Positions 1 through 64,000 of a stretch of 64,000 bases of DNA are shown one piece after another. The DNA comes from a virus (lineage: Duplodnaviria > Caudoviricetes). Location of the stretch: IMG/VR virus record IMGVR_UViG_3300028048_000091, positions 42,705-106,704 of that record; one strand, given 5' to 3'. The first letter of the stretch is position 1; the number at the start of each line of letters is the position of its first letter. The notes under the pieces are model-generated. The model worked only from the letters and a program-made list of their open reading frames with translations, did no database searches and had not been told where the DNA came from. Position numbers and translations under genes: made by a program.

Positions 1-345
1 GTGCATTTTCGTTCATTAACTCTAAATGATACCTGTTCCACTCCCACTCTTCACCACGAGGGCCGGAAAAGTCACCATAGCCCTTGTCTTTTAACTCATA
101 TCTATAGTTACTCCAAGACGGAATAATGCCACAGATTAAATTAACTAAATCATTTGTTGAAAGTTCTAATAACATAGTATTCTCTTTATTTTATAAATTT
201 TAATTTAAAATATTCACCGCAGTAATAATATCGGATTTATATGCTTTATTACATTTTGCTAATGTTTTCCCCTTATAAGCAAAATCGATTGTATATTTAG
301 TTAAAAAATGTTAATCACAATATGAGCGATTTCTATTATAGTAAA

Positions 346-606
346 TCATTTCTTTAAATCTTTAAATCGTTTCAATACTTCTTGATAAAACTCTTTTTGT
401 TCTTCTTTGTCATCAGGGAATTTCATGAGATAAACATCACGTAAAACTTCGTAGCACAAATCAAACACTTTTTCCATATCTTCCCAAGTCAGTTCCAAGT
501 CTTTCTCTGCTTGGTGGTAGCCGTCTGCATAAGCATGTCCCATAGAATAGGGGTCTAATTTGTTTTTTGAAGCCCATTCCCATGCCTTTTCTTCTGCTTT
601 ACTCAT
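346..606 (-). CDS. Small phage protein, MSKAEE/GYHQAEKDLELTWED family
   Basis: Tandem paralog of 612-842 sharing MSKAEE, GYHQAEKDLELT and YQEVLKRFKD. Confidence 0.75.
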   Translation of the reverse strand: MSKAEEKAWEWASKNKLDPYSMGHAYADGYHQAEKDLELTWEDMEKVFDLCYEVLRDVYLMKFPDDKEEQKEFYQEVLKRFKDLKK

Positions 607-611
607 ATTAA

Positions 612-842
612 TTAATCTTTAAAGCGTTTCAATACTTCTTGATACGGATTACTATAATCAACACATTGATTTAGCAGTTTATCAATAGTTTTTATATCCT
701 CAATAGTTAGCTCCAAGTCTTTCTCTGCTTGGTGGTAGCCTTTAATAAATCCTTTACGCTCTCTAAGGTTTTCATCATACCCTTCACGTTCAGCAATCTT
801 TATAGGATATGCCTTTAACGCACGTTCTTCTGCCTTACTCAT
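612..842 (-). CDS. Small phage protein, MSKAEE family
   Basis: Near-identical DNA blocks shared with 346-606. Confidence 0.75.
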   Translation of the reverse strand: MSKAEERALKAYPIKIAEREGYDENLRERKGFIKGYHQAEKDLELTIEDIKTIDKLLNQCVDYSNPYQEVLKRFKD

Positions 843-1318
843 AACTCATCTTTCTTAATAACTAACAATTTATCACCTTCTTTACAGCCTTTAACACAAA
901 GTTTGTCATATAAACTTGATGGCAATGAAACATTGAAAGTTGTTTCAACAGCCTTTTCCATCATTTCATCTATTGTCTTTGTTCTACCTGCGAAATAAGC
1001 ATGGTCTTCAGCAAGTTCGATGGTGGATTGGTCTTGTTGTTTCTGCCACTTAGCAAAGTGTCTGGCAACATCAGTATAAGCCCATTTGTCACCATTTTCT
1101 TTAAAGTATCTTCCAATTTCTTCTTCCAAGTCATCGCTTACAGATTCTTCTTGAAATGAATTAATATATCTAAGAATGTCATCTCTTAGTCCTCCAATAG
1201 TGGCAGTATTGTCAAGTATGTTAAATCTATTGAATTTACTTATAACGCCAGCCTTAAGTTTTCTTTTTTCTTTATCTGTCATACCTCTTCTCCTTTCTGT
1301 GCTTTTAATGTTTACCAT
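839..1318 (-). CDS. Hypothetical phage protein (likely start MTDKEK)
   Basis: EESVSDDLEEE / ARHFAKWQKQQ module; similar start to the gene at 16312. Confidence 0.65.
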   Translation of the reverse strand: MVNIKSTERRRGMTDKEKRKLKAGVISKFNRFNILDNTATIGGLRDDILRYINSFQEESVSDDLEEEIGRYFKENGDKWAYTDVARHFAKWQKQQDQSTIELAEDHAYFAGRTKTIDEMMEKAVETTFNVSLPSSLYDKLCVKGCKEGDKLLVIKKDEL

Positions 1319-1967
1319 CGTCTCTTACAGGAGTTGTCAATGCTTTCTCTACTGACCACCCAAGAACATTAAGCCTTTCCCAAAGAGCACCATAATTTAT
1401 ATTCATAATTTCACTCCACTCTGGCATTGTATGCAACTCACCGTTATACTCATATTTACGAACATTTGACTTATTATTGGCTTGTGTCCTTATGCTTGCC
1501 CATCTACAGTTAGATGGTTCGTAATTTCCTCTATAATCTATTCTGTCTATTGTCAATTCATCAGAATAGCCATTTGCAAGTGCCCAATTATAAAAAGCCA
1601 TAAAGTCATTTTTCCACTCATCGCACATTCTTATACCTTTTGCCCCATATTTGAAATAAGCACCACTTGAGACAGTATAACATCGGCATTTCATAGAGTT
1701 CCATATCTTATACAATTTTGAATCAGTTGCCTCTTTTGGATAAACACTTGTTCCATTATTATTTCTATGAGTAAAAAACATTTCGTTTCTTAGACATCCG
1801 CAAGACTGTGTTCTTCCGTGAATAACCCTATCCATAGAATATTCTTTTATATTTCCACAATCACATTTACACAAAATACGTCTTTTACTACCAATAGGAG
1901 ACACCTCTTTAATGATAGTAAGTTTCCCGTATTTTTGTCCTTCGGTTACTTCAATTTTATTCTTCAT
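1305..1967 (-). CDS. HNH-type homing endonuclease
   Basis: CKCDCG and SCGC zinc motifs, LTIDRIDYRGNYEPSNCRWA HNH-like motif; start MKNK overlaps the upstream stop. Confidence 0.8.
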   Translation of the reverse strand: MKNKIEVTEGQKYGKLTIIKEVSPIGSKRRILCKCDCGNIKEYSMDRVIHGRTQSCGCLRNEMFFTHRNNNGTSVYPKEATDSKLYKIWNSMKCRCYTVSSGAYFKYGAKGIRMCDEWKNDFMAFYNWALANGYSDELTIDRIDYRGNYEPSNCRWASIRTQANNKSNVRKYEYNGELHTMPEWSEIMNINYGALWERLNVLGWSVEKALTTPVRDDGKH

Positions 1968-2349
1968 TGTTATTGTAGTTTTTTGACTGTTGCATACCAA
2001 GTTCAAAGAAATGCTTGGCACATAATGCTATATCTTGGCCATTAGGCTCTTCCTTTGTTCTATTAGCAAAGAAGCCCATTGTTTGAGAGCCAAAGAAATT
2101 ACTGCTTATGTAATTGTCAATTTCCTTTTCTAAATCCACCTCTTTCATCTCAATGGTGTCAAGAAATACTTTAAGAGAAGCTATACAAAACGCCTTACCA
2201 GCAAGCCAGTCCAGCTTGTTTTCTTCAGTTGGCTGAAGACTATCAGAAGGTCTTACTCTGCGAAGTCTATCAATCTCCGCCACTAAAGCGGATTTATCAA
2301 TCAGTTTCATGATATTTTCCTTTCTGTGCTTTAAGTTAATTCTATCCAT
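1957..2349 (-). CDS. Phage protein, IDKSALVAEI...KEVDLEKEI family
   Basis: Motifs shared with 2331-2723, 32564-33199 and 33331-33663. Confidence 0.7.
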   Translation of the reverse strand: MDRINLKHRKENIMKLIDKSALVAEIDRLRRVRPSDSLQPTEENKLDWLAGKAFCIASLKVFLDTIEMKEVDLEKEIDNYISSNFFGSQTMGFFANRTKEEPNGQDIALCAKHFFELGMQQSKNYNNNEE

Positions 2350-2723
2350 TTTACAATATCATCAACATTGTCATAATCATCATTAACTCCATATATATGT
2401 ACGTTAATATGGCCCTCACAATCTTCATCAAGATTACCAGTAAACTTTTGGATTGTTCCATCTTTCATTATACATGCAAATGTTTGAAGGCTCCAATCTT
2501 TAACTGCATCATATATATCTTCTTTTTCTTGTAAATGCCAAGTTTCCACCTCTTTTACTTCAAGAGTGTTGATGATAGAAAGAACATTTTTCATTACCTC
2601 TATATCGTGTTCCCTTTGGAGTCTATAACGCCAATCCTCAATACTATCGAGGTTGATTTCGTTTATTTTTTTCTCTATCTCCGCTACTAAAGCGTCTTTC
2701 TCAATCAGTGCCATAATCATCAT
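2331..2723 (-). CDS. Phage protein, ALVAEI family
   Basis: IEKDALVAEI...LEVKEV. Confidence 0.7.
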   Translation of the reverse strand: MMIMALIEKDALVAEIEKKINEINLDSIEDWRYRLQREHDIEVMKNVLSIINTLEVKEVETWHLQEKEDIYDAVKDWSLQTFACIMKDGTIQKFTGNLDEDCEGHINVHIYGVNDDYDNVDDIVKWIELT

Positions 2724-2949
2724 AATTTAAGTCATCATTTGTTATATCCACATCATATTTAAAAACTAACTCGTAGTCTTGGTATCTCCAAACAAATTCC
2801 TCCCAGGCCGCCTTTGCTTCATCTTTCCATGATTGAGGTGCAGCGAGTTCACATAACGCCATTTCTGCTTCATAATGCCTTTCGCAAGCGTTAAGTAACT
2901 TTTCTTGAACTTTTTGTTTTATTGCGTCTTTGTTAATATATTGCACCAT
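2701..2949 (-). CDS. Hypothetical protein
   Basis: Packed in a co-oriented gene run. Confidence 0.6.
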   Translation of the reverse strand: MVQYINKDAIKQKVQEKLLNACERHYEAEMALCELAAPQSWKDEAKAAWEEFVWRYQDYELVFKYDVDITNDDLNYDDYGTD

Positions 2950-2952
2950 AAT

Positions 2953-3258
2953 CTAGCCGTTAAATTTACCGTCCCATTTATCTAAATTATAATAATCTGC
3001 ATAGAAATCACTCCTATTCATTGTATTCAAAATCTGTTTATGAGCAAGTTGCAAGTCTTCCCATAACTGCTCGATAACCATAGAGAGGTCTATGTCGTCA
3101 TTTTCTATGTTAGCGAGAATTTTTTCAACTTGTTTTTCCCTTTGATGAAGATACCTACTAATAAGATGATGACATTTTGTTATGCTATCTTCACTATTTA
3201 TCTGTTTAAGCAAATTCTCAGTCCAAAATTGCTCATACTTTCCATCAATTTTTGCCAT
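2953..3258 (-). CDS. Hypothetical protein
   Basis: Packed ORF ending in TAG just before the next ATG. Confidence 0.6.
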   Translation of the reverse strand: MAKIDGKYEQFWTENLLKQINSEDSITKCHHLISRYLHQREKQVEKILANIENDDIDLSMVIEQLWEDLQLAHKQILNTMNRSDFYADYYNLDKWDGKFNG

Positions 3259-3264
3259 AACTAT

Positions 3265-3573
3265 TCATATTTTATGATAATCAGGTGAAAACTTACCACG
3301 TTCATTATATTCTTTTTCAATTTCAGAAAGTGTGCGTTCGTAAGTTTCTTTTGCGAGTTCTTTACGTCGCTCATAGGTATCTTTTTTCATAGGAGCATAT
3401 TTGTCTTTATATTCTTTCCATTCAAGAATATCAAGATGCTCATCTCTGTCAGAGCATTGGTCTATTTTACTTGCAATAAAATTTCTTGCCTCAAACTGAG
3501 CACAAAAAGGACTGTTCTTAGCAATATTATTGTAAACAGTTTTTGCTTCATTTAATAATTCTTCGTAATTCAT
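3265..3573 (-). CDS. Hypothetical protein
   Basis: Packed ORF. Confidence 0.6.
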   Translation of the reverse strand: MNYEELLNEAKTVYNNIAKNSPFCAQFEARNFIASKIDQCSDRDEHLDILEWKEYKDKYAPMKKDTYERRKELAKETYERTLSEIEKEYNERGKFSPDYHKI

Positions 3574-3576
3574 ATA

Positions 3577-3759
3577 TTATTTTCCTTTTAATGAATTTAA
3601 TAAATTTTCTGCTCTCTTCTTATTTCCAAATCCCTTAATATCGACCCATTTGTCAGTAAAGAAGCCTTCTTTTAGAACTTGTACAAAGTATCCGTCATAA
3701 GGAATACAGCCGCCATTAGCATAACATGGGTATCTGTGGTCAATTCTATACCTTACCAT
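3577..3759 (-). CDS. Hypothetical protein
   Basis: Packed ORF. Confidence 0.55.
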   Translation of the reverse strand: MVRYRIDHRYPCYANGGCIPYDGYFVQVLKEGFFTDKWVDIKGFGNKKRAENLLNSLKGK

Positions 3760-3761
3760 AT

Positions 3762-3940
3762 CTTACTCTCTTTTCAGATAGTTTTTAAAATCCTTGATAA
3801 ACTTTGCAGTATCAGCACAATCCTCACTTGGGTATTTGAGATGATTGTCTCTTATCCACTCACAAGCCTCCTCAATAAAAGAATCAGTTCTAGTGTACTC
3901 AATTTTAATCAGTCATCGGAAAATCCTTTGCCTTCATCAT
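3762..3940 (-). pseudogene. Broken paralog of 33993-34232
   Basis: IEYTRTDSFIEEACEWIRDNHLKYPSEDCADTAKFIKDFKNY is out of frame with its start MMKAKDFP. Confidence 0.65.
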
Positions 3941-4159
3941 TCTATCCCTAAGTTTTGCATCGTATTCCTTTTGTTTCCTTTCAATGCGTTTATCTATCTC
4001 TGCGATTTCTTCCCTGCTATGAACAGAGAAAAAATCAACTGCTTCGTTTGCTTTCATAATTCAATAGTTTTTTCAATTCCACAAAGTCTTAATGCTTGCT
4101 GTAGTTGATGAACATACTTAAAGTACATTTCATCCATACATCCATTTTTTCCATTTGTT

Positions 4160-5368
4160 TTATAAGATTATAGTGTATCTTTCTTTGAGGGATTTGAGCC
4201 AATTTGCACATTTTTTAGCATTGCCATCTTGAACCATGCAATTTTCGCAAAATACAATAAGTTGATTTATACAACACTCATCCTCTTCACTCCAAGCAGC
4301 AGTATTTTGTCTAACAGGCTCATAAAGTTCCCATTCGTCCTGTTCTGTAATATCACAGATAATTCTATCGTTATACCAATATTTTCCACCTGTAATATCG
4401 GTAATTACAAATGAACCAAAATCATTTATGTCGGAATTATGCCTTTTAGCAATGGTGTCGCCAATATTGAAAATAGGAATAATAATCTCCTTCAACTCTT
4501 TCTTTTCAGCATCCCATTCATATCCTGCTTCTTTCATCTTTTGAAATAAAAGGTCACGCTGTTTTTTGATGGCAGGTTTTATGTCTTGCATCCAAGTCCA
4601 TTCACCAAATTTCCCGTCTGACTCAATTTTAAAACCATCATCGACACTTATACCACAATAAGCATAACTATTTTTATTGGTATCTATCTTCTTGAAAATA
4701 AATGGTAAATTACCATCAGCAAGCACATCACCATCCTTTGCATCTTGAATGGTCCAGAGATGATACATATCGCACCAAGAACCACTGAAGTACACACCAT
4801 CATCAAGAGTATACCCGTCACCATCTTTATCTACAGATACTACTTGATTTACCTTGCCATAGCTTGTAACAACCCAATCACCTTCATGAAACTTTGGCTC
4901 AACCTTATCAGCAAACTTCTGCTCACCTTGCTTTTCAAGCCAAGCAATACGTTCATCTTTAATTTCAATAAAATGCTGTTCTGGATTTTTAATAACAAAG
5001 TTGTCAAGAACTCCATCTTTATTACATTTATAAATTAAACCTTTCTTAAATGTTTCATTGTCAGCCCTTTCCCACCGTGATTTATAACAAAAATAACTAT
5101 TTCCTGCTTTCAATTCAAGTTTAATACATTCAATTTCTTGTCTTTTAAGCCACGATATAAATTCTCTCATTTTATCAGAATGTTCTTGAATACTGCATTG
5201 AGGTATTTCTTCTTGGAAATAGAATATCATCTCTTTCCTTATCCTCTCATCCTCGCTCTCTTGGAGTTCGGGAATAAGAGTTTCAAGTGCCTCACGCAAC
5301 CTTGTAAAACTACTATCAGGCCAATTCTTTTTAACGACCTCTATTGCTTCTTTTCTTTCCATAATCAC
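4160..5368 (-). CDS. Mosaic phage protein (PELQESEDERIRK / WLEKQGEQK / WTIQDAKDGDVL / WSEEDE modules)
   Basis: Paralog of 10062-10628 and 35209-36237. Confidence 0.8.
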   Translation of the reverse strand: MIMERKEAIEVVKKNWPDSSFTRLREALETLIPELQESEDERIRKEMIFYFQEEIPQCSIQEHSDKMREFISWLKRQEIECIKLELKAGNSYFCYKSRWERADNETFKKGLIYKCNKDGVLDNFVIKNPEQHFIEIKDERIAWLEKQGEQKFADKVEPKFHEGDWVVTSYGKVNQVVSVDKDGDGYTLDDGVYFSGSWCDMYHLWTIQDAKDGDVLADGNLPFIFKKIDTNKNSYAYCGISVDDGFKIESDGKFGEWTWMQDIKPAIKKQRDLLFQKMKEAGYEWDAEKKELKEIIIPIFNIGDTIAKRHNSDINDFGSFVITDITGGKYWYNDRIICDITEQDEWELYEPVRQNTAAWSEEDECCINQLIVFCENCMVQDGNAKKCANWLKSLKERYTIIL

Positions 5369-5766
5369 AACAAATTTAATTCGTTCAACTTTTCAATCAT
5401 AGCTACACAAGCATCAACCCAATTATCTCTACCAATACAATACAAAGTATTATCATCATTAACAGAAGGTGTAAAACTGTAACTAACACAATGATAATAA
5501 GAACGAAAGAGATTGAGATGGAATGTCTTTTGGCAACTTTCGCCTTCTATATATTTGGTTATAGATTGTGGCAAAACACCAAGCAAAGCTGCAAGACTCC
5601 AAGCACGAACATGTCCTTCTTCTTCATTAAAATCACCATCATCCATTGCTTCTATATAGTACCTTTTGCCCGAAGACCACAAATACATATCCGCACTTTC
5701 AAGCGGTAAAATTTCTGCCAACTTCTTTGACTGAGACAAGTCTGTGTGTGATTTAATTGTTGCCAT
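5365..5766 (-). CDS. Phage protein, QSKKL...AWSLxALL family
   Basis: Paralog of 28353-28733. Confidence 0.7.
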   Translation of the reverse strand: MATIKSHTDLSQSKKLAEILPLESADMYLWSSGKRYYIEAMDDGDFNEEEGHVRAWSLAALLGVLPQSITKYIEGESCQKTFHLNLFRSYYHCVSYSFTPSVNDDNTLYCIGRDNWVDACVAMIEKLNELNLL

Positions 5767-5768
5767 AG

Positions 5769-6047
5769 TTATTTATTTCTATATTTTTCTAATTTAGCAT
5801 TTGCCCAGTTTTTAACATCTTCTTTAGATACTTGTTCTTTAGAATATGCAATAACGTCAGAGTCATCAGTTGATAATACCATCCATTTACCGTTTTTCCA
5901 CTCGTTTAAAGTGGTATAGATACCTCCAAGACCGCATTTAATGGTTATATAATATCCATCCTCTTTAGGTGGGTATTTTGCCAATTTATAATCGCAACCA
6001 CCCTTGAAATTAAAGATATGTTCTGTGTCTAAATTAATTGTTGCCAT
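5769..6047 (-). CDS. Hypothetical protein
   Basis: Packed ORF. Confidence 0.6.
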   Translation of the reverse strand: MATINLDTEHIFNFKGGCDYKLAKYPPKEDGYYITIKCGLGGIYTTLNEWKNGKWMVLSTDDSDVIAYSKEQVSKEDVKNWANAKLEKYRNK

Positions 6048-6053
6048 AGTTAT

Positions 6054-6431
6054 TTAAATTAAGTTTTCAAGACAATACTTAATCGCTGCTTCAACAGTTT
6101 CTTCATAAGTTGGACAATCTTTCGATATAATATTTTCGTAATAATTATCTCCTTGCCACAATGATGCTACATAACTTGAATTTTTCTCATTAATATAATC
6201 ATACATATGAGGCTCAATTACTATAAAAATATTATGCACTTCTCTCAACCACTTCATCGTCATTTGCTGAGTCGGGGCAGATAAATAAACACCATGATTA
6301 TTAAAATCTCGTCTATTAGATATTAGTGCAATTTCGTTATCTGAGATAAAATAAGAATTACACCATTCATTAAATCTTTTCTCTTTCAAAAGTTTTGCTG
6401 TTTCAAAACTAACGTAATCTTCTGTAATCAT
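6054..6431 (-). CDS. Conserved Bacteroidetes-phage protein (EDYVSFETAKLLKEK)
   Basis: Recognisable motif SAPTQQM..KWLREVHNI. Confidence 0.65.
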   Translation of the reverse strand: MITEDYVSFETAKLLKEKRFNEWCNSYFISDNEIALISNRRDFNNHGVYLSAPTQQMTMKWLREVHNIFIVIEPHMYDYINEKNSSYVASLWQGDNYYENIISKDCPTYEETVEAAIKYCLENLI

Positions 6432-6907
6432 ATTGTATCTTCTTTAATAATTTGTTCCTTTTCTTCTTGTGTATAATCGAACTTGTCAATGTTTGCAACA
6501 AGATTCTCCCATAGTTTACCAGTCACATCAAGTGTTGCAGAATTCCAATAAGAACCAATTCCAAACCAATCACCTTGTTTTGTCCTAACAAATACTCCAA
6601 GTTCATCATTCTCTCCTTTATATGTAATGACAAATTTATCTGTTCGTCTAGAATATAACCAATAATGGTCTTTAGCTGTTTTACAATATTTTTTAAATTC
6701 ATTCGGATATTTCCTCTTGAATTCCATGTGGCTAAGAACTTCATCAATCTTGATAATATAGTGCCGAGAAAATGTTATCTTTCCATCGTCAAAACAATGA
6801 TATTTCTTACCAACTTCCGGAATTGGTTTCATATACTTCTTGCGACTATATAATACCGTTCTGTCAGGTAAAGGATAACCATTTGGCTTTTTGTGTTTAT
6901 TTTGCAT
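6428..6907 (-). CDS. Hypothetical protein
   Basis: Packed ORF. Confidence 0.6.
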   Translation of the reverse strand: MQNKHKKPNGYPLPDRTVLYSRKKYMKPIPEVGKKYHCFDDGKITFSRHYIIKIDEVLSHMEFKRKYPNEFKKYCKTAKDHYWLYSRRTDKFVITYKGENDELGVFVRTKQGDWFGIGSYWNSATLDVTGKLWENLVANIDKFDYTQEEKEQIIKEDTI

Positions 6908-7151
6908 ATTTAATCTGATTTAAAATTTCTTTCTTTAACTTCTCTCTTGCAATAGAGTCTCTTCTGATGCAATTCTTACAATTACCTTTGTGCTCTATTC
7001 CTGTAGAATAATCTGTAATGTAATACTCAATGTATTCACAACTATCAAGAATAACCACCTTATTGGAAATATCTTGATTGTTCCTAAACGTACAACTTGA
7101 TAGTAATGAAATAGTGAAAAACAATAAAAATAACTTCTTTAACATATACAT
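6897..7151 (-). CDS. Putative lipoprotein
   Basis: Signal peptide with lipobox LLSSC; first gene after a promoter. Confidence 0.6.
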   Translation of the reverse strand: MYMLKKLFLLFFTISLLSSCTFRNNQDISNKVVILDSCEYIEYYITDYSTGIEHKGNCKNCIRRDSIAREKLKKEILNQIKYAK

Positions 7152-7189
7152 TTTTATTTTGCTAAATGTAACGATTTCTTTTTCCGATG

Positions 7190-7243
7190 CAAAGATACTA
7201 TAAAAAGTTGAGAAAACAAAGAAATTTTAGTTAAAAATATTAA
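7190..7243 (-). promoter_or_regulatory. Bacteroidetes housekeeping promoter
   Basis: TTTG-N19-TATCTTTG with upstream TTAAy repeat; nearly identical to 40672-40726. Confidence 0.85.
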
Positions 7244-7263
7244 AAATATTGGGTGTTTTTTGT

Positions 7264-7292
7264 AGTGATATACTATTAAATAGTATATCACT
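7264..7292. promoter_or_regulatory. 29-bp palindrome centred on TATTAAATA upstream of the DGR-type gene
   Basis: AGTGATATACTATT-A-AATAGTATATCACT. Confidence 0.6.
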
Positions 7293-7308
7293 GATTTGAA
7301 ACTAAAAA

Positions 7309-7911
7309 ATGAGAATAAGAGAATTATTAAGCACGTCAAGTGGTGGCATTGACCCAACGACTGGACGCGGAATGATAGGAAAATATGAGGTAGTTGACCT
7401 TGGTTTACCAAGTGGGTTGTTGTGGGCAACGTGTAACGTTGGAGCGACGAGGGAAGCAATATATGGAGACTTTTATATGTATGGTAAAGGCGCACAAACG
7501 TATTATTATGAAGACAGTGAGTATGAAGGTATGGAAAACCCACTAGCATCAAGTGTTGATACTGCAACACAAGTAATGGGTAGCGGATGGAGGATGCCAA
7601 CACAAACTGAACTAAATGAGTTGATTAATAATACTGCATTCAGTCTTTATACCATTGATGGCAGATATGGCGGAAAGTTTACAAGTAAGACAAATCCAAA
7701 TGCATATGTGTTTTTCCCTTTCGCTGGCAACTACATCGATGGTAATTACCAAAGTTACAATAGGCACTGCAACGTTTGGAGTTCTACGCCTAAAGATAAT
7801 AGCAACTCCTACGCTTTCTACTGTGGTGATGGCTACCCATCATCTCCGTATAAGGGCGTTAGTGACAGCCCTCGTAACTACGGGTTCTCGGTGCGTGGCG
7901 TACATACGTAA
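7309..7911 (+). CDS. CLec-fold (DUF1566/Fib_succ_major-like) protein, probable DGR target
   Basis: VDLGLPSGLLWATCNVGA, WRMPT..EL, FPFAG, WSS and RNYGFSVRGV motifs; VR-like 3' end. Confidence 0.8.
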   Translation: MRIRELLSTSSGGIDPTTGRGMIGKYEVVDLGLPSGLLWATCNVGATREAIYGDFYMYGKGAQTYYYEDSEYEGMENPLASSVDTATQVMGSGWRMPTQTELNELINNTAFSLYTIDGRYGGKFTSKTNPNAYVFFPFAGNYIDGNYQSYNRHCNVWSSTPKDNSNSYAFYCGDGYPSSPYKGVSDSPRNYGFSVRGVHT

Positions 7912-8055
7912 GTTTGATAATTTACTAGATTCTTCAATTTTATAAACAATATGTATATCCGACAGCACAGTTATGCCAGAGCGTTCATGAAACTATAATA
8001 TATAAAGAAAATATTATCAATAGTTTTTTCATTTTAAAGTTTAGTATATATAGTC

Positions 8056-8096
8056 AAAGAGGCAGATGTCAATGGTTTAGCATCTACCTCTTTTTA
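8056..8096. terminator. Bidirectional intrinsic terminator
   Basis: AAAGAGGCAGATG...CATCTACCTCTTTTT between convergent genes. Confidence 0.7.
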
Positions 8097-8098
8097 TT

Positions 8099-8902
8099 TT
8101 AATTAATTTCTTGCCAATTGGCATTATATATCTTTCCTGTTTGGTTATCCTTAATATATGTAATTGGCACAGGTTTTAGCGAATTAACAACGATTGCAGA
8201 CCCTCCTTTCCAATATTGTGCAACAAATGGATAATGTTTAAATGCATTTACCAATGTGCCATATCTCTCAATATCATTCTCAAAATCGTATACTTGATTA
8301 GGATTTACAAGACAATAATATGTATATTGGCTACCGTTTGATTGGTCATTACCGGGTTCTTTACTTCCCCAAAAGTAGATACCTATATCTGAATTATTGG
8401 AATATGTATTAGGTTGTCCTTTTTTAACAACCCCATCTGTTATCTTATATGAACTGTCATGCTTCAATACGACTTTATCCCCCGACATTTCAAGTTGACT
8501 CAAAAACATTTGATGTTTCTGTTCTTGCTCTTCTGTCTTTTTCTTTCCAAGGAATACTTCTCCGTAATAGGTATCTCTATATTGGTCATATATCTGTAGG
8601 TATTGTTTCTGATATGCAGGTATATTCAGTTCATTACCTGTACCATCAGGTTTTGTATTATATCCACTTGCTCTGTATCTGAATGTACTGAAATCATCTG
8701 TTTGTGGAAAATTAGGATTAACCATAAGATAGGCATCACCGCCAGTTCCAATATAAGAACCGTTTTTGATAATACCTATATTAATCCAATTTGTCATATC
8801 TGTTTCAGATAGACTTTCGTTAAGAAACCTAACATCAGGGTTAAGTTTCTCCATCCATTCGTTAACGTTATCTAACCAATCCTTATTGTTATTTACTCCC
8901 AT
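8099..8902 (-). CDS. Putative virion-internal protein with ADP-ribosyltransferase-like C-terminus
   Basis: Leader shared with 8893-9807; LKHDSS...GIYFW...YCLVNPNQVYDF resembles the ART HGS/GIYF pattern. Confidence 0.5.
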   Translation of the reverse strand: MGVNNNKDWLDNVNEWMEKLNPDVRFLNESLSETDMTNWINIGIIKNGSYIGTGGDAYLMVNPNFPQTDDFSTFRYRASGYNTKPDGTGNELNIPAYQKQYLQIYDQYRDTYYGEVFLGKKKTEEQEQKHQMFLSQLEMSGDKVVLKHDSSYKITDGVVKKGQPNTYSNNSDIGIYFWGSKEPGNDQSNGSQYTYYCLVNPNQVYDFENDIERYGTLVNAFKHYPFVAQYWKGGSAIVVNSLKPVPITYIKDNQTGKIYNANWQEIN

Positions 8903-9798
8903 ATCATAACTTCTCCTTTTCGTCTCATTCTTTCCGATAACTGACAAGGCATCGGATTAACATAGCATTCACCGAATGAAATATCATATGTATATCGTTT
9001 TCCAATACTATCGATGTCATTAAGATGTTCTTGATAATACTTTTCAAAGCCATCGTTTGTTACAGGAATATTGTTTTGATGGCAATATGTTTTATATTTG
9101 CCAAGTAGTTTATTGCGAATTTCCTTATTTACTTCATCCTTTGATTTAAATGAGGTGAAATATTCTTGTTTGGGGTCATTCTTCCAATATTTATTACTTT
9201 CTCGGCTATTAACCTTATTACCATTTTTATCAACCCATATTGGTGCTTCATTAGGTGCTTTAATAAGAACGCTGTCTTGGTCATACTTAGCACAAAGTGA
9301 TAAACCAAACTGTTTTAATTCATCAAAATCTTTTGTTTGGCCATCTGTTGTATAATTAAATACGATAAATGACGGTTCATAATCGTCCTCGACACCGTTT
9401 GTACCTCTATAACCACCGTATGTAGGTAAGAATGAATATCCACTTTTCTGCAAGTCACTGATAAGTGCCTTTGTTTGTGCATCATTCCTTTCTTGTGGCA
9501 TATCACTCCTATTAGCACTAATGTTAATCATACCATTTGTGCCATGTTTCTGAAGTACTCTATCAAGAGTGACTTCATCAATCCTAACAGGCTTATTATG
9601 ATTGCTTATAATACCATAGAAACGGTTCATTACATCTTCATTTACAGTCTTCGCTTTTTCATGAAGTTGTCTGAATGCTTCCTTTCGGTTTCTTTGTTCT
9701 TCTTCGATACTGAGTTTTACTTCATTAATGAAATGGACTTCTGGATTAAGTTTCTCCATCCATTCGTTAACGTTACCTAACCAATCCTTATTGTTATT
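8816..9798 (-). repeat. 78-bp direct repeat (8816-8893 and 9721-9798) encoding a shared N-terminal leader
   Basis: NNNKDWLxNVNEWMEKLNPxVxFxNE in both proteins. Confidence 0.9.
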
Positions 9799-18621: not shown

Positions 18622-19196
18622 GCGGCCTCCTTATTTTCTTCCCTATTATTATTAATAATGTATGCTATAGCATCTTTCAAGGAATTAACCCTCTTATACT
18701 TCTTTGAAACATTCCTATTATACGGGGTATCAACAACAATCTTCTTGGATTTATCACGTTTATCCATAATAAATTCAGGATTATCATCTATAAGGTAATC
18801 ACCCTTAATCATCCACTTATCTTTGGTGAAGCATATATCATCGTATCTTATACCATGCACATCAAGAAACCTAAGTGTGTGCATTATGTTTTCCAAATTG
18901 AACTGCCATGTAACGATGACAACTTTGTGGCCATTACTACGTAAAGTATCAATTGCTTCCTTAATTCCTTCAAATGGCTGACTTACATAAAGAAATATAT
19001 CATCAGCATGCTCTCTGAAAAAATAATCAGTTGGTTTCATGCCGGTTTTCTCCGCAATTGCATGGAAATTGGTATTTATATCATAATCAACTATGTCATC
19101 AGAACATAGATTACCCCCAAATTTCTTATTATAAATCTGGCACATTGCTGTGATAATATCCCGTATCACGCCATCAACATCAATCTTAACTACCAT
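18618..19196 (-). CDS. 5'(3')-deoxyribonucleotidase, HAD/NT5C family
   Basis: IDVDGVIRD, IVT, LIDDNP and PYN motifs. Confidence 0.85.
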   Translation of the reverse strand: MVVKIDVDGVIRDIITAMCQIYNKKFGGNLCSDDIVDYDINTNFHAIAEKTGMKPTDYFFREHADDIFLYVSQPFEGIKEAIDTLRSNGHKVVIVTWQFNLENIMHTLRFLDVHGIRYDDICFTKDKWMIKGDYLIDDNPEFIMDKRDKSKKIVVDTPYNRNVSKKYKRVNSLKDAIAYIINNNREENKEAA

Positions 19197-19404
19197 AGTT
19201 TAAACCATTTAATTCTAAATACTGTTTATACATAGAAAGTACAAATTCTTCGTCATTAAACCCTTCTACTAGTCTATTATGTAAACCAAGTAAAAATTCC
19301 GCTGTTTTTGGGTCTGCTACTGCATACCTCTTCGCAAACTCTAAACGTTCTGCCTTAATAGCAGCATCCTTATATTCAGATAATGTATAAATCATATTTT
19401 TCAA
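19186..19404 (-). CDS. Hypothetical protein
   Basis: Packed ORF. Confidence 0.55.
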   Translation of the reverse strand: MKNMIYTLSEYKDAAIKAERLEFAKRYAVADPKTAEFLLGLHNRLVEGFNDEEFVLSMYKQYLELNGLNYGS

Positions 19405-19676
19405 GGTTTTGAATATAGTTTAGACGGATTGATTTTTGGCATCTCAGTACCATAATCAAGTATTTTGAAAACAATGTTCTTATCGCCCATTTCATCTTTA
19501 GCGGATTTAAGATACTCTTTACATTCTGCCTTATCATCAAAAATCAACACAGCATCTTCACCAACAAGTGTATAAGCATTAGATGATAACTTCTTACTAA
19601 GTTCAGTCTCATCTGCTTCCTTTACTCGTACCTTCTTACGAATACCAATACAATAATAGTTCTTTTCTTTCTCCAT
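19401..19676 (-). CDS. Hypothetical protein
   Basis: Start MEKEKN downstream of the promoter at 19702. Confidence 0.6.
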   Translation of the reverse strand: MEKEKNYYCIGIRKKVRVKEADETELSKKLSSNAYTLVGEDAVLIFDDKAECKEYLKSAKDEMGDKNIVFKILDYGTEMPKINPSKLYSKP

Positions 19677-19701
19677 TACTTTTTTGTTTAGATTTCTGCT
19701 G

Positions 19702-19756
19702 CAAAAGTACAAATAATTTTTATGCTGACAAAATTATTTTAGTTAAATAATGTTAA
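19702..19756 (-). promoter_or_regulatory. Bacteroidetes housekeeping promoter
   Basis: TTTG-N19-TACTTTTG with TTAAC repeat. Confidence 0.8.
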
Positions 19757-20529
19757 ACGGGTAATTTTTCATATATTTCAGGTAATGAAACCCTTGTAAA
19801 TGTTCCCCTAATGTCATTGGGGTCATAATTGAATAATTCATTTATCCTAAACCTATATCCATTACCGTTCTTAACCCATGTTATCTCACCTGTGGCCTTA
19901 TCCTTTACATAAATGGCATAATATGTCTTGAAACCTAAATTCTTATAGGCATCCTCATATTTCTTACAGAGATTTATCCTGTCTGACTGTACATCACTCC
20001 TATTGGATTTAAAGAATGAAATTGGCTTAATCTGAATGGCAGATATTCTACCGTCACCCCTTGTTACCTTGATGTCAACACCATATTCTGCATCAATCTT
20101 TCCATCAAACTTGGAACATTTATATCCCAAATTGGTTAAAAACTTAATGAAATCCCTCTCATTCTGCTGACCATCCCACGTTTCTACAATGATATGACAT
20201 AAGGCATCATAGAAATATACCGACACATCATAGTTTACTTTAATCTTTTCCTCTACAATCTTCTTGTAACGTTCAGCCAATGAAAACAGTTCATCATAAC
20301 TTAATCCTTTCTTTGAAATAGGTAACTCCGAGTGTAATCTACCGTATTCTATATACTTGTTATAGAAATCCTCACAACTTTCTGGTTTCAATACCCTATA
20401 TAAATTAGTACAGTTACCAATCCTATTACTTGGTGCGAAATAATTACGCCAAATGGTACTTATTATACTGTTCTTTCCTAATAATGCCTTAGAATTAAGG
20501 CACTCTTCCTTATTAAATAATAATTGCAT
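19753..20529 (-). CDS. MjaI-like PD-(D/E)xK restriction endonuclease-fold protein
   Basis: ETWDG...E, IDAEYGVD...IQIKPISF. Confidence 0.65.
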   Translation of the reverse strand: MQLLFNKEECLNSKALLGKNSIISTIWRNYFAPSNRIGNCTNLYRVLKPESCEDFYNKYIEYGRLHSELPISKKGLSYDELFSLAERYKKIVEEKIKVNYDVSVYFYDALCHIIVETWDGQQNERDFIKFLTNLGYKCSKFDGKIDAEYGVDIKVTRGDGRISAIQIKPISFFKSNRSDVQSDRINLCKKYEDAYKNLGFKTYYAIYVKDKATGEITWVKNGNGYRFRINELFNYDPNDIRGTFTRVSLPEIYEKLPV

Positions 20530-20641
20530 TTATGATAAATTTACTTTTATATTTTTATGTCACGTTGCAAAGATACTATTTTTAAACGGAATAGTGAAAA
20601 TTTTTTTGAAGTTTTTAATAAAAATATAGTGTTTTTAGAGA

Positions 20642-20666
20642 TAAACTAATATTAAATATTAGTTTA
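20642..20666. promoter_or_regulatory. 25-bp palindrome centred on TATTAAATA
   Basis: TAAACTAATATT-A-AATATTAGTTTA, 12 nt upstream of the ATG. Confidence 0.6.
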
Positions 20667-20678
20667 ACTGGGAAAATT

Positions 20679-21506
20679 ATGTTAAGAAATAGAATATTAA
20701 TATCAGGTACAAAACAATTACAATTGACTCTGGGAAGTTACTCATATAGTGCAACACCGGCATCAGGCAGTACAACAGTTTATGCATACTATGGAGGTGT
20801 ACCAATCACCGATTTAACATCATCAATGGTTTCAAAATCAGGAAATATGTCAAGTGTCTCGGTTAATTCATCAGGAAAAATAACAATGAGTTATGCTAAA
20901 AATACAAGCACAACATCCACGAAAACAGGTACAATGACGCTTACATACCAAGGGCAAACTGTAACATTTACTATAACGCAAGCCAAAGATTACGTAGCAA
21001 GTACAACGTCAAGTACATCTACCGAGGAAGTAAATAGTATTTTTAATACGGGCAGTGTTTCTAGTTGGGCAGTTACAATGACCCAAACATCAAACGGATA
21101 TGAAAATAATGCTTTATCCGGTGCTAAATTATATGATGTAAAAGAAACAACTACATATTATAATGTATATGCAAGTGGTAATAAAGTTAAAACAAGTTCC
21201 TCTTCAAAAACAAAAGAGACTGTTACTGCTAATATTCCGGCAGGTTTTTTTACTACTGCCTCAGCACCATCAGGTAGCTACGTTACATTAGTAAGCACTA
21301 GTAAAACAATCAAAACAAACACTAATAAGGATTTTAGTATATCTGCTAGTGGCAGTAGTACCACTTTTTATTTGGAAATAGTTAAGACTGATGAGACATG
21401 TACAAAAACGGTAAAACTTGGTGTGTACAATAGTTCATCTTTGCCTACCAGTTTTACTGCCAAAATCCATGCAGATAGTACTATTGGCCATTGTAACTTT
21501 GGTTAA
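20679..21506 (+). CDS. Ser/Thr-rich beta-sandwich (BACON/Ig-like) putative virion adhesin
   Basis: N.S...KTGTMTLT...TVTFTITQA BACON-like end; very S/T-rich. Confidence 0.6.
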   Translation: MLRNRILISGTKQLQLTLGSYSYSATPASGSTTVYAYYGGVPITDLTSSMVSKSGNMSSVSVNSSGKITMSYAKNTSTTSTKTGTMTLTYQGQTVTFTITQAKDYVASTTSSTSTEEVNSIFNTGSVSSWAVTMTQTSNGYENNALSGAKLYDVKETTTYYNVYASGNKVKTSSSSKTKETVTANIPAGFFTTASAPSGSYVTLVSTSKTIKTNTNKDFSISASGSSTTFYLEIVKTDETCTKTVKLGVYNSSSLPTSFTAKIHADSTIGHCNFG

Positions 21507-21562
21507 ATATGGCATATTTTAGTTTCTTCTCTCAAAAATTTAGTATATATTTTAAAACGATT

Positions 21563-21596
21563 AAATGGTCAAGCGTAGTGAACTTGACCATTTTTA
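21563..21596. terminator. Bidirectional intrinsic terminator
   Basis: AAATGGTCAAG...CTTGACCATTTTT. Confidence 0.75.
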
Positions 21597-21600
21597 TTAT

Positions 21601-22356
21601 TTATTTTATTTCCCAAACTTTACCTTCAAACACATAATCTTTGCATTCTTGGAGTTTAGTTAAAAGGTTTGTTTTAACATCTCTCTTTGGGTCTTTTCTC
21701 AAAACCCAGAAGTCACTTGTATATTTACGTGCATGTTGTTGCTTCTTTATTTTTGATGCTGATATAAGTCGTGCTTTTGCTTCTAATGAGAACACATCAT
21801 GTATATACAAACCGGCATCAGCAGCACAAACAGCAGAAAACACTGAAAGTAAATGTTGTAAGCCACCTGATACTGAATTCTGCATTTTCCATACCAATAT
21901 TCCATTTGGTTTTAATACACGCTTACATTCATTTATCCACCAATATATATTCTCATATCCCTCTTGCATTGGATACCAACTTGAAAATCTATTTGAAATA
22001 AGATTTGAGCCTTCTTTCTTTTCTACTACTGACTTACAAGTTTTAGGCGAACAAACAAATGGCAAATCACATACAATTGATGATACACTATTATCTTCAA
22101 GTGGTAATTTATTAAATGGCGTAATCTTAATGATTTCATCCCTCATTGGAAATACATCCATCAATATTTTAGGTACAGGTATTTCATACTTATTACCTTG
22201 ACGTTTGCCATAGAATTTTAGTTCAGATGCAGTGATATCACATTCAAATGGCTCTCCATCATTATATAAATCCATTATCCATTTAAGAATTTCTGATTGG
22301 TCTGTACTGATATTCTTAATAACATTGGAGTTATTCAATTTTTGTTCTTTATCCAT
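21601..22356 (-). CDS. Putative DNA amino-methyltransferase
   Basis: LPLEDNSVSSIVCDLPF, ECKRVLKPNGILVWK and QQHARK motifs. Confidence 0.7.
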   Translation of the reverse strand: MDKEQKLNNSNVIKNISTDQSEILKWIMDLYNDGEPFECDITASELKFYGKRQGNKYEIPVPKILMDVFPMRDEIIKITPFNKLPLEDNSVSSIVCDLPFVCSPKTCKSVVEKKEGSNLISNRFSSWYPMQEGYENIYWWINECKRVLKPNGILVWKMQNSVSGGLQHLLSVFSAVCAADAGLYIHDVFSLEAKARLISASKIKKQQHARKYTSDFWVLRKDPKRDVKTNLLTKLQECKDYVFEGKVWEIK

Positions 22357-22365
22357 ATTTCTTTT

Positions 22366-22848
22366 TTAAAAAATTGTCGTTTTTGCTTTACAATGACTAC
22401 ATGCTTCAGTGAACTGTTCTTCTGTTAATATATGAAAACCAAATATTTCGCAAAACTTCTTTTGTTCCTCGGTTGGGAAACCATAGTAACGTTTTGCTAA
22501 TATACCGGATAGATAATTAGTATTAAACATAGAAGAGAATACGATATAATACATCAATGTTTTATCTATCTCAATGTCTTCCTTTTTCCTTTTCTCTGCC
22601 AATTCTTTGAAATTCCTTAAAACCTCTTCTTGTTGTGACTTTGGCTTATTATAATATCCGTTGAAATACAATAATGCCTTATATGCACTTATATCTGCAT
22701 TCTTTGTGGCTTTGAAATATTCCAAATTATGATTTATATCCTCATTGGAATATGTGTATGTTATATTGTTCTTCTTATATTCCTCTGATGCATTACAGTC
22801 CAATTGTGACTTGGCATCCTCAATGTATTCTTCAAATGTCATTTCCAT
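22366..22848 (-). CDS. Hypothetical protein
   Basis: Packed ORF. Confidence 0.6.
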   Translation of the reverse strand: MEMTFEEYIEDAKSQLDCNASEEYKKNNITYTYSNEDINHNLEYFKATKNADISAYKALLYFNGYYNKPKSQQEEVLRNFKELAEKRKKEDIEIDKTLMYYIVFSSMFNTNYLSGILAKRYYGFPTEEQKKFCEIFGFHILTEEQFTEACSHCKAKTTIF

Positions 22849-23263
22849 AAAATTGATAATCTTTTTGTTCTGATGGTTTTGGCTCTATAACTATAATATC
22901 TGTACCACAATTTGGGCAGAAAAGTGTATCACACATACTGTCATCCTTGAGTATTCCGTTTTCATCCACATCGGTTTCATCAACATCGCCCAATATTTCA
23001 GACCTCATAAAGTTATTGGTTATAATTACATAATGTCCACATTCAGTGCAATGTCCCTCATAGCCGTGATTTTCGTCTGATATAGTACATTCTTTATCAT
23101 TATTATAATAGTGATAATCTTCTCTATCCTCAATACTTGGTATATTAACTTCGTATTGTATTCCACAATAAGGGCATTGATAGAGTTTTATGCAATCATC
23201 TTCCTCATATCTTTCATCTGTGACAAGTTCAAGTTCGTGGTCACATCTAATACATTTTACCAT
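22832..23263 (-). CDS. Double zinc-ribbon protein
   Basis: Four CxxC motifs. Confidence 0.65.
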   Translation of the reverse strand: MVKCIRCDHELELVTDERYEEDDCIKLYQCPYCGIQYEVNIPSIEDREDYHYYNNDKECTISDENHGYEGHCTECGHYVIITNNFMRSEILGDVDETDVDENGILKDDSMCDTLFCPNCGTDIIVIEPKPSEQKDYQFYGNDI

Positions 23264-23274
23264 AGTTCTATATA

Positions 23275-24327
23275 TTAATTTAAAAAGAAGTTATACTCCG
23301 GTTTATTATATACTTGGAAGCCCTTTAAGAAGTCTCTAATGCCAAGTATTTTCTTACCTTTTATTTGTATTGTATTAACTGAAACAACCTCATCCCCTGA
23401 AGCATATGATGGAAGTATATACAGATATTTTTTCCAATCAGTTATGATATCAGAACCGTTATAGTGTTCTTCAATCCATTTATTATCCTTATGAACAAGG
23501 TCTGCATCATATACCTTAAAGGTTATTTCTTTCACATCATCAAAATGCCCCTCATATTCCTCATTTTCATCCTTGACCCATTTACGTATGGTAAGATTGA
23601 ATGTTGTTCCAAAATGCGGTGAGAGAGAACGTATCATATCATACAATTCCTTTGATGTATACATGTCATCACCATACATATGAAATGTTGTATTTTCCAA
23701 TGTCAATTTGGGCGCATGAAAAATCTTGCTATCTAACTTCTTGGGAATTATTGGCTGTTCAACATTTGCATAGAATTTATCATTTAAGATACTTTCTATA
23801 ATACCTTCAGCCATTATTGGTGTTTGTGATGCCAAACGTTTGAATAGCGTTTCATAATTATCATTTGGATTAATATTTATTCCATATTGACAAATTATAC
23901 CGCCGGTATCTATTTTATCGGCTAACTTGATAGCAGACAGCCCGGTTCTATTGAAACCATATCTTATTGCCCAACTAATAGGTGCTGCACCTCTAAGCAA
24001 CGGTAATAGTGATGCATGTATATTAAATGCATATTTAACCTTTTCTGTAACACACTTAGGTAAGTACTTATATGAAATAACACAATATACATTACCACTT
24101 ATATCATCAAGCCAATTAAGAAACTCCTTATCTTCAAGGCTATTTGGAATATATACGGGGATGTTACGCTGTTTGGCAATGTCATATACACGTTCAGTAC
24201 CAAATACAGGTTTGTCATTGGACGTTACAAATCCGACGACATTGTAATAGTTTGCTAAAAACTTAAATGTTTCAATTGGAAAATCCCCACTTCCGAAACA
24301 TACTATTCTTAATTCGTTTAACTCCAT
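23275..24327 (-). CDS. fmt: Methionyl-tRNA formyltransferase
   Basis: RIVCFGS, FNIHASLLPLLRGAAPI, IDTG and APKL motifs. Confidence 0.9.
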   Translation of the reverse strand: MELNELRIVCFGSGDFPIETFKFLANYYNVVGFVTSNDKPVFGTERVYDIAKQRNIPVYIPNSLEDKEFLNWLDDISGNVYCVISYKYLPKCVTEKVKYAFNIHASLLPLLRGAAPISWAIRYGFNRTGLSAIKLADKIDTGGIICQYGININPNDNYETLFKRLASQTPIMAEGIIESILNDKFYANVEQPIIPKKLDSKIFHAPKLTLENTTFHMYGDDMYTSKELYDMIRSLSPHFGTTFNLTIRKWVKDENEEYEGHFDDVKEITFKVYDADLVHKDNKWIEEHYNGSDIITDWKKYLYILPSYASGDEVVSVNTIQIKGKKILGIRDFLKGFQVYNKPEYNFFLN

Positions 24328-24365
24328 ATTTGTATTGTTTTCACTGTTATTGAAAATGGTACAAC

Positions 24366-25373
24366 TTACAGTTTTTTAAGTCCAAACTCCTCCATAAATC
24401 TACAATCTATTCCTTCGTAGATGAAATGGTAATCCTCTTCTTCCGTAGGAATGTTATTGAACAACTTATATGTCAGTGCATAATAAGGGGCAGGTACGCA
24501 AACCAATTCAATTTCATCAGTAACGAGGTTTGTCTTGGCATAGAATGTATTTCTTGGACTGCCGCTTTCCTTGCAATATAACTGATAGCCTTCAAGTCTG
24601 AAGTATTCTGTCCTTACTTCAAGACCAAGTTTAGTCTTTACTGTATTTTCAATTTCCTTTAAACGTCCGGCCATCATACCTTTACCAATCATATCAGCAA
24701 TATCGGATTCAATTACAATTTCATCATTGGCCATTGAAACAATATTCAAATCAGCACCGAAATTCTGCCAATATGTTTTCCATACCTCATTGATAAGATA
24801 TTTCTCAACGGTAATTTGTCTTGCAGGATTTCGCTTACCAAATATTACTTGTCTTGAATACTTACTTTCCTTAACATATTGCAAATCAGTATACTTACCG
24901 ATGAAGTCCTCATAGGTATCAGCACCAAGTACAATATCCTTATTGACATATTTCAATGCTTGGAAGTTAGCCTTTCTTAAATCAATTGAAAGGAATACCT
25001 TGCCAAGATTCTCCCCATTATATACATTATTGGTTGTTACCTTTGGTCTATCAGTTACATCGAACTTATCCAATTTCATCATATTGAAGTCTTGGAATGC
25101 AAAGTTCTCACCCATTGAAACAATAATATTGTCCCTTATCTGATAATAATCTTCAAGGAATTTATTAGCATCACCATCATAACGGCTGTCAATCATATCC
25201 CAAAGTGTCTTCCACTTGGTTAGTGACTTGAACTTATCCTCATACAGTTCAATGAAATAGAAGAAATACTTCTCCTTATTCATTGTGATTGGTAACTTAT
25301 AGTCACTGATAAATCGGTTAACCAACTCACGGTTATACCTTAAGTACTTTTCCTCAATCATTCTTGTATCCAT
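24366..25373 (-). CDS. Hypothetical protein with polymerase-palm-like motifs
   Basis: FLSIDLRKANF and ANDEIVI. Confidence 0.6.
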   Translation of the reverse strand: MDTRMIEEKYLRYNRELVNRFISDYKLPITMNKEKYFFYFIELYEDKFKSLTKWKTLWDMIDSRYDGDANKFLEDYYQIRDNIIVSMGENFAFQDFNMMKLDKFDVTDRPKVTTNNVYNGENLGKVFLSIDLRKANFQALKYVNKDIVLGADTYEDFIGKYTDLQYVKESKYSRQVIFGKRNPARQITVEKYLINEVWKTYWQNFGADLNIVSMANDEIVIESDIADMIGKGMMAGRLKEIENTVKTKLGLEVRTEYFRLEGYQLYCKESGSPRNTFYAKTNLVTDEIELVCVPAPYYALTYKLFNNIPTEEEDYHFIYEGIDCRFMEEFGLKKL

Positions 25374-25539
25374 CTTTTCCCCACATGATTAATCTAATAA
25401 AAATCGGCAGCATAAAACCGATAAGAAACGGCTCCCACTTAGAAGTCGGTGTGTAGCCCTCGATATCGTATATGTAATATAACAATGGTATTATAATACC
25501 GAAATCGAAGGCTATACGTTTTACATTTTTTATTTCCAT
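25354..25539 (-). CDS. Small two-TM membrane protein
   Basis: Two hydrophobic segments; first gene after a promoter. Confidence 0.5.
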   Translation of the reverse strand: MEIKNVKRIAFDFGIIIPLLYYIYDIEGYTPTSKWEPFLIGFMLPIFIRLIMWGKDGYKND

Positions 25540-25559
25540 AAAATTTACATATATAAAAT

Positions 25560-25623
25560 TTCTGTTGCAAATATACTAATTTTCTGCAACAGAACCAAAT
25601 GTTTTTTATTAAAAAATGTTAAC
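25560..25623 (-). promoter_or_regulatory. Promoter embedded in a hairpin
   Basis: TTTG-N20-TATATTTG; inverted repeat TTCTGTTGCA/TGCAACAGAA. Confidence 0.75.
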
Positions 25624-25883
25624 TACATCCAAAAATCTATGAAGTCATTGATTTCCTTCTTCAAATCTTCCTTATCAAGATAACGCTTGGGAGACAGATA
25701 TTTACCAATGGACTTTAATCCGTTAATAGCATCATCATTATCCATAAAGGCATAATTCAAGCCTTTATCAAAGGAATTAAGCCAATATAACACATTGTGA
25801 TATCCAATCTCCCCCAAAATATCATCCTCAGAAGTCTCTGCAATGAGATTTTCCAATCTTTCTCTTTGGTCTGAAAACATCAT
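25623..25883 (-). CDS. Hypothetical protein
   Basis: Packed ORF. Confidence 0.55.
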   Translation of the reverse strand: MMFSDQRERLENLIAETSEDDILGEIGYHNVLYWLNSFDKGLNYAFMDNDDAINGLKSIGKYLSPKRYLDKEDLKKEINDFIDFWM

Positions 25884-25905
25884 AATCTATAGTTTTTAAA
25901 ATTTT

Positions 25906-26115
25906 TTAATTCTGCAATCTTACACAAACATCCGGTGGCAATATCTCAAATTTCTCTTCGGCAAAACCACCATACTTTCCGAATTTAATACGAGGGCTAT
26001 CAGTGTCATTTAATACAACAACACCGGTATCTGGTTCAGTAAACAAAACAATGTAGGCCTTGTCATCAACATAGTTTCGACCAAGATAAGGATAAGTAAT
26101 TTTATTCTCTTCCAT
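25906..26115 (-). CDS. Hypothetical protein
   Basis: Packed ORF. Confidence 0.55.
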   Translation of the reverse strand: MEENKITYPYLGRNYVDDKAYIVLFTEPDTGVVVLNDTDSPRIKFGKYGGFAEEKFEILPPDVCVRLQN

Positions 26116-26131
26116 AATTTTCTAATTATTT

Positions 26132-26437
26132 TTATTTTTTATATAAATTAATGTTATCACTGAAATCTGTTGTACCAAATGTATTTGTGGTATAGGTAGT
26201 ATAGTTCATGCCATTTCGTATACGTGGACGATTTGGATTATGCATCCACATATCAGGTAATGTGCAATTACAGAAACCACTTGCATATGGATTAATCTGT
26301 GGGTTATTTAAACAGGTAGCACAGGGATAACCACTCATAGGGTCAGTGAAAATATTATTATCAAACAAACCCTCATACGGGTTTACACCAATACCCGGTT
26401 GCCCATCATCTTCAATTATGATTATTCGTTTAGCCAT
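26132..26437 (-). CDS. Hypothetical Cys-containing protein
   Basis: Start MAKRII; PCATC...GFCNCTLP. Confidence 0.55.
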   Translation of the reverse strand: MAKRIIIIEDDGQPGIGVNPYEGLFDNNIFTDPMSGYPCATCLNNPQINPYASGFCNCTLPDMWMHNPNRPRIRNGMNYTTYTTNTFGTTDFSDNINLYKK

Positions 26438-26441
26438 ATTA

Positions 26442-26906
26442 TTAATTTGAAATATATTCTTTATATGTCTTTGACACAATACCACCATTAGCGGTTGGAT
26501 ACTTTGCCTTGACAATTGTCATAATATCCTTCATGTCCTTCATTGTCAACATATAACTATCACCTTTTGAAGTTTTAAAGGTATCAGCAGCCTCCTTGGT
26601 ATATGCAATAATTTCTTCCTCTGATGCTTCCTTTGGCAAGTATGAATTGATTACTTCCAATTCTTTCTTTTCATTCTCAGCCAAGTCAGCACGGCCACCT
26701 TTCTCGTATTGTTCGATTGAATCCTTACGCTGTGCAGCCATCTTCATCAATACCTTAAACTGCTCATCCTCGGACAGTTCCTTTGATGCACGGTTAGGCT
26801 CTGTCTGCTTCTTTAAAAACTCTGCCTTAATTAACTTTAAGACATTAAGCAACTCTCTGTTCTTCTGATGCATTGCATCCTTAATCAATTCGTCAATCTG
26901 TATCAT
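26442..26906 (-). CDS. yqeY: GatB/YqeY domain protein
   Basis: KDAM, QRKDSIEQYEKGGRADLAENEKKELEVINSYLP. Confidence 0.9.
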   Translation of the reverse strand: MIQIDELIKDAMHQKNRELLNVLKLIKAEFLKKQTEPNRASKELSEDEQFKVLMKMAAQRKDSIEQYEKGGRADLAENEKKELEVINSYLPKEASEEEIIAYTKEAADTFKTSKGDSYMLTMKDMKDIMTIVKAKYPTANGGIVSKTYKEYISN

Positions 26907-26910
26907 TTCT

Positions 26911-28356
26911 TTACTTCATTTTATATCCTTTAATATGTTTTAATAATGTCTCTTTATCAATTTTAGGGTTATTGAATGCTAATTTCAAGGCATAATCAAG
27001 ACATTCTTTAACTTCTCTACCAGGTTTCAACCCCTTGATAGCCATTACATCATTTCCGTCAATAGGTAATCTATATCCGGACATGTCAGTGTTTTCCTCA
27101 ATCATTTCAGCAGTCCTATCATCAATTAAACGACATTGGTTATTAAAACAATACTCCGGAGCATGTGCCTTGTTATCTGCATCAATCAATGACAAAAGCA
27201 TTGCATAATACTTATTGCCACACTCATATTGGAGTTTACGAAGTGACTTATCTTTCATGTGTGAACAGTCATCACCCCAATTCTTAGTTCTCATGTGATT
27301 CTTAACCAAGAACTGTACATCCTTAATGAATTCATTTGAATATTTCAAACGTCTTAGAATGGTTTCACATAAGTCAACAGATGCCAACTCATGCTGATAG
27401 AAATGGACATTACCATTTTCATCAACAGTTTTTGTCTTAATCTTACCGATATCATGCAGTAATGCGGCCATCCGTAGAGCCAACTTGCCATTAATGGTAA
27501 AAGCACCATAATATAAACAATCATTCGTTACATTATCCAATACTTTGAGAGTATGCTCGAAAACAGTACCAAAATGATATTTGTTCTGTTTCATTCCAAA
27601 TGTTTCTTCCAACTCTGGGATAACATATTTCATTGCCCCAATATCTTTAAGCAACTTCATTGCACATACAGGGTCTTTACATAAAAGCATCTTATTCAAT
27701 TCATCCGCAATACGTTCCTTGGTAATGATAGACAATCTATCGACATTGAAATACATACCTTTAAGGGTCGTTTCCTCTATATACCAATCAGTTGACTCAC
27801 CATGAAATCTTGAGAAAAAACGCACACACCTCAAAATTCTCAAAGGGTCATCACAATAGACAATATCAGGTGTTGAAGTAACCCTAATACGATGTTCATT
27901 TATGTCTTTTAAGCCATTCCCGGTTATGTCAATTAACTCTTCTTTACTTATATTCCATAACAATGAGTTAATTGTTAAATCCCTACGCATTACATCTTCT
28001 TCGAGTGTACCGTATGCAGTTTCCGGATTCCTACTACTTTCATCATGATACTGTTCTTTCCTTGTCTGAACACATTCTATCTCAACATCGGGAAAAGATG
28101 CAAGTTTGAACATGGCAGTACCATATGTGGGATATGTAACAACAGAACCAAAAGTGAAATGGTTTTTCTCCATCCACTCAGCAAACTTTAACCCTCCGTT
28201 TTCTTTGGTAATCACGAGGTCAATGTCCTTCACATCGTTACCCATAACCATATCACGGACAGCACCTCCTACTGAATATACGTTATTCTCCCATTCACTA
28301 CCGGCAATGATAGTCTTTAAATGATTTAATATTTCCTTATATTTCTCTATTCTCAT
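26911..28356 (-). CDS. cca: CCA tRNA nucleotidyltransferase with HD domain
   Basis: VGGAVRD..KDID, EEDVMRRDLTIN, DDPLRILR, ERIADE and LLHDIGK motifs. Confidence 0.9.
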   Translation of the reverse strand: MRIEKYKEILNHLKTIIAGSEWENNVYSVGGAVRDMVMGNDVKDIDLVITKENGGLKFAEWMEKNHFTFGSVVTYPTYGTAMFKLASFPDVEIECVQTRKEQYHDESSRNPETAYGTLEEDVMRRDLTINSLLWNISKEELIDITGNGLKDINEHRIRVTSTPDIVYCDDPLRILRCVRFFSRFHGESTDWYIEETTLKGMYFNVDRLSIITKERIADELNKMLLCKDPVCAMKLLKDIGAMKYVIPELEETFGMKQNKYHFGTVFEHTLKVLDNVTNDCLYYGAFTINGKLALRMAALLHDIGKIKTKTVDENGNVHFYQHELASVDLCETILRRLKYSNEFIKDVQFLVKNHMRTKNWGDDCSHMKDKSLRKLQYECGNKYYAMLLSLIDADNKAHAPEYCFNNQCRLIDDRTAEMIEENTDMSGYRLPIDGNDVMAIKGLKPGREVKECLDYALKLAFNNPKIDKETLLKHIKGYKMK

Positions 28357-28733
28357 ATAATCTTATCTTCTAATAATTCACAAATTACTTCAAAAGCCGC
28401 ATCTAATGTAGTATTAGCTTCGACTGAATATATGGATGGCCACATCGTCGTTAATCTTGGATAATGAACTAATTTGTGTGTAACTAACAATCTATATGGC
28501 GTATTATCCTCTTTAATAGTAATTTCATATGGCATTAAATCCAATAAAGCAGAAAGACTCCACGCAGGAATCATATCTTTTAAAGAGTATGGATATGGCA
28601 CATCTTTTGGAACACAATACCATCGCTCATCATGCCATCTATACAGCATATCAGCCGTAGTAACATCAACCCCTAACTCTATTAGTTTCTTGGACTGTTC
28701 AATATCTGTACAATTTTTACTGGTATTCTTCAT
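28353..28733 (-). CDS. Phage protein, QSKKL...AWSLxALL family
   Basis: Paralog of 5365-5766. Confidence 0.7.
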   Translation of the reverse strand: MKNTSKNCTDIEQSKKLIELGVDVTTADMLYRWHDERWYCVPKDVPYPYSLKDMIPAWSLSALLDLMPYEITIKEDNTPYRLLVTHKLVHYPRLTTMWPSIYSVEANTTLDAAFEVICELLEDKII

Positions 28734-29268
28734 CTTGCCTAATTCCGTATTTATGAAAATATCTTAATGGCCTCCACTTGTGACCTTTTACGTAAAATCC
28801 CCATTTATGCCTTGGTCTTCCCTCAAACATCAATGTCCATGCGCCGCCTTTTGGTATACTTAGATAGTGTCTGTCTTCTGCCTTAGAAAACCAGATTGAC
28901 TTATTCATATGAAAGAAGTTATGCCATGAATTGAATATTCCTTCAACATAACATCTTTTTTCATTTGGTCTTACCCCATAAGAATTTTCTCCCCAATCTG
29001 GATTTTCATTCTCATTTTCTGGTTTAACGTTCCAATATCTACCCTTTAAGACAATACTTAATAAATCAGCACTATGGTCATGAAAGAACCTGTTATCATC
29101 TGATTTAATCCAATGATGTATTCTTATAGAATATCCAAAAAACAAAAATGTCCACCTTATCAAGTATGGATTATCCTCATAGCCTAACTTTTCAGCCCAT
29201 CGAATTTGAAATCTCTTGAATTTGGCGACATTACTACTACCGTACATATGCTTGCATTTTTTAGTCAA
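28717..29268 (-). CDS. Cupin-like phage protein (true start probably slightly downstream)
   Basis: IHHWIKSDDNRFFHDH...RH...AWTL...WGF. Confidence 0.6.
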   Translation of the reverse strand: MTKKCKHMYGSSNVAKFKRFQIRWAEKLGYEDNPYLIRWTFLFFGYSIRIHHWIKSDDNRFFHDHSADLLSIVLKGRYWNVKPENENENPDWGENSYGVRPNEKRCYVEGIFNSWHNFFHMNKSIWFSKAEDRHYLSIPKGGAWTLMFEGRPRHKWGFYVKGHKWRPLRYFHKYGIRQDEEYQ

Positions 29269-29465
29269 GAGGGAAGGAATCGAACCCCCACTACCTACCT
29301 CACATTCGGAACTACTTCAATAATACCTTGTCTAGAATATATTAATGTTTTGTTCTACCCTGAGAGTTCAGTGCTTTCACAGCCTCAATCATGTTTCATC
29401 GGAAATTAACCATCGTCATGGATTTCCAAATCGATTGCGTTCTACCACTTTGAACTATCCTCTCG
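29264..29465 (-). ncRNA. tRNA-like RNA with a greatly expanded anticodon/variable region
   Basis: Acceptor CGAGAGG/CCTCTTG, D arm GTTC-AAAGTGGTA-GAAC, T arm GGGGG-TTCGATT-CCTTC; promoter 10 nt upstream. Confidence 0.7.
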
Positions 29466-29475
29466 TTTTCGTTTG

Positions 29476-29530
29476 CAAATGTACTACAAATATTTTAAAT
29501 TACCAAATATTTTTAGTAAAAAATTGTTAA
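29476..29530 (-). promoter_or_regulatory. Bacteroidetes housekeeping promoter for the tRNA-like RNA
   Basis: TTTG-N20-TACATTTG. Confidence 0.8.
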
Positions 29531-29555
29531 TAATTCTTTTAAAACTTGTATTTAA

Positions 29556-29600
29556 CATTTTTTGCAAGAAGTCCCCTTCCTTCAGGTGGGGGTAGTTCAC
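29556..29600 (+). mobile_element. 45-bp single-hairpin mini IS200/IS605 element (left/right end hybrid)
   Basis: TTTAA|CATTTTTTGCAAGAAGTCCCCTTCCTTCAGGTGGGGG matches the left end of 14880-16254, followed by right-end TAGTTCAC. Confidence 0.8.
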
Positions 29601-29618
29601 GTGAAGCCTCACAGTATG

Positions 29619-30881
29619 TTAAAACTTACACAAAGTTGAACTTCGTGATTTATTAACTTCTTGCTTCACAGAGCCACTACTTTTTAGCGAATCATTTCTG
29701 ATTGGGTCATCCATAGTTGGGTTCTCCACAAGCTTAGATTCGGGTGAACTGCACCCTATTATTCTTAATCCCTCATCCAATATATTTAATGCTGCATTGT
29801 AGTCTCTACTAATTACTTCTCCGCAATGAGGGCATATCCATTCTCTGTCATTCAATGTCAATTCCTTATTGACATAACCGCAATTATGACACGTCTTTGA
29901 ACTTGGGTAAAATCTGTCAACAAATACTATCCTTCTGTTGCACCAAGAAGCCTTGTACTCAAGCATACGTCTGAACTCTCCAAAGTTCATTTCCAAAATG
30001 CTTTCTGCAAGGTTATGATTCTTAGACATACCTTTCACATTTAAGTCCTCCATACATATGACTTGGTTTTCGTCAATGAGTGAATTACTTACGCTGTGAA
30101 GATAGTATTCTTTTCTATCGTTTATTTTCTTATACACCTTAGCAAGTTTAATCCTTGCTTTATTTCTGTTATTACTTCCTTTCTGTTTTCTTGAAAGTTG
30201 CTTCTGAAGTTTCTTTATCTTCTTTGTTTCTGATTTTTTGAAATGAAGATTATCGAACACTTCTCCTTCAGATGTAATAACGAAATCCTTAACGCCAAGG
30301 TCTATTCCTACTACTGAATTTGTTTCTTTGACTTGATGCATCAAGTCTCCGTCAACAAGAATTGAAAGGTAATACTCTCCACAAGGCAAACGTTTTAATG
30401 TTACTTGTCTTATACAATTCTTATGTTTTTCAAGATACTCAGCATATTTCTTGTTACATCTGAACTTAACATTTCTTATATTAGCAAGAGAAATCTTGTA
30501 GTCTGTATAGACGTTACGCTTGGAGATTGCTCCAAGTTCAAATCTACAAGATTGTTTATTATCGTGCTTTGACTTAAACTTAGGAAATCCACTATGCTGT
30601 TCGAAGAAATTCTTATATGCTGTCAGCATATCTTTCACTGCTTGTTTCAAGACTTTAGTGTTTTGCTCTCTAAGCCATATGAAATTGTCGTCTTTCAGTA
30701 ATTCGTGATGAACAAACTGGCCTAACGTAGATAAGTTTTCAGTTATTCCATTATTCTTATATGATTCAATCTTTCTGTTAAGACATTGATTATACACAAC
30801 ACGATAGCAGCCAAGCAATTTATTGTACTGAGTTGCTTGTTCTTTGTTCGGATATAATCGTATCTTAACTGCTCTTAACAT
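29619..30881 (-). CDS. tnpB: RNA-guided endonuclease TnpB (IS607-associated type)
   Basis: GIDLG / MEDL / RDYNAA intact; zinc finger; 3' reRNA motif AAGCTTGTGGAG...GAAGCAAGAA. Confidence 0.95.
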   Translation of the reverse strand: MLRAVKIRLYPNKEQATQYNKLLGCYRVVYNQCLNRKIESYKNNGITENLSTLGQFVHHELLKDDNFIWLREQNTKVLKQAVKDMLTAYKNFFEQHSGFPKFKSKHDNKQSCRFELGAISKRNVYTDYKISLANIRNVKFRCNKKYAEYLEKHKNCIRQVTLKRLPCGEYYLSILVDGDLMHQVKETNSVVGIDLGVKDFVITSEGEVFDNLHFKKSETKKIKKLQKQLSRKQKGSNNRNKARIKLAKVYKKINDRKEYYLHSVSNSLIDENQVICMEDLNVKGMSKNHNLAESILEMNFGEFRRMLEYKASWCNRRIVFVDRFYPSSKTCHNCGYVNKELTLNDREWICPHCGEVISRDYNAALNILDEGLRIIGCSSPESKLVENPTMDDPIRNDSLKSSGSVKQEVNKSRSSTLCKF

Positions 30882-31318
30882 TACTTATTGTATATTATCT
30901 TCATTATTTTTCCGCTATTACAATTTTTTTGGCCAACGACTTTCCAATGGCAGAATTCTGGAGACGTATCATGGTAATATCCATCATTTTCATCAAAATA
31001 TTCCCAATATGTTCCTTGAACATCTGTTAAAGTTCTATATTTTTCGTTTTTAATACCTTCCAAAACTATGTCACCTTTCTGAACATTTTTCCAATCAATA
31101 GTGTCTGATACTATTTTTCTTCCATCATAGTAGCCGACTTCTACAATAATAGCTGAATCGCCACCTATTATCCTATTGATGTCAGACTCACGATAGCGTC
31201 TGTGACCGCCAGACGTTAAAATTGGTTTAAGTTTATTTTCCTTGTCCCAAATTCTTAATGTCTTAGGCGTAACATCAAGTATTTCTGCTGTCTTTGATAT
31301 GTTGTATAGTTTATCCAT
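30881..31318 (-). CDS. MerR-type HTH (IS607 TnpA N-terminus) fused to a non-resolvase domain
   Basis: TAEILDVTPKTLRIWD..GGHRRY present; YARVS serine recombinase motif absent. Confidence 0.75.
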   Translation of the reverse strand: MDKLYNISKTAEILDVTPKTLRIWDKENKLKPILTSGGHRRYRESDINRIIGGDSAIIVEVGYYDGRKIVSDTIDWKNVQKGDIVLEGIKNEKYRTLTDVQGTYWEYFDENDGYYHDTSPEFCHWKVVGQKNCNSGKIMKIIYNK

Positions 31319-31321
31319 TAA

Positions 31322-31483
31322 TTAAGTTAATACTTCTTTTATTGCATTCTCGCTTTTGTCAACCAACTCTTGAAATTCTTCAAGTGTGATTGTTTCATCA
31401 ACATCGAACATCAATGGAAATGTTTCACCATTATCAGTCTCGAATGTCTTGTTTTCAAAATCAATATTTACTACTTTCATCAT
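31322..31483 (-). CDS. Small acidic protein (53 aa) upstream of the HTH-tnpB pair
   Basis: MMKVVNIDFENKTFETDNGETFPL...; preceded by ATATTTATAT. Confidence 0.55.
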   Translation of the reverse strand: MMKVVNIDFENKTFETDNGETFPLMFDVDETITLEEFQELVDKSENAIKEVLT

Positions 31484-31615
31484 ATATAAATATCTATTAA
31501 TTTCAAAAAGTTATTATTTTTGTAATAAAATGTTAAAAAATGTTTAATTATTTATTTAACTGTTAAGTACACCACTAAAGTGGCGTGCTTCCTAATGCCT
31601 TTTCTTCTGCCTTAT

Positions 31616-31798
31616 TCATCTTTCATAGCTTGTTAGTAAATATACAACTTTATCAAACTCGTCAACACTCAATTTATTCAACTCTTTTAATATTGTAGCA
31701 TCAAATACGTTTTCTAATTTTATTCCTGCTACTAATTCAATAGCACAAATTACATCTTGCCTATTGAAACTTTTTCCAACAAATACAAACTTATCCAT
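31616..31798 (-). CDS. Hypothetical protein
   Basis: Packed ORF. Confidence 0.5.
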   Translation of the reverse strand: MDKFVFVGKSFNRQDVICAIELVAGIKLENVFDATILKELNKLSVDEFDKVVYLLTSYER

Positions 31799-32054
31799 CT
31801 TTCATAGCTTGTTTAATGTCATTAACAAATTCTTCAACACTTTCACCAACTCCTCTACATCGGTAATCTATATAGATGGGTAGTTTTTCGTTTAACCACT
31901 CATAAATTTCTTCCCTTGCAATATCCACAGCCCTTCTTGCTTGTTTTGGATGAATCCAGGGAAAATAAGCTTGCTTTCCGTTTGGGTAATAACCCTCAAA
32001 AATATTACTACAATCCCTTGTGTTGTCCTGTATATATTTCTCTGCCTTACTCAT
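31791..32054 (-). CDS. Phage protein, MSKAE family
   Basis: Start MSKAEKY. Confidence 0.6.
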   Translation of the reverse strand: MSKAEKYIQDNTRDCSNIFEGYYPNGKQAYFPWIHPKQARRAVDIAREEIYEWLNEKLPIYIDYRCRGVGESVEEFVNDIKQAMKDG

Positions 32055-32177
32055 AGTTCTATTTCTTATTCGTATTAAAACAACATTTATCACAAGGACA
32101 AGGGTATTTGGCTATACCTATTATGTAAGTCCGATAGTCAACACATTCGTATATATCTTTATATTCAATACACATCG

Positions 32178-32567
32178 TCAGTCCTCCATATTTGGTAATG
32201 AACAATCTAACCACCACTTAACATCTGTAATATTCCAACCACCTTTATCATAGGTTTTAGGAGTATAGTGTTCTACCTTTCCTGTTGATAGACTCTTTCC
32301 ATCCCATCCATTAGGATTAGGTCTGTGTGCAAACGCTACCTTACCATTGTTAATAATGGCTATCACTTCTCTGTCATACTCTGGCAGGTCATCCCCTTGT
32401 GCATCTTTCCAAGGTGTAGCACAATATACTGCCCTTTTGGTCTCTTGCCAGAAAAACCTTAGTTGAACCCAAAGATTATTGTATAGTTTCTTACCCTTCA
32501 TGCGGTCAAGAATCTCCATTATGGCATCGTCTCTTTTGTATAAAACTTCTTTTAGTGTCATAATCAT
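32178..32567 (-). CDS. Hypothetical protein
   Basis: WK...DLPEYDREVI module. Confidence 0.6.
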   Translation of the reverse strand: MIMTLKEVLYKRDDAIMEILDRMKGKKLYNNLWVQLRFFWQETKRAVYCATPWKDAQGDDLPEYDREVIAIINNGKVAFAHRPNPNGWDGKSLSTGKVEHYTPKTYDKGGWNITDVKWWLDCSLPNMED

Positions 32568-33199
32568 TCTCCTTTCTGTGCTTTAAAACGATTCAAGACC
32601 TCTTTACAGTAATCCTCATCATTAAGCACAAGCATTTCATTACTTGTTTGTCTACGGTATTCTGCCATAATTTTCCTAAGTACAGAAATATCTTCCCAAG
32701 TTAATTCAGAGTGCTGTGCTTTAAGCCCAAGTTCAAAGAAATGCTCACCAATTAATTTTATGTCTTTTACGCCACATTCTACTTTTCTGTAATTCTTATC
32801 CCAAAAATTATCTATTTCTTTCTCCAAGTCCACCTCTTTTACTTCAAGATTTTCTTTATACCGCATGTCTCTTGCAAGTTCAACACCCATTTCGCCACCA
32901 CTAATGACTGCTTGTTCAATTTCCTTTCTCCATAGTTTCTGTTGTTCTTTCGTAAGTTGATTGAATAACTCACTCTCTATGTTGAAAGAATACGTTTCTG
33001 CGTGTGCTTGAATACCTGCTTTAATAGAATCATATTGAACACACTGCTCATAAGGGTCTTTTACGTCAAGTGTACCGATAATGTCTTTTACATCATTGTA
33101 AGCCCATACTCGCTGATGCCCTATGTTATTTATTGGTGCATCAATTATTCGTTTATTTATCTCCGCTACTAAAGCGGATTTTGATATATACTGTTTCAT
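32564..33199 (-). CDS. Mosaic ALVAEI/KEVDLEKEI/LTWEDI protein
   Basis: Combines modules of 1957-2349 and 346-606. Confidence 0.7.
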   Translation of the reverse strand: MKQYISKSALVAEINKRIIDAPINNIGHQRVWAYNDVKDIIGTLDVKDPYEQCVQYDSIKAGIQAHAETYSFNIESELFNQLTKEQQKLWRKEIEQAVISGGEMGVELARDMRYKENLEVKEVDLEKEIDNFWDKNYRKVECGVKDIKLIGEHFFELGLKAQHSELTWEDISVLRKIMAEYRRQTSNEMLVLNDEDYCKEVLNRFKAQKGE

Positions 33200-33330
33200 A
33201 ACTTATAATGCTTTATAAAACCTTATTAACAATTTTACTATAACCTTATCTTCAAAATTTCCATCCACAAGTGTATCAGAAGGAAATGATTCTATCATCT
33301 TCTTTGTAATTTCTTTCCACTCCTTTCTTG

Positions 33331-33663
33331 TCATATTGTTCCTTTCTGCGCTTTAAGTTGTTCATCTTTTACTGTAAGCATTAAGTTGCGACAACCTTCT
33401 ATTTCATCGTGACTAAGATTAGTATTCATTGCAAGCCAATCGCAACATTCTGCTATAATTGTATGTATCATCGAATCCACCTCTTTCACTTTAAGGGTGT
33501 TAAGGAAAGAAAGGATTTTTCCACAAGTTGCAATATGTTCAGACCATGCAATATAACTTTCTTGGTCATTATTTTCTTGTGATTGTTGACATTTGAATTT
33601 TCCATTTGATATTAACTTTTCTATCTCCGCCACTACAGCGGATTTGTCTATGTAGTGTGTCAT
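33331..33663 (-). CDS. Phage protein, ALVAEI family
   Basis: YIDKSAVVAEI...KVKEVD. Confidence 0.7.
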   Translation of the reverse strand: MTHYIDKSAVVAEIEKLISNGKFKCQQSQENNDQESYIAWSEHIATCGKILSFLNTLKVKEVDSMIHTIIAECCDWLAMNTNLSHDEIEGCRNLMLTVKDEQLKAQKGTI

Positions 33664-33666
33664 AAC

Positions 33667-33996
33667 TTATTCCCCTTCCATATATTTTCTAAATTCGTCA
33701 ATCATTTTGTCTGAACAAGTAGGAATATACTCACCTTTTTTTTCTATATTATAGAGATACTTGTCTTTGTTTTCTTCTAACCACTTTATTGCTTTTCGGG
33801 TTGCCTCATTGTAACCTTCATCCAAGTATTCTCCAATAGAGTCAATGATAACTTCCTTGACGGCTTCTATCTTATAATTAGGCTTACTCATTTTGTTGTT
33901 AGTAAAGTAACACAAGCATGTGCAATAGTCACTTTCAAGTCTGTCGTAGTCCTTAACCTTAAAGATTATTTCTTTGATTTTTTCTATTATTCTCAT
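33667..33996 (-). CDS. Hypothetical protein
   Basis: Packed ORF. Confidence 0.6.
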   Translation of the reverse strand: MRIIEKIKEIIFKVKDYDRLESDYCTCLCYFTNNKMSKPNYKIEAVKEVIIDSIGEYLDEGYNEATRKAIKWLEENKDKYLYNIEKKGEYIPTCSDKMIDEFRKYMEGE

Positions 33997-34232
33997 TTTA
34001 TATAATTTTTAAAGTCCATCACAAACTTTGTAGTATCAGCACAATCTTCGCTTGGGTATTTGAGATAGTTATCTCTTATCCACTTACAAGCCTTCTCAAT
34101 AAAGGCATCAGTGCGGGTGTACTCAACAGACTTTAAATAACTAACAGGCTTTTCTAATATAAAAGCACGTCCTTCTTCTGTTATCACATCGCAAGCAATA
34201 TAAATCTTTTCTGGTGCTTCGTTTGCTTTCAT
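33993..34232 (-). CDS. Phage protein (APEKIY...VEYTRTDAFIEKAC)
   Basis: Intact paralog of pseudogene 3762-3940. Confidence 0.65.
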   Translation of the reverse strand: MKANEAPEKIYIACDVITEEGRAFILEKPVSYLKSVEYTRTDAFIEKACKWIRDNYLKYPSEDCADTTKFVMDFKNYIK

Positions 34233-34633
34233 AATTCAATTTCTTTTGATATGCCACAAAGTCTTAATGCATGTTGGAGTTCGTGAACGTATTGGATTTT
34301 TGATATTTCTACAAAACGAACTTTAATACTGCCACATGCCCCAACATTTATTAACCACCCACTATTAGGAATATAAGTGCATTGAACTACTGGCTCATTA
34401 CAGCAGAATGTCTTCCTTCCAGACGGTTCAGTACAAAACCATTTAATTCCATTCTTTTCAAGAATCTCTTGAGTGAGAGGTATAGGCTTAACCAACTCAA
34501 TGTTTGAATGTTCGTTATGAGTGGTTTCTATAATCCCATCACAAGTAATAGAGGTTACTTGAACATAGATGTTACCATCAAGCACCCAATCCCCAATCAT
34601 AAGGTCATTGCAACTTAATTCTTTTGCTTTCAT
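34229..34633 (-). CDS. YopX-like phage protein
   Basis: LMIGDWV, PIPLT.EILEKNG and YVHELQHALRL motifs. Confidence 0.6.
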   Translation of the reverse strand: MKAKELSCNDLMIGDWVLDGNIYVQVTSITCDGIIETTHNEHSNIELVKPIPLTQEILEKNGIKWFCTEPSGRKTFCCNEPVVQCTYIPNSGWLINVGACGSIKVRFVEISKIQYVHELQHALRLCGISKEIEL

Positions 34634-34921
34634 AAGTTTATAAGAATTAGTTTTTCTTCTGGAATTAATGCGCATATTTCCTCAAAAGTAGGAGGTTCTT
34701 TTTCTCCATAAAGTTCTTTTCTTAATTCCTCACAAAAAGCAAACTCATGCGTAAATACTGGTCTGCCAAGAGTTTTTTTCGATAGCTTCGTGAAACACAT
34801 CAAACGGCATACAAAGTCTATCCTGCTCCATTTGAAATTCTGCAATCTGACGATATGTCATATTTTCATAGCACTTGTTTTCGGCAAATGCTATTGCCTG
34901 TTCTTTCGTTAGCTGTTTCAT
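34630..34921 (-). pseudogene. Gene frameshifted at an A7 run
   Basis: MKQLTKEQA...LCMPFDVFHEAIEK joins TLGRPVFTHEF only if the run at 34773-34779 has 6 A. Confidence 0.7.
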
Positions 34922-35205
34922 AACTCTTCCTCCCTAAGTTTATTTAAGTCTTGATATAGAGAATATAAAACTTCTTGATGTGGCAAACTGTTAATAGTTC
35001 CCTTCAATCTTTCCATCTGCTCATCACTCGGCTTCCACCTGTTATGTAAATGTTCATCAACATACTCAGCGTAGTTTTTAGCAACACCATGTATTGCCCT
35101 GCTACCATGAGAAACATTACCACTTGTAAGTCTGTTACTTCTTTCCATAATGTCTTCAAACCATGCCTTGCATAGCTCCAAGACTTCTCTGTCTGTGCTA
35201 TCCAT
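34918..35205 (-). CDS. Hypothetical protein with WKPSDEQM module
   Basis: Module shared with 35209-36237. Confidence 0.6.
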   Translation of the reverse strand: MDSTDREVLELCKAWFEDIMERSNRLTSGNVSHGSRAIHGVAKNYAEYVDEHLHNRWKPSDEQMERLKGTINSLPHQEVLYSLYQDLNKLREEEL

Positions 35206-35208
35206 AAC

Positions 35209-36237
35209 TTATAAATCTATTATTTGGTCAAGTAATCCACTTATTTCTTCTTTATGCTTGTTATAAGGTACATTATTCAAAACCCATCGTAATGCGATTA
35301 TCTGCTCAACACTCGGCTTCCAAGTATACCTGCCTTTGAGAGATTTGAGCCAATCAATAGTAGAATCCACTAAACCTTCATTTCCGTTAAGACTTGTATT
35401 TCTAATAAGAGCACAAGCAGATTTTAGTTTTGTTTCATCCTCTTCACTCCACTCTTGCTTTGTTTTTTCCCTTAATTCTAATCTACCAATATTCCATTCA
35501 TATCCGGCATCTTCCATTCTTTTGAAGAAGTATCTACGCTGTTCCTTAGTTGCAAGCAAATAACCTGTTGGATTAAGTCCACCGGACTCATACCAAAACT
35601 CATGCCAACCCCCATTGTATTTCTCCATTGAACAATAAACAAACATGCAGCCATATTGAGTCTTCGGGTCATAGCTATTACTTTTGAATATAACGAACCT
35701 GTTGCCATCAGTAAGTACATCACCCGGTTTTGCATCCTTGATAGTCCATAAAGACAGATATTCTTCAGTAGCAGAAGCAATATTATTACCACTTTTACCA
35801 TTAAGACATTCAAGTTCATAGTCACCCGCAAGGTCAATAGACTTTACAATGTAGTAAAGGCCATCATAAAGTGAATGTTTTACAATGTCACCAACACTGA
35901 ATTTACATTTACTTTGTCTTTTACCTTCTTCATATCCTCTCTGATAAGCAGCATCTATCTCTTTTCTAAAAGCATCTACATTGTCTGCAAACTCTCTTTC
36001 TTCCTTATCGAGAACGTCAATAGATTTCTGTTTTTCAAGCCAATCAGCCCATTCTGTTAAATTATTATCTTTAAGGTGGTCTATAATAGCACCTCTTATC
36101 ATATCATCATAATCCTCACGCAATACCGGAAAGATGGTTTCACACACAGTCCAATCTGCCGGTGCTGCAACACCATCACCGTTATTAATTTTATGGGCAA
36201 TTTCTAATGCCTCCTTATATGCTTTTTCGTAATCCAT
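35209..36237 (-). CDS. Mosaic phage protein
   Basis: WTIKDAKPGDVL and WSEEDE; paralog of 4160-5368. Confidence 0.8.
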   Translation of the reverse strand: MDYEKAYKEALEIAHKINNGDGVAAPADWTVCETIFPVLREDYDDMIRGAIIDHLKDNNLTEWADWLEKQKSIDVLDKEEREFADNVDAFRKEIDAAYQRGYEEGKRQSKCKFSVGDIVKHSLYDGLYYIVKSIDLAGDYELECLNGKSGNNIASATEEYLSLWTIKDAKPGDVLTDGNRFVIFKSNSYDPKTQYGCMFVYCSMEKYNGGWHEFWYESGGLNPTGYLLATKEQRRYFFKRMEDAGYEWNIGRLELREKTKQEWSEEDETKLKSACALIRNTSLNGNEGLVDSTIDWLKSLKGRYTWKPSVEQIIALRWVLNNVPYNKHKEEISGLLDQIIDL

Positions 36238-36262
36238 AATATTTTTATTAATTTTTTATGCT

Positions 36263-37042
36263 TTATAGTTGACTCGTCTCGGATGCAATGCGCTTGTTGG
36301 CAATATCAACATATTCCTGCGATATTTCGAAGCCAATGTACTTACGATTTAGTTGTAATGCCGCAATAGCCGTTGTGCCAGAACCCATAAAACAATCGAG
36401 CACGATGTCACCCTCATTGCTCCAAGACCTTATGTGGTCAATAGCAAGTTGCTCAGGAAATATGGCAGGGTGTTTAAACGCTATTTTGTTAGACGCACAG
36501 TTACTTCCTACAGGATAATACCAAATATTGCCTCTTGCCGTAAATTCGTTTTTTGGAACATACATTTCGTAATGTGCTTGTCCATTTCTGTTTGACTTAC
36601 ATGTCCTTGGTTGCATATTCTTGACTTTTACGTCACGTATCGGGTTAAATGTTTTGCATTTGCCTTTGCTAAATACAAACATATATTCAAAATGCTGTCT
36701 ATATCTCATGGATGTTTTGTTCCATGTTGGTATTTCTTTGTGGTATATCATTGTGTCATGTAGATTAAAACCGCACTCCATAAAGTATAATGCCTGACGG
36801 AAAGACGTTCCAGTCTCAGAGCCTTTGATTGTTGCGTCACCGACTACCCATACAACCACGCCACCTTGCTTTGTTACTCGGTATAGTTCTTTGACTACGT
36901 TCTCAAAGTCAAAAGAATAGCCATTGTATTTACGCAGATTGTCATAAGGTGGTGACGTGCATACCATGTCTATGGTATTGTCGCCCAACATCTTCATTCC
37001 TTCTACATTGTCTTGACAATAAATTTTGTTTAACTCTAACAT
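36263..37042 (-). CDS. N4-cytosine/N6-adenine DNA methyltransferase (beta class)
   Basis: TSPPY, HPAIFP and DCFMGSGTT motifs. Confidence 0.92.
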   Translation of the reverse strand: MLELNKIYCQDNVEGMKMLGDNTIDMVCTSPPYDNLRKYNGYSFDFENVVKELYRVTKQGGVVVWVVGDATIKGSETGTSFRQALYFMECGFNLHDTMIYHKEIPTWNKTSMRYRQHFEYMFVFSKGKCKTFNPIRDVKVKNMQPRTCKSNRNGQAHYEMYVPKNEFTARGNIWYYPVGSNCASNKIAFKHPAIFPEQLAIDHIRSWSNEGDIVLDCFMGSGTTAIAALQLNRKYIGFEISQEYVDIANKRIASETSQL

Positions 37043-37068
37043 TTGGACATTATTTGATGATAAACAGT

Positions 37069-37497
37069 TTATTTCAAATTTATTATGAATACTTCTTTAT
37101 CCTCAGGCGCCCCCCATTCCGGATTACCTTTACCAACCTTAATTGAAACTATTTCCTTTAACATACGTCTTGAAGTATCTCCTTTCTTGGGATAGCCTAA
37201 TGTAAATTCAACATGTGTATATCCACGTGTACCATAATTTTCAATTAATAAATGATGCAACGTTACATATGGATGGTCCTTATTAAATTCAATTGTCTTA
37301 ATAAGCACACCTCTCTCATTAGGATTAGTGGTACTATCTCCCCAATAACCATCAATACCAAGGGGACAATCATACAGAATACGATTACACCAATACGGAG
37401 TAAGTTCCCTGTACTCTTCGGTCTTGATACCACTCTCAATCATTCTGTACCACTTTTCCTTTAACGGTAATACTAATACCTTGCGATATTCTTCCAT
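37069..37497 (-). CDS. ASCH/PUA-like domain protein
   Basis: LPLKEKWYRMIESGIKTEEYRE...FTLGY...PEWGA. Confidence 0.7.
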   Translation of the reverse strand: MEEYRKVLVLPLKEKWYRMIESGIKTEEYRELTPYWCNRILYDCPLGIDGYWGDSTTNPNERGVLIKTIEFNKDHPYVTLHHLLIENYGTRGYTHVEFTLGYPKKGDTSRRMLKEIVSIKVGKGNPEWGAPEDKEVFIINLK

Positions 37498-37498
37498 A

Positions 37499-38839
37499 TT
37501 AAATTCCTAATTGTTTTCTTCTTATACTAAGGAGTAGGTCATTAACAAAATCAACGTTTATCTCATCCGGAATAGTAGACTCGGCCATTGCTTTCTCCAT
37601 TTCGTCTTTTCTTGCATTGAGTTTTTCCATAAGTTCATCATATTCATACTTATGGTTTCTGATGTCAAGCAAGAACTCTGCATCAATTCCGCTTCTGTCA
37701 ACTTTGTAACCCTCTCCACGTGCAATCTCAATACCACAATTCATAAGTCTGAAACATTCACATATGTTCTTAGCATCATATGACTTATGAAGATTACTCT
37801 CATACCTCACTGGATTACGATGTTTAACCCAATCTTGATATTCAAGCCACCTACGGCAATGTTGGCTGTAAGAATCCTTCATATAAGAAATATGGCATAT
37901 CGGCATTTCATCCTTTTCGACTGAAGACAACCTCAGTTCATTAGATGTGTGGTCTCGATTAACCATACCTTTATATCCAATAGGCTTCTGTTCCTTATAC
38001 CATTTTTCAAGGTTATCGGCTGTGAAGTCATAACTATCATAAGGCGCACTATCCACACGTAAATGATAAAAATCTACAATAAGTTTTACCATATTCTTGA
38101 ATTGTGCTTTTTTAAGAACCTCTTTCAAATCCTCACGTCCATCTTCCTTAATTTGTCTTACAATCTTAATTGTATCATAGTCAGTAATGTCATTCCATGC
38201 ATCAATCAAATCCTCACAAGTTACACCTTCATGAAGAAAATGATTTCCCCAATCATAGAAACAGCCAAACATAGTAGGCATGTTAGCAATATTGACAAGG
38301 CCGCAATACTCTTGTTTTAAGCCCCTATATTCAAGCCAATTGAGTATCTTACTACTTCCTTGTTTATGGAATGTGTACACAAAGTCAAGTAATTCCCTAC
38401 GCTCAGGAACATCCCAATTAATAAGTTTCTTCAAACCAGTAGCCTTTTTGATTTGAGAGCGTCCGTATGAGTAAAAACTGTCGAAACACTTCTTTGTAAG
38501 AAACTCATTCTTATATGATTTAAGTTCAGTCATAATAGGATGCTCAAACTGAACATACTTGTCATCTACAAACAATGCTTCAAGTACGGTAGGATTAGAC
38601 TTCAGTAGCAGATTCATGAACTTCTGCATTTCATACCATACAATGTCATTTGTCTCATTGGCAATCTGGTCTTGATAATCCAAACCAAGACCAATTAACT
38701 GTTCAGCCGGTGCTAAGAACACGCCTCCATAGTCTTCATCGGACAAAGGGGTGCTAATACCGTGACAGTGGCTTCCACGTAAGTAATTGTAAATCAATAA
38801 GTTACGCTCTTTTATTTCACTAAAACTATAAGTCTTCAT
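37499..38839 (-). CDS. Pol-beta superfamily nucleotidyltransferase (YcgL-like)
   Basis: RGSHCHG..TPLSDEDYGGVF, NPTVLE, YDAKN and LLDIR motifs. Confidence 0.85.
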   Translation of the reverse strand: MKTYSFSEIKERNLLIYNYLRGSHCHGISTPLSDEDYGGVFLAPAEQLIGLGLDYQDQIANETNDIVWYEMQKFMNLLLKSNPTVLEALFVDDKYVQFEHPIMTELKSYKNEFLTKKCFDSFYSYGRSQIKKATGLKKLINWDVPERRELLDFVYTFHKQGSSKILNWLEYRGLKQEYCGLVNIANMPTMFGCFYDWGNHFLHEGVTCEDLIDAWNDITDYDTIKIVRQIKEDGREDLKEVLKKAQFKNMVKLIVDFYHLRVDSAPYDSYDFTADNLEKWYKEQKPIGYKGMVNRDHTSNELRLSSVEKDEMPICHISYMKDSYSQHCRRWLEYQDWVKHRNPVRYESNLHKSYDAKNICECFRLMNCGIEIARGEGYKVDRSGIDAEFLLDIRNHKYEYDELMEKLNARKDEMEKAMAESTIPDEINVDFVNDLLLSIRRKQLGI

Positions 38840-38840
38840 T

Positions 38841-39410
38841 TCAAATAACTTTTAACAACTCTTTATCAGTGTATACTTTTGTCCCTCCTCTACCTATTGC
38901 TTCAACAATATACTTATTTGAGAAACCGTGGCTTTCTTTGATTATTCCCTTATATCCTTCCTTATCAACAATTACAACATCCCCTTTACAAAACTTTTCA
39001 TTTTCTACCATTTTAAGATTATCCCCTGAATAATGTTTTACATAGGAAAAATATTCAACATTTGTATCTTCAGTTGCTTTGACGTTTGTATTATAAAATG
39101 TGACATAATATCCATCATCATTAATGCCTCTGATTATTCCTTTCTTAAATGGCTTTGATTTAACTTGCACCTTATCACCAATACTAAATCTTTTGTTGCC
39201 TTCATATACAGTCTTAGGTATCTCATCTTTTGTTGCAAGTCTAAAGTGTCTTGCATCAAACCTATCAATTTCTGTGCCGTCAAAACAGTTGTCTCTTCCT
39301 GCAAAGTACACTTTACCTTTTACAAAATGCCTTGTAGGGTCATCGTACCATGAACTTATATGGAATAAGTCTTCAATGCACATATACCATTTTCCTTTCT
39401 TTATTTCCAT
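38841..39410 (-). CDS. Hypothetical protein with SH3/KOW-like repeats
   Basis: FSIGDKV and FCKGDVV repeats. Confidence 0.55.
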   Translation of the reverse strand: MEIKKGKWYMCIEDLFHISSWYDDPTRHFVKGKVYFAGRDNCFDGTEIDRFDARHFRLATKDEIPKTVYEGNKRFSIGDKVQVKSKPFKKGIIRGINDDGYYVTFYNTNVKATEDTNVEYFSYVKHYSGDNLKMVENEKFCKGDVVIVDKEGYKGIIKESHGFSNKYIVEAIGRGGTKVYTDKELLKVI

Positions 39411-39427
39411 AACAATTATAAAATTAA

Positions 39428-39628
39428 TTACTTTTTATTGAATTTATTCTTTAATTTACTTAAATCATCCGCAGTTATCTCACGGTCTTTCTCAACCTTG
39501 GGCTTAACCTCAGATGTGTTACCTACATACTTTTGTGAATAATGTTCAAGCCTCTCTTGTCTGCACAGAGGACATTCTACTGCTGTGTAAAACAGATGAT
39601 GTGTCGGGCACAAAGTCTTTTGTATCAT
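39428..39628 (-). CDS. Small zinc-binding protein
   Basis: CPTH...CPLC. Confidence 0.55.
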   Translation of the reverse strand: MIQKTLCPTHHLFYTAVECPLCRQERLEHYSQKYVGNTSEVKPKVEKDREITADDLSKLKNKFNKK

Positions 39629-39984
39629 AGTTTCTTTTTAAATGATTAAACTTGTTCTTAACCTTGTTAGTGATTCTTGAATGATTACATTTCTTATCTA
39701 TTGCGGCAGCGGTTAAACCGATACCGGCCAAACTCCAACAAACAAAACACATATATTATATATCATAATGTATACTATTATTCTTAATGTTGCTGTAATT
39801 GAATGTACGTACCAATTTTATCGTTTAATCTTGTAATGTTGTCATTAAGTGTATCAAGTTTACGACCTATCTGTGACATTTCCTTTGTCTGTGCTGAAAT
39901 AGCCTTCTCAAGATTACCCAACACCTTAATTAATTCTTTTGCTTCTTGCTTTTCCATATGTAATCCTATTCTTTTACTATTATT

Positions 39985-40503
39985 TTATTTTTCCCAAGAA
40001 AATATTGAAATCAAAAAATATAACCAAACACAAAAAAATACTATTATTAGTACAAAACCAAGAGCCATTATAAGTTCATTCCAAAATCCCCATGAGTTAT
40101 CACCGACAGCATCTTTCCTTATATCCTTGAATTTCACTTTGTCACCGACTTCATATGAACTATATGTGGCAAACGTAACCTTAACGTCAAATTTATGCCA
40201 CTTGGGGTTATCCGGTGTAATTGCAAGCATGAAAATCTGTTCATCATAGTGTTTATGATGCTTATACGTAGTCCCCTTTGCAAATACAGTACCTTCTACA
40301 TCTACAGTTCTATTTCCTACTTGTGAGAAAACACCAAATAGACAAAATCCAAACAATAATGTTATCACGACAAACCATTTTATGTACCACTTCCTTGGTT
40401 TGTCATCATTATCATCACTTGCAATGCCACCACCTCGCATTGAACCGTTCATTAAAACTGCTGTTGCTGCCATCATAGGCACTCCATATGCTCCAAATCC
40501 CAT
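39985..40503 (-). CDS. Two-TM membrane protein
   Basis: Two hydrophobic helices around a beta-rich domain. Confidence 0.6.
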   Translation of the reverse strand: MGFGAYGVPMMAATAVLMNGSMRGGGIASDDNDDKPRKWYIKWFVVITLLFGFCLFGVFSQVGNRTVDVEGTVFAKGTTYKHHKHYDEQIFMLAITPDNPKWHKFDVKVTFATYSSYEVGDKVKFKDIRKDAVGDNSWGFWNELIMALGFVLIIVFFCVWLYFLISIFSWEK

Positions 40504-40671
40504 AGTTTGTTAATTAGTTACAACGCTTTTTTAAAATACTCATAAACTCCTTGGCCATGTTTTCAGCAAGACCTTCTGCAAGAAAGCCACTAAATGTTTC
40601 CTTAACCAACTTTTCAACTTCATTGAAAATCTTTTCCTTTTCCATACTATATATTTTTTATTTTGACAATG

Positions 40672-40726
40672 CAAAGATACTATAAAAAGTTGATAAAACA
40701 AAGAAATTTTAGTTAAAAAATATTAA
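40672..40726 (-). promoter_or_regulatory. Bacteroidetes housekeeping promoter (near copy of 7190-7243)
   Basis: TTTG-N19-TATCTTTG. Confidence 0.85.
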
Positions 40727-40774
40727 AAATAAAAAAATGGCCACGGATATTTCACCTTGACCATTTATAGAAGA

Positions 40775-41791
40775 TTATTTATTAAAGAATTTTTCAATCC
40801 TATTGTAATATTCCTGATACTTTGGTGTATTAATGATATTTCTATCACGTTTTCCTTCAAACTTCACGTCGACCACATCACCGAATGTATGTGTCTTAGC
40901 ATCAAGTAGATAAACTCTCTGTGACAGATATACTGCCTCGTTGATATCATGTGTAATCATGATAAATGTACGGTCAACCTTATCATCATAGAACAATTTA
41001 AGCAAAATGTCTTGCATTGATGCCTTTGATGCAGTATCAAGACCGGAACTGTATTCATCAAGTATCATAATCTGAGAATCACCTGCAAGATTACGTGCCA
41101 ATGAAACACGCTGCAACTGCCCACCTGACAATGATGGATATTGCGCCCATTTATACTCATGTCCTTCAAGCCCGACGAGTTTAAGGATTTCCATTGCCTT
41201 TGCTTCACGTTCCTCTTTGCCAACACCTTTCATTTTCAACGGCAAAGCGACATTTTCAAGAACTGTCATCCAAGGGAATGAAGAATACTGTTGGAATACC
41301 ATAGGAACATGTGTCTTTTCATCATAAGGCTTACCATACATCTTAACAACACCATCATTTGGTCTTTTAAGTCCCGAAATCAGACGTGAAAGTTGTGTTT
41401 TACCACTTCCGCTACCACCCATGATTGCAATAAACTGTCCCTCACCCTTAAAATCAGGTATTGAGAAATTCAATTTATTAAATAATGTGAAATCACCGAA
41501 TTTTAGTGTTACATTCTCAAGGTCGATAACATTAGGAGTGCTCTCAATTTCATATTCACCGTCATACTTCTTAGTAGGAACAATTTGGCTGTTTGTAACA
41601 CTTTCCTTACATTGCTCTCTAACCATTTCCACCTCTTGTGTCGTAATAGTTGGTGCAACATGGTCTTTCAGTACGGAAGCAATTTCAGAAGGTGAGCATG
41701 CAACTGTTTCACCAAGACCTTTATCCGTAGTTTTGTTTACTGTCTTTCCAGCAACATTTTCCTTCAATATATTTGAAAATAAATTACCCAT
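40775..41791 (-). CDS. ABC transporter ATPase, TauB/SsuB-like
   Basis: GGSGSGKT, VFQ, LSGGQLQR, ILDE and ITHDINEAVYLS motifs. Confidence 0.92.
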   Translation of the reverse strand: MGNLFSNILKENVAGKTVNKTTDKGLGETVACSPSEIASVLKDHVAPTITTQEVEMVREQCKESVTNSQIVPTKKYDGEYEIESTPNVIDLENVTLKFGDFTLFNKLNFSIPDFKGEGQFIAIMGGSGSGKTQLSRLISGLKRPNDGVVKMYGKPYDEKTHVPMVFQQYSSFPWMTVLENVALPLKMKGVGKEEREAKAMEILKLVGLEGHEYKWAQYPSLSGGQLQRVSLARNLAGDSQIMILDEYSSGLDTASKASMQDILLKLFYDDKVDRTFIMITHDINEAVYLSQRVYLLDAKTHTFGDVVDVKFEGKRDRNIINTPKYQEYYNRIEKFFNK

Positions 41792-41796
41792 TTCAA

Positions 41797-42618
41797 TTAG
41801 TTTTTATATGGAAACAACTTCTTAATTAATTTAGCAAAAACAAAATCCTGCACAAAGCCAATTGCAATAATCAATACGATAAGAGCATATGCCTCTGGTA
41901 TATGCGACTGCCTAATCATGGTATTAATTGATGCACCAAGACCTGTAATTTCCCCATCCTTATAAATCAACTCTGCTACGGTTACATATGTCCAACTGAC
42001 AGCAAGCAAATCACGGCATGTATCAGCAACACCACTCGTTACATACGGCCAATATACATATCTGAACTTTTCCCAATTGGATGCACCCATTGTCTGAATT
42101 GTCTGAAGATATACATTATCCTTATCATTCTTAGGATTCTGCAAATCATTAATCTTATTAACAATTGCAGGAATGATATATACCATCAATGCAGCGGTCA
42201 AAAACCATACCTTCATGTTAAATGTAAGGCCGAAAATTGAAACGAATATCGAACTTATTGCCACAAACGGAAGAAACCTAATACTCGTTATGTATTTACT
42301 GATTAGCAAATTAAGTAATGGGCATAAAGTGATAATAAAACCTATTGGCAATGACAAACCGATGGCATATACATAACAAAGCAAATTCATTTTAAGGCTG
42401 AACCATGCATTACCAAACATATGATACTCACTTATCAGTGTCCCATAACTTCCAACTACCTTAAATGGGTCAGGAAGAATGTTAGTCGGTATAATTTCAT
42501 TTACCGATATGAAATGCCAACCTAAAATGATAATGATGAAACCAACGACACTTATTATGATATTCTGTACAGTACCAAAGTCGCTTTCTCCACCAAATTT
42601 GAATAACTTTTTAAACAT
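41797..42618 (-). CDS. ABC transporter permease, TauC/SsuC-like
   Basis: Multiple TM helices, ILPDP, MGAS EAA-like loop, SWTYVTVAEL. Confidence 0.88.
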   Translation of the reverse strand: MFKKLFKFGGESDFGTVQNIIISVVGFIIIILGWHFISVNEIIPTNILPDPFKVVGSYGTLISEYHMFGNAWFSLKMNLLCYVYAIGLSLPIGFIITLCPLLNLLISKYITSIRFLPFVAISSIFVSIFGLTFNMKVWFLTAALMVYIIPAIVNKINDLQNPKNDKDNVYLQTIQTMGASNWEKFRYVYWPYVTSGVADTCRDLLAVSWTYVTVAELIYKDGEITGLGASINTMIRQSHIPEAYALIVLIIAIGFVQDFVFAKLIKKLFPYKN

Positions 42619-42708
42619 TGAAAGAATTTTTTAGATTAGAAATGGAGTGACCAACTTTTTAGTCAACCACTCCATCGAACTTATATTATATTTCGAAAGT
42701 AAATGTAA

Positions 42709-44280
42709 TCACTCGTTAATCAACTCGAAATCAGTTGTACGATAATTCTGATTTGCCCCTGTAACACCATCAGCAAGAGCCTTCTTTGAACCATTACCGA
42801 CGATAATGAAGCGGTTCTTGTCAAATCCATACTCTTTGATGAGATAATTGGCTACTGACTGAGCACGTGCCTTAGAAAGTGGTACATTGACTGCATCAGA
42901 ACCTGTTGCATCGGTATTACCCTCAATACGGATACGTGAACCATTGAACTGCTTTGCGATACCCACGAACTCACGGTCAATTACCGCCTTCGCGTCATTA
43001 TCGAGAACATCACTACCACTTGGATAATCGATAGTCACCTTTTTGGTCGACATTGCGGCGGCTGTCTCAATCTCCTTTGTAGGTGCTGTGAACGTCTTAG
43101 CCTTTTCTGCTGACTGCTCGCCCTTTACACCAGATGGGTCTGCCACAAGTTCCTCGATAATTGAACTGTCTGATACCTTATTCCATGAAAGTGGCGACTT
43201 ACAGAGTTTAAGACCTGCATATGTACGTGCCATCTTAGAATAGAGTTCCGAACCCTGTACGCCAGTATAAGATGCATTCAAACCGAAGAAATTAGCCTCA
43301 TCGCCAAGTGTTACATAATGAATGTTCTTTGAACCGTCAATTGCAAACTGCTCGTCAGTACCATAACCCTTAGCGAATGCCTTTGCTGCCTGCTCAACAG
43401 CCTTTGGTTCGCTATTCATCTTCACATTAGCCATAAGAAGTGCTGAAATCAACTTCTTAACATTCTCACGGTTTGCATCAAGATAAGACTGCTTTGCAAT
43501 AAGTCCGTCGCAAATAATGCTACTTGCCTGCTTGGTCGATACAAGAACCTTTGCACCATTAACAGTTGCTACAATGTCTTGGTCATCAGGTGAGAACACT
43601 ACTGCGGCATCACACTGTCCTGCCTTGAAAATTGCTGCTGCATCAAGGCCACTTGCCACAATCTTAATATTCACCTTATTTGGGTCAATATTCGAACCTG
43701 TATTCACCTTATCATAACCTATACCGTTGGTCTCAAGGGTATTCAGAAGAAGTGTATGACTTGCAGTACCCTCAGAACAAGCAACAACCTTACCAATAAG
43801 ATTACCAACCGTCTGAACGTTCTTATTCACTACAATAGCATCAGCACCACGTGACCAATTGGAAATATTGAAGAAACGTGAATCTGCCATTTCCGAACCC
43901 TCTGACATTTCAACAGGTAGAGCATCTGCCGTACAATAGATGATGTCAATATCACCATTACGGAATGCTGAACGTCCTGCTTGGAAATCATCCTGAATTA
44001 CAATCTTCAACTTAATACCATAATCCTTATAGATGATGCTTTCCTCATTCGGGTCAAGACCGTTGTTGAGGTACATAAATGGAAGGAAACCTGCATAGGT
44101 GTTAGTTCCAACGGTGATTACATTCTTGTCACCACCACCGAATACACTGGTGAATACACCCTTAGTGTCCTTACTTCCATCAGATGACTGTCCCATCCAC
44201 CAAAGGCCAAACACAATAGCGGCGACTGCGAGAATAATTCCTGCGTAGCGAACCCAACTTTTTACAATAACTTTTGCCAT
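42709..44280 (-). CDS. Membrane-anchored SsuA/NMT1-like substrate-binding protein fused to an OmpA-like domain
   Basis: N-terminal TM, WSRGADAIV, C-terminal IEGNTDATGS...LSKARAQSV. Confidence 0.88.
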   Translation of the reverse strand: MAKVIVKSWVRYAGIILAVAAIVFGLWWMGQSSDGSKDTKGVFTSVFGGGDKNVITVGTNTYAGFLPFMYLNNGLDPNEESIIYKDYGIKLKIVIQDDFQAGRSAFRNGDIDIIYCTADALPVEMSEGSEMADSRFFNISNWSRGADAIVVNKNVQTVGNLIGKVVACSEGTASHTLLLNTLETNGIGYDKVNTGSNIDPNKVNIKIVASGLDAAAIFKAGQCDAAVVFSPDDQDIVATVNGAKVLVSTKQASSIICDGLIAKQSYLDANRENVKKLISALLMANVKMNSEPKAVEQAAKAFAKGYGTDEQFAIDGSKNIHYVTLGDEANFFGLNASYTGVQGSELYSKMARTYAGLKLCKSPLSWNKVSDSSIIEELVADPSGVKGEQSAEKAKTFTAPTKEIETAAAMSTKKVTIDYPSGSDVLDNDAKAVIDREFVGIAKQFNGSRIRIEGNTDATGSDAVNVPLSKARAQSVANYLIKEYGFDKNRFIIVGNGSKKALADGVTGANQNYRTTDFELINE

Positions 44281-44344
44281 AATTCTTTTTTATTAATTTA
44301 CGTTTTTTTTTGTTAAACTTTTGTTTTTAATTCTCTCTTTCCAA

Positions 44345-44410
44345 ATTTGGTAGTGCAAAGGTAATACAAATTTTCCGCACTACCAAATAATTTTCGTTAA
44401 AAAGTGTTAA
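44345..44410 (-). promoter_or_regulatory. Promoter of the ABC operon inside a 12-bp inverted repeat
   Basis: TTTG-N20-TACCTTTG; ATTTGGTAGTGC/GCACTACCAAAT. Confidence 0.8.
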
Positions 44411-44886
44411 TCATCTGAATGTTTTTTAAGATACTCACTTACCAGTGTCCATTTCTTAACATCATAACCATCACGGACATACCATTTGCCATCTTCATCG
44501 AAGAGATATTGCCATTCTTCACTAACACGTGGGCACTCATCGGTAAAGTTTGGAAGCAAATCTTCATATTGTTCATCACGGTCTTCCATTGCAACATAGC
44601 CTGTTACATCAGAATCTACACTACTTGCATCGCCACCAAGGATGAGATTTAACACCTTATCGTAAGTGTCCCAATACTTCACAAGTGAAGTGCCAAGTCC
44701 CTCTGGGTAACTATCCCAATGTTGGTAGATTTCAGCATACTTCTTGCTTAACTCTACTTCGAAACACTTGGTTTCATACTTCTTAATTCTCTCTTCATCC
44801 TTAGTAAGATAAGTAGGATTAACCTTTACCTTTTTGCCAAGGTCTTCATCCTTAATCTTAATTACAATTGTTCCTCTTGTAGCCAT
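44407..44886 (-). CDS. Conserved phage protein (MATR...IYQHWDSYPEGLG)
   Basis: Recognisable YxHWDxYP motif. Confidence 0.7.
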   Translation of the reverse strand: MATRGTIVIKIKDEDLGKKVKVNPTYLTKDEERIKKYETKCFEVELSKKYAEIYQHWDSYPEGLGTSLVKYWDTYDKVLNLILGGDASSVDSDVTGYVAMEDRDEQYEDLLPNFTDECPRVSEEWQYLFDEDGKWYVRDGYDVKKWTLVSEYLKKHSDD

Positions 44887-44904
44887 AATATTATCCTATT
44901 TTAA

Positions 44905-45975
44905 TCAATTAAAATAACTTCTCTTGGCAGGGGCTTTTTCAGATGTATTAACCTCAATTGGTACTTGTTCCTCATACCTTGCACTATTAAGTGAATTAAG
45001 GTCAAACATAGCCTTTTGATTCTCGATAGCCTTTGTCTTATATGTTTCCGTATTATTTGTACTGAACAAACCGTCGATACCCTCATTTTCATACTTCTGA
45101 AGCAACTGTGCGGCCTTTTCCGATGTTACACCGTCCTCAACACTAATCTGTGAGAGCAAACCACCGGTCTCGTCAATGACATTAGACATTTCACCAAGTC
45201 GCATAGAAATATCGTAAGCCATGTAGTCCATTGCATGAGTGAAGTCCTCCAAATCATCAGGATTGCCCTTAATGATAGACATAATTGAAGAGAATGCCTT
45301 ATGCTGTGCTTTGATTGACTCATATTCCTCCTTACGGTCATTAACCTCATTTTCAGTGTCAACAACAACCAAATCAGCACGCTCTTTCAACTTTTTAAGG
45401 ATTTCCATCCATTTCTTTGAGTCTTCCAGACGCTTTGACTGCCTCTCAACAGCACCTTGCAGACGTACTACCTGACGTTCTGTAACTTTTGCACGGTCAA
45501 GCATATTGCGCTGCTCATACTGCTTAAGCATACCAAGTTGTTTCTCCAATTCAGCCTTTTTATCATCAACTCTACGTTGATTCTGCGTAATAAGACCCTT
45601 GATATTACCCATCTGTTTCTCGATTACCGAGATTTTCTCCTTCATTTCCTTAACCTTAGCCTCTACAATGGCAATTGGGTCAATTTCGATGATAAGACCT
45701 GTAATCTTACGCATAATAAGGAAATACACCATTGATACCGTTTTCCTAAACCTCTTATCCGAAATAAGGAATGCAATGCCGGCCAATACAGCCACAAGCA
45801 TACCAAGTGTAATGATATTGGTTGTCAGTGTAATAAGAAACGGCAGAATCTTATACAACAGGATAGCGCCACCGGCCACAGCACCGCCAGCTACTATCAA
45901 GCCAAGTGTACCACCCGGCTTCTCCCAAGGTGAAATTTTAGTCTGTGAATCGTTTGTCACAATTAAATCATTCAT
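44905..45975 (-). CDS. Two-TM plus long coiled-coil protein (PspA/IM30-like)
   Basis: TM hairpin, then IDPIAI and ~200 aa of heptads. Confidence 0.6.
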   Translation of the reverse strand: MNDLIVTNDSQTKISPWEKPGGTLGLIVAGGAVAGGAILLYKILPFLITLTTNIITLGMLVAVLAGIAFLISDKRFRKTVSMVYFLIMRKITGLIIEIDPIAIVEAKVKEMKEKISVIEKQMGNIKGLITQNQRRVDDKKAELEKQLGMLKQYEQRNMLDRAKVTERQVVRLQGAVERQSKRLEDSKKWMEILKKLKERADLVVVDTENEVNDRKEEYESIKAQHKAFSSIMSIIKGNPDDLEDFTHAMDYMAYDISMRLGEMSNVIDETGGLLSQISVEDGVTSEKAAQLLQKYENEGIDGLFSTNNTETYKTKAIENQKAMFDLNSLNSARYEEQVPIEVNTSEKAPAKRSYFN

Positions 45976-46002
45976 GTCTTTCTATTCTTTTTTATTAGTT
46001 AA

Positions 46003-46701
46003 TTAATCTTGAAGAATTGAATCAAGTTGCGCCTTATCATCCAAAAGTTTCTTAACAAATACATCAAATGTGTAGTTGAAATTAGCCTTCTTGATGTTAT
46101 GCTCATTCTTAGCGTTCGCAATCTTCGTCTTCTGTTCAGCAACAAATTGAATCTTGTCTTGGAGCTTCTTTTGCAGTGTTACGATTTCCTCCTGTGCAGC
46201 TGTAACCTCATTTTCAGGATTCTCAACATTCTCAACCCACTTTGTGCGTAGTTCCTCCAAACCGTTCTGTCGCTCATTCTCAAGTATCTTAACATAACTA
46301 TCAATACTGTCAAGTACAACCTTTTTAGTTAACTGTGGGGCAGTAGCCTTGATACTAATGTATGCTGTCATGAAACGAGCCTTCTCATCAGGGATAACAG
46401 CCTTAATCGCATCATTCTGTGCAGCCTTGGTAAGTTCAACATAGTCAGGTCCGGGAATATTGCTTTCCTCTACAACCTCACAAAGTTGTTCAAACAGTTT
46501 ATTGTCAAGTTGTCCTTGAATCGTACCGTCTGAATTTACTACAGGTTGTCCAACTGGCGATGCAGATTGAACCGGCGTTGCCATAACAGGTGAAACGATT
46601 GAAGCCGGAGGTGTACTCTGACCTTCATTTACTTGTGACTCTTCATCTTGTACTTCAACAAATGCACTTGCAATTGTCTTGAAAAAATTTCCTTTTGTCA
46701 T
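46003..46701 (-). CDS. Helical coiled-coil protein, partner of the PspA-like gene
   Basis: Amphipathic N-terminus, NIPGPDYVE, C-terminal coiled coil. Confidence 0.6.
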   Translation of the reverse strand: MTKGNFFKTIASAFVEVQDEESQVNEGQSTPPASIVSPVMATPVQSASPVGQPVVNSDGTIQGQLDNKLFEQLCEVVEESNIPGPDYVELTKAAQNDAIKAVIPDEKARFMTAYISIKATAPQLTKKVVLDSIDSYVKILENERQNGLEELRTKWVENVENPENEVTAAQEEIVTLQKKLQDKIQFVAEQKTKIANAKNEHNIKKANFNYTFDVFVKKLLDDKAQLDSILQD

Positions 46702-46772
46702 AGTTTTTATATTTTTCTCTTAATTTTTGTGCAAAGATACTATAAAATTTTGAAAGCACCAAATATTTTCTG

Positions 46773-47018
46773 TTAATGTTTATTAAATTTCTTCGCTTTC
46801 TTATATAATTTATATGCCCCATATAAAGCCCATATACAGAACAGATATAAAGGTAATTCAAAAAATAAAAACCATTTCAGATTAAATCCAATAGTACCAT
46901 AATGCCCAACAATTGCAAATAGAATTCCAAAAAATGCAAGAGTTAGAACAAGAGGTTTGGTAAAATCCTCAAAATGTTGATGTAAAAACCCGCCAATTAA
47001 ATTAATTAATTTTTTCAT
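46773..47018 (-). CDS. Small two-TM membrane protein
   Basis: Hydrophobic helices, basic tail, own promoter at 47046. Confidence 0.55.
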   Translation of the reverse strand: MKKLINLIGGFLHQHFEDFTKPLVLTLAFFGILFAIVGHYGTIGFNLKWFLFFELPLYLFCIWALYGAYKLYKKAKKFNKH

Positions 47019-47135
47019 AATTGATGTATATTATTAAAAACGATACAAAGGTACAAAATTATTCTGAAATAGCCAAATAATTCACCTTAAAGATTGTTAA
47101 AACGAATATTTATTTGTATATAAACAGCATAAAAG

Positions 47136-47771
47136 ATGATTATTTTAATAGACAACGGGCACGGTCAAGACTGTCCAGGCAAGCAATCGCCAAAACTTGA
47201 TAGTTCTATAATTGTTTCAAGTGAATTTACTGAAAACGGACGTTTTAAGGAGTGGAAATATACTAGGGTTATTGCAGATATGCTTGTTACGAAACTCAAA
47301 GCAATGGGTTATGACGCAAGATTACTTGTTACCGAAAAAAAAGACATATCTCTTGGTGAAAGGGTTAAGAGGGTTAACGCAATTTGCAATAAAAGTGGCG
47401 TTTCCAACGTAATAATGATTTCAGTCCATGCAAATGCTGTTGGTGACAGTACCAAATGGATGACCGGACAAGGATGGGAAGCATATACAACAAGAGGTAA
47501 AACAAAATCCGATGTTCTTGCTGAATATCTTTACAAAAGGGCAGAGAAAAACTTCAAAGGAAGAAAAATACGTAAGGATACATCAGACGGAGATAGTGAT
47601 AAAGAAGCAGGTTTCTATATTATCAAAAACGCAAAATGTCCTGCCGTATTAACTGAGAATTTCTTCTATGATAACAAGGATGACCTTAAATACATGGTTT
47701 CAGAAGAAGGTATTCATGCGGTAGTAAGAACACATATTGAGGGAATAATTGATTACATTAACAATAAATAA
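47136..47771 (+). CDS. N-acetylmuramoyl-L-alanine amidase (Amidase_3), probable endolysin
   Basis: IDNGHG, E, SVHANA and PAVLTENFF; upstream ATATTTAT. Confidence 0.92.
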   Translation: MIILIDNGHGQDCPGKQSPKLDSSIIVSSEFTENGRFKEWKYTRVIADMLVTKLKAMGYDARLLVTEKKDISLGERVKRVNAICNKSGVSNVIMISVHANAVGDSTKWMTGQGWEAYTTRGKTKSDVLAEYLYKRAEKNFKGRKIRKDTSDGDSDKEAGFYIIKNAKCPAVLTENFFYDNKDDLKYMVSEEGIHAVVRTHIEGIIDYINNK

Positions 47772-47779
47772 AGGAAAAA

Positions 47780-47968
47780 ATGGAATTATTGAAGATAGTA
47801 TCGGAAGATGGATGGTGGGCGTTAAAAGACAATTCACAAAGATATCATTACGTGGCATATTTGCTAGAAGAAAAAGATGTTTATTGCTACCATCTTGTTG
47901 ATGATGATTGGAACGAAATATATATTCCGACAACAAAGGATATAATTCGCAAAAAAATTGATATTTAA
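47780..47968 (+). CDS. Hypothetical protein
   Basis: Lies between the amidase and a terminator. Confidence 0.5.
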   Translation: MELLKIVSEDGWWALKDNSQRYHYVAYLLEEKDVYCYHLVDDDWNEIYIPTTKDIIRKKIDI

Positions 47969-47998
47969 AAAGGTGGACTCTTAATTGAATCCACCTTT
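47968..47998. terminator. Bidirectional terminator
   Basis: AAAGGTGGA...TCCACCTTT between convergent genes. Confidence 0.75.
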
Positions 47999-48009
47999 AT
48001 CTGTTTGAG

Positions 48010-48894
48010 TTATGCAGCGCCAACTTTTAATGGCTCTAAAACGGTTGATGTTCTTAATACTCTTAGGCCTTCTGAATAATAGTTTTTTGCAGTTCTTAAA
48101 TCCATATCTTCAAGATTATTAGTATTAATTGCATTCTTGATGTATTTCATTGCACTTTTAAGTTTATCTAATGCTTCTTGGGGATATTCATTGACTAATT
48201 CATCATCCTTCATAGTTACAAAAAAGCCAATAATACTTGCTTGTCTTTTTATTTCAGAACGCATCATATTAAACTTTTGCCACAAACGTTCTTGTTCAGT
48301 TTGAGACTCTGTAATTGTAGTACCAATGCTATCAACAAAACGCTTTACATCATTATTTAATGTATTTTTTAAAAATTCAAATATATCTGAATTTTTAAAC
48401 CCAAAAATGGTTTTAGTTTCTATTTTATCACCAATCTTACGTTTATAATGGTAATCATCAACAGCATCTATGTGCATTGTCTCAATATATAATGTTGCAA
48501 ATCTTGACGGTACATTGAAGCCACCTAATCTTTTACACATATCCTCAATTTTTCCACTTGCTTCAATCCAAACCCATTGGTTCCAATTAACAATGTTATA
48601 ATGAATTATCATTTCTAAAAGTTTAACAGCAGCATCGTGGCGGCCATCTTTTACACAAGTTGCGCCAACGCATTTGTTTCCACCAATATAGCCATTGTAT
48701 ACAGTAACAGTAACAAGTTCGCCATCACAGTATCCAAGAGTAAAAAATGGTGATTTCTTAATCATGTCAGTACGTGAAGCAAAACCTTTAAAGCCACCAA
48801 GTTTTTCATAGCCACTTTGTAAAATTGACCATATTACATCTTTATTATTACGTATATGGGCTTTGTCTTCTTCATTTGACATGTCATATTTCAT
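48010..48894 (-). CDS. Conserved large-phage hypothetical protein
   Basis: 294 aa, IWSILQSGYEKLGGFKG...WIEAS; own promoter at 48927. Confidence 0.7.
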   Translation of the reverse strand: MKYDMSNEEDKAHIRNNKDVIWSILQSGYEKLGGFKGFASRTDMIKKSPFFTLGYCDGELVTVTVYNGYIGGNKCVGATCVKDGRHDAAVKLLEMIIHYNIVNWNQWVWIEASGKIEDMCKRLGGFNVPSRFATLYIETMHIDAVDDYHYKRKIGDKIETKTIFGFKNSDIFEFLKNTLNNDVKRFVDSIGTTITESQTEQERLWQKFNMMRSEIKRQASIIGFFVTMKDDELVNEYPQEALDKLKSAMKYIKNAINTNNLEDMDLRTAKNYYSEGLRVLRTSTVLEPLKVGAA

Positions 48895-48977
48895 AATATT
48901 ATATATTATATTAATTATTTACGTTACAAATATACTACAAAAAACTGAGACTACAAAATAATCTCAGTTAATTTTTG

Positions 48978-49775
48978 TTAATCATTAAGACTTCTTACCT
49001 CATATATTGTTAATAGTGGATTTCCCTTGATATTCTTAATGTATTTATCATAGAAATTAGCAACCCAATCCTTATCTGAAATCTGATAAGTCACTTCATC
49101 ATATCCGTTTTCTGTAATCACACCATAGCACCAGAATGAACATGAATGCCTGATATATTCATCCTTATCCTTAAAATTAAGGAAATATCCAAGTTTTCCA
49201 ATCATATTTGTCTTAATTCTTTCCTCTTTTTCATCCTTTGGGTCATCATCATCCACAACAAGTTCCCATGCACGTTTGTATATCTCTGTTTCCTTTTCAT
49301 ACATGTGCATCCTCTCCCAACAGATATCCTTATATCTTGCTGAATATGACTTTGTGGCATCATTAAGCCAAAACGGATTACTGAAAGGACCTTCTTCATT
49401 ATGGTTCTTGAGTCTTTCCTCATAACACTTCTCATAACGATAATGACCTTCAGGGTTTTCATCCGTTAAGGCATCACCTGTTTCCTCATCATAATAACAA
49501 CCCTTGGTGTAATATTGATAGTATTCAAAATCAGTCATCTCCTTGATATTGAGGTATAATTTCTTATAGTTTTCCCTCTGTGTTTCACTAATTTCAAGTT
49601 CCTTACTATCCAATATTGCCTCTATAAGTTTAAGAAAAGACTTATGCAATTTTTCTGCATCATCTAACTTGCACTTAACATACCGTTCAACCTTGGTATC
49701 AGCTGAATATTTCTTGATTAATTCCTCATGGTTATCACCAATAACCAATACTGTTCTAAAAACACTTCTTGCCAT
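48978..49775 (-). CDS. Hypothetical protein
   Basis: 265 aa; FRTVLVIG...NPEG. Confidence 0.7.
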   Translation of the reverse strand: MARSVFRTVLVIGDNHEELIKKYSADTKVERYVKCKLDDAEKLHKSFLKLIEAILDSKELEISETQRENYKKLYLNIKEMTDFEYYQYYTKGCYYDEETGDALTDENPEGHYRYEKCYEERLKNHNEEGPFSNPFWLNDATKSYSARYKDICWERMHMYEKETEIYKRAWELVVDDDDPKDEKEERIKTNMIGKLGYFLNFKDKDEYIRHSCSFWCYGVITENGYDEVTYQISDKDWVANFYDKYIKNIKGNPLLTIYEVRSLND

Positions 49776-49797
49776 ATATAATATTTAACTTTTTTTC

Positions 49798-50694
49798 TTA
49801 TTTTACAGGATGTTTAAACTCCACGTTATCAAAGATAACCTTTGGAATCGTCTTCTCAAATTTCTTCTTTATATTTGATGCACGATGTCTTAACCACCTT
49901 GCTACATCTGAAAAACTCTTGTATTTCCTTAATGCAGACTTATTAAATTCAGATAATATCAGTTGTTTATCCTTTTCGTCATTGGTATTAATTAATTTTT
50001 GAATATTCGTTAATACCTGTATATAGTCCTTGTATACCTGTGTATTTCTTATGTATTTGTATGCATCACTAACGCTTCCAATCTTTATTCCATCAACTTG
50101 TAGCATACCGGCAATCTGTGCGATATATGCACCACGCTCAAAATTATTTGAATAATAAATAATGTCCGCAATTATTTTTCTAAGTTCTGTATCATTGCCT
50201 TCTTGTGAGCCATAATAGTTTTCACGTTCAAGTTGGTAAAAAAGTCTATCACCCCTTTTGTACATTTCAGCATCCTGATAAGCATGGGTTAATTCATGCA
50301 TTATTAAAGGAATGATATCATCATTATTGATACAGTTAGGGTTGACTCTAATTACTAATTTTAAAATATTGAAATGTTTATTAAAAATTGTTTCGTCAGG
50401 GTCATAAGCCATTATATCAATACTACTATCCGAAATAAGTTTAACTTTATTAACGAATTTATTATCTTTAAATGTTACAAAAATTTCCTCTTTCTTGCTA
50501 AGTGATGGTATTTCTTCTGCTATTTGTTTAGCCAAGTCATAGCAGCCATCAAATACACCATATTGTTCTAACAATATTTTGTTATAACTTTCTGAATTAA
50601 GATGCTCTAATAGTGTTCCATGTAAAGGTTTTCTATAGTAGAACTCAATGAATAGATGAGTTTGAAAATCTCTTTCAAATATATTATTTTCCAT
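49798..50694 (-). CDS. HExxH zinc-metallopeptidase-like protein
   Basis: IMHELTHAYQD...FERGAYIAQ. Confidence 0.65.
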   Translation of the reverse strand: MENNIFERDFQTHLFIEFYYRKPLHGTLLEHLNSESYNKILLEQYGVFDGCYDLAKQIAEEIPSLSKKEEIFVTFKDNKFVNKVKLISDSSIDIMAYDPDETIFNKHFNILKLVIRVNPNCINNDDIIPLIMHELTHAYQDAEMYKRGDRLFYQLERENYYGSQEGNDTELRKIIADIIYYSNNFERGAYIAQIAGMLQVDGIKIGSVSDAYKYIRNTQVYKDYIQVLTNIQKLINTNDEKDKQLILSEFNKSALRKYKSFSDVARWLRHRASNIKKKFEKTIPKVIFDNVEFKHPVK

Positions 50695-50699
50695 ATTAA

Positions 50700-51662
50700 T
50701 TAATATCTTCTTATTGATTTTGTAACTGGTTGCATTAATGTTCTTATCATTCTTAAATGCTCATTCGCTATTTTTGGTAAAATTGTATTAAACTTATTAT
50801 TATATCTGTTTAACTTTCCTTTTAACCATTGGACAAATTGTGTATAATCTTTGAATTGATAATTAGACAATTCCTTTACTTCATCAAGAACAAATTCTTG
50901 TAACTCTTCGTCTTTTAGATTGATTAATTCATTTGTCCATTCGAAGACTGTTTCACAGTTCTTATATACTATTGTATTCTTTAAAAAGTTAAATACGTCA
51001 TTTATTGTTGAAAATCGTTGCTTGCAATTATCAAGATACCCTGCTATTTGTGCTATATATGCAGACCGTTCGAAATCATTGAAATGATATAATACCCAAG
51101 ACAGATTATATTTAAGTTCTCTTTTCCTTTTATCCTTAATTGCAAAATCCTCAGAATAATCTGTCTTATTCTTATCGTAGCCTATTTTCTTAAATTCGTT
51201 TTCAAGCGAGAGACCTTTTAACCTTAATTGATAATCTTGATATGCATGCATTAATTCATGCATCAAAAGTGATAAACCATCTGATGTATTAGTAAAATTT
51301 GGATTAAATAATATATAAATTGTTTTGAATTTATCATTAACAAACACGCTATCTTCAGGAATATATGCTGCTTCACCATTTTGATAGTTTAATGCTACTT
51401 TAATCTGTTCAAGCCACGGACAATGTTTTATACTAAAATTGGCCGTTTTCTTTCCATTGTTTGATTTAATAAAGTCCAATAACTGATATGCAAGGTTTTT
51501 GCAACCTTTAAAGACACCATAGTTTTCTAATAATACTTCTTCGTTTAACTGTCTGTCACTTTGCTCAAGTATAAACAGTTTACCATTATTGTTATAATAA
51601 AACTCAATAAATAGATGCGCTCTGAAGCTTTCTTCTAATATGTCTTGTATTTCTTTAGCCAT
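50700..51662 (-). CDS. HExxH zinc-metallopeptidase-like protein, tandem paralog
   Basis: LMHELMHAYQD...FERSAYIAQ. Confidence 0.65.
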   Translation of the reverse strand: MAKEIQDILEESFRAHLFIEFYYNNNGKLFILEQSDRQLNEEVLLENYGVFKGCKNLAYQLLDFIKSNNGKKTANFSIKHCPWLEQIKVALNYQNGEAAYIPEDSVFVNDKFKTIYILFNPNFTNTSDGLSLLMHELMHAYQDYQLRLKGLSLENEFKKIGYDKNKTDYSEDFAIKDKRKRELKYNLSWVLYHFNDFERSAYIAQIAGYLDNCKQRFSTINDVFNFLKNTIVYKNCETVFEWTNELINLKDEELQEFVLDEVKELSNYQFKDYTQFVQWLKGKLNRYNNKFNTILPKIANEHLRMIRTLMQPVTKSIRRY

Positions 51663-51722
51663 AAAAATCTGCTATACTAATTAAGTATTAATATAACAGA
51701 TTTAACCATAAAAATCAAGGGT

Positions 51723-52172
51723 TTAACGTTCTAATTTGCGACGTTTATCCCAGCTAATAAGCCATACAGAAGCATTATTGATTTCCTCAATACGGTCATG
51801 TAATGGAATGAATTTGAAACCATTATCCCTAAACGGCTTAAAAATCTCATCCACATATGGAACCATATCTTCGTCAAAGTCAACCATTGCATAATATGAA
51901 TGGAACTTATCCTCATTGGCATTTGCATACAGATTAGGTGATATGCATCGTTTAATTTCAAGAGCAATATGATTCTGTGCCACAGTGATATACTCATCAA
52001 GTGAAGTAATGTCACCATACTTTGTTCTGAAATAAGCCTCTTGTGCAGTTAAAGGCTTTTCATTCCGATGCCAAGGGAAGATTGATTTCATACAACGGTT
52101 AAAAAAACGATGTTTCTTTGCATCCTCTTCGGCTTTTGTCATAATGTTCTCTACGTCTCCTTCGTAACTCAT
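51723..52172 (-). CDS. Hypothetical protein
   Basis: ORF in a co-oriented run. Confidence 0.6.
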   Translation of the reverse strand: MSYEGDVENIMTKAEEDAKKHRFFNRCMKSIFPWHRNEKPLTAQEAYFRTKYGDITSLDEYITVAQNHIALEIKRCISPNLYANANEDKFHSYYAMVDFDEDMVPYVDEIFKPFRDNGFKFIPLHDRIEEINNASVWLISWDKRRKLER

Positions 52173-52210
52173 ATTTATTTTTCTTTTATTTTAAAGGCAT
52201 CTATATAGTA

Positions 52211-52660
52211 TTAGTTATATGCTACATAATAGGTTTTACCACAATACTCAACCTCTTCAAACTCATACCACACAGCGTTCTTACCTGTATTCTTAGCCAC
52301 GTAGTTTGACAAGGCGTTCTTATCAGTGTCAATGAAGAACGTATTAGCGGTAATAGTGGAAAGCGATGGTCTAAATGCACTCTTGTTATCTGCAATAAAC
52401 TTATCAACCATTTCCTCAGTACCATACTTCTTCAGTATATCAAGAGCATATTCATAGTTGCCTCGACCAATTGAATATGTAATACTCCTTGTGCATCCAC
52501 GAGTGTTCTTTACAAATCTTACACGGCTCTTAGTTACTTGTGTAAAGTCTACATCAAGTTCCAACTCTCTCACATCACTAATGGCAAATGTCCTTGCCAA
52601 CACTTTCAATCCTAATTCTTTATCCATACTTTCAAATAATTTTTTAATTCTTTCAAACAT
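52211..52660 (-). CDS. Hypothetical protein
   Basis: ORF in a co-oriented run. Confidence 0.6.
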   Translation of the reverse strand: MFERIKKLFESMDKELGLKVLARTFAISDVRELELDVDFTQVTKSRVRFVKNTRGCTRSITYSIGRGNYEYALDILKKYGTEEMVDKFIADNKSAFRPSLSTITANTFFIDTDKNALSNYVAKNTGKNAVWYEFEEVEYCGKTYYVAYN

Positions 52661-52954
52661 TTTTAATAATATGAAGGTCTTTGTAAAATTAAGTCAACCA
52701 ATGCTTCCTTTGATAGGTGAAGAAGTTTTGCCCTCTTCTTCTCATAATCACTAAGTCTTTCTTCATAGGTCTGTGCAACAAACGATGTTGATATAGTATC
52801 AGTTCTATTTGCTGCTGAGGCTGCTGTCAAAGACATACATTCTGCTGTGTCATGATTGAAACGAGGACATTTCTGACACATATTTAATCCCTTATAGGGG
52901 CAATCATCTGGTTCGTACATAATAAAAGTCAATTAGTATAATTTATTATCGTAC

Positions 52955-53488
52955 TCATTCGAGTACATGGTCACGATATTTCAACTTCCACATGCGTTCA
53001 TCCAAAGCATCCTCGCATGAAGTCTTCGCGTTAAGCATCATTTCATCCTCAGTGGTCTCTTCAAACAGAAGGTCATAGTTCTCAAAAAGATAATTTTCCA
53101 TAATGTCGAAAGATTCCTCATGTAAACCATTATTCGCATTATACTCAGGTTTAATGTACGAACATAGTGTGAAAAGATAGCAATTGCTTCTAAGTAACTT
53201 ATATGGGAAGATATACATCACCGGAATAGGATTACCCTTTTCATCCATTTTACTTACTTTCCAGAATTTGAAAAGAAGTTTATTCACCTCTTCATATCTC
53301 TTGTCATAAGCATCTTCAAAGCCATTAATTGCCTTTTCAACATCTTCCCTCATGTGCTTGATTTCTTCCATGTGGTCTGTATCGTGAAATGTTTTAAGGT
53401 AGTTATAGACAAGTTCATGCATCTTATGAACCCTTGTTTCATCTGGAAGATTAAACTTCTCTAAAAGAATTTTCTCATTGATATCCAT
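52955..53488 (-). CDS. Hypothetical protein
   Basis: ORF in a co-oriented run. Confidence 0.6.
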   Translation of the reverse strand: MDINEKILLEKFNLPDETRVHKMHELVYNYLKTFHDTDHMEEIKHMREDVEKAINGFEDAYDKRYEEVNKLLFKFWKVSKMDEKGNPIPVMYIFPYKLLRSNCYLFTLCSYIKPEYNANNGLHEESFDIMENYLFENYDLLFEETTEDEMMLNAKTSCEDALDERMWKLKYRDHVLE

Positions 53489-53813
53489 TTTCTATTAGTC
53501 CTAATTGCGTAATAAAATTATTAATTATATTCTCTGCCGCTTCTATCAATTCAGCGGTCTTTGCTTTCTTTAATTCCGGAATATTTTCTCTGAGATAATG
53601 CTTTGAAACCAAGATATATCCGGTTGATGTGTTTGTTTTGTATTCCCTTGTTATATAAGTATTGGCCGGGTACTGTCTTGCCAGTTCATGCTTATTGTTA
53701 ATCTTACGACTGACTGATAAATCAAGTATATCGTCACTTCCTGTAAATGGCACGAACACAACAGGCGCTGTATCTATCAGTTTCCGATACTTCTCAGTTA
53801 CATTTTTATTCAT
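53475..53813 (-). CDS. Hypothetical protein
   Basis: Packed ORF. Confidence 0.55.
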   Translation of the reverse strand: MNKNVTEKYRKLIDTAPVVFVPFTGSDDILDLSVSRKINNKHELARQYPANTYITREYKTNTSTGYILVSKHYLRENIPELKKAKTAELIEAAENIINNFITQLGLIENGYQ

Positions 53814-54096
53814 TGCTCATAATATATAAAATAGGTTTATGGAGAAAACACACTAACATACTACCCATTACGATAATGGTCATTACCTTTAACAACGTCT
53901 CATTATACTTTGATATATCCGTATCCATATTTGCTATTAATCTTGTATCTTCTTCCGAAAAGTCAAACGTCGGCATGATAAAAAACGTCATAATGCAAAA
54001 TACTATTACCAACGTTAAGAATAACGGAAAATCAACAAACGCCGCAAGTGCTAAGAATGTTATGATTGATAATTGGTAAAAATCTTTCTTATTCAT
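53806..54096 (-). CDS. Small membrane protein
   Basis: TM segments; follows promoter at 54105. Confidence 0.55.
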   Translation of the reverse strand: MNKKDFYQLSIITFLALAAFVDFPLFLTLVIVFCIMTFFIMPTFDFSEEDTRLIANMDTDISKYNETLLKVMTIIVMGSMLVCFLHKPILYIMSNE

Positions 54097-54159
54097 TTGT
54101 ATTGCAAAGGTACTACTTTTTTCTTTAAAAAAAGAATATATTTTGTTAATATAAGTTAA

Positions 54160-55026
54160 CTACAACTTCTTTTGTATTTCTTTAACATAGTCAATATGCT
54201 CTTGTGACATAGGTACGCCAGTATAATTAACTCCAAGGAAAGTAGCGATGACATCTTCATCTGTAGCATTCTCGCCAAGTTCTCCGTAAGTAATCATTTG
54301 CGAGTTACCAAAAAGACGTTTCGCTCTATCTGATAAATCGGAATAATAGTTACCATGCAAGTCTTTAAATTCATCGAACAAAAATCTTATAAGGCAATGT
54401 AAACGCTGTTTTCCATCAACTATGTCGAAAAAAGCGACTTCAGTATTACCTTTGTCTATCTCCTTTTCAATATACTCATAAGACCTCTTACGAATAACCA
54501 ACATGCCGCAATTAATAGATTGATATATACTTTCAATAAATAATTGTTCTTGTTCAAGTGTCCAACAATAATCACGTTGGTAATACTGCTTATTGCCGTC
54601 CTTATCAATGATATAAGGATTATCGTTCACTTCCGGAATACAAATGCCCTTATATACATATTCCTTTTTGTCACGTTTGGGAGTATCACGAAGGCAATTA
54701 ATTCCAAGTAAACCTAACATACAAGAAATATCAAAGTTGACTGTACGTAATTCACTTCTCCAACACTTATTAGGGAATGGATTTGCACCTACACAGAAAA
54801 GGCTGCGTTTGTATTGGCCATCTTCAAGAACAACATCATCCAAGTAGTTCTCTGTATTTGATACCTTTATGGAATGGTCGTACACTTCTTTAACCGTAAC
54901 CGTTACATCACGTTCCGGATTATTTGAATAGCCACCCAAGAGTTTCTTCTTAACGATAACATTATCGCCAACTTTAATATCGTTTGATAAAAACTCCTTA
55001 ATTAACTTTTCTTTCTTCTCAGCCAT
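54160..55026 (-). CDS. DUF262 (ParB/Srx-fold, GmrS-like) protein
   Basis: YQRDYCWT.EQ..LFIESI, IVDGKQRL and F..VN motifs. Confidence 0.85.
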   Translation of the reverse strand: MAEKKEKLIKEFLSNDIKVGDNVIVKKKLLGGYSNNPERDVTVTVKEVYDHSIKVSNTENYLDDVVLEDGQYKRSLFCVGANPFPNKCWRSELRTVNFDISCMLGLLGINCLRDTPKRDKKEYVYKGICIPEVNDNPYIIDKDGNKQYYQRDYCWTLEQEQLFIESIYQSINCGMLVIRKRSYEYIEKEIDKGNTEVAFFDIVDGKQRLHCLIRFLFDEFKDLHGNYYSDLSDRAKRLFGNSQMITYGELGENATDEDVIATFLGVNYTGVPMSQEHIDYVKEIQKKL

Positions 55027-55028
55027 AT

Positions 55029-55316
55029 TTAATTCTTTTTAAATTTACTTGTATCAATTTTTTTCTTAGGGTGCTCTACATTGAGTATATCACCTAACAA
55101 CGTACTCATTCGAGTACACTGGTGTTCTAATTGCTCCATTTTTTCAATGATTGACATTGTAATCTTCACATTGTTCTCCTGCGACACATAGAAGCACTCA
55201 TAACTTACTCCAAATATAACTGCAAGTGAAATCCATGCCCACCAAGTGAACCATTCAATTGTGAGAAAGCCAGATGTCAATATAAGGGCAATTCCGATAA
55301 AAACCAAGTATCTCAT
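55029..55316 (-). CDS. Small membrane protein
   Basis: Two TM segments plus coiled coil. Confidence 0.55.
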   Translation of the reverse strand: MRYLVFIGIALILTSGFLTIEWFTWWAWISLAVIFGVSYECFYVSQENNVKITMSIIEKMEQLEHQCTRMSTLLGDILNVEHPKKKIDTSKFKKN

Positions 55317-55918
55317 TAACCGATAAATTTCATATAATTATCCATAACAAATTCACTATTCCGGTTGAAATGGTCGGCAAATTCATCAAGACTTAACATC
55401 TTAACCTCACTTGGATGTGAATAATACAAATCCATAAGTTCTGTATCTTCAAGTTTATCCAGTTCGTCAAGTTTAAATTTTTCTGTTTTAGGAAATAACA
55501 GAACTGATTTTGCTGTGTCGTGATGAAGATGCTTGTGGTAACTATACTTTCCACCGGCATTTACAATATTTACAAGTTCAGATATGTAGTTATCCCAATC
55601 TTCAAAATCCTCCACACTCTCTCTGCAAGTAAAATCTCTGCAATAATAGCTATTTGGGTCTTCCCGATACATACGAATTTCTTCATCCACATCAAAGTAT
55701 TCATAATACTCATTTAATGATGAAATCCAATCCTCTTTGTCTATCATTATAGTCATTTCAACCCCGCCCTTGGTATGAATTCCGGATAGTTCCCAACGAT
55801 TATCATAGCAATCATAGACATCAAAGCCCAGTGCTTCAAAAAAGTCCTTTCCGGAATCCTTGACAATTGCTTCGTTCAATGTTTTTATAAGACTTGGTGT
55901 AATCTCTTTATATTCCAT
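55316..55918 (-). CDS. Hypothetical acidic protein
   Basis: Start MEYKEIT. Confidence 0.6.
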   Translation of the reverse strand: MEYKEITPSLIKTLNEAIVKDSGKDFFEALGFDVYDCYDNRWELSGIHTKGGVEMTIMIDKEDWISSLNEYYEYFDVDEEIRMYREDPNSYYCRDFTCRESVEDFEDWDNYISELVNIVNAGGKYSYHKHLHHDTAKSVLLFPKTEKFKLDELDKLEDTELMDLYYSHPSEVKMLSLDEFADHFNRNSEFVMDNYMKFIG

Positions 55919-55928
55919 ATCACATACT

Positions 55929-56642
55929 TTAAGCGGTTTCAAAATGTGTAAGTGTTGTATCACTTGATACATGTGTTACATCGGATGGTGTTCTGTCTGA
56001 TACAACACTCGCTACAATTCCTTTTTCCACCTTTGGTTTTTCCTTGATATATTTCTCTATAATCTCAATGGCTTGGTCTTTCTCTGTTGTGCCGTTTATC
56101 TTCTCATAGATAAGACGCAAAATGTCCTCACCATTGATTTTATTCTCACAGAAGTATATCTCAAATACTTTTCTTACGTCCTTATTAATGGGTTTAAAAC
56201 GGTTGACTGAGCCTAATGTGGAATGAAGTTGTTTCCAATCCTTATATACCTTGATGGTTGGATAGCGTTCACTTATTCCATAGACATACTTGTCCTCACC
56301 GGTAAGTCCACCGGTAGCCTTAGTCCACTTATCTCTTGATTTGTTGGTGATATTGTCAAGTTGCCAATTAGTGTAACAAAACTTAATATAAGTCTTGACC
56401 TCTTTTCTATCCATTAACATGGGGTTGAGAGTATTCTTGTAAATCACAAGAAAATCCGGATTCTTCCAAATTGATACAACATTCACATTGATACCGGTTC
56501 GTGCATCAGACGGAGAAAGATGGTCTGACAGACGTACTACAAATGTATCATCAATAATGCAATATGTACTATTTGATTTTTCGTTTTCCTTAATCTCAAC
56601 CTTTTCTGATAATGTTTTGATAAATTGCTTTAAATATTTCAT
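55929..56642 (-). CDS. Hypothetical protein (VRLSDH motif)
   Basis: SNSTY...VRLSDH. Confidence 0.6.
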   Translation of the reverse strand: MKYLKQFIKTLSEKVEIKENEKSNSTYCIIDDTFVVRLSDHLSPSDARTGINVNVVSIWKNPDFLVIYKNTLNPMLMDRKEVKTYIKFCYTNWQLDNITNKSRDKWTKATGGLTGEDKYVYGISERYPTIKVYKDWKQLHSTLGSVNRFKPINKDVRKVFEIYFCENKINGEDILRLIYEKINGTTEKDQAIEIIEKYIKEKPKVEKGIVASVVSDRTPSDVTHVSSDTTLTHFETA

Positions 56643-57026
56643 TTATGAATAAATAAATTGAGATTTATATTTATTAACAATGCCAAGATAAGCATTTAGT
56701 TTTTCTCTAAGTTTCTTCTGATAGTCTGGGTGTTCAGCATGAAACTTTTCCTTTGTGTCTTGATATTCAGCACTAATGGTTAGTGGTTGATTACGCTCAA
56801 TGTTCTTCTGAAGGTCTTTAATGTTAATACCCTCATAGATATAGCCCTTTTGCTCCTTGAATTGTTTAAGAGCGTCAGAAACCGTATACTGCTCACGAAC
56901 AGCATACTTAATAGGCAAAACATCAGGGTCGAAACTCCACCTATCTTCAATCTTCAATACTACTTGTTCACCAAGACCCTTCTCTACATATTCATTAATA
57001 ATTCTGATTTTCTTACTATTTGTCAT
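56643..57026 (-). CDS. Hypothetical protein
   Basis: Follows promoter at 57049. Confidence 0.6.
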   Translation of the reverse strand: MTNSKKIRIINEYVEKGLGEQVVLKIEDRWSFDPDVLPIKYAVREQYTVSDALKQFKEQKGYIYEGINIKDLQKNIERNQPLTISAEYQDTKEKFHAEHPDYQKKLREKLNAYLGIVNKYKSQFIYS

Positions 57027-57378
57027 TTTTTTTTCTATTTTTCAGTTGCAAAGGTACTACAAAAAATTGATAAAACAAAATAAAGAGAGTTAATTTTTGC
57101 TAAAAAACTCTCCTTTAACTTTTATTCAGCTGGCGGCAACCTACTAATCAGCACCTCTGAAAGATATGCCTTTACAATCAACATACTGCTTATAGTGTAT
57201 TCACCATAGATTTGCTTAACCACGTCATATACGATTGATTTCTCTGGCACATGATATGGCCTTGTACTATTTGTTACAAATTCCTTAATTTGTTCGTTGG
57301 ATAACTTGTTAAGTACAGCAAGTATATCCTTAATCTTTACATTCTTTGAAATTTTCATGTTAATTAATTTTTAATTTG

Positions 57379-58332
57379 TTATGCAACTTTTTTAACTGTT
57401 TTCTCACTTTCCTTGAATTTACAACAGAGAAAGTTATATTCTTCAGTTACTTCCTTACCATACAGAATAGTCAATCTGTCTTTAAAACAAATTGGAAATC
57501 CATCACGTCCATTTTCTATCTCATTGTTAATTTGTGCTTGAACATCTTTGTGGATAATATGGTCAATTTCCATACATTTTTCGCAAAGTTTCTCATATTC
57601 GTAATCACCTCGTATACTTTCATGTTCACTCTTATATTTGTCAGCAACTTTCTTATGTTTGGCATATTCCGGATATTGTTCATGCTTCTCATATAATTCC
57701 CAATAACGTAGTTTCTTATATAAATTCTCGCACAATTTATCATCATAGATAATATCAACACCCATTGTCGGAATTGGCAAGAAAGAGAAACCAAGATTAA
57801 ATTCCGGTTTAAAAAGCCAATTCTCCACTACCTTGTCACCATAGCCATGTGCTTTGAATACCGGAAGATGGTGCTCGATAAACCATTTTCTCTGATAATC
57901 AATCATAGCATTAAAATGCGTGGTATATTCATTGAATTTCTCTGCACCATAGTGTCTAAGGCATCTGTATTCGTTAATATAATTAATATCACAACAATCA
58001 CCACTACGATGAAATAAATCACCATTAAGGCAATAGCACATGACATCATCACCATATTCATTAAGATAATCAGCAAAATGCTCAATAGTTCCATCAAATG
58101 CCGGAATGGTATATTGCTTTCTGTTGGCAATCTTAATCCAGCCTTTGCCGCGAACCCATACCTCCTTAACGTCCTCAACCTTTTCCCAACGGGTATAAGG
58201 CACAATAGGAACTAAGTGAAACTTATCATCTGATAATTTCGTCTTAATACACTTAATTTCACCGGTAGGTAAATTTGTCTTAGGATTGCCATTCCAATCC
58301 TTACCAATGTAAATAAAATTGATTTTTTCCAT
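57379..58332 (-). CDS. Hypothetical protein
   Basis: Start MEKINF; long ORF. Confidence 0.65.
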   Translation of the reverse strand: MEKINFIYIGKDWNGNPKTNLPTGEIKCIKTKLSDDKFHLVPIVPYTRWEKVEDVKEVWVRGKGWIKIANRKQYTIPAFDGTIEHFADYLNEYGDDVMCYCLNGDLFHRSGDCCDINYINEYRCLRHYGAEKFNEYTTHFNAMIDYQRKWFIEHHLPVFKAHGYGDKVVENWLFKPEFNLGFSFLPIPTMGVDIIYDDKLCENLYKKLRYWELYEKHEQYPEYAKHKKVADKYKSEHESIRGDYEYEKLCEKCMEIDHIIHKDVQAQINNEIENGRDGFPICFKDRLTILYGKEVTEEYNFLCCKFKESEKTVKKVA

Positions 58333-58337
58333 ATTAA

Positions 58338-58736
58338 TTAATTTATTTTTTGCCAATATCCGTATAAACATTTTTCTCCACTATCCCAGCTGTCATAGAA
58401 AGAACCATCAACTGCTGCCACAAGATGATTTGCTGCAACCATTACATATCGTCCCTGCTTATGGCTTGTTGCAAAACCGGAAACCGTTGGCCTTTTACTT
58501 CCCTTTTTATTTGAAATACCGGTATAGACATAACCATGTGCTTTAAGCCACTTCACATACGCATGCTTGGTATTTGGCATGCATTGCAGTTCTCTTGCAA
58601 TAGGAACAAGTTCGTCATATATTTCTACCCACGACTTATCCTCTGTCTTGGAAAATGCCCTAATAACACAATCCCCAAAAAGATTTTTCAAATCCTTTGA
58701 ATTGGGTTGATAATATATATAACCTTTACTTTTCAC
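58338..58736 (-). CDS. Putative papain-like (Cys-His-Asp) small protein
   Basis: GDCVIRA...NHLVAAVDG..YDSWDS. Confidence 0.55.
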   Translation of the reverse strand: MKSKGYIYYQPNSKDLKNLFGDCVIRAFSKTEDKSWVEIYDELVPIARELQCMPNTKHAYVKWLKAHGYVYTGISNKKGSKRPTVSGFATSHKQGRYVMVAANHLVAAVDGSFYDSWDSGEKCLYGYWQKIN

Positions 58737-59015
58737 TTAACTTCTGAATTAAACTATCAAACGAACCCCAAAAAACAGAGCTGCCTTTTCTATCAACAAT
58801 CTCTACCATACTTCTCTCTGAAATATTGTCCTCAAAGCCATCACGCAGCAAATCTAATTTGTGATAACCAATACAGGCCGGAGAGTTTGGCTCAATTGAA
58901 ATCCTACAACCTTTACCATATACAGCCTTTTGCTCAAGTTGGTAAGGTGTAGAACACTCAAAAATCGTTGCCTTAATCTTATTCATAATTTACTATATGT
59001 TTTATGTTTGTTATG

Positions 59016-59070
59016 CAAAGGTAATACAAAAAAACGAGAATACCAAAATATTCTCGTTAATTAATGTTAA
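59016..59070 (-). promoter_or_regulatory. Fused terminator/promoter
   Basis: Stem AACGAGAATA/TATTCTCGTT with TTTG in the loop, T-tract, then TACCTTTG. Confidence 0.8.
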
Positions 59071-59305
59071 TTGTATCATTTTTTTCCACAAGGCACTTAT
59101 ATGCCTTATCAAACACTGCATTTCCAATTGCTACTGCTTTGTCGAAATTAAGCCATAGCAAGTAAAGGATAAAAATCCCTAAAATTGTCTTAACTATTTT
59201 ACTCATATACTACTGAATATTGCATATAATACACTACCAACAAGGAACAATCCCAGTAAGATAGTGAAAATATTAATTAATATATCTTTCTTTTTCATAT
59301 AGCAC

Positions 59306-59728
59306 TTAATGAAAGTTTAAAATTCCAGTAACATAAATTGGTTGTAAATCAATCCACTTAGTAATTGATTTGGCCTCCTTTGGATTGTGATAGTTATATA
59401 CTGAAATAACACATACGCAATCTTTGTCTTGAATTGTAGGTATATCACAAGTACATTGGAATGCCATGACATGATTATCCCAGCCAAATCTTGTTAATTT
59501 AATATCAATCTTTTCACCTTCAAATTCCTTGTACTTCTGTAAGATGAAATTAACTAACTCTTTATCAAAATGTTTTACATCGAAATCCCTCAATAGAACA
59601 ACCTTATCAAGAAGAACTTCTGATTTAGTCTTACCTTGGAAACAAGCAACGTTAGGCAAAATTTCCAATAGCCACGTCCGGCTGTCCTCTGTCAAATCTA
59701 AACTGATGTATTTGAAATCTGTTTTCAT
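59306..59728 (-). CDS. Hypothetical protein
   Basis: 140-aa ORF. Confidence 0.55.
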   Translation of the reverse strand: MKTDFKYISLDLTEDSRTWLLEILPNVACFQGKTKSEVLLDKVVLLRDFDVKHFDKELVNFILQKYKEFEGEKIDIKLTRFGWDNHVMAFQCTCDIPTIQDKDCVCVISVYNYHNPKEAKSITKWIDLQPIYVTGILNFH

Positions 59729-59760
59729 TTTAATTAATTTTTAGTTTTTTTTTTCTGCTA

Positions 59761-59844
59761 TAGGTACCTAGGACCTAATACTATAGAAAAATTTTATTTT
59801 TAATAATAAAATTTTATTAAAATAACTTAAGGTACCTAGGTCCT
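59761..59844. repeat. AGGTACCTAGG repeats flanking an A/T tract
   Basis: TAGGTACCTAGGACCT...AAGGTACCTAGGTCCT. Confidence 0.7.
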
Positions 59845-60077
59845 GGCTCAATAGTAAATCAGTCCTATTTCGTTCCATTCTTCATCACATTCAGCCACAT
59901 AGACAAGTTCTATATCAACATGACCTACATCAGCATAGTCTATACCTTCAGATGCAAGATACTTTGCCCATTCCAAGGCTTTCTCATCATTTTCGGATGA
60001 AAAGTAGTCCGAATCCGGATAATGTTTCTCACCATCAATAACACATTCGTAATCTGCTCTATATTTCTTCATATTCC

Positions 60078-60392
60078 TTATAGAAATCCGGTCATAAAAT
60101 GTTCTTTATACTCCTTATACGTTATTTTACCCTTATGGTTTATGAAAGCGTCAATATAGTTTGCATTATCCTTATCATCAGACAAAGCCAACTCATTGCC
60201 ACTAAGTGCTTCAAGTCTCAAATCCGGTGGCTCATTGAAGAACTCATCCGGCTCAAAGTCGGAAAAATCTATTTTATCTTTAATGATTTCAGCAGCCAAC
60301 TTCTTCTGTGCTTCATCCAAATTATGCTCCGCTTCTGTTATTTTCCCAATTAACCTCTCATATTTGTCCATAAACTCATTTTTAAGGCTCAC
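60078..60392 (-). CDS. Hypothetical protein
   Basis: ORF in a co-oriented run. Confidence 0.5.
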   Translation of the reverse strand: MSLKNEFMDKYERLIGKITEAEHNLDEAQKKLAAEIIKDKIDFSDFEPDEFFNEPPDLRLEALSGNELALSDDKDNANYIDAFINHKGKITYKEYKEHFMTGFL

Positions 60393-60949
60393 AGAGCCGT
60401 TTTATATGTTCAGATGATAAACTATGCCTTTTAATAAAAATAATGCGTTAGGAACGATTTTTTGATATAGTAAGACCGCCTTGTTGCTCTTTCGTTTCAA
60501 ACTTTGCAATTTCAGTACAATAATCCTTCTTCTGTTCTATGTTAAAGGCATTATCCCTGTCTTTTTCAGTGGCAAATAGTCTAACTTTTGGTATCTCATA
60601 CCATTCCATTGCATCATCATACCATCCATCACGTTTTTTAGTGATAATTGCATACCCGTATATCATAATACTTAATTATTGATATTAATTATTTTCCACT
60701 TTAGTCCAGACAAACATTGTATCAGAGCCATCACCATAATTTGCACCATCAGCACAAAAGAAAAACTCATTAGGCTGCGTAAGGTCTACTTCATAGAAAT
60801 GATAGGTACAAGCATGGATAGTATCTTCCTTTGTGAAAAACTCTACTGCTTGGTCATAAGACATCTTACCAATTGCCATAAGGTCATAATAGTAAGACGG
60901 ATTTACACTTGCTGAAAAAATAGTTACTTTCATATTGATTATTTTTTTA

Positions 60950-61297
60950 TTATCTATTAAAATCAAATCTCCAATAAGGATAACCAGTCGCGGCATTCTC
61001 ATAACGTAAAATACGTACAAGAGTTAAGTTCTCATTATCAAGCATTATACGTAAAAATTTCTCAACATCTTCCGGATGGCGGTCTGAATAGAACGCTTGT
61101 CCTTGATTACCCCATATCTTCTGACACGTCTCATTATACTTCTTGCTATCCCATCCGTAAAGTCGGTCAGAATATACAGAATCACTTGCATTTTCAGTAT
61201 TACCAAAACCGTATTGAATAATACCGCCATCATATTTGGCAAAATCATAATCAATCATAACACCATTGCCATCGAAATAAATTACTTCTTCAAACAT
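60950..61297 (-). CDS. Hypothetical protein
   Basis: VYSDRLYGWD...TGYPYWRF; follows promoter at 61322. Confidence 0.6.
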   Translation of the reverse strand: MFEEVIYFDGNGVMIDYDFAKYDGGIIQYGFGNTENASDSVYSDRLYGWDSKKYNETCQKIWGNQGQAFYSDRHPEDVEKFLRIMLDNENLTLVRILRYENAATGYPYWRFDFNR

Positions 61298-61321
61298 ATA
61301 TTACTTTTTAAATTGACACTG

Positions 61322-61376
61322 CAAAAGTAATAAAAAAAACCGAGACTACCAAATAATCTCGGTTAAAAGATGTTAA
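61322..61376 (-). promoter_or_regulatory. Fused terminator/promoter
   Basis: AACCGAGA/TCTCGGTT stem around TTTG, T-tract, then TACTTTTG. Confidence 0.8.
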
Positions 61377-61892
61377 TCACTCAGTTAAATCTTCAAAATT
61401 ATGGCTATTTACCCTAACCTTCTTTCTTTTTCGGTTTTCCTTATACATCTTCTTCTGTTCTTTTTTCACTTCCTCCCAGTATTGTTCCTCTTTCTTAGTG
61501 CCGACATAATCAGTTGTATAAGTCGTAGTTACCTCACCATTATCATTATATGATGTTGTATAGGTGGTATGATATACCGGTTTTCTTGTTTCTGAATGTG
61601 TATCAAGATAACTCTTTACAAGAAATACTTCATCACTTCTTCCATCTGTTGAAAAACGTTTAGTACCGTCATTTGCATTAGCGTTCTGTGCAACCGATTG
61701 CCGTTGGTACTGATTGTTTTCCCTTATAAAATTGCGATAATGGGAAGGACGATATACACTCCTATCAGAAAATGTACGAGAGAAATCAGGAATGTAGCCA
61801 TAAGGTCTGGTGGACACATAATAAGACGGTCCACAACTTGTAAGTAACAGAATACTAACAAGACTGAATGTAAATACAAATAGTTTTCTCAT
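61377..61892 (-). CDS. Putative lipoprotein
   Basis: MRKLFVFTFSLVSILLLTSC lipobox. Confidence 0.6.
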   Translation of the reverse strand: MRKLFVFTFSLVSILLLTSCGPSYYVSTRPYGYIPDFSRTFSDRSVYRPSHYRNFIRENNQYQRQSVAQNANANDGTKRFSTDGRSDEVFLVKSYLDTHSETRKPVYHTTYTTSYNDNGEVTTTYTTDYVGTKKEEQYWEEVKKEQKKMYKENRKRKKVRVNSHNFEDLTE

Positions 61893-62211
61893 ATTAATTA
61901 ATTTTACAATAATCTTCGAACTTATCACTCTTATTATTATAACATTCACACATAGATATATCTGCTAACGCTAAGAATATAAATTTTAGCCAATACTTAA
62001 TCTTATTCATGCTAATTATTACGTTTTAACAGAATTAACGCATACTCTGACAATTCCTCTATCTGTTCATCTGTCAGTCTTTCCAACATTTCCGAACCCG
62101 TGAAATCATCAATTGACACATCAGGAAGAAAATTATCCATCACATAGTCATACAACAGAATGGAATTAATTGAATTATCTTCTCTGATTGCGGTTTCAAT
62201 AACACCTAAAT

Positions 62212-62463
62212 TTAATCCTCTGAACATGGCTCAATGTAATTAGGTTCATCATCATAGTTTTCCAACACATAAGTAAGCAACTTATCACGATTTTTGCGGT
62301 CTAAGTCACAATACAACTTATTGACATCACCATTAAATTTACTTCTGATATGTGCCATCAATAAAGGTTGGTCATGCCAAACTTGTTCAATAAAACGATG
62401 GGGATAATTGAATGTGAAAAATATCCACTTGTTAATTGCCTTTTTGTCTGTTAAGTTTGCCAT
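62212..62463 (-). CDS. Hypothetical protein
   Basis: Follows promoter at 62493. Confidence 0.55.
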   Translation of the reverse strand: MANLTDKKAINKWIFFTFNYPHRFIEQVWHDQPLLMAHIRSKFNGDVNKLYCDLDRKNRDKLLTYVLENYDDEPNYIEPCSED

Positions 62464-62564
62464 ACTATATATACTCCTTTAATTTGATGACACAAAGTTA
62501 GTGAAAAAAACGCAGACTACCAAAAAATTTTAGTTAAACTGCGTTAAAGAACTGTTAATGTGTG

Positions 62565-63281
62565 TTAATCTTTAAGTGCTTCCGGATTTATGAGTTTATC
62601 ATCAATCCTATAAAGCATAGTTCTGTATTCATCGTTTTGTTTAAGCCAAGTCTTAATACCATTCATAATAGCCCCCAAGATATGTTTATCTGTACCGAAC
62701 TTGCCTACACCGGCAAGATATGTACGCATATCCTCGTCATTGAGCAAATCCCATGAGCCACAAGTAGGATAGTTCAGACAGAACTTATCTTCACCATTTC
62801 TGCATTCGTAGTCAATTGAGAAATCGTAAGAACGCTTGACAAGTGGTTTACCATCTTTATCGTAACCCTTAACATAACAGATACGCATCCATCTGCCCAT
62901 CCGTCCGACTTCCCATCCCTTACCTAAGTAATCCTCGATGATACCGGAAATATAATTCCTTGCACTTGTCTCAATCTCCTTAATCTTATCAGTAAGACTT
63001 GTACGTCTTGCCAAAAGACCTGACTTATACTTCTCACCTTCCGGTGTCTTGAAATATTCCTCCCTTTTTAGTTCTTTCCTAACAGAAGCGATACCATTTT
63101 TCATACAAGTAATATCATGCTCCAATACAGAGGTCTTTGATTTCCGTACATTATGGTCAAACACACGGCCATTCAGATACTCGTCAGTCAGTTCAACAAC
63201 CTTATCAGTCTCACCTTTAAGGGTATAATACTCATTCTTCAACTCAAGGTACTCCTTGTAAAGTTTCTGCTTTGTTGTCAT
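62565..63281 (-). CDS. Hypothetical protein
   Basis: Start MTTKQK downstream of the promoter at 63313. Confidence 0.65.
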   Translation of the reverse strand: MTTKQKLYKEYLELKNEYYTLKGETDKVVELTDEYLNGRVFDHNVRKSKTSVLEHDITCMKNGIASVRKELKREEYFKTPEGEKYKSGLLARRTSLTDKIKEIETSARNYISGIIEDYLGKGWEVGRMGRWMRICYVKGYDKDGKPLVKRSYDFSIDYECRNGEDKFCLNYPTCGSWDLLNDEDMRTYLAGVGKFGTDKHILGAIMNGIKTWLKQNDEYRTMLYRIDDKLINPEALKD

Positions 63282-63384
63282 GTCTTTAATCTCCTTTATT
63301 TGTTTGATGATGCAAAGGTACAAAGAATATTTCAATCTGCCAAACAATTTTACTTAATAAATGTGAAACAGTCGTTAAAAGATA

Positions 63385-63789
63385 TTAAACGTCATATTTC
63401 TTAATTTCTTCTTTCTGTTTCTTAATAAGTTCCTTGCAGCTATCAATCTTCATTAAGGCAATACCAATTTCGGCTTGATTATCCTTAATCTTATCCAGAA
63501 GCATATTATAGATTTTCCTCTTTGCATCAATTTCAGTCGTGAAAACATCATAATAAGTCTTGTCTGCATCACGACTTACCAAATTAATCTTGAATTCACC
63601 TTCTTTTTCCGGAGAATTAGGTACTTTCTCTGCAATAGTAATTGTCACAGACTTATCAGATGGATATTCCACCTTACTGGCATGTCCTTCAAAAATTGAT
63701 GGTATGTCACCATATTCAATGATATACAGAACATCACCTACTTTAACATCACCAAATGTCTTATACTTTCTTTCCATAATAATTAACAA
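63385..63789 (-). CDS. Hypothetical protein
   Basis: KTFGDVKVGDVLY start. Confidence 0.6.
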   Translation of the reverse strand: MLIIMERKYKTFGDVKVGDVLYIIEYGDIPSIFEGHASKVEYPSDKSVTITIAEKVPNSPEKEGEFKINLVSRDADKTYYDVFTTEIDAKRKIYNMLLDKIKDNQAEIGIALMKIDSCKELIKKQKEEIKKYDV

Positions 63790-63946
63790 TTAATTTTTAT
63801 TGCATAACCCTTACTAACGTATTCTTCTATTTCTTCAAGTGAAAAAACTTCAACAGACTTAAATGTTGGTGTATAATCGTTAAAATATGTCATACCAAGA
63901 CCAATTCTGGCATTCTTCATATCACTTTCATACATCATCTGTTTCC

Positions 63947-63990
63947 GTCAATAACCCCTCCCTAAAGTGAGGGGCTTGTGCAAAGAACGT
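63947..63990. mobile_element. IS200/IS605-type end hairpin
   Basis: GTCAATAACCCCTCCCTAAAGTGAGGGGCTTG at the window edge. Confidence 0.65.
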
Positions 63991-64000
63991 TAATTCTTTT

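Follow-up and report, generated by a model that had tools for sequence, protein, structure and literature searches.

Does a tRNA-like gene whose D and T arms lie 149 nt apart encode an interrupted tRNA, or an RNA that keeps the shape of a tRNA and has another job? The question is raised by a locus in a fragment of a huge rumen phage, studied here as a 64,000-nt stretch of DNA (the window). The feature is real: on the minus strand, at 29265..29465, ARAGORN in intron mode, homologs, and covariation together delimit the gene of a 201-nt tRNA-like RNA derived from tRNA-Val, with C1 at 29465 and the discriminator A73 at 29265 (RNA position p stands at window coordinate 29466 - p). Probably it has the shape of a tRNA but does a different job, being neither an ordinary nor a simply interrupted tRNA. 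Non-decoding tRNA-shaped RNAs are rare, and tmRNA, Y RNAs, and viral tRNA-like ends each opened a field of their own. The gene studied here is maintained across a clade of huge phages, a single copy in each genome, where it leads an island of translation genes, with an architecture that libraries of RNA families do not recognise.

The tRNA body and its relatives

The acceptor, D, and T arms, which the initial annotation had described as intact, are canonical and covary among relatives. The acceptor stem pairs CGAGAGG (29459..29465, minus strand) with CCTCTTG (29266-29272) over 7 bp including G2-U71; in the homolog alignment this helix is 97.4% paired, with three pairs changed on both sides, an invariant C1-G72, and G-U or A-U at pair 2-71. 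The D arm, GTTC-AAAGTGGTA-GAAC (29439..29455, minus strand), has a 9-nt loop with GG and a helix that is 100% paired, C-G giving way to U-A in four sequences. The T arm, GGGGG-UUCGAUU-CCUUC (29273..29289, minus strand), is found in one copy per phage genome and contains conserved tandem G-U pairs, 50-64 and 51-63, both of them G-U in 21/22 sequences; if the RNA is charged, these pairs may make its binding to EF-Tu weaker. Between these arms, the 5' strand of the anticodon stem, CAATCG (positions 27-32; 29432..29437, minus strand), pairs with TGATTG (29386-29391), including a G32-U38 wobble, and four of the six pairs change on both sides (CAATC/GATTG, TAGTC/GACTA, CAGTC/GACTG, and CTATT/AATAG). 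The tertiary 15-48 pair is kept as A15-U48 in the subfamily of the window and as G15-C48 in distant members. Measured against tRNA-Val, then, the RNA has the D arm with G18-G19, the T arm with a TTCGA-type loop, the 15-48 pair, the 7-bp acceptor stem, A73, and, family-wide, a tRNA-type 3' end. CCA is not encoded in the window RNA, as had been noted at the outset, and CTA follows A73. Among relatives, A73 is present in 35/36 family members, C74 in almost all, and a full CCA directly after A73 in six distant members; because relatives encode CCA or C74, the 3' end of the RNA is a true tRNA-type end.

The same RNA occurs in more than 60 related phage and metagenome contigs, usually just upstream of a cupin gene, and its conservation reaches relatives with ~50% identity in the neighbouring protein. 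No match came from blastn against 50,697 phage records or from searching viral contigs for exact 25-mers, a loose gapped pattern returned 103 loci with just three true relatives, all already known, and a literature search found no description of this RNA family. Covariation was assessed in an alignment of 22 homologs, and counts at the anticodon site were taken from 36 family members. Pairing in the alignment reaches 92.7%, versus 84.1% in shuffles (0 of 500) and 43-52% when partners are slid. In all, 21 pairs are changed on both sides, in the tRNA body and in both of the inserts described below, and the inserts hold invariant loop sequences besides their covarying stems. Two decaying tRNA halves around an unconserved middle had been named beforehand as the pattern that would overturn the annotation; the homologs instead have a middle that is conserved and covaries. 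Folded alone, the sequence does not exceed its shuffles in stability (z = 0.48), and the minimum free energy fold missed the cloverleaf, so the support comes from relatives and not from folding energy.

Two inserts and the anticodon site

What had been annotated as one large structured insert is indeed a structured interruption, but it consists of two inserts that lie apart, the first within the anticodon loop and the second within the variable loop. Insert 1 (29399..29429, minus strand) is a 31-nt hairpin that extends from the anticodon loop on its 5' side. Its 8-bp helix joins RNA 37-44 with 60-67, all eight pairs changing on both sides, and its tip, CCAUGACGAUGG (29421-29410), is followed by a 3-nt bulge and is invariant or nearly so in 21/22 sequences. 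This covarying hairpin stacks on the anticodon stem, so that the anticodon loop becomes a rod. TTTGGAA, which the initial annotation had placed at a possible Pro(TGG) anticodon, is actually a strand of the covarying helix and reads GAGGGAG or GAGGCAG in relatives. One relative (L158) has a second copy of the tip, CCGUGACGACGG. K-turn and T-loop readings of the invariant tip and of the junction were inspected by eye and gained no support.

The anticodon site itself lies in a 3'-side bulge, UGAAACA, that leads from the anticodon stem to insert 1. It holds a Val-type AAC (29395-29393) followed by A37 (29392; together 29392..29395, minus strand), and, judged on sequence, N-A-C-A-U together with A73 marks the RNA as Val-type and not as Pro(TGG). 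Alignment A1 shows no variation at RNA positions A72, C73, and A74, and in every parsed member an A-C dinucleotide stands ahead of the anticodon stem's 3' strand, A-C being also the anchor that the script used. The Val identity nucleotides A35 and C36 are thus present with A73, at a site that was located by requiring A-C. The flanking positions behave differently: A37 is kept in 26/36 members, position 34 drifts (A21, T9, C3, G3), and position 33 is A in 13, T in 11, G in 10, and C in 2, which leaves U33 in only 11/36. Kept A35, C36, and A73 with a free position 34 are the pattern expected for recognition by a synthetase, not for the reading of codons.

The same site bears on whether the gene is a genuine tRNA-Val with two introns, which we take up below. 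In the window RNA, a brute-force search found no single deletion that gives a 5-bp stem, a 7-nt loop, and U33, and joining the two sides of the anticodon loop in any way leaves A at position 33. Relatives without large inserts have abnormal loops already (8 nt in L023 and L024, 12 nt in L016). Other interrupted tRNAs of the same phages yield perfect CU-NNN-AA loops once their inserts are removed, and a canonical tRNA-Val(UAC) is located nearby in the same phages; thus the Val look-alike is both different from its neighbours and redundant for decoding. To our knowledge, A34 is not used by bacterial tRNA-Val.

Insert 2 occupies ~93 nt of the variable loop (29290..29382, minus strand), between A44-G45-G46 and U48 in alignment A1. 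It opens with a hairpin, H1 (GCU-GUGAA-AGC; 29373..29383, minus strand), whose loop is GNRA-like; the stem takes the forms GCU/AGC, GGCUU/AAGUC, GGCUU/AAGCC, GUC/GAC, GUU/AAC, and GGC/GCC, and shorter relatives close H1 with the true GNRA tetraloops GAAA, GCAA, and GGCA. A further hairpin recovered by covariation, H3 (29318..29347, minus strand), has a stem of 8 bp, with an interruption, and its 12-nt loop contains the hexamer UCUAGA (29336-29331). The rest (29290..29318, minus strand) aligns as a conserved purine-rich stretch, GAAGUAGUU, with a variable tail into the T stem; a conserved helix was sought in the alignment of this tail and none was found. Of the helices first proposed, CAATCG/TGATTG, GGAAAT/ATTTCC, CCAT/ATGG, and GCT/AGC agree with covariation in the 22 homologs and with inspection of H1, the second of them in the fuller form (TT)GGAAAT/ATTTCC(GA). 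CTGA/TCAG is not conserved, and TAGAA/TTCTA is absent from relatives and clashes with the conserved hairpin that has TTCTAGA in its loop.

Type A members have TCTAGA in the H3 loop almost without exception, and the loop of the distal hairpin contains a palindromic hexamer in 21/21 representatives of the close subfamilies, against 13.6 +/- 2.0 of 21 in shuffles (maximum 19), a comparison whose weight is limited by related and hence not independent sequences, by AT-richness, by a shuffle baseline that is already high, and by the ordinary T loop TTCGAA being palindromic too. Six different hexamers stand at the homologous hairpin (UCUAGA, CUAUAG, UCCGGA, UAGCUA, UUGCAA, and UGCGCA), usually with purine flanks; that the hexamer stays palindromic while lineages change its sequence is the sequence pattern of a kissing loop. 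A comparable palindrome hairpin is present in only ~4/21 other insert-bearing tRNAs of the same phages, with the T-loop-like TTCGAA set aside. Shorter relatives have two self-complementary loops, UAGCUA and UCUAGA, and this phage has one.

A non-decoding RNA or a tRNA with two introns

The description that we favour is a CCA-tailed, non-decoding derivative of tRNA-Val, single-copy and promoter-driven, with permanent extra arms; drawn from sequence features, it has in our judgment about an even chance of being right. The transcript would start ~5 nt upstream and be trimmed by RNase P and RNase Z as a tRNA is, CCA would be added by the host enzyme or by the phage enzyme encoded downstream, and both inserts would be retained. 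Valyl-tRNA synthetase may still recognise the RNA through A35, C36, and A73; a class I synthetase of the ValRS type was found neither in this contig nor in three complete relatives. The UCUAGA loop may pair with a second copy of the RNA, or with another RNA, like the dimerisation hairpin of HIV-1, and the assembled RNA could act as a sponge, a valine carrier, or a scaffold. Dimerisation, CCA addition, and valylation are steps that we infer. If the arms are kept, this would be a new class of structured RNA in which the tRNA body is a stable, correctly processed carrier and which may self-associate. More tentatively, and as a possibility clearly short of even, the RNA would be a tRNA-Val-bodied molecule, CCA-tailed, maybe valylated, and non-decoding, that its self-complementary loops join into dimers or, in the two-loop forms, into chains or rings. 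If true, such a loop-joined form would amount to an RNA assembly built naturally on a tRNA scaffold, for which neither viruses nor cells offer a described precedent, and self-association would link it to the recent finding that small phage-linked RNAs oligomerise unaided.

The strongest rival takes the gene for a genuine tRNA-Val with two introns, removed by protein-based cutting and rejoining, the inserts being recognition handles. Cutting would fall to an endonuclease not yet known, or be of RNase III-like or RNase P/Z-like type, with the phage RNA ligase as the rejoining partner. We know of no tRNA splicing route in bacteria or phages with two sites of action, one of them in the variable loop, and removal of these inserts would establish one. 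The initial annotation had offered a novel intron as one of its readings; the idea is live, and we regard it as rather unlikely and do not favour it. A bulge-helix-bulge consists of two 3-nt bulges spaced by 4 bp, and none was seen on inspection here, where a 6-bp stem and an 8-bp helix are separated by 2 nt opposite 7 nt. Likewise, this contig and three complete relatives lack RtcB (PF01139). Further, conserved and palindromic insert loops are not needed in a mere handle, and the observations at the anticodon site count against two introns as well: no excision gives U33 or a canonical 7-nt loop, A34 is alien to bacterial tRNA-Val as we know it and position 34 drifts even among close relatives, and insert-free relatives are already at loops of 8-12 nt. 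On the other side, A35-C36-A37 with A73, the intact core, C74 or CCA, and the tRNA island would also suit a real tRNA-Val. The many tRNAs of related phages whose loops become canonical upon insert removal mean that the same phages carry genuine introns, so that removal machinery probably exists, and an RNA ligase (PF09414) is encoded in this contig and in 3/3 complete relatives. A natural variant (L147) is missing exactly the H1 hairpin, the sole presence/absence allele found, and conserved introns are also on record in the tRNAs of Lak megaphages (PMC6784885).

Data from rumen RNA libraries bear on both readings, within the limits of assembled contigs, which are blind to rare or short spliced products, to RNA ends, and to abundance. 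The unspliced sequence is present in three such libraries, which may contain DNA; the absence of any transcript, which was to have refuted the annotation, is thus met by a stretch found in three RNA libraries, with that reservation. In a size-fractionated library the RNA forms its own 211-nt contig at a depth of 19.4, versus 2.9 for the neighbouring contig, and the single difference in it preserves a pair (G-C to G-U). No splice joint was found in the RNA-library contigs, a point on the side of retained inserts that is not evidence against splicing, since contigs drop rare forms. Standard RNA-seq captures mature tRNAs poorly. Two contig ends give a hint on the ends of the RNA: that of X3 at 29455 is Illumina adapter, with 29456-29575 uncovered, and X21 stops at 29507.

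The closest published systems are the conserved 'enigmatic' introns of tRNA genes in Lak megaphages (Devoto et al. 2019, PMC6784885). Both concern huge phages, Bacteroidota hosts, and tRNA inserts that Rfam leaves unclassified and tRNA finders in bacterial mode miss, and a conserved insert of that sort, in a huge-phage tRNA gene, is what we found. As described, each Lak intron is a single insert and leaves a named tRNA once it is taken out. The present RNA has a pair of inserts, the second lying in the variable loop; no excision leads to a canonical anticodon loop, and conserved motifs occupy loops of the inserts. Restoration of a normal tRNA, which is seen for other tRNAs of related phages, does not occur for this RNA.

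Group I introns (Rfam RF00028) interrupt bacterial tRNA anticodon loops, as in cyanobacterial tRNA-Leu(UAA) and Azoarcus tRNA-Ile, and resemble the present case as structured RNAs within the anticodon loop of a bacterial-type tRNA; they differ in their ~200 nt or more, P3-P9 core, 5'-exon U, and terminal G, whereas the inserts here have 31 and ~93 nt and no core. Archaeal tRNAs can hold several bulge-helix-bulge introns, also at non-canonical sites, and so share with this gene more than one insert, including sites outside 37/38; unlike them, it has no bulge-helix-bulge at either junction, a bacterial-type promoter and CCA enzyme, and no RtcB in complete relatives. YrlA and other Y RNAs (RF02553), some of them phage-encoded, are also non-decoding mimics of the tRNA elbow and acceptor, but with the acceptor end closed and the termini in the Ro-binding stem, whereas this RNA has true tRNA ends; its identification as YrlA or Y RNA was rejected, there being no RF02553 match and the termini lying at the acceptor stem. 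The tRNA-like structure of turnip yellow mosaic virus can be valylated. It, too, is a non-decoding viral RNA with Val identity nucleotides (A-C and discriminator A) in a non-canonical frame, yet it forms a genome 3' end with a pseudoknotted acceptor, whereas this RNA is free-standing, with a normal acceptor and a valylation that is inferred. In the palindromic loop, the likeness is to the HIV-1 DIS, a hairpin loop with a 6-nt self-complementary core and purine flanks that is palindromic across lineages, and protein-free oligomers are known among small or phage-linked RNAs, namely phi29 pRNA, ROOL and GOLLD (PMC12286853), and the manA motif (bioRxiv 10.64898/2026.07.01.735769). Unlike all of these, the present RNA has a tRNA body as scaffold, and its self-pairing is read from sequence.

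Promoter, neighbouring genes, and the remaining readings

A Bacteroidota-type promoter lies at 29476..29507 (minus strand), with a -33 TTTG at 29507-29504 and a -7 TACATTTG at 29483-29476; the TTTG / TAnnTTTG consensus is that of Bacteroides promoters. TTTG-N17-23-TAnnTTTG occurs 18 times in the window, versus 5.4 +/- 2.1 expected, with 17/18 on the minus strand, and the promoter block of the RNA gene is repeated at other window sites. This motif pair and its enrichment bear out the promoter first proposed for the RNA, from which transcription would start at ~29470, ~5 nt ahead of the 5' end. Downstream on the same strand follow a cysteine dioxygenase-like cupin gene (28717..29247, minus strand; phrog_4786, E = 4e-23), which starts 17 nt past the RNA 3' end, a CCA-adding enzyme with class II head, RNA-binding, and HD domains (26911..28356, minus strand; PF01743, PF12627, PF01966, PF13735), and a YqeY-domain protein (26442..26906, minus strand; PF09424, E = 5.8e-31), whose domain resembles the GatB tail. 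The RNA does therefore head a run with cca and yqeY, as annotated, and the phage cca, lying in that run, could be the source of the CCA that the RNA is missing, to go by its sequence. By synteny in relatives the cupin is a conserved neighbour and a candidate functional link.

This arrangement would also suit a 5' leader acting mainly in cis on the cupin-cca-yqeY operon, with no role in trans, in which RNase P and RNase Z cut the tRNA fold and so place the 5' end of the mRNA 17 nt ahead of the start codon, or in which the fold stabilises the transcript. Only 17 nt separate RNA and cupin, with no second promoter motif between them, the RNA-then-cupin order holds in most relatives, and contig X3 spans 28900-29455, covering RNA and cupin, though a two-gene contig alone is no proof of a single transcript. 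We nevertheless consider a leader improbable, as the spacing to the cupin ranges from ~16 to ~450 nt, the order differs in some relatives, and a plain tRNA fold would suffice, leaving two elaborate inserts, a Val triplet, A73, and an encoded CCA superfluous.

Searches for known RNA classes are equally relevant. ARAGORN and Rfam had been proposed as checks; in their default form (Rfam at the gathering threshold) they return nothing in the whole window, and ARAGORN finds the gene only in intron mode. Against the tRNA model, RF00005, there is no match at E <= 10 in 28800-30000, and a short relative in L010 scores 30 bits against a threshold of 29. The ARAGORN intron-mode calls Phe-GAA and Gln-TTG were rejected for poor anticodon stems, as were its anticodon calls in general, which vary by relative (Pro, Met, Arg, Ala, Val, and others). 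At E <= 10, the same 28800-30000 interval gives chance-level Rfam matches to DdR16, SmY, snoR101, a HEARO fragment, and a tmRNA T loop; the HEARO fragment falls inside a neighbouring TnpB element. A tmRNA combines tRNA-Ala-like ends (G3-U70) with pseudoknots and a reading frame for the tag, and lacks a D stem. The earlier view that this is no tmRNA stands: ARAGORN in tmRNA mode finds none, the D arm is full, pair 3-70 is A-U, and the tmRNA match covers an 11-nt T loop only, at 7.1 bits.

That the inserts belong to a new class of very small self-splicing or self-cleaving RNAs is very improbable, even though they are structured, conserved, and without a match to any known family, and group I introns are classically found in bacterial tRNA genes. 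They are just 31 and ~93 nt long and sit at two separate sites; neither RF00028 at E <= 10 here, in keeping with the initial doubt about a typical group I intron, nor any Rfam ribozyme or group I model (E <= 10 here, E <= 1 in ten relatives) gives a match. Insert 1 is flanked by G-A on its 5' side and U/C-G-A-A on its 3' side, with no conserved U...G, that is, no conserved 5'-exon U or terminal G; a pseudoknotted core is likewise absent, and excision would leave no normal tRNA. That the gene is a tRNA pseudogene in decay, struck by small mobile insertions, is barely credible: standard tRNA finders do miss it and an IS607-like element lies 90 nt upstream, but covariation already contradicts decay, with compensatory changes in every helix and relatives in more than 60 contigs, a promoter of its own precedes the gene, RNA libraries contain its sequence, and the element lies outside both the RNA gene and that promoter.

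A tRNA-shaped gene with two separate inserts

The window carries on its minus strand, at 29465-29265, a 201-nt tRNA-Val-like gene that was located by ARAGORN in intron mode and by inspection (RNA position p corresponds to window position 29466 - p). Read on this strand, the acceptor stem (CGAGAGG/CCTCTTG, with a G2-U71 wobble), the D arm (GTTC, a 9-nt loop with GG, GAAC), and the T arm (GGGGG-TTCGATT-CCTTC) are as well formed as the initial annotation had described, and its statement that CCA is not encoded also holds, as the discriminator A73 is followed by CTA. The D and T arms lie 149 nt apart. Of the scans proposed in that annotation, default ARAGORN and Rfam (curated thresholds or E <= 10) did not detect the gene; ARAGORN with introns allowed found it, with the inconsistent anticodons Phe(GAA) or Gln(TTG) on poor anticodon stems. 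The source is a 106.7-kb IMG/VR virus record of 33.8% G+C, estimated to be 27% complete, and the contig is therefore a fragment of a huge phage. The sequence is present in bovine and goat gut samples.

Using as query the downstream protein, a cupin similar to cysteine dioxygenase (phrog_4786, E = 4e-23), we recovered 39 viral and 80 metagenomic loci, many of them on contigs of 300-680 kb. Most have a tRNA-shaped gene of 130-230 nt upstream of the cupin gene, immediately so in close relatives of the window, and the family's T arm occurs once per genome. ARAGORN calls Pro, Met, Arg, Ala, Asp, Val, and other anticodons across the family; thus, the middle of these RNAs is not a simple intron in a standard loop. 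The cupin gene (28717-29247) and its homologs keep their place beside the tRNA-shaped gene down to ~50% protein identity, with no evident functional link.

The 201-nt RNA contains two separate additions: insert 1 (RNA 37-67) forms a hairpin on the anticodon loop's 5' side, and insert 2 (RNA 84-176) interrupts the variable loop, separating A44-G45-G46 from U48. The nucleotides flanking insert 2 keep the tertiary 15-48 pair, as A-U in the window's subfamily and G-C in distant members. The Pro(TGG) anticodon that had been suggested at TTTGGAA falls away, as this string is one strand of the insert 1 helix and relatives have unrelated sequences there. What is conserved is N-A-C-A-U directly before the 3' strand of the anticodon stem (AAC-A-U at 29395-29391). 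In counts over 36 family members, which rest on a script that anchored the site by its A-C dinucleotide, N34 is A in 21, T in nine, C in three, and G in three; A37 occurs in 26, U38 in 28, and A73 in 35. C74 is encoded in almost all members and CCA in six distant ones. The main identity elements for valyl-tRNA synthetase (ValRS) in Escherichia coli are A35, C36, and A73.

Consensus fold and self-complementary loops

We derived a consensus fold from 22 aligned members of the subfamily to which the window's RNA belongs, and then refined and tested it. Paired cells amount to 92.7%, versus 84.1 +/- 0.6% with shuffled partners (0 of 500 shuffles reach the observed value) and only 43-52% with partners slid by 1-3 columns; both sides change in 21 of 41 pairs. 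The many G-U pairs identify the minus strand as the RNA strand. Supported helices include the acceptor helix (RNA 1-7 with 194-200), the D stem (11-14 with 24-27), the T stem, a 6-bp anticodon stem (29-34 with 75-80; CAATC/GATTG, TAGTC/GACTA, CAGTC/GACTG, or CTATT/AATAG, plus G32-U38), and an 8-bp helix within the anticodon loop (37-44 with 60-67) that changes on both sides at every pair and is capped by a nearly invariant tip, CCAUGACGAUGG, at 45-56. Within the variable region, a hairpin at 122-127 with 140-145 is extended by 119-120 with 147-148. A short hairpin, GCU-GUGAA-AGC (RNA 83-93), was misaligned by MAFFT and covaries when read directly (GCU/AGC, GGCUU/AAGUC, GGCUU/AAGCC, GUC/GAC, GUU/AAC, GGC/GCC); it is capped in shorter relatives by a true GNRA tetraloop (GAAA, GCAA, or GGCA). 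Two further helices of the initial annotation lack such support: CTGA/TCAG is not conserved, and TAGAA/TTCTA would bury a conserved loop.

Within insert 2, conservation is strongest in the loop of the distal hairpin, which contains UCUAGA (29336-29331). In other lineages the homologous hairpin carries CUAUAG, UCCGGA, UAGCUA, UUGCAA, or UGCGCA, and all six hexamers are palindromic and usually flanked by purines (e.g., AG-UAGCUA-A). In shorter relatives there are two loops of this type: the anticodon rod bears UAGCUA and the variable module bears UCUAGA. A hairpin of this kind is found in 21/21 representatives of the close subfamilies, compared with 13.6 +/- 2.0 (maximum 19/21) in dinucleotide shuffles and, leaving aside the T-loop-like TTCGAA, only about four of 21 other insert-bearing tRNAs of these phages. 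Palindromy that is kept while sequence changes is the signature of a kissing-loop dimerization site such as the HIV-1 DIS, which the family resembles at the level of sequence. The changing palindromes argue for working arms and not for spacer to be discarded; given a control of only moderate cleanness and the relatedness of the sequences, we rate this evidence as suggestive.

Decoding, splicing, and alternative readings

The reading we prefer, at about even confidence, is a non-decoding derivative of tRNA-Val. Such an RNA would undergo tRNA-type trimming and receive a CCA tail, and it might remain a ligand of ValRS; the rod on its anticodon stem and the three-part module in its variable loop would both be retained, and its palindromic loop would pair it with a second copy of itself. 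The main rival, a true tRNA-Val from which an undescribed protein route removes two introns, is possible, at perhaps one chance in four. The phages do encode an RNA ligase (PF09414); neither RtcB nor a ValRS-type enzyme was found in the window contig and three complete relatives. Every join of the two sides of the loop leaves A at position 33, U33 occurs in only 11/36 family members (about the rate given by base composition), and members without large inserts have anticodon loops of 8 nt (L023, L024) or 12 nt (L016). Further, removing the insert from other interrupted tRNAs of the same phages (Arg-UCU, Ser-GCU, Val-GAC) yields perfect CU-NNN-AA loops, and a plain tRNA-Val(UAC) lies nearby in four related loci (L005, L010, L012, L039). 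Thus, selection for decoding is seen in neighboring genes and missing in the Val-like gene.

The stretch is present in three rumen RNA libraries, none of which contains a contig skipping either insert; RNA ends, levels, and rare forms are beyond what contigs can reveal. In a size-fractionated library, insert-containing 29298-29507 forms its own 211-nt contig at a depth of 19.4, versus 2.9 for the next contig, with a single difference (29401 G>A), which replaces G-C by G-U at one pair of insert 1. In a second library (X3), a contig that begins in the cupin gene extends to 29455, where it passes into Illumina adapter sequence; this suggests that many cDNA inserts terminate ~10 nt inside the 5' end of the RNA, at the start of the D stem, where reverse transcriptase may stop at a modified base or stable structure. 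These contigs show that the unspliced form is present, not that a spliced form is absent, and the libraries may contain DNA.

A cis-acting leader is unlikely, although the cupin start lies just 17 nt after A73. An unknown ribozyme is much less probable again, with no Rfam match to small-ribozyme families in the region of the RNA, and a pseudogene, set beside the covarying fold, scarcely merits consideration.

Known intron types were also considered. A group I intron was rejected: RF00028 matches neither the window RNA nor ten relatives, the insert lengths are 31 and about 93 nt, and the exon U and terminal G of such introns are not conserved. A bulge-helix-bulge intron was set aside as the junction consists of a 6-bp stem followed by 2 nt facing 7 nt and then an 8-bp helix. 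More telling, a brute-force search over single excisions returned no canonical tRNA product from the 201-nt RNA.

Split tRNA-Arg, tRNA-Ser, and tRNA-Val genes of related phages (L010:1419-1597, L010:1706-1882, L012:2235-2410, L008:3822-4002, L012:6265-6422) have introns of ~80-105 nt near the anticodon, whose removal restores canonical loops. Common to these introns are a 5' motif, ACGG...CCGAAAC, that may form a pseudoknot, and a hairpin resembling a T arm (NNNN-GTTCGAA-NNNN); the fold of the L010:1419 intron is a complete cloverleaf-like four-way junction. Other family members, L040:2741-2968 among them, have a T stem interrupted between pairs 51 and 52; the interruption is a UUU bulge in L014 and L024 and an entire hairpin with the loop GUUGCAAAC in L006:2828-2976 and L172:136-272. 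L020 and L023 have the insert in the D loop. Thus, the same modules appear at different outward-facing sites of the tRNA body.

Literature searches found no publication on the Val-type family, and the closest published observation we found is that of conserved "enigmatic" introns in Lak megaphage tRNAs (PMC6784885). New here are the architecture of two inserts, one of them in the variable loop; the statistics for positions 33 and 34; the contrast to tRNAs of the same phages that carry true introns; the different palindromes that occupy a single homologous loop; and the unspliced contig in an RNA library.

Promoter and genomic neighborhood

The RNA gene follows a minus-strand promoter composed of TTTG (29507-29504), 20 nt, and TACATTTG (29483-29476). 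This motif occurs 18 times in the window against 5.4 +/- 2.1 expected, 17 times on the coding (minus) strand, and its enrichment is indicative of a Bacteroidota host. The cupin gene is followed on the same strand by a 126-aa ORF, the gene of a class II CCA-adding enzyme that has an HD domain, and one for a YqeY protein, so cca and yqeY do lie downstream of the RNA gene, as initially annotated. The 17 minus-strand blocks (TTTG, about 20 nt, TAnnTTTG, often after a T-run and TCA; e.g., 7190-7220, 14182-14212, 40672-40702, 46732-46763, and 57049-57079) seem to represent a single class of phage promoter.

An IS607-like unit (29557-31318, minus strand) precedes the RNA gene by about 90 nt, with a 420-aa TnpB ORF (29619-30881), a 145-aa MerR-type HTH ORF (30881-31318) in which no resolvase domain was detected, both on the minus strand, and, after the TnpB stop codon, a G+C-rich, guide-RNA-like hairpin (29543-29597) where the guide RNA scaffold would lie. 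Comparison with two related loci (L144, L151) places the right end of the unit at 29557/29556, so that the RNA gene and its promoter lie beyond it; the closest relatives are without the unit. In a related phage, a phage-encoded tmRNA (RF00023, 100.4 bits) lies just downstream of that phage's cupin gene, at L012:3563-3970. Outside the window, the same contig has a second insert-bearing tRNA-shaped gene of 126 nt (G000:C1:28173-28298, minus strand, whole-contig coordinates), which follows a promoter of similar type (TATCTTTG). Its acceptor, D, and T arms are good, but an anticodon stem is not recognizable; it contains UAUGACGGUA, resembling the invariant AUGACGAU tip of the window's RNA.
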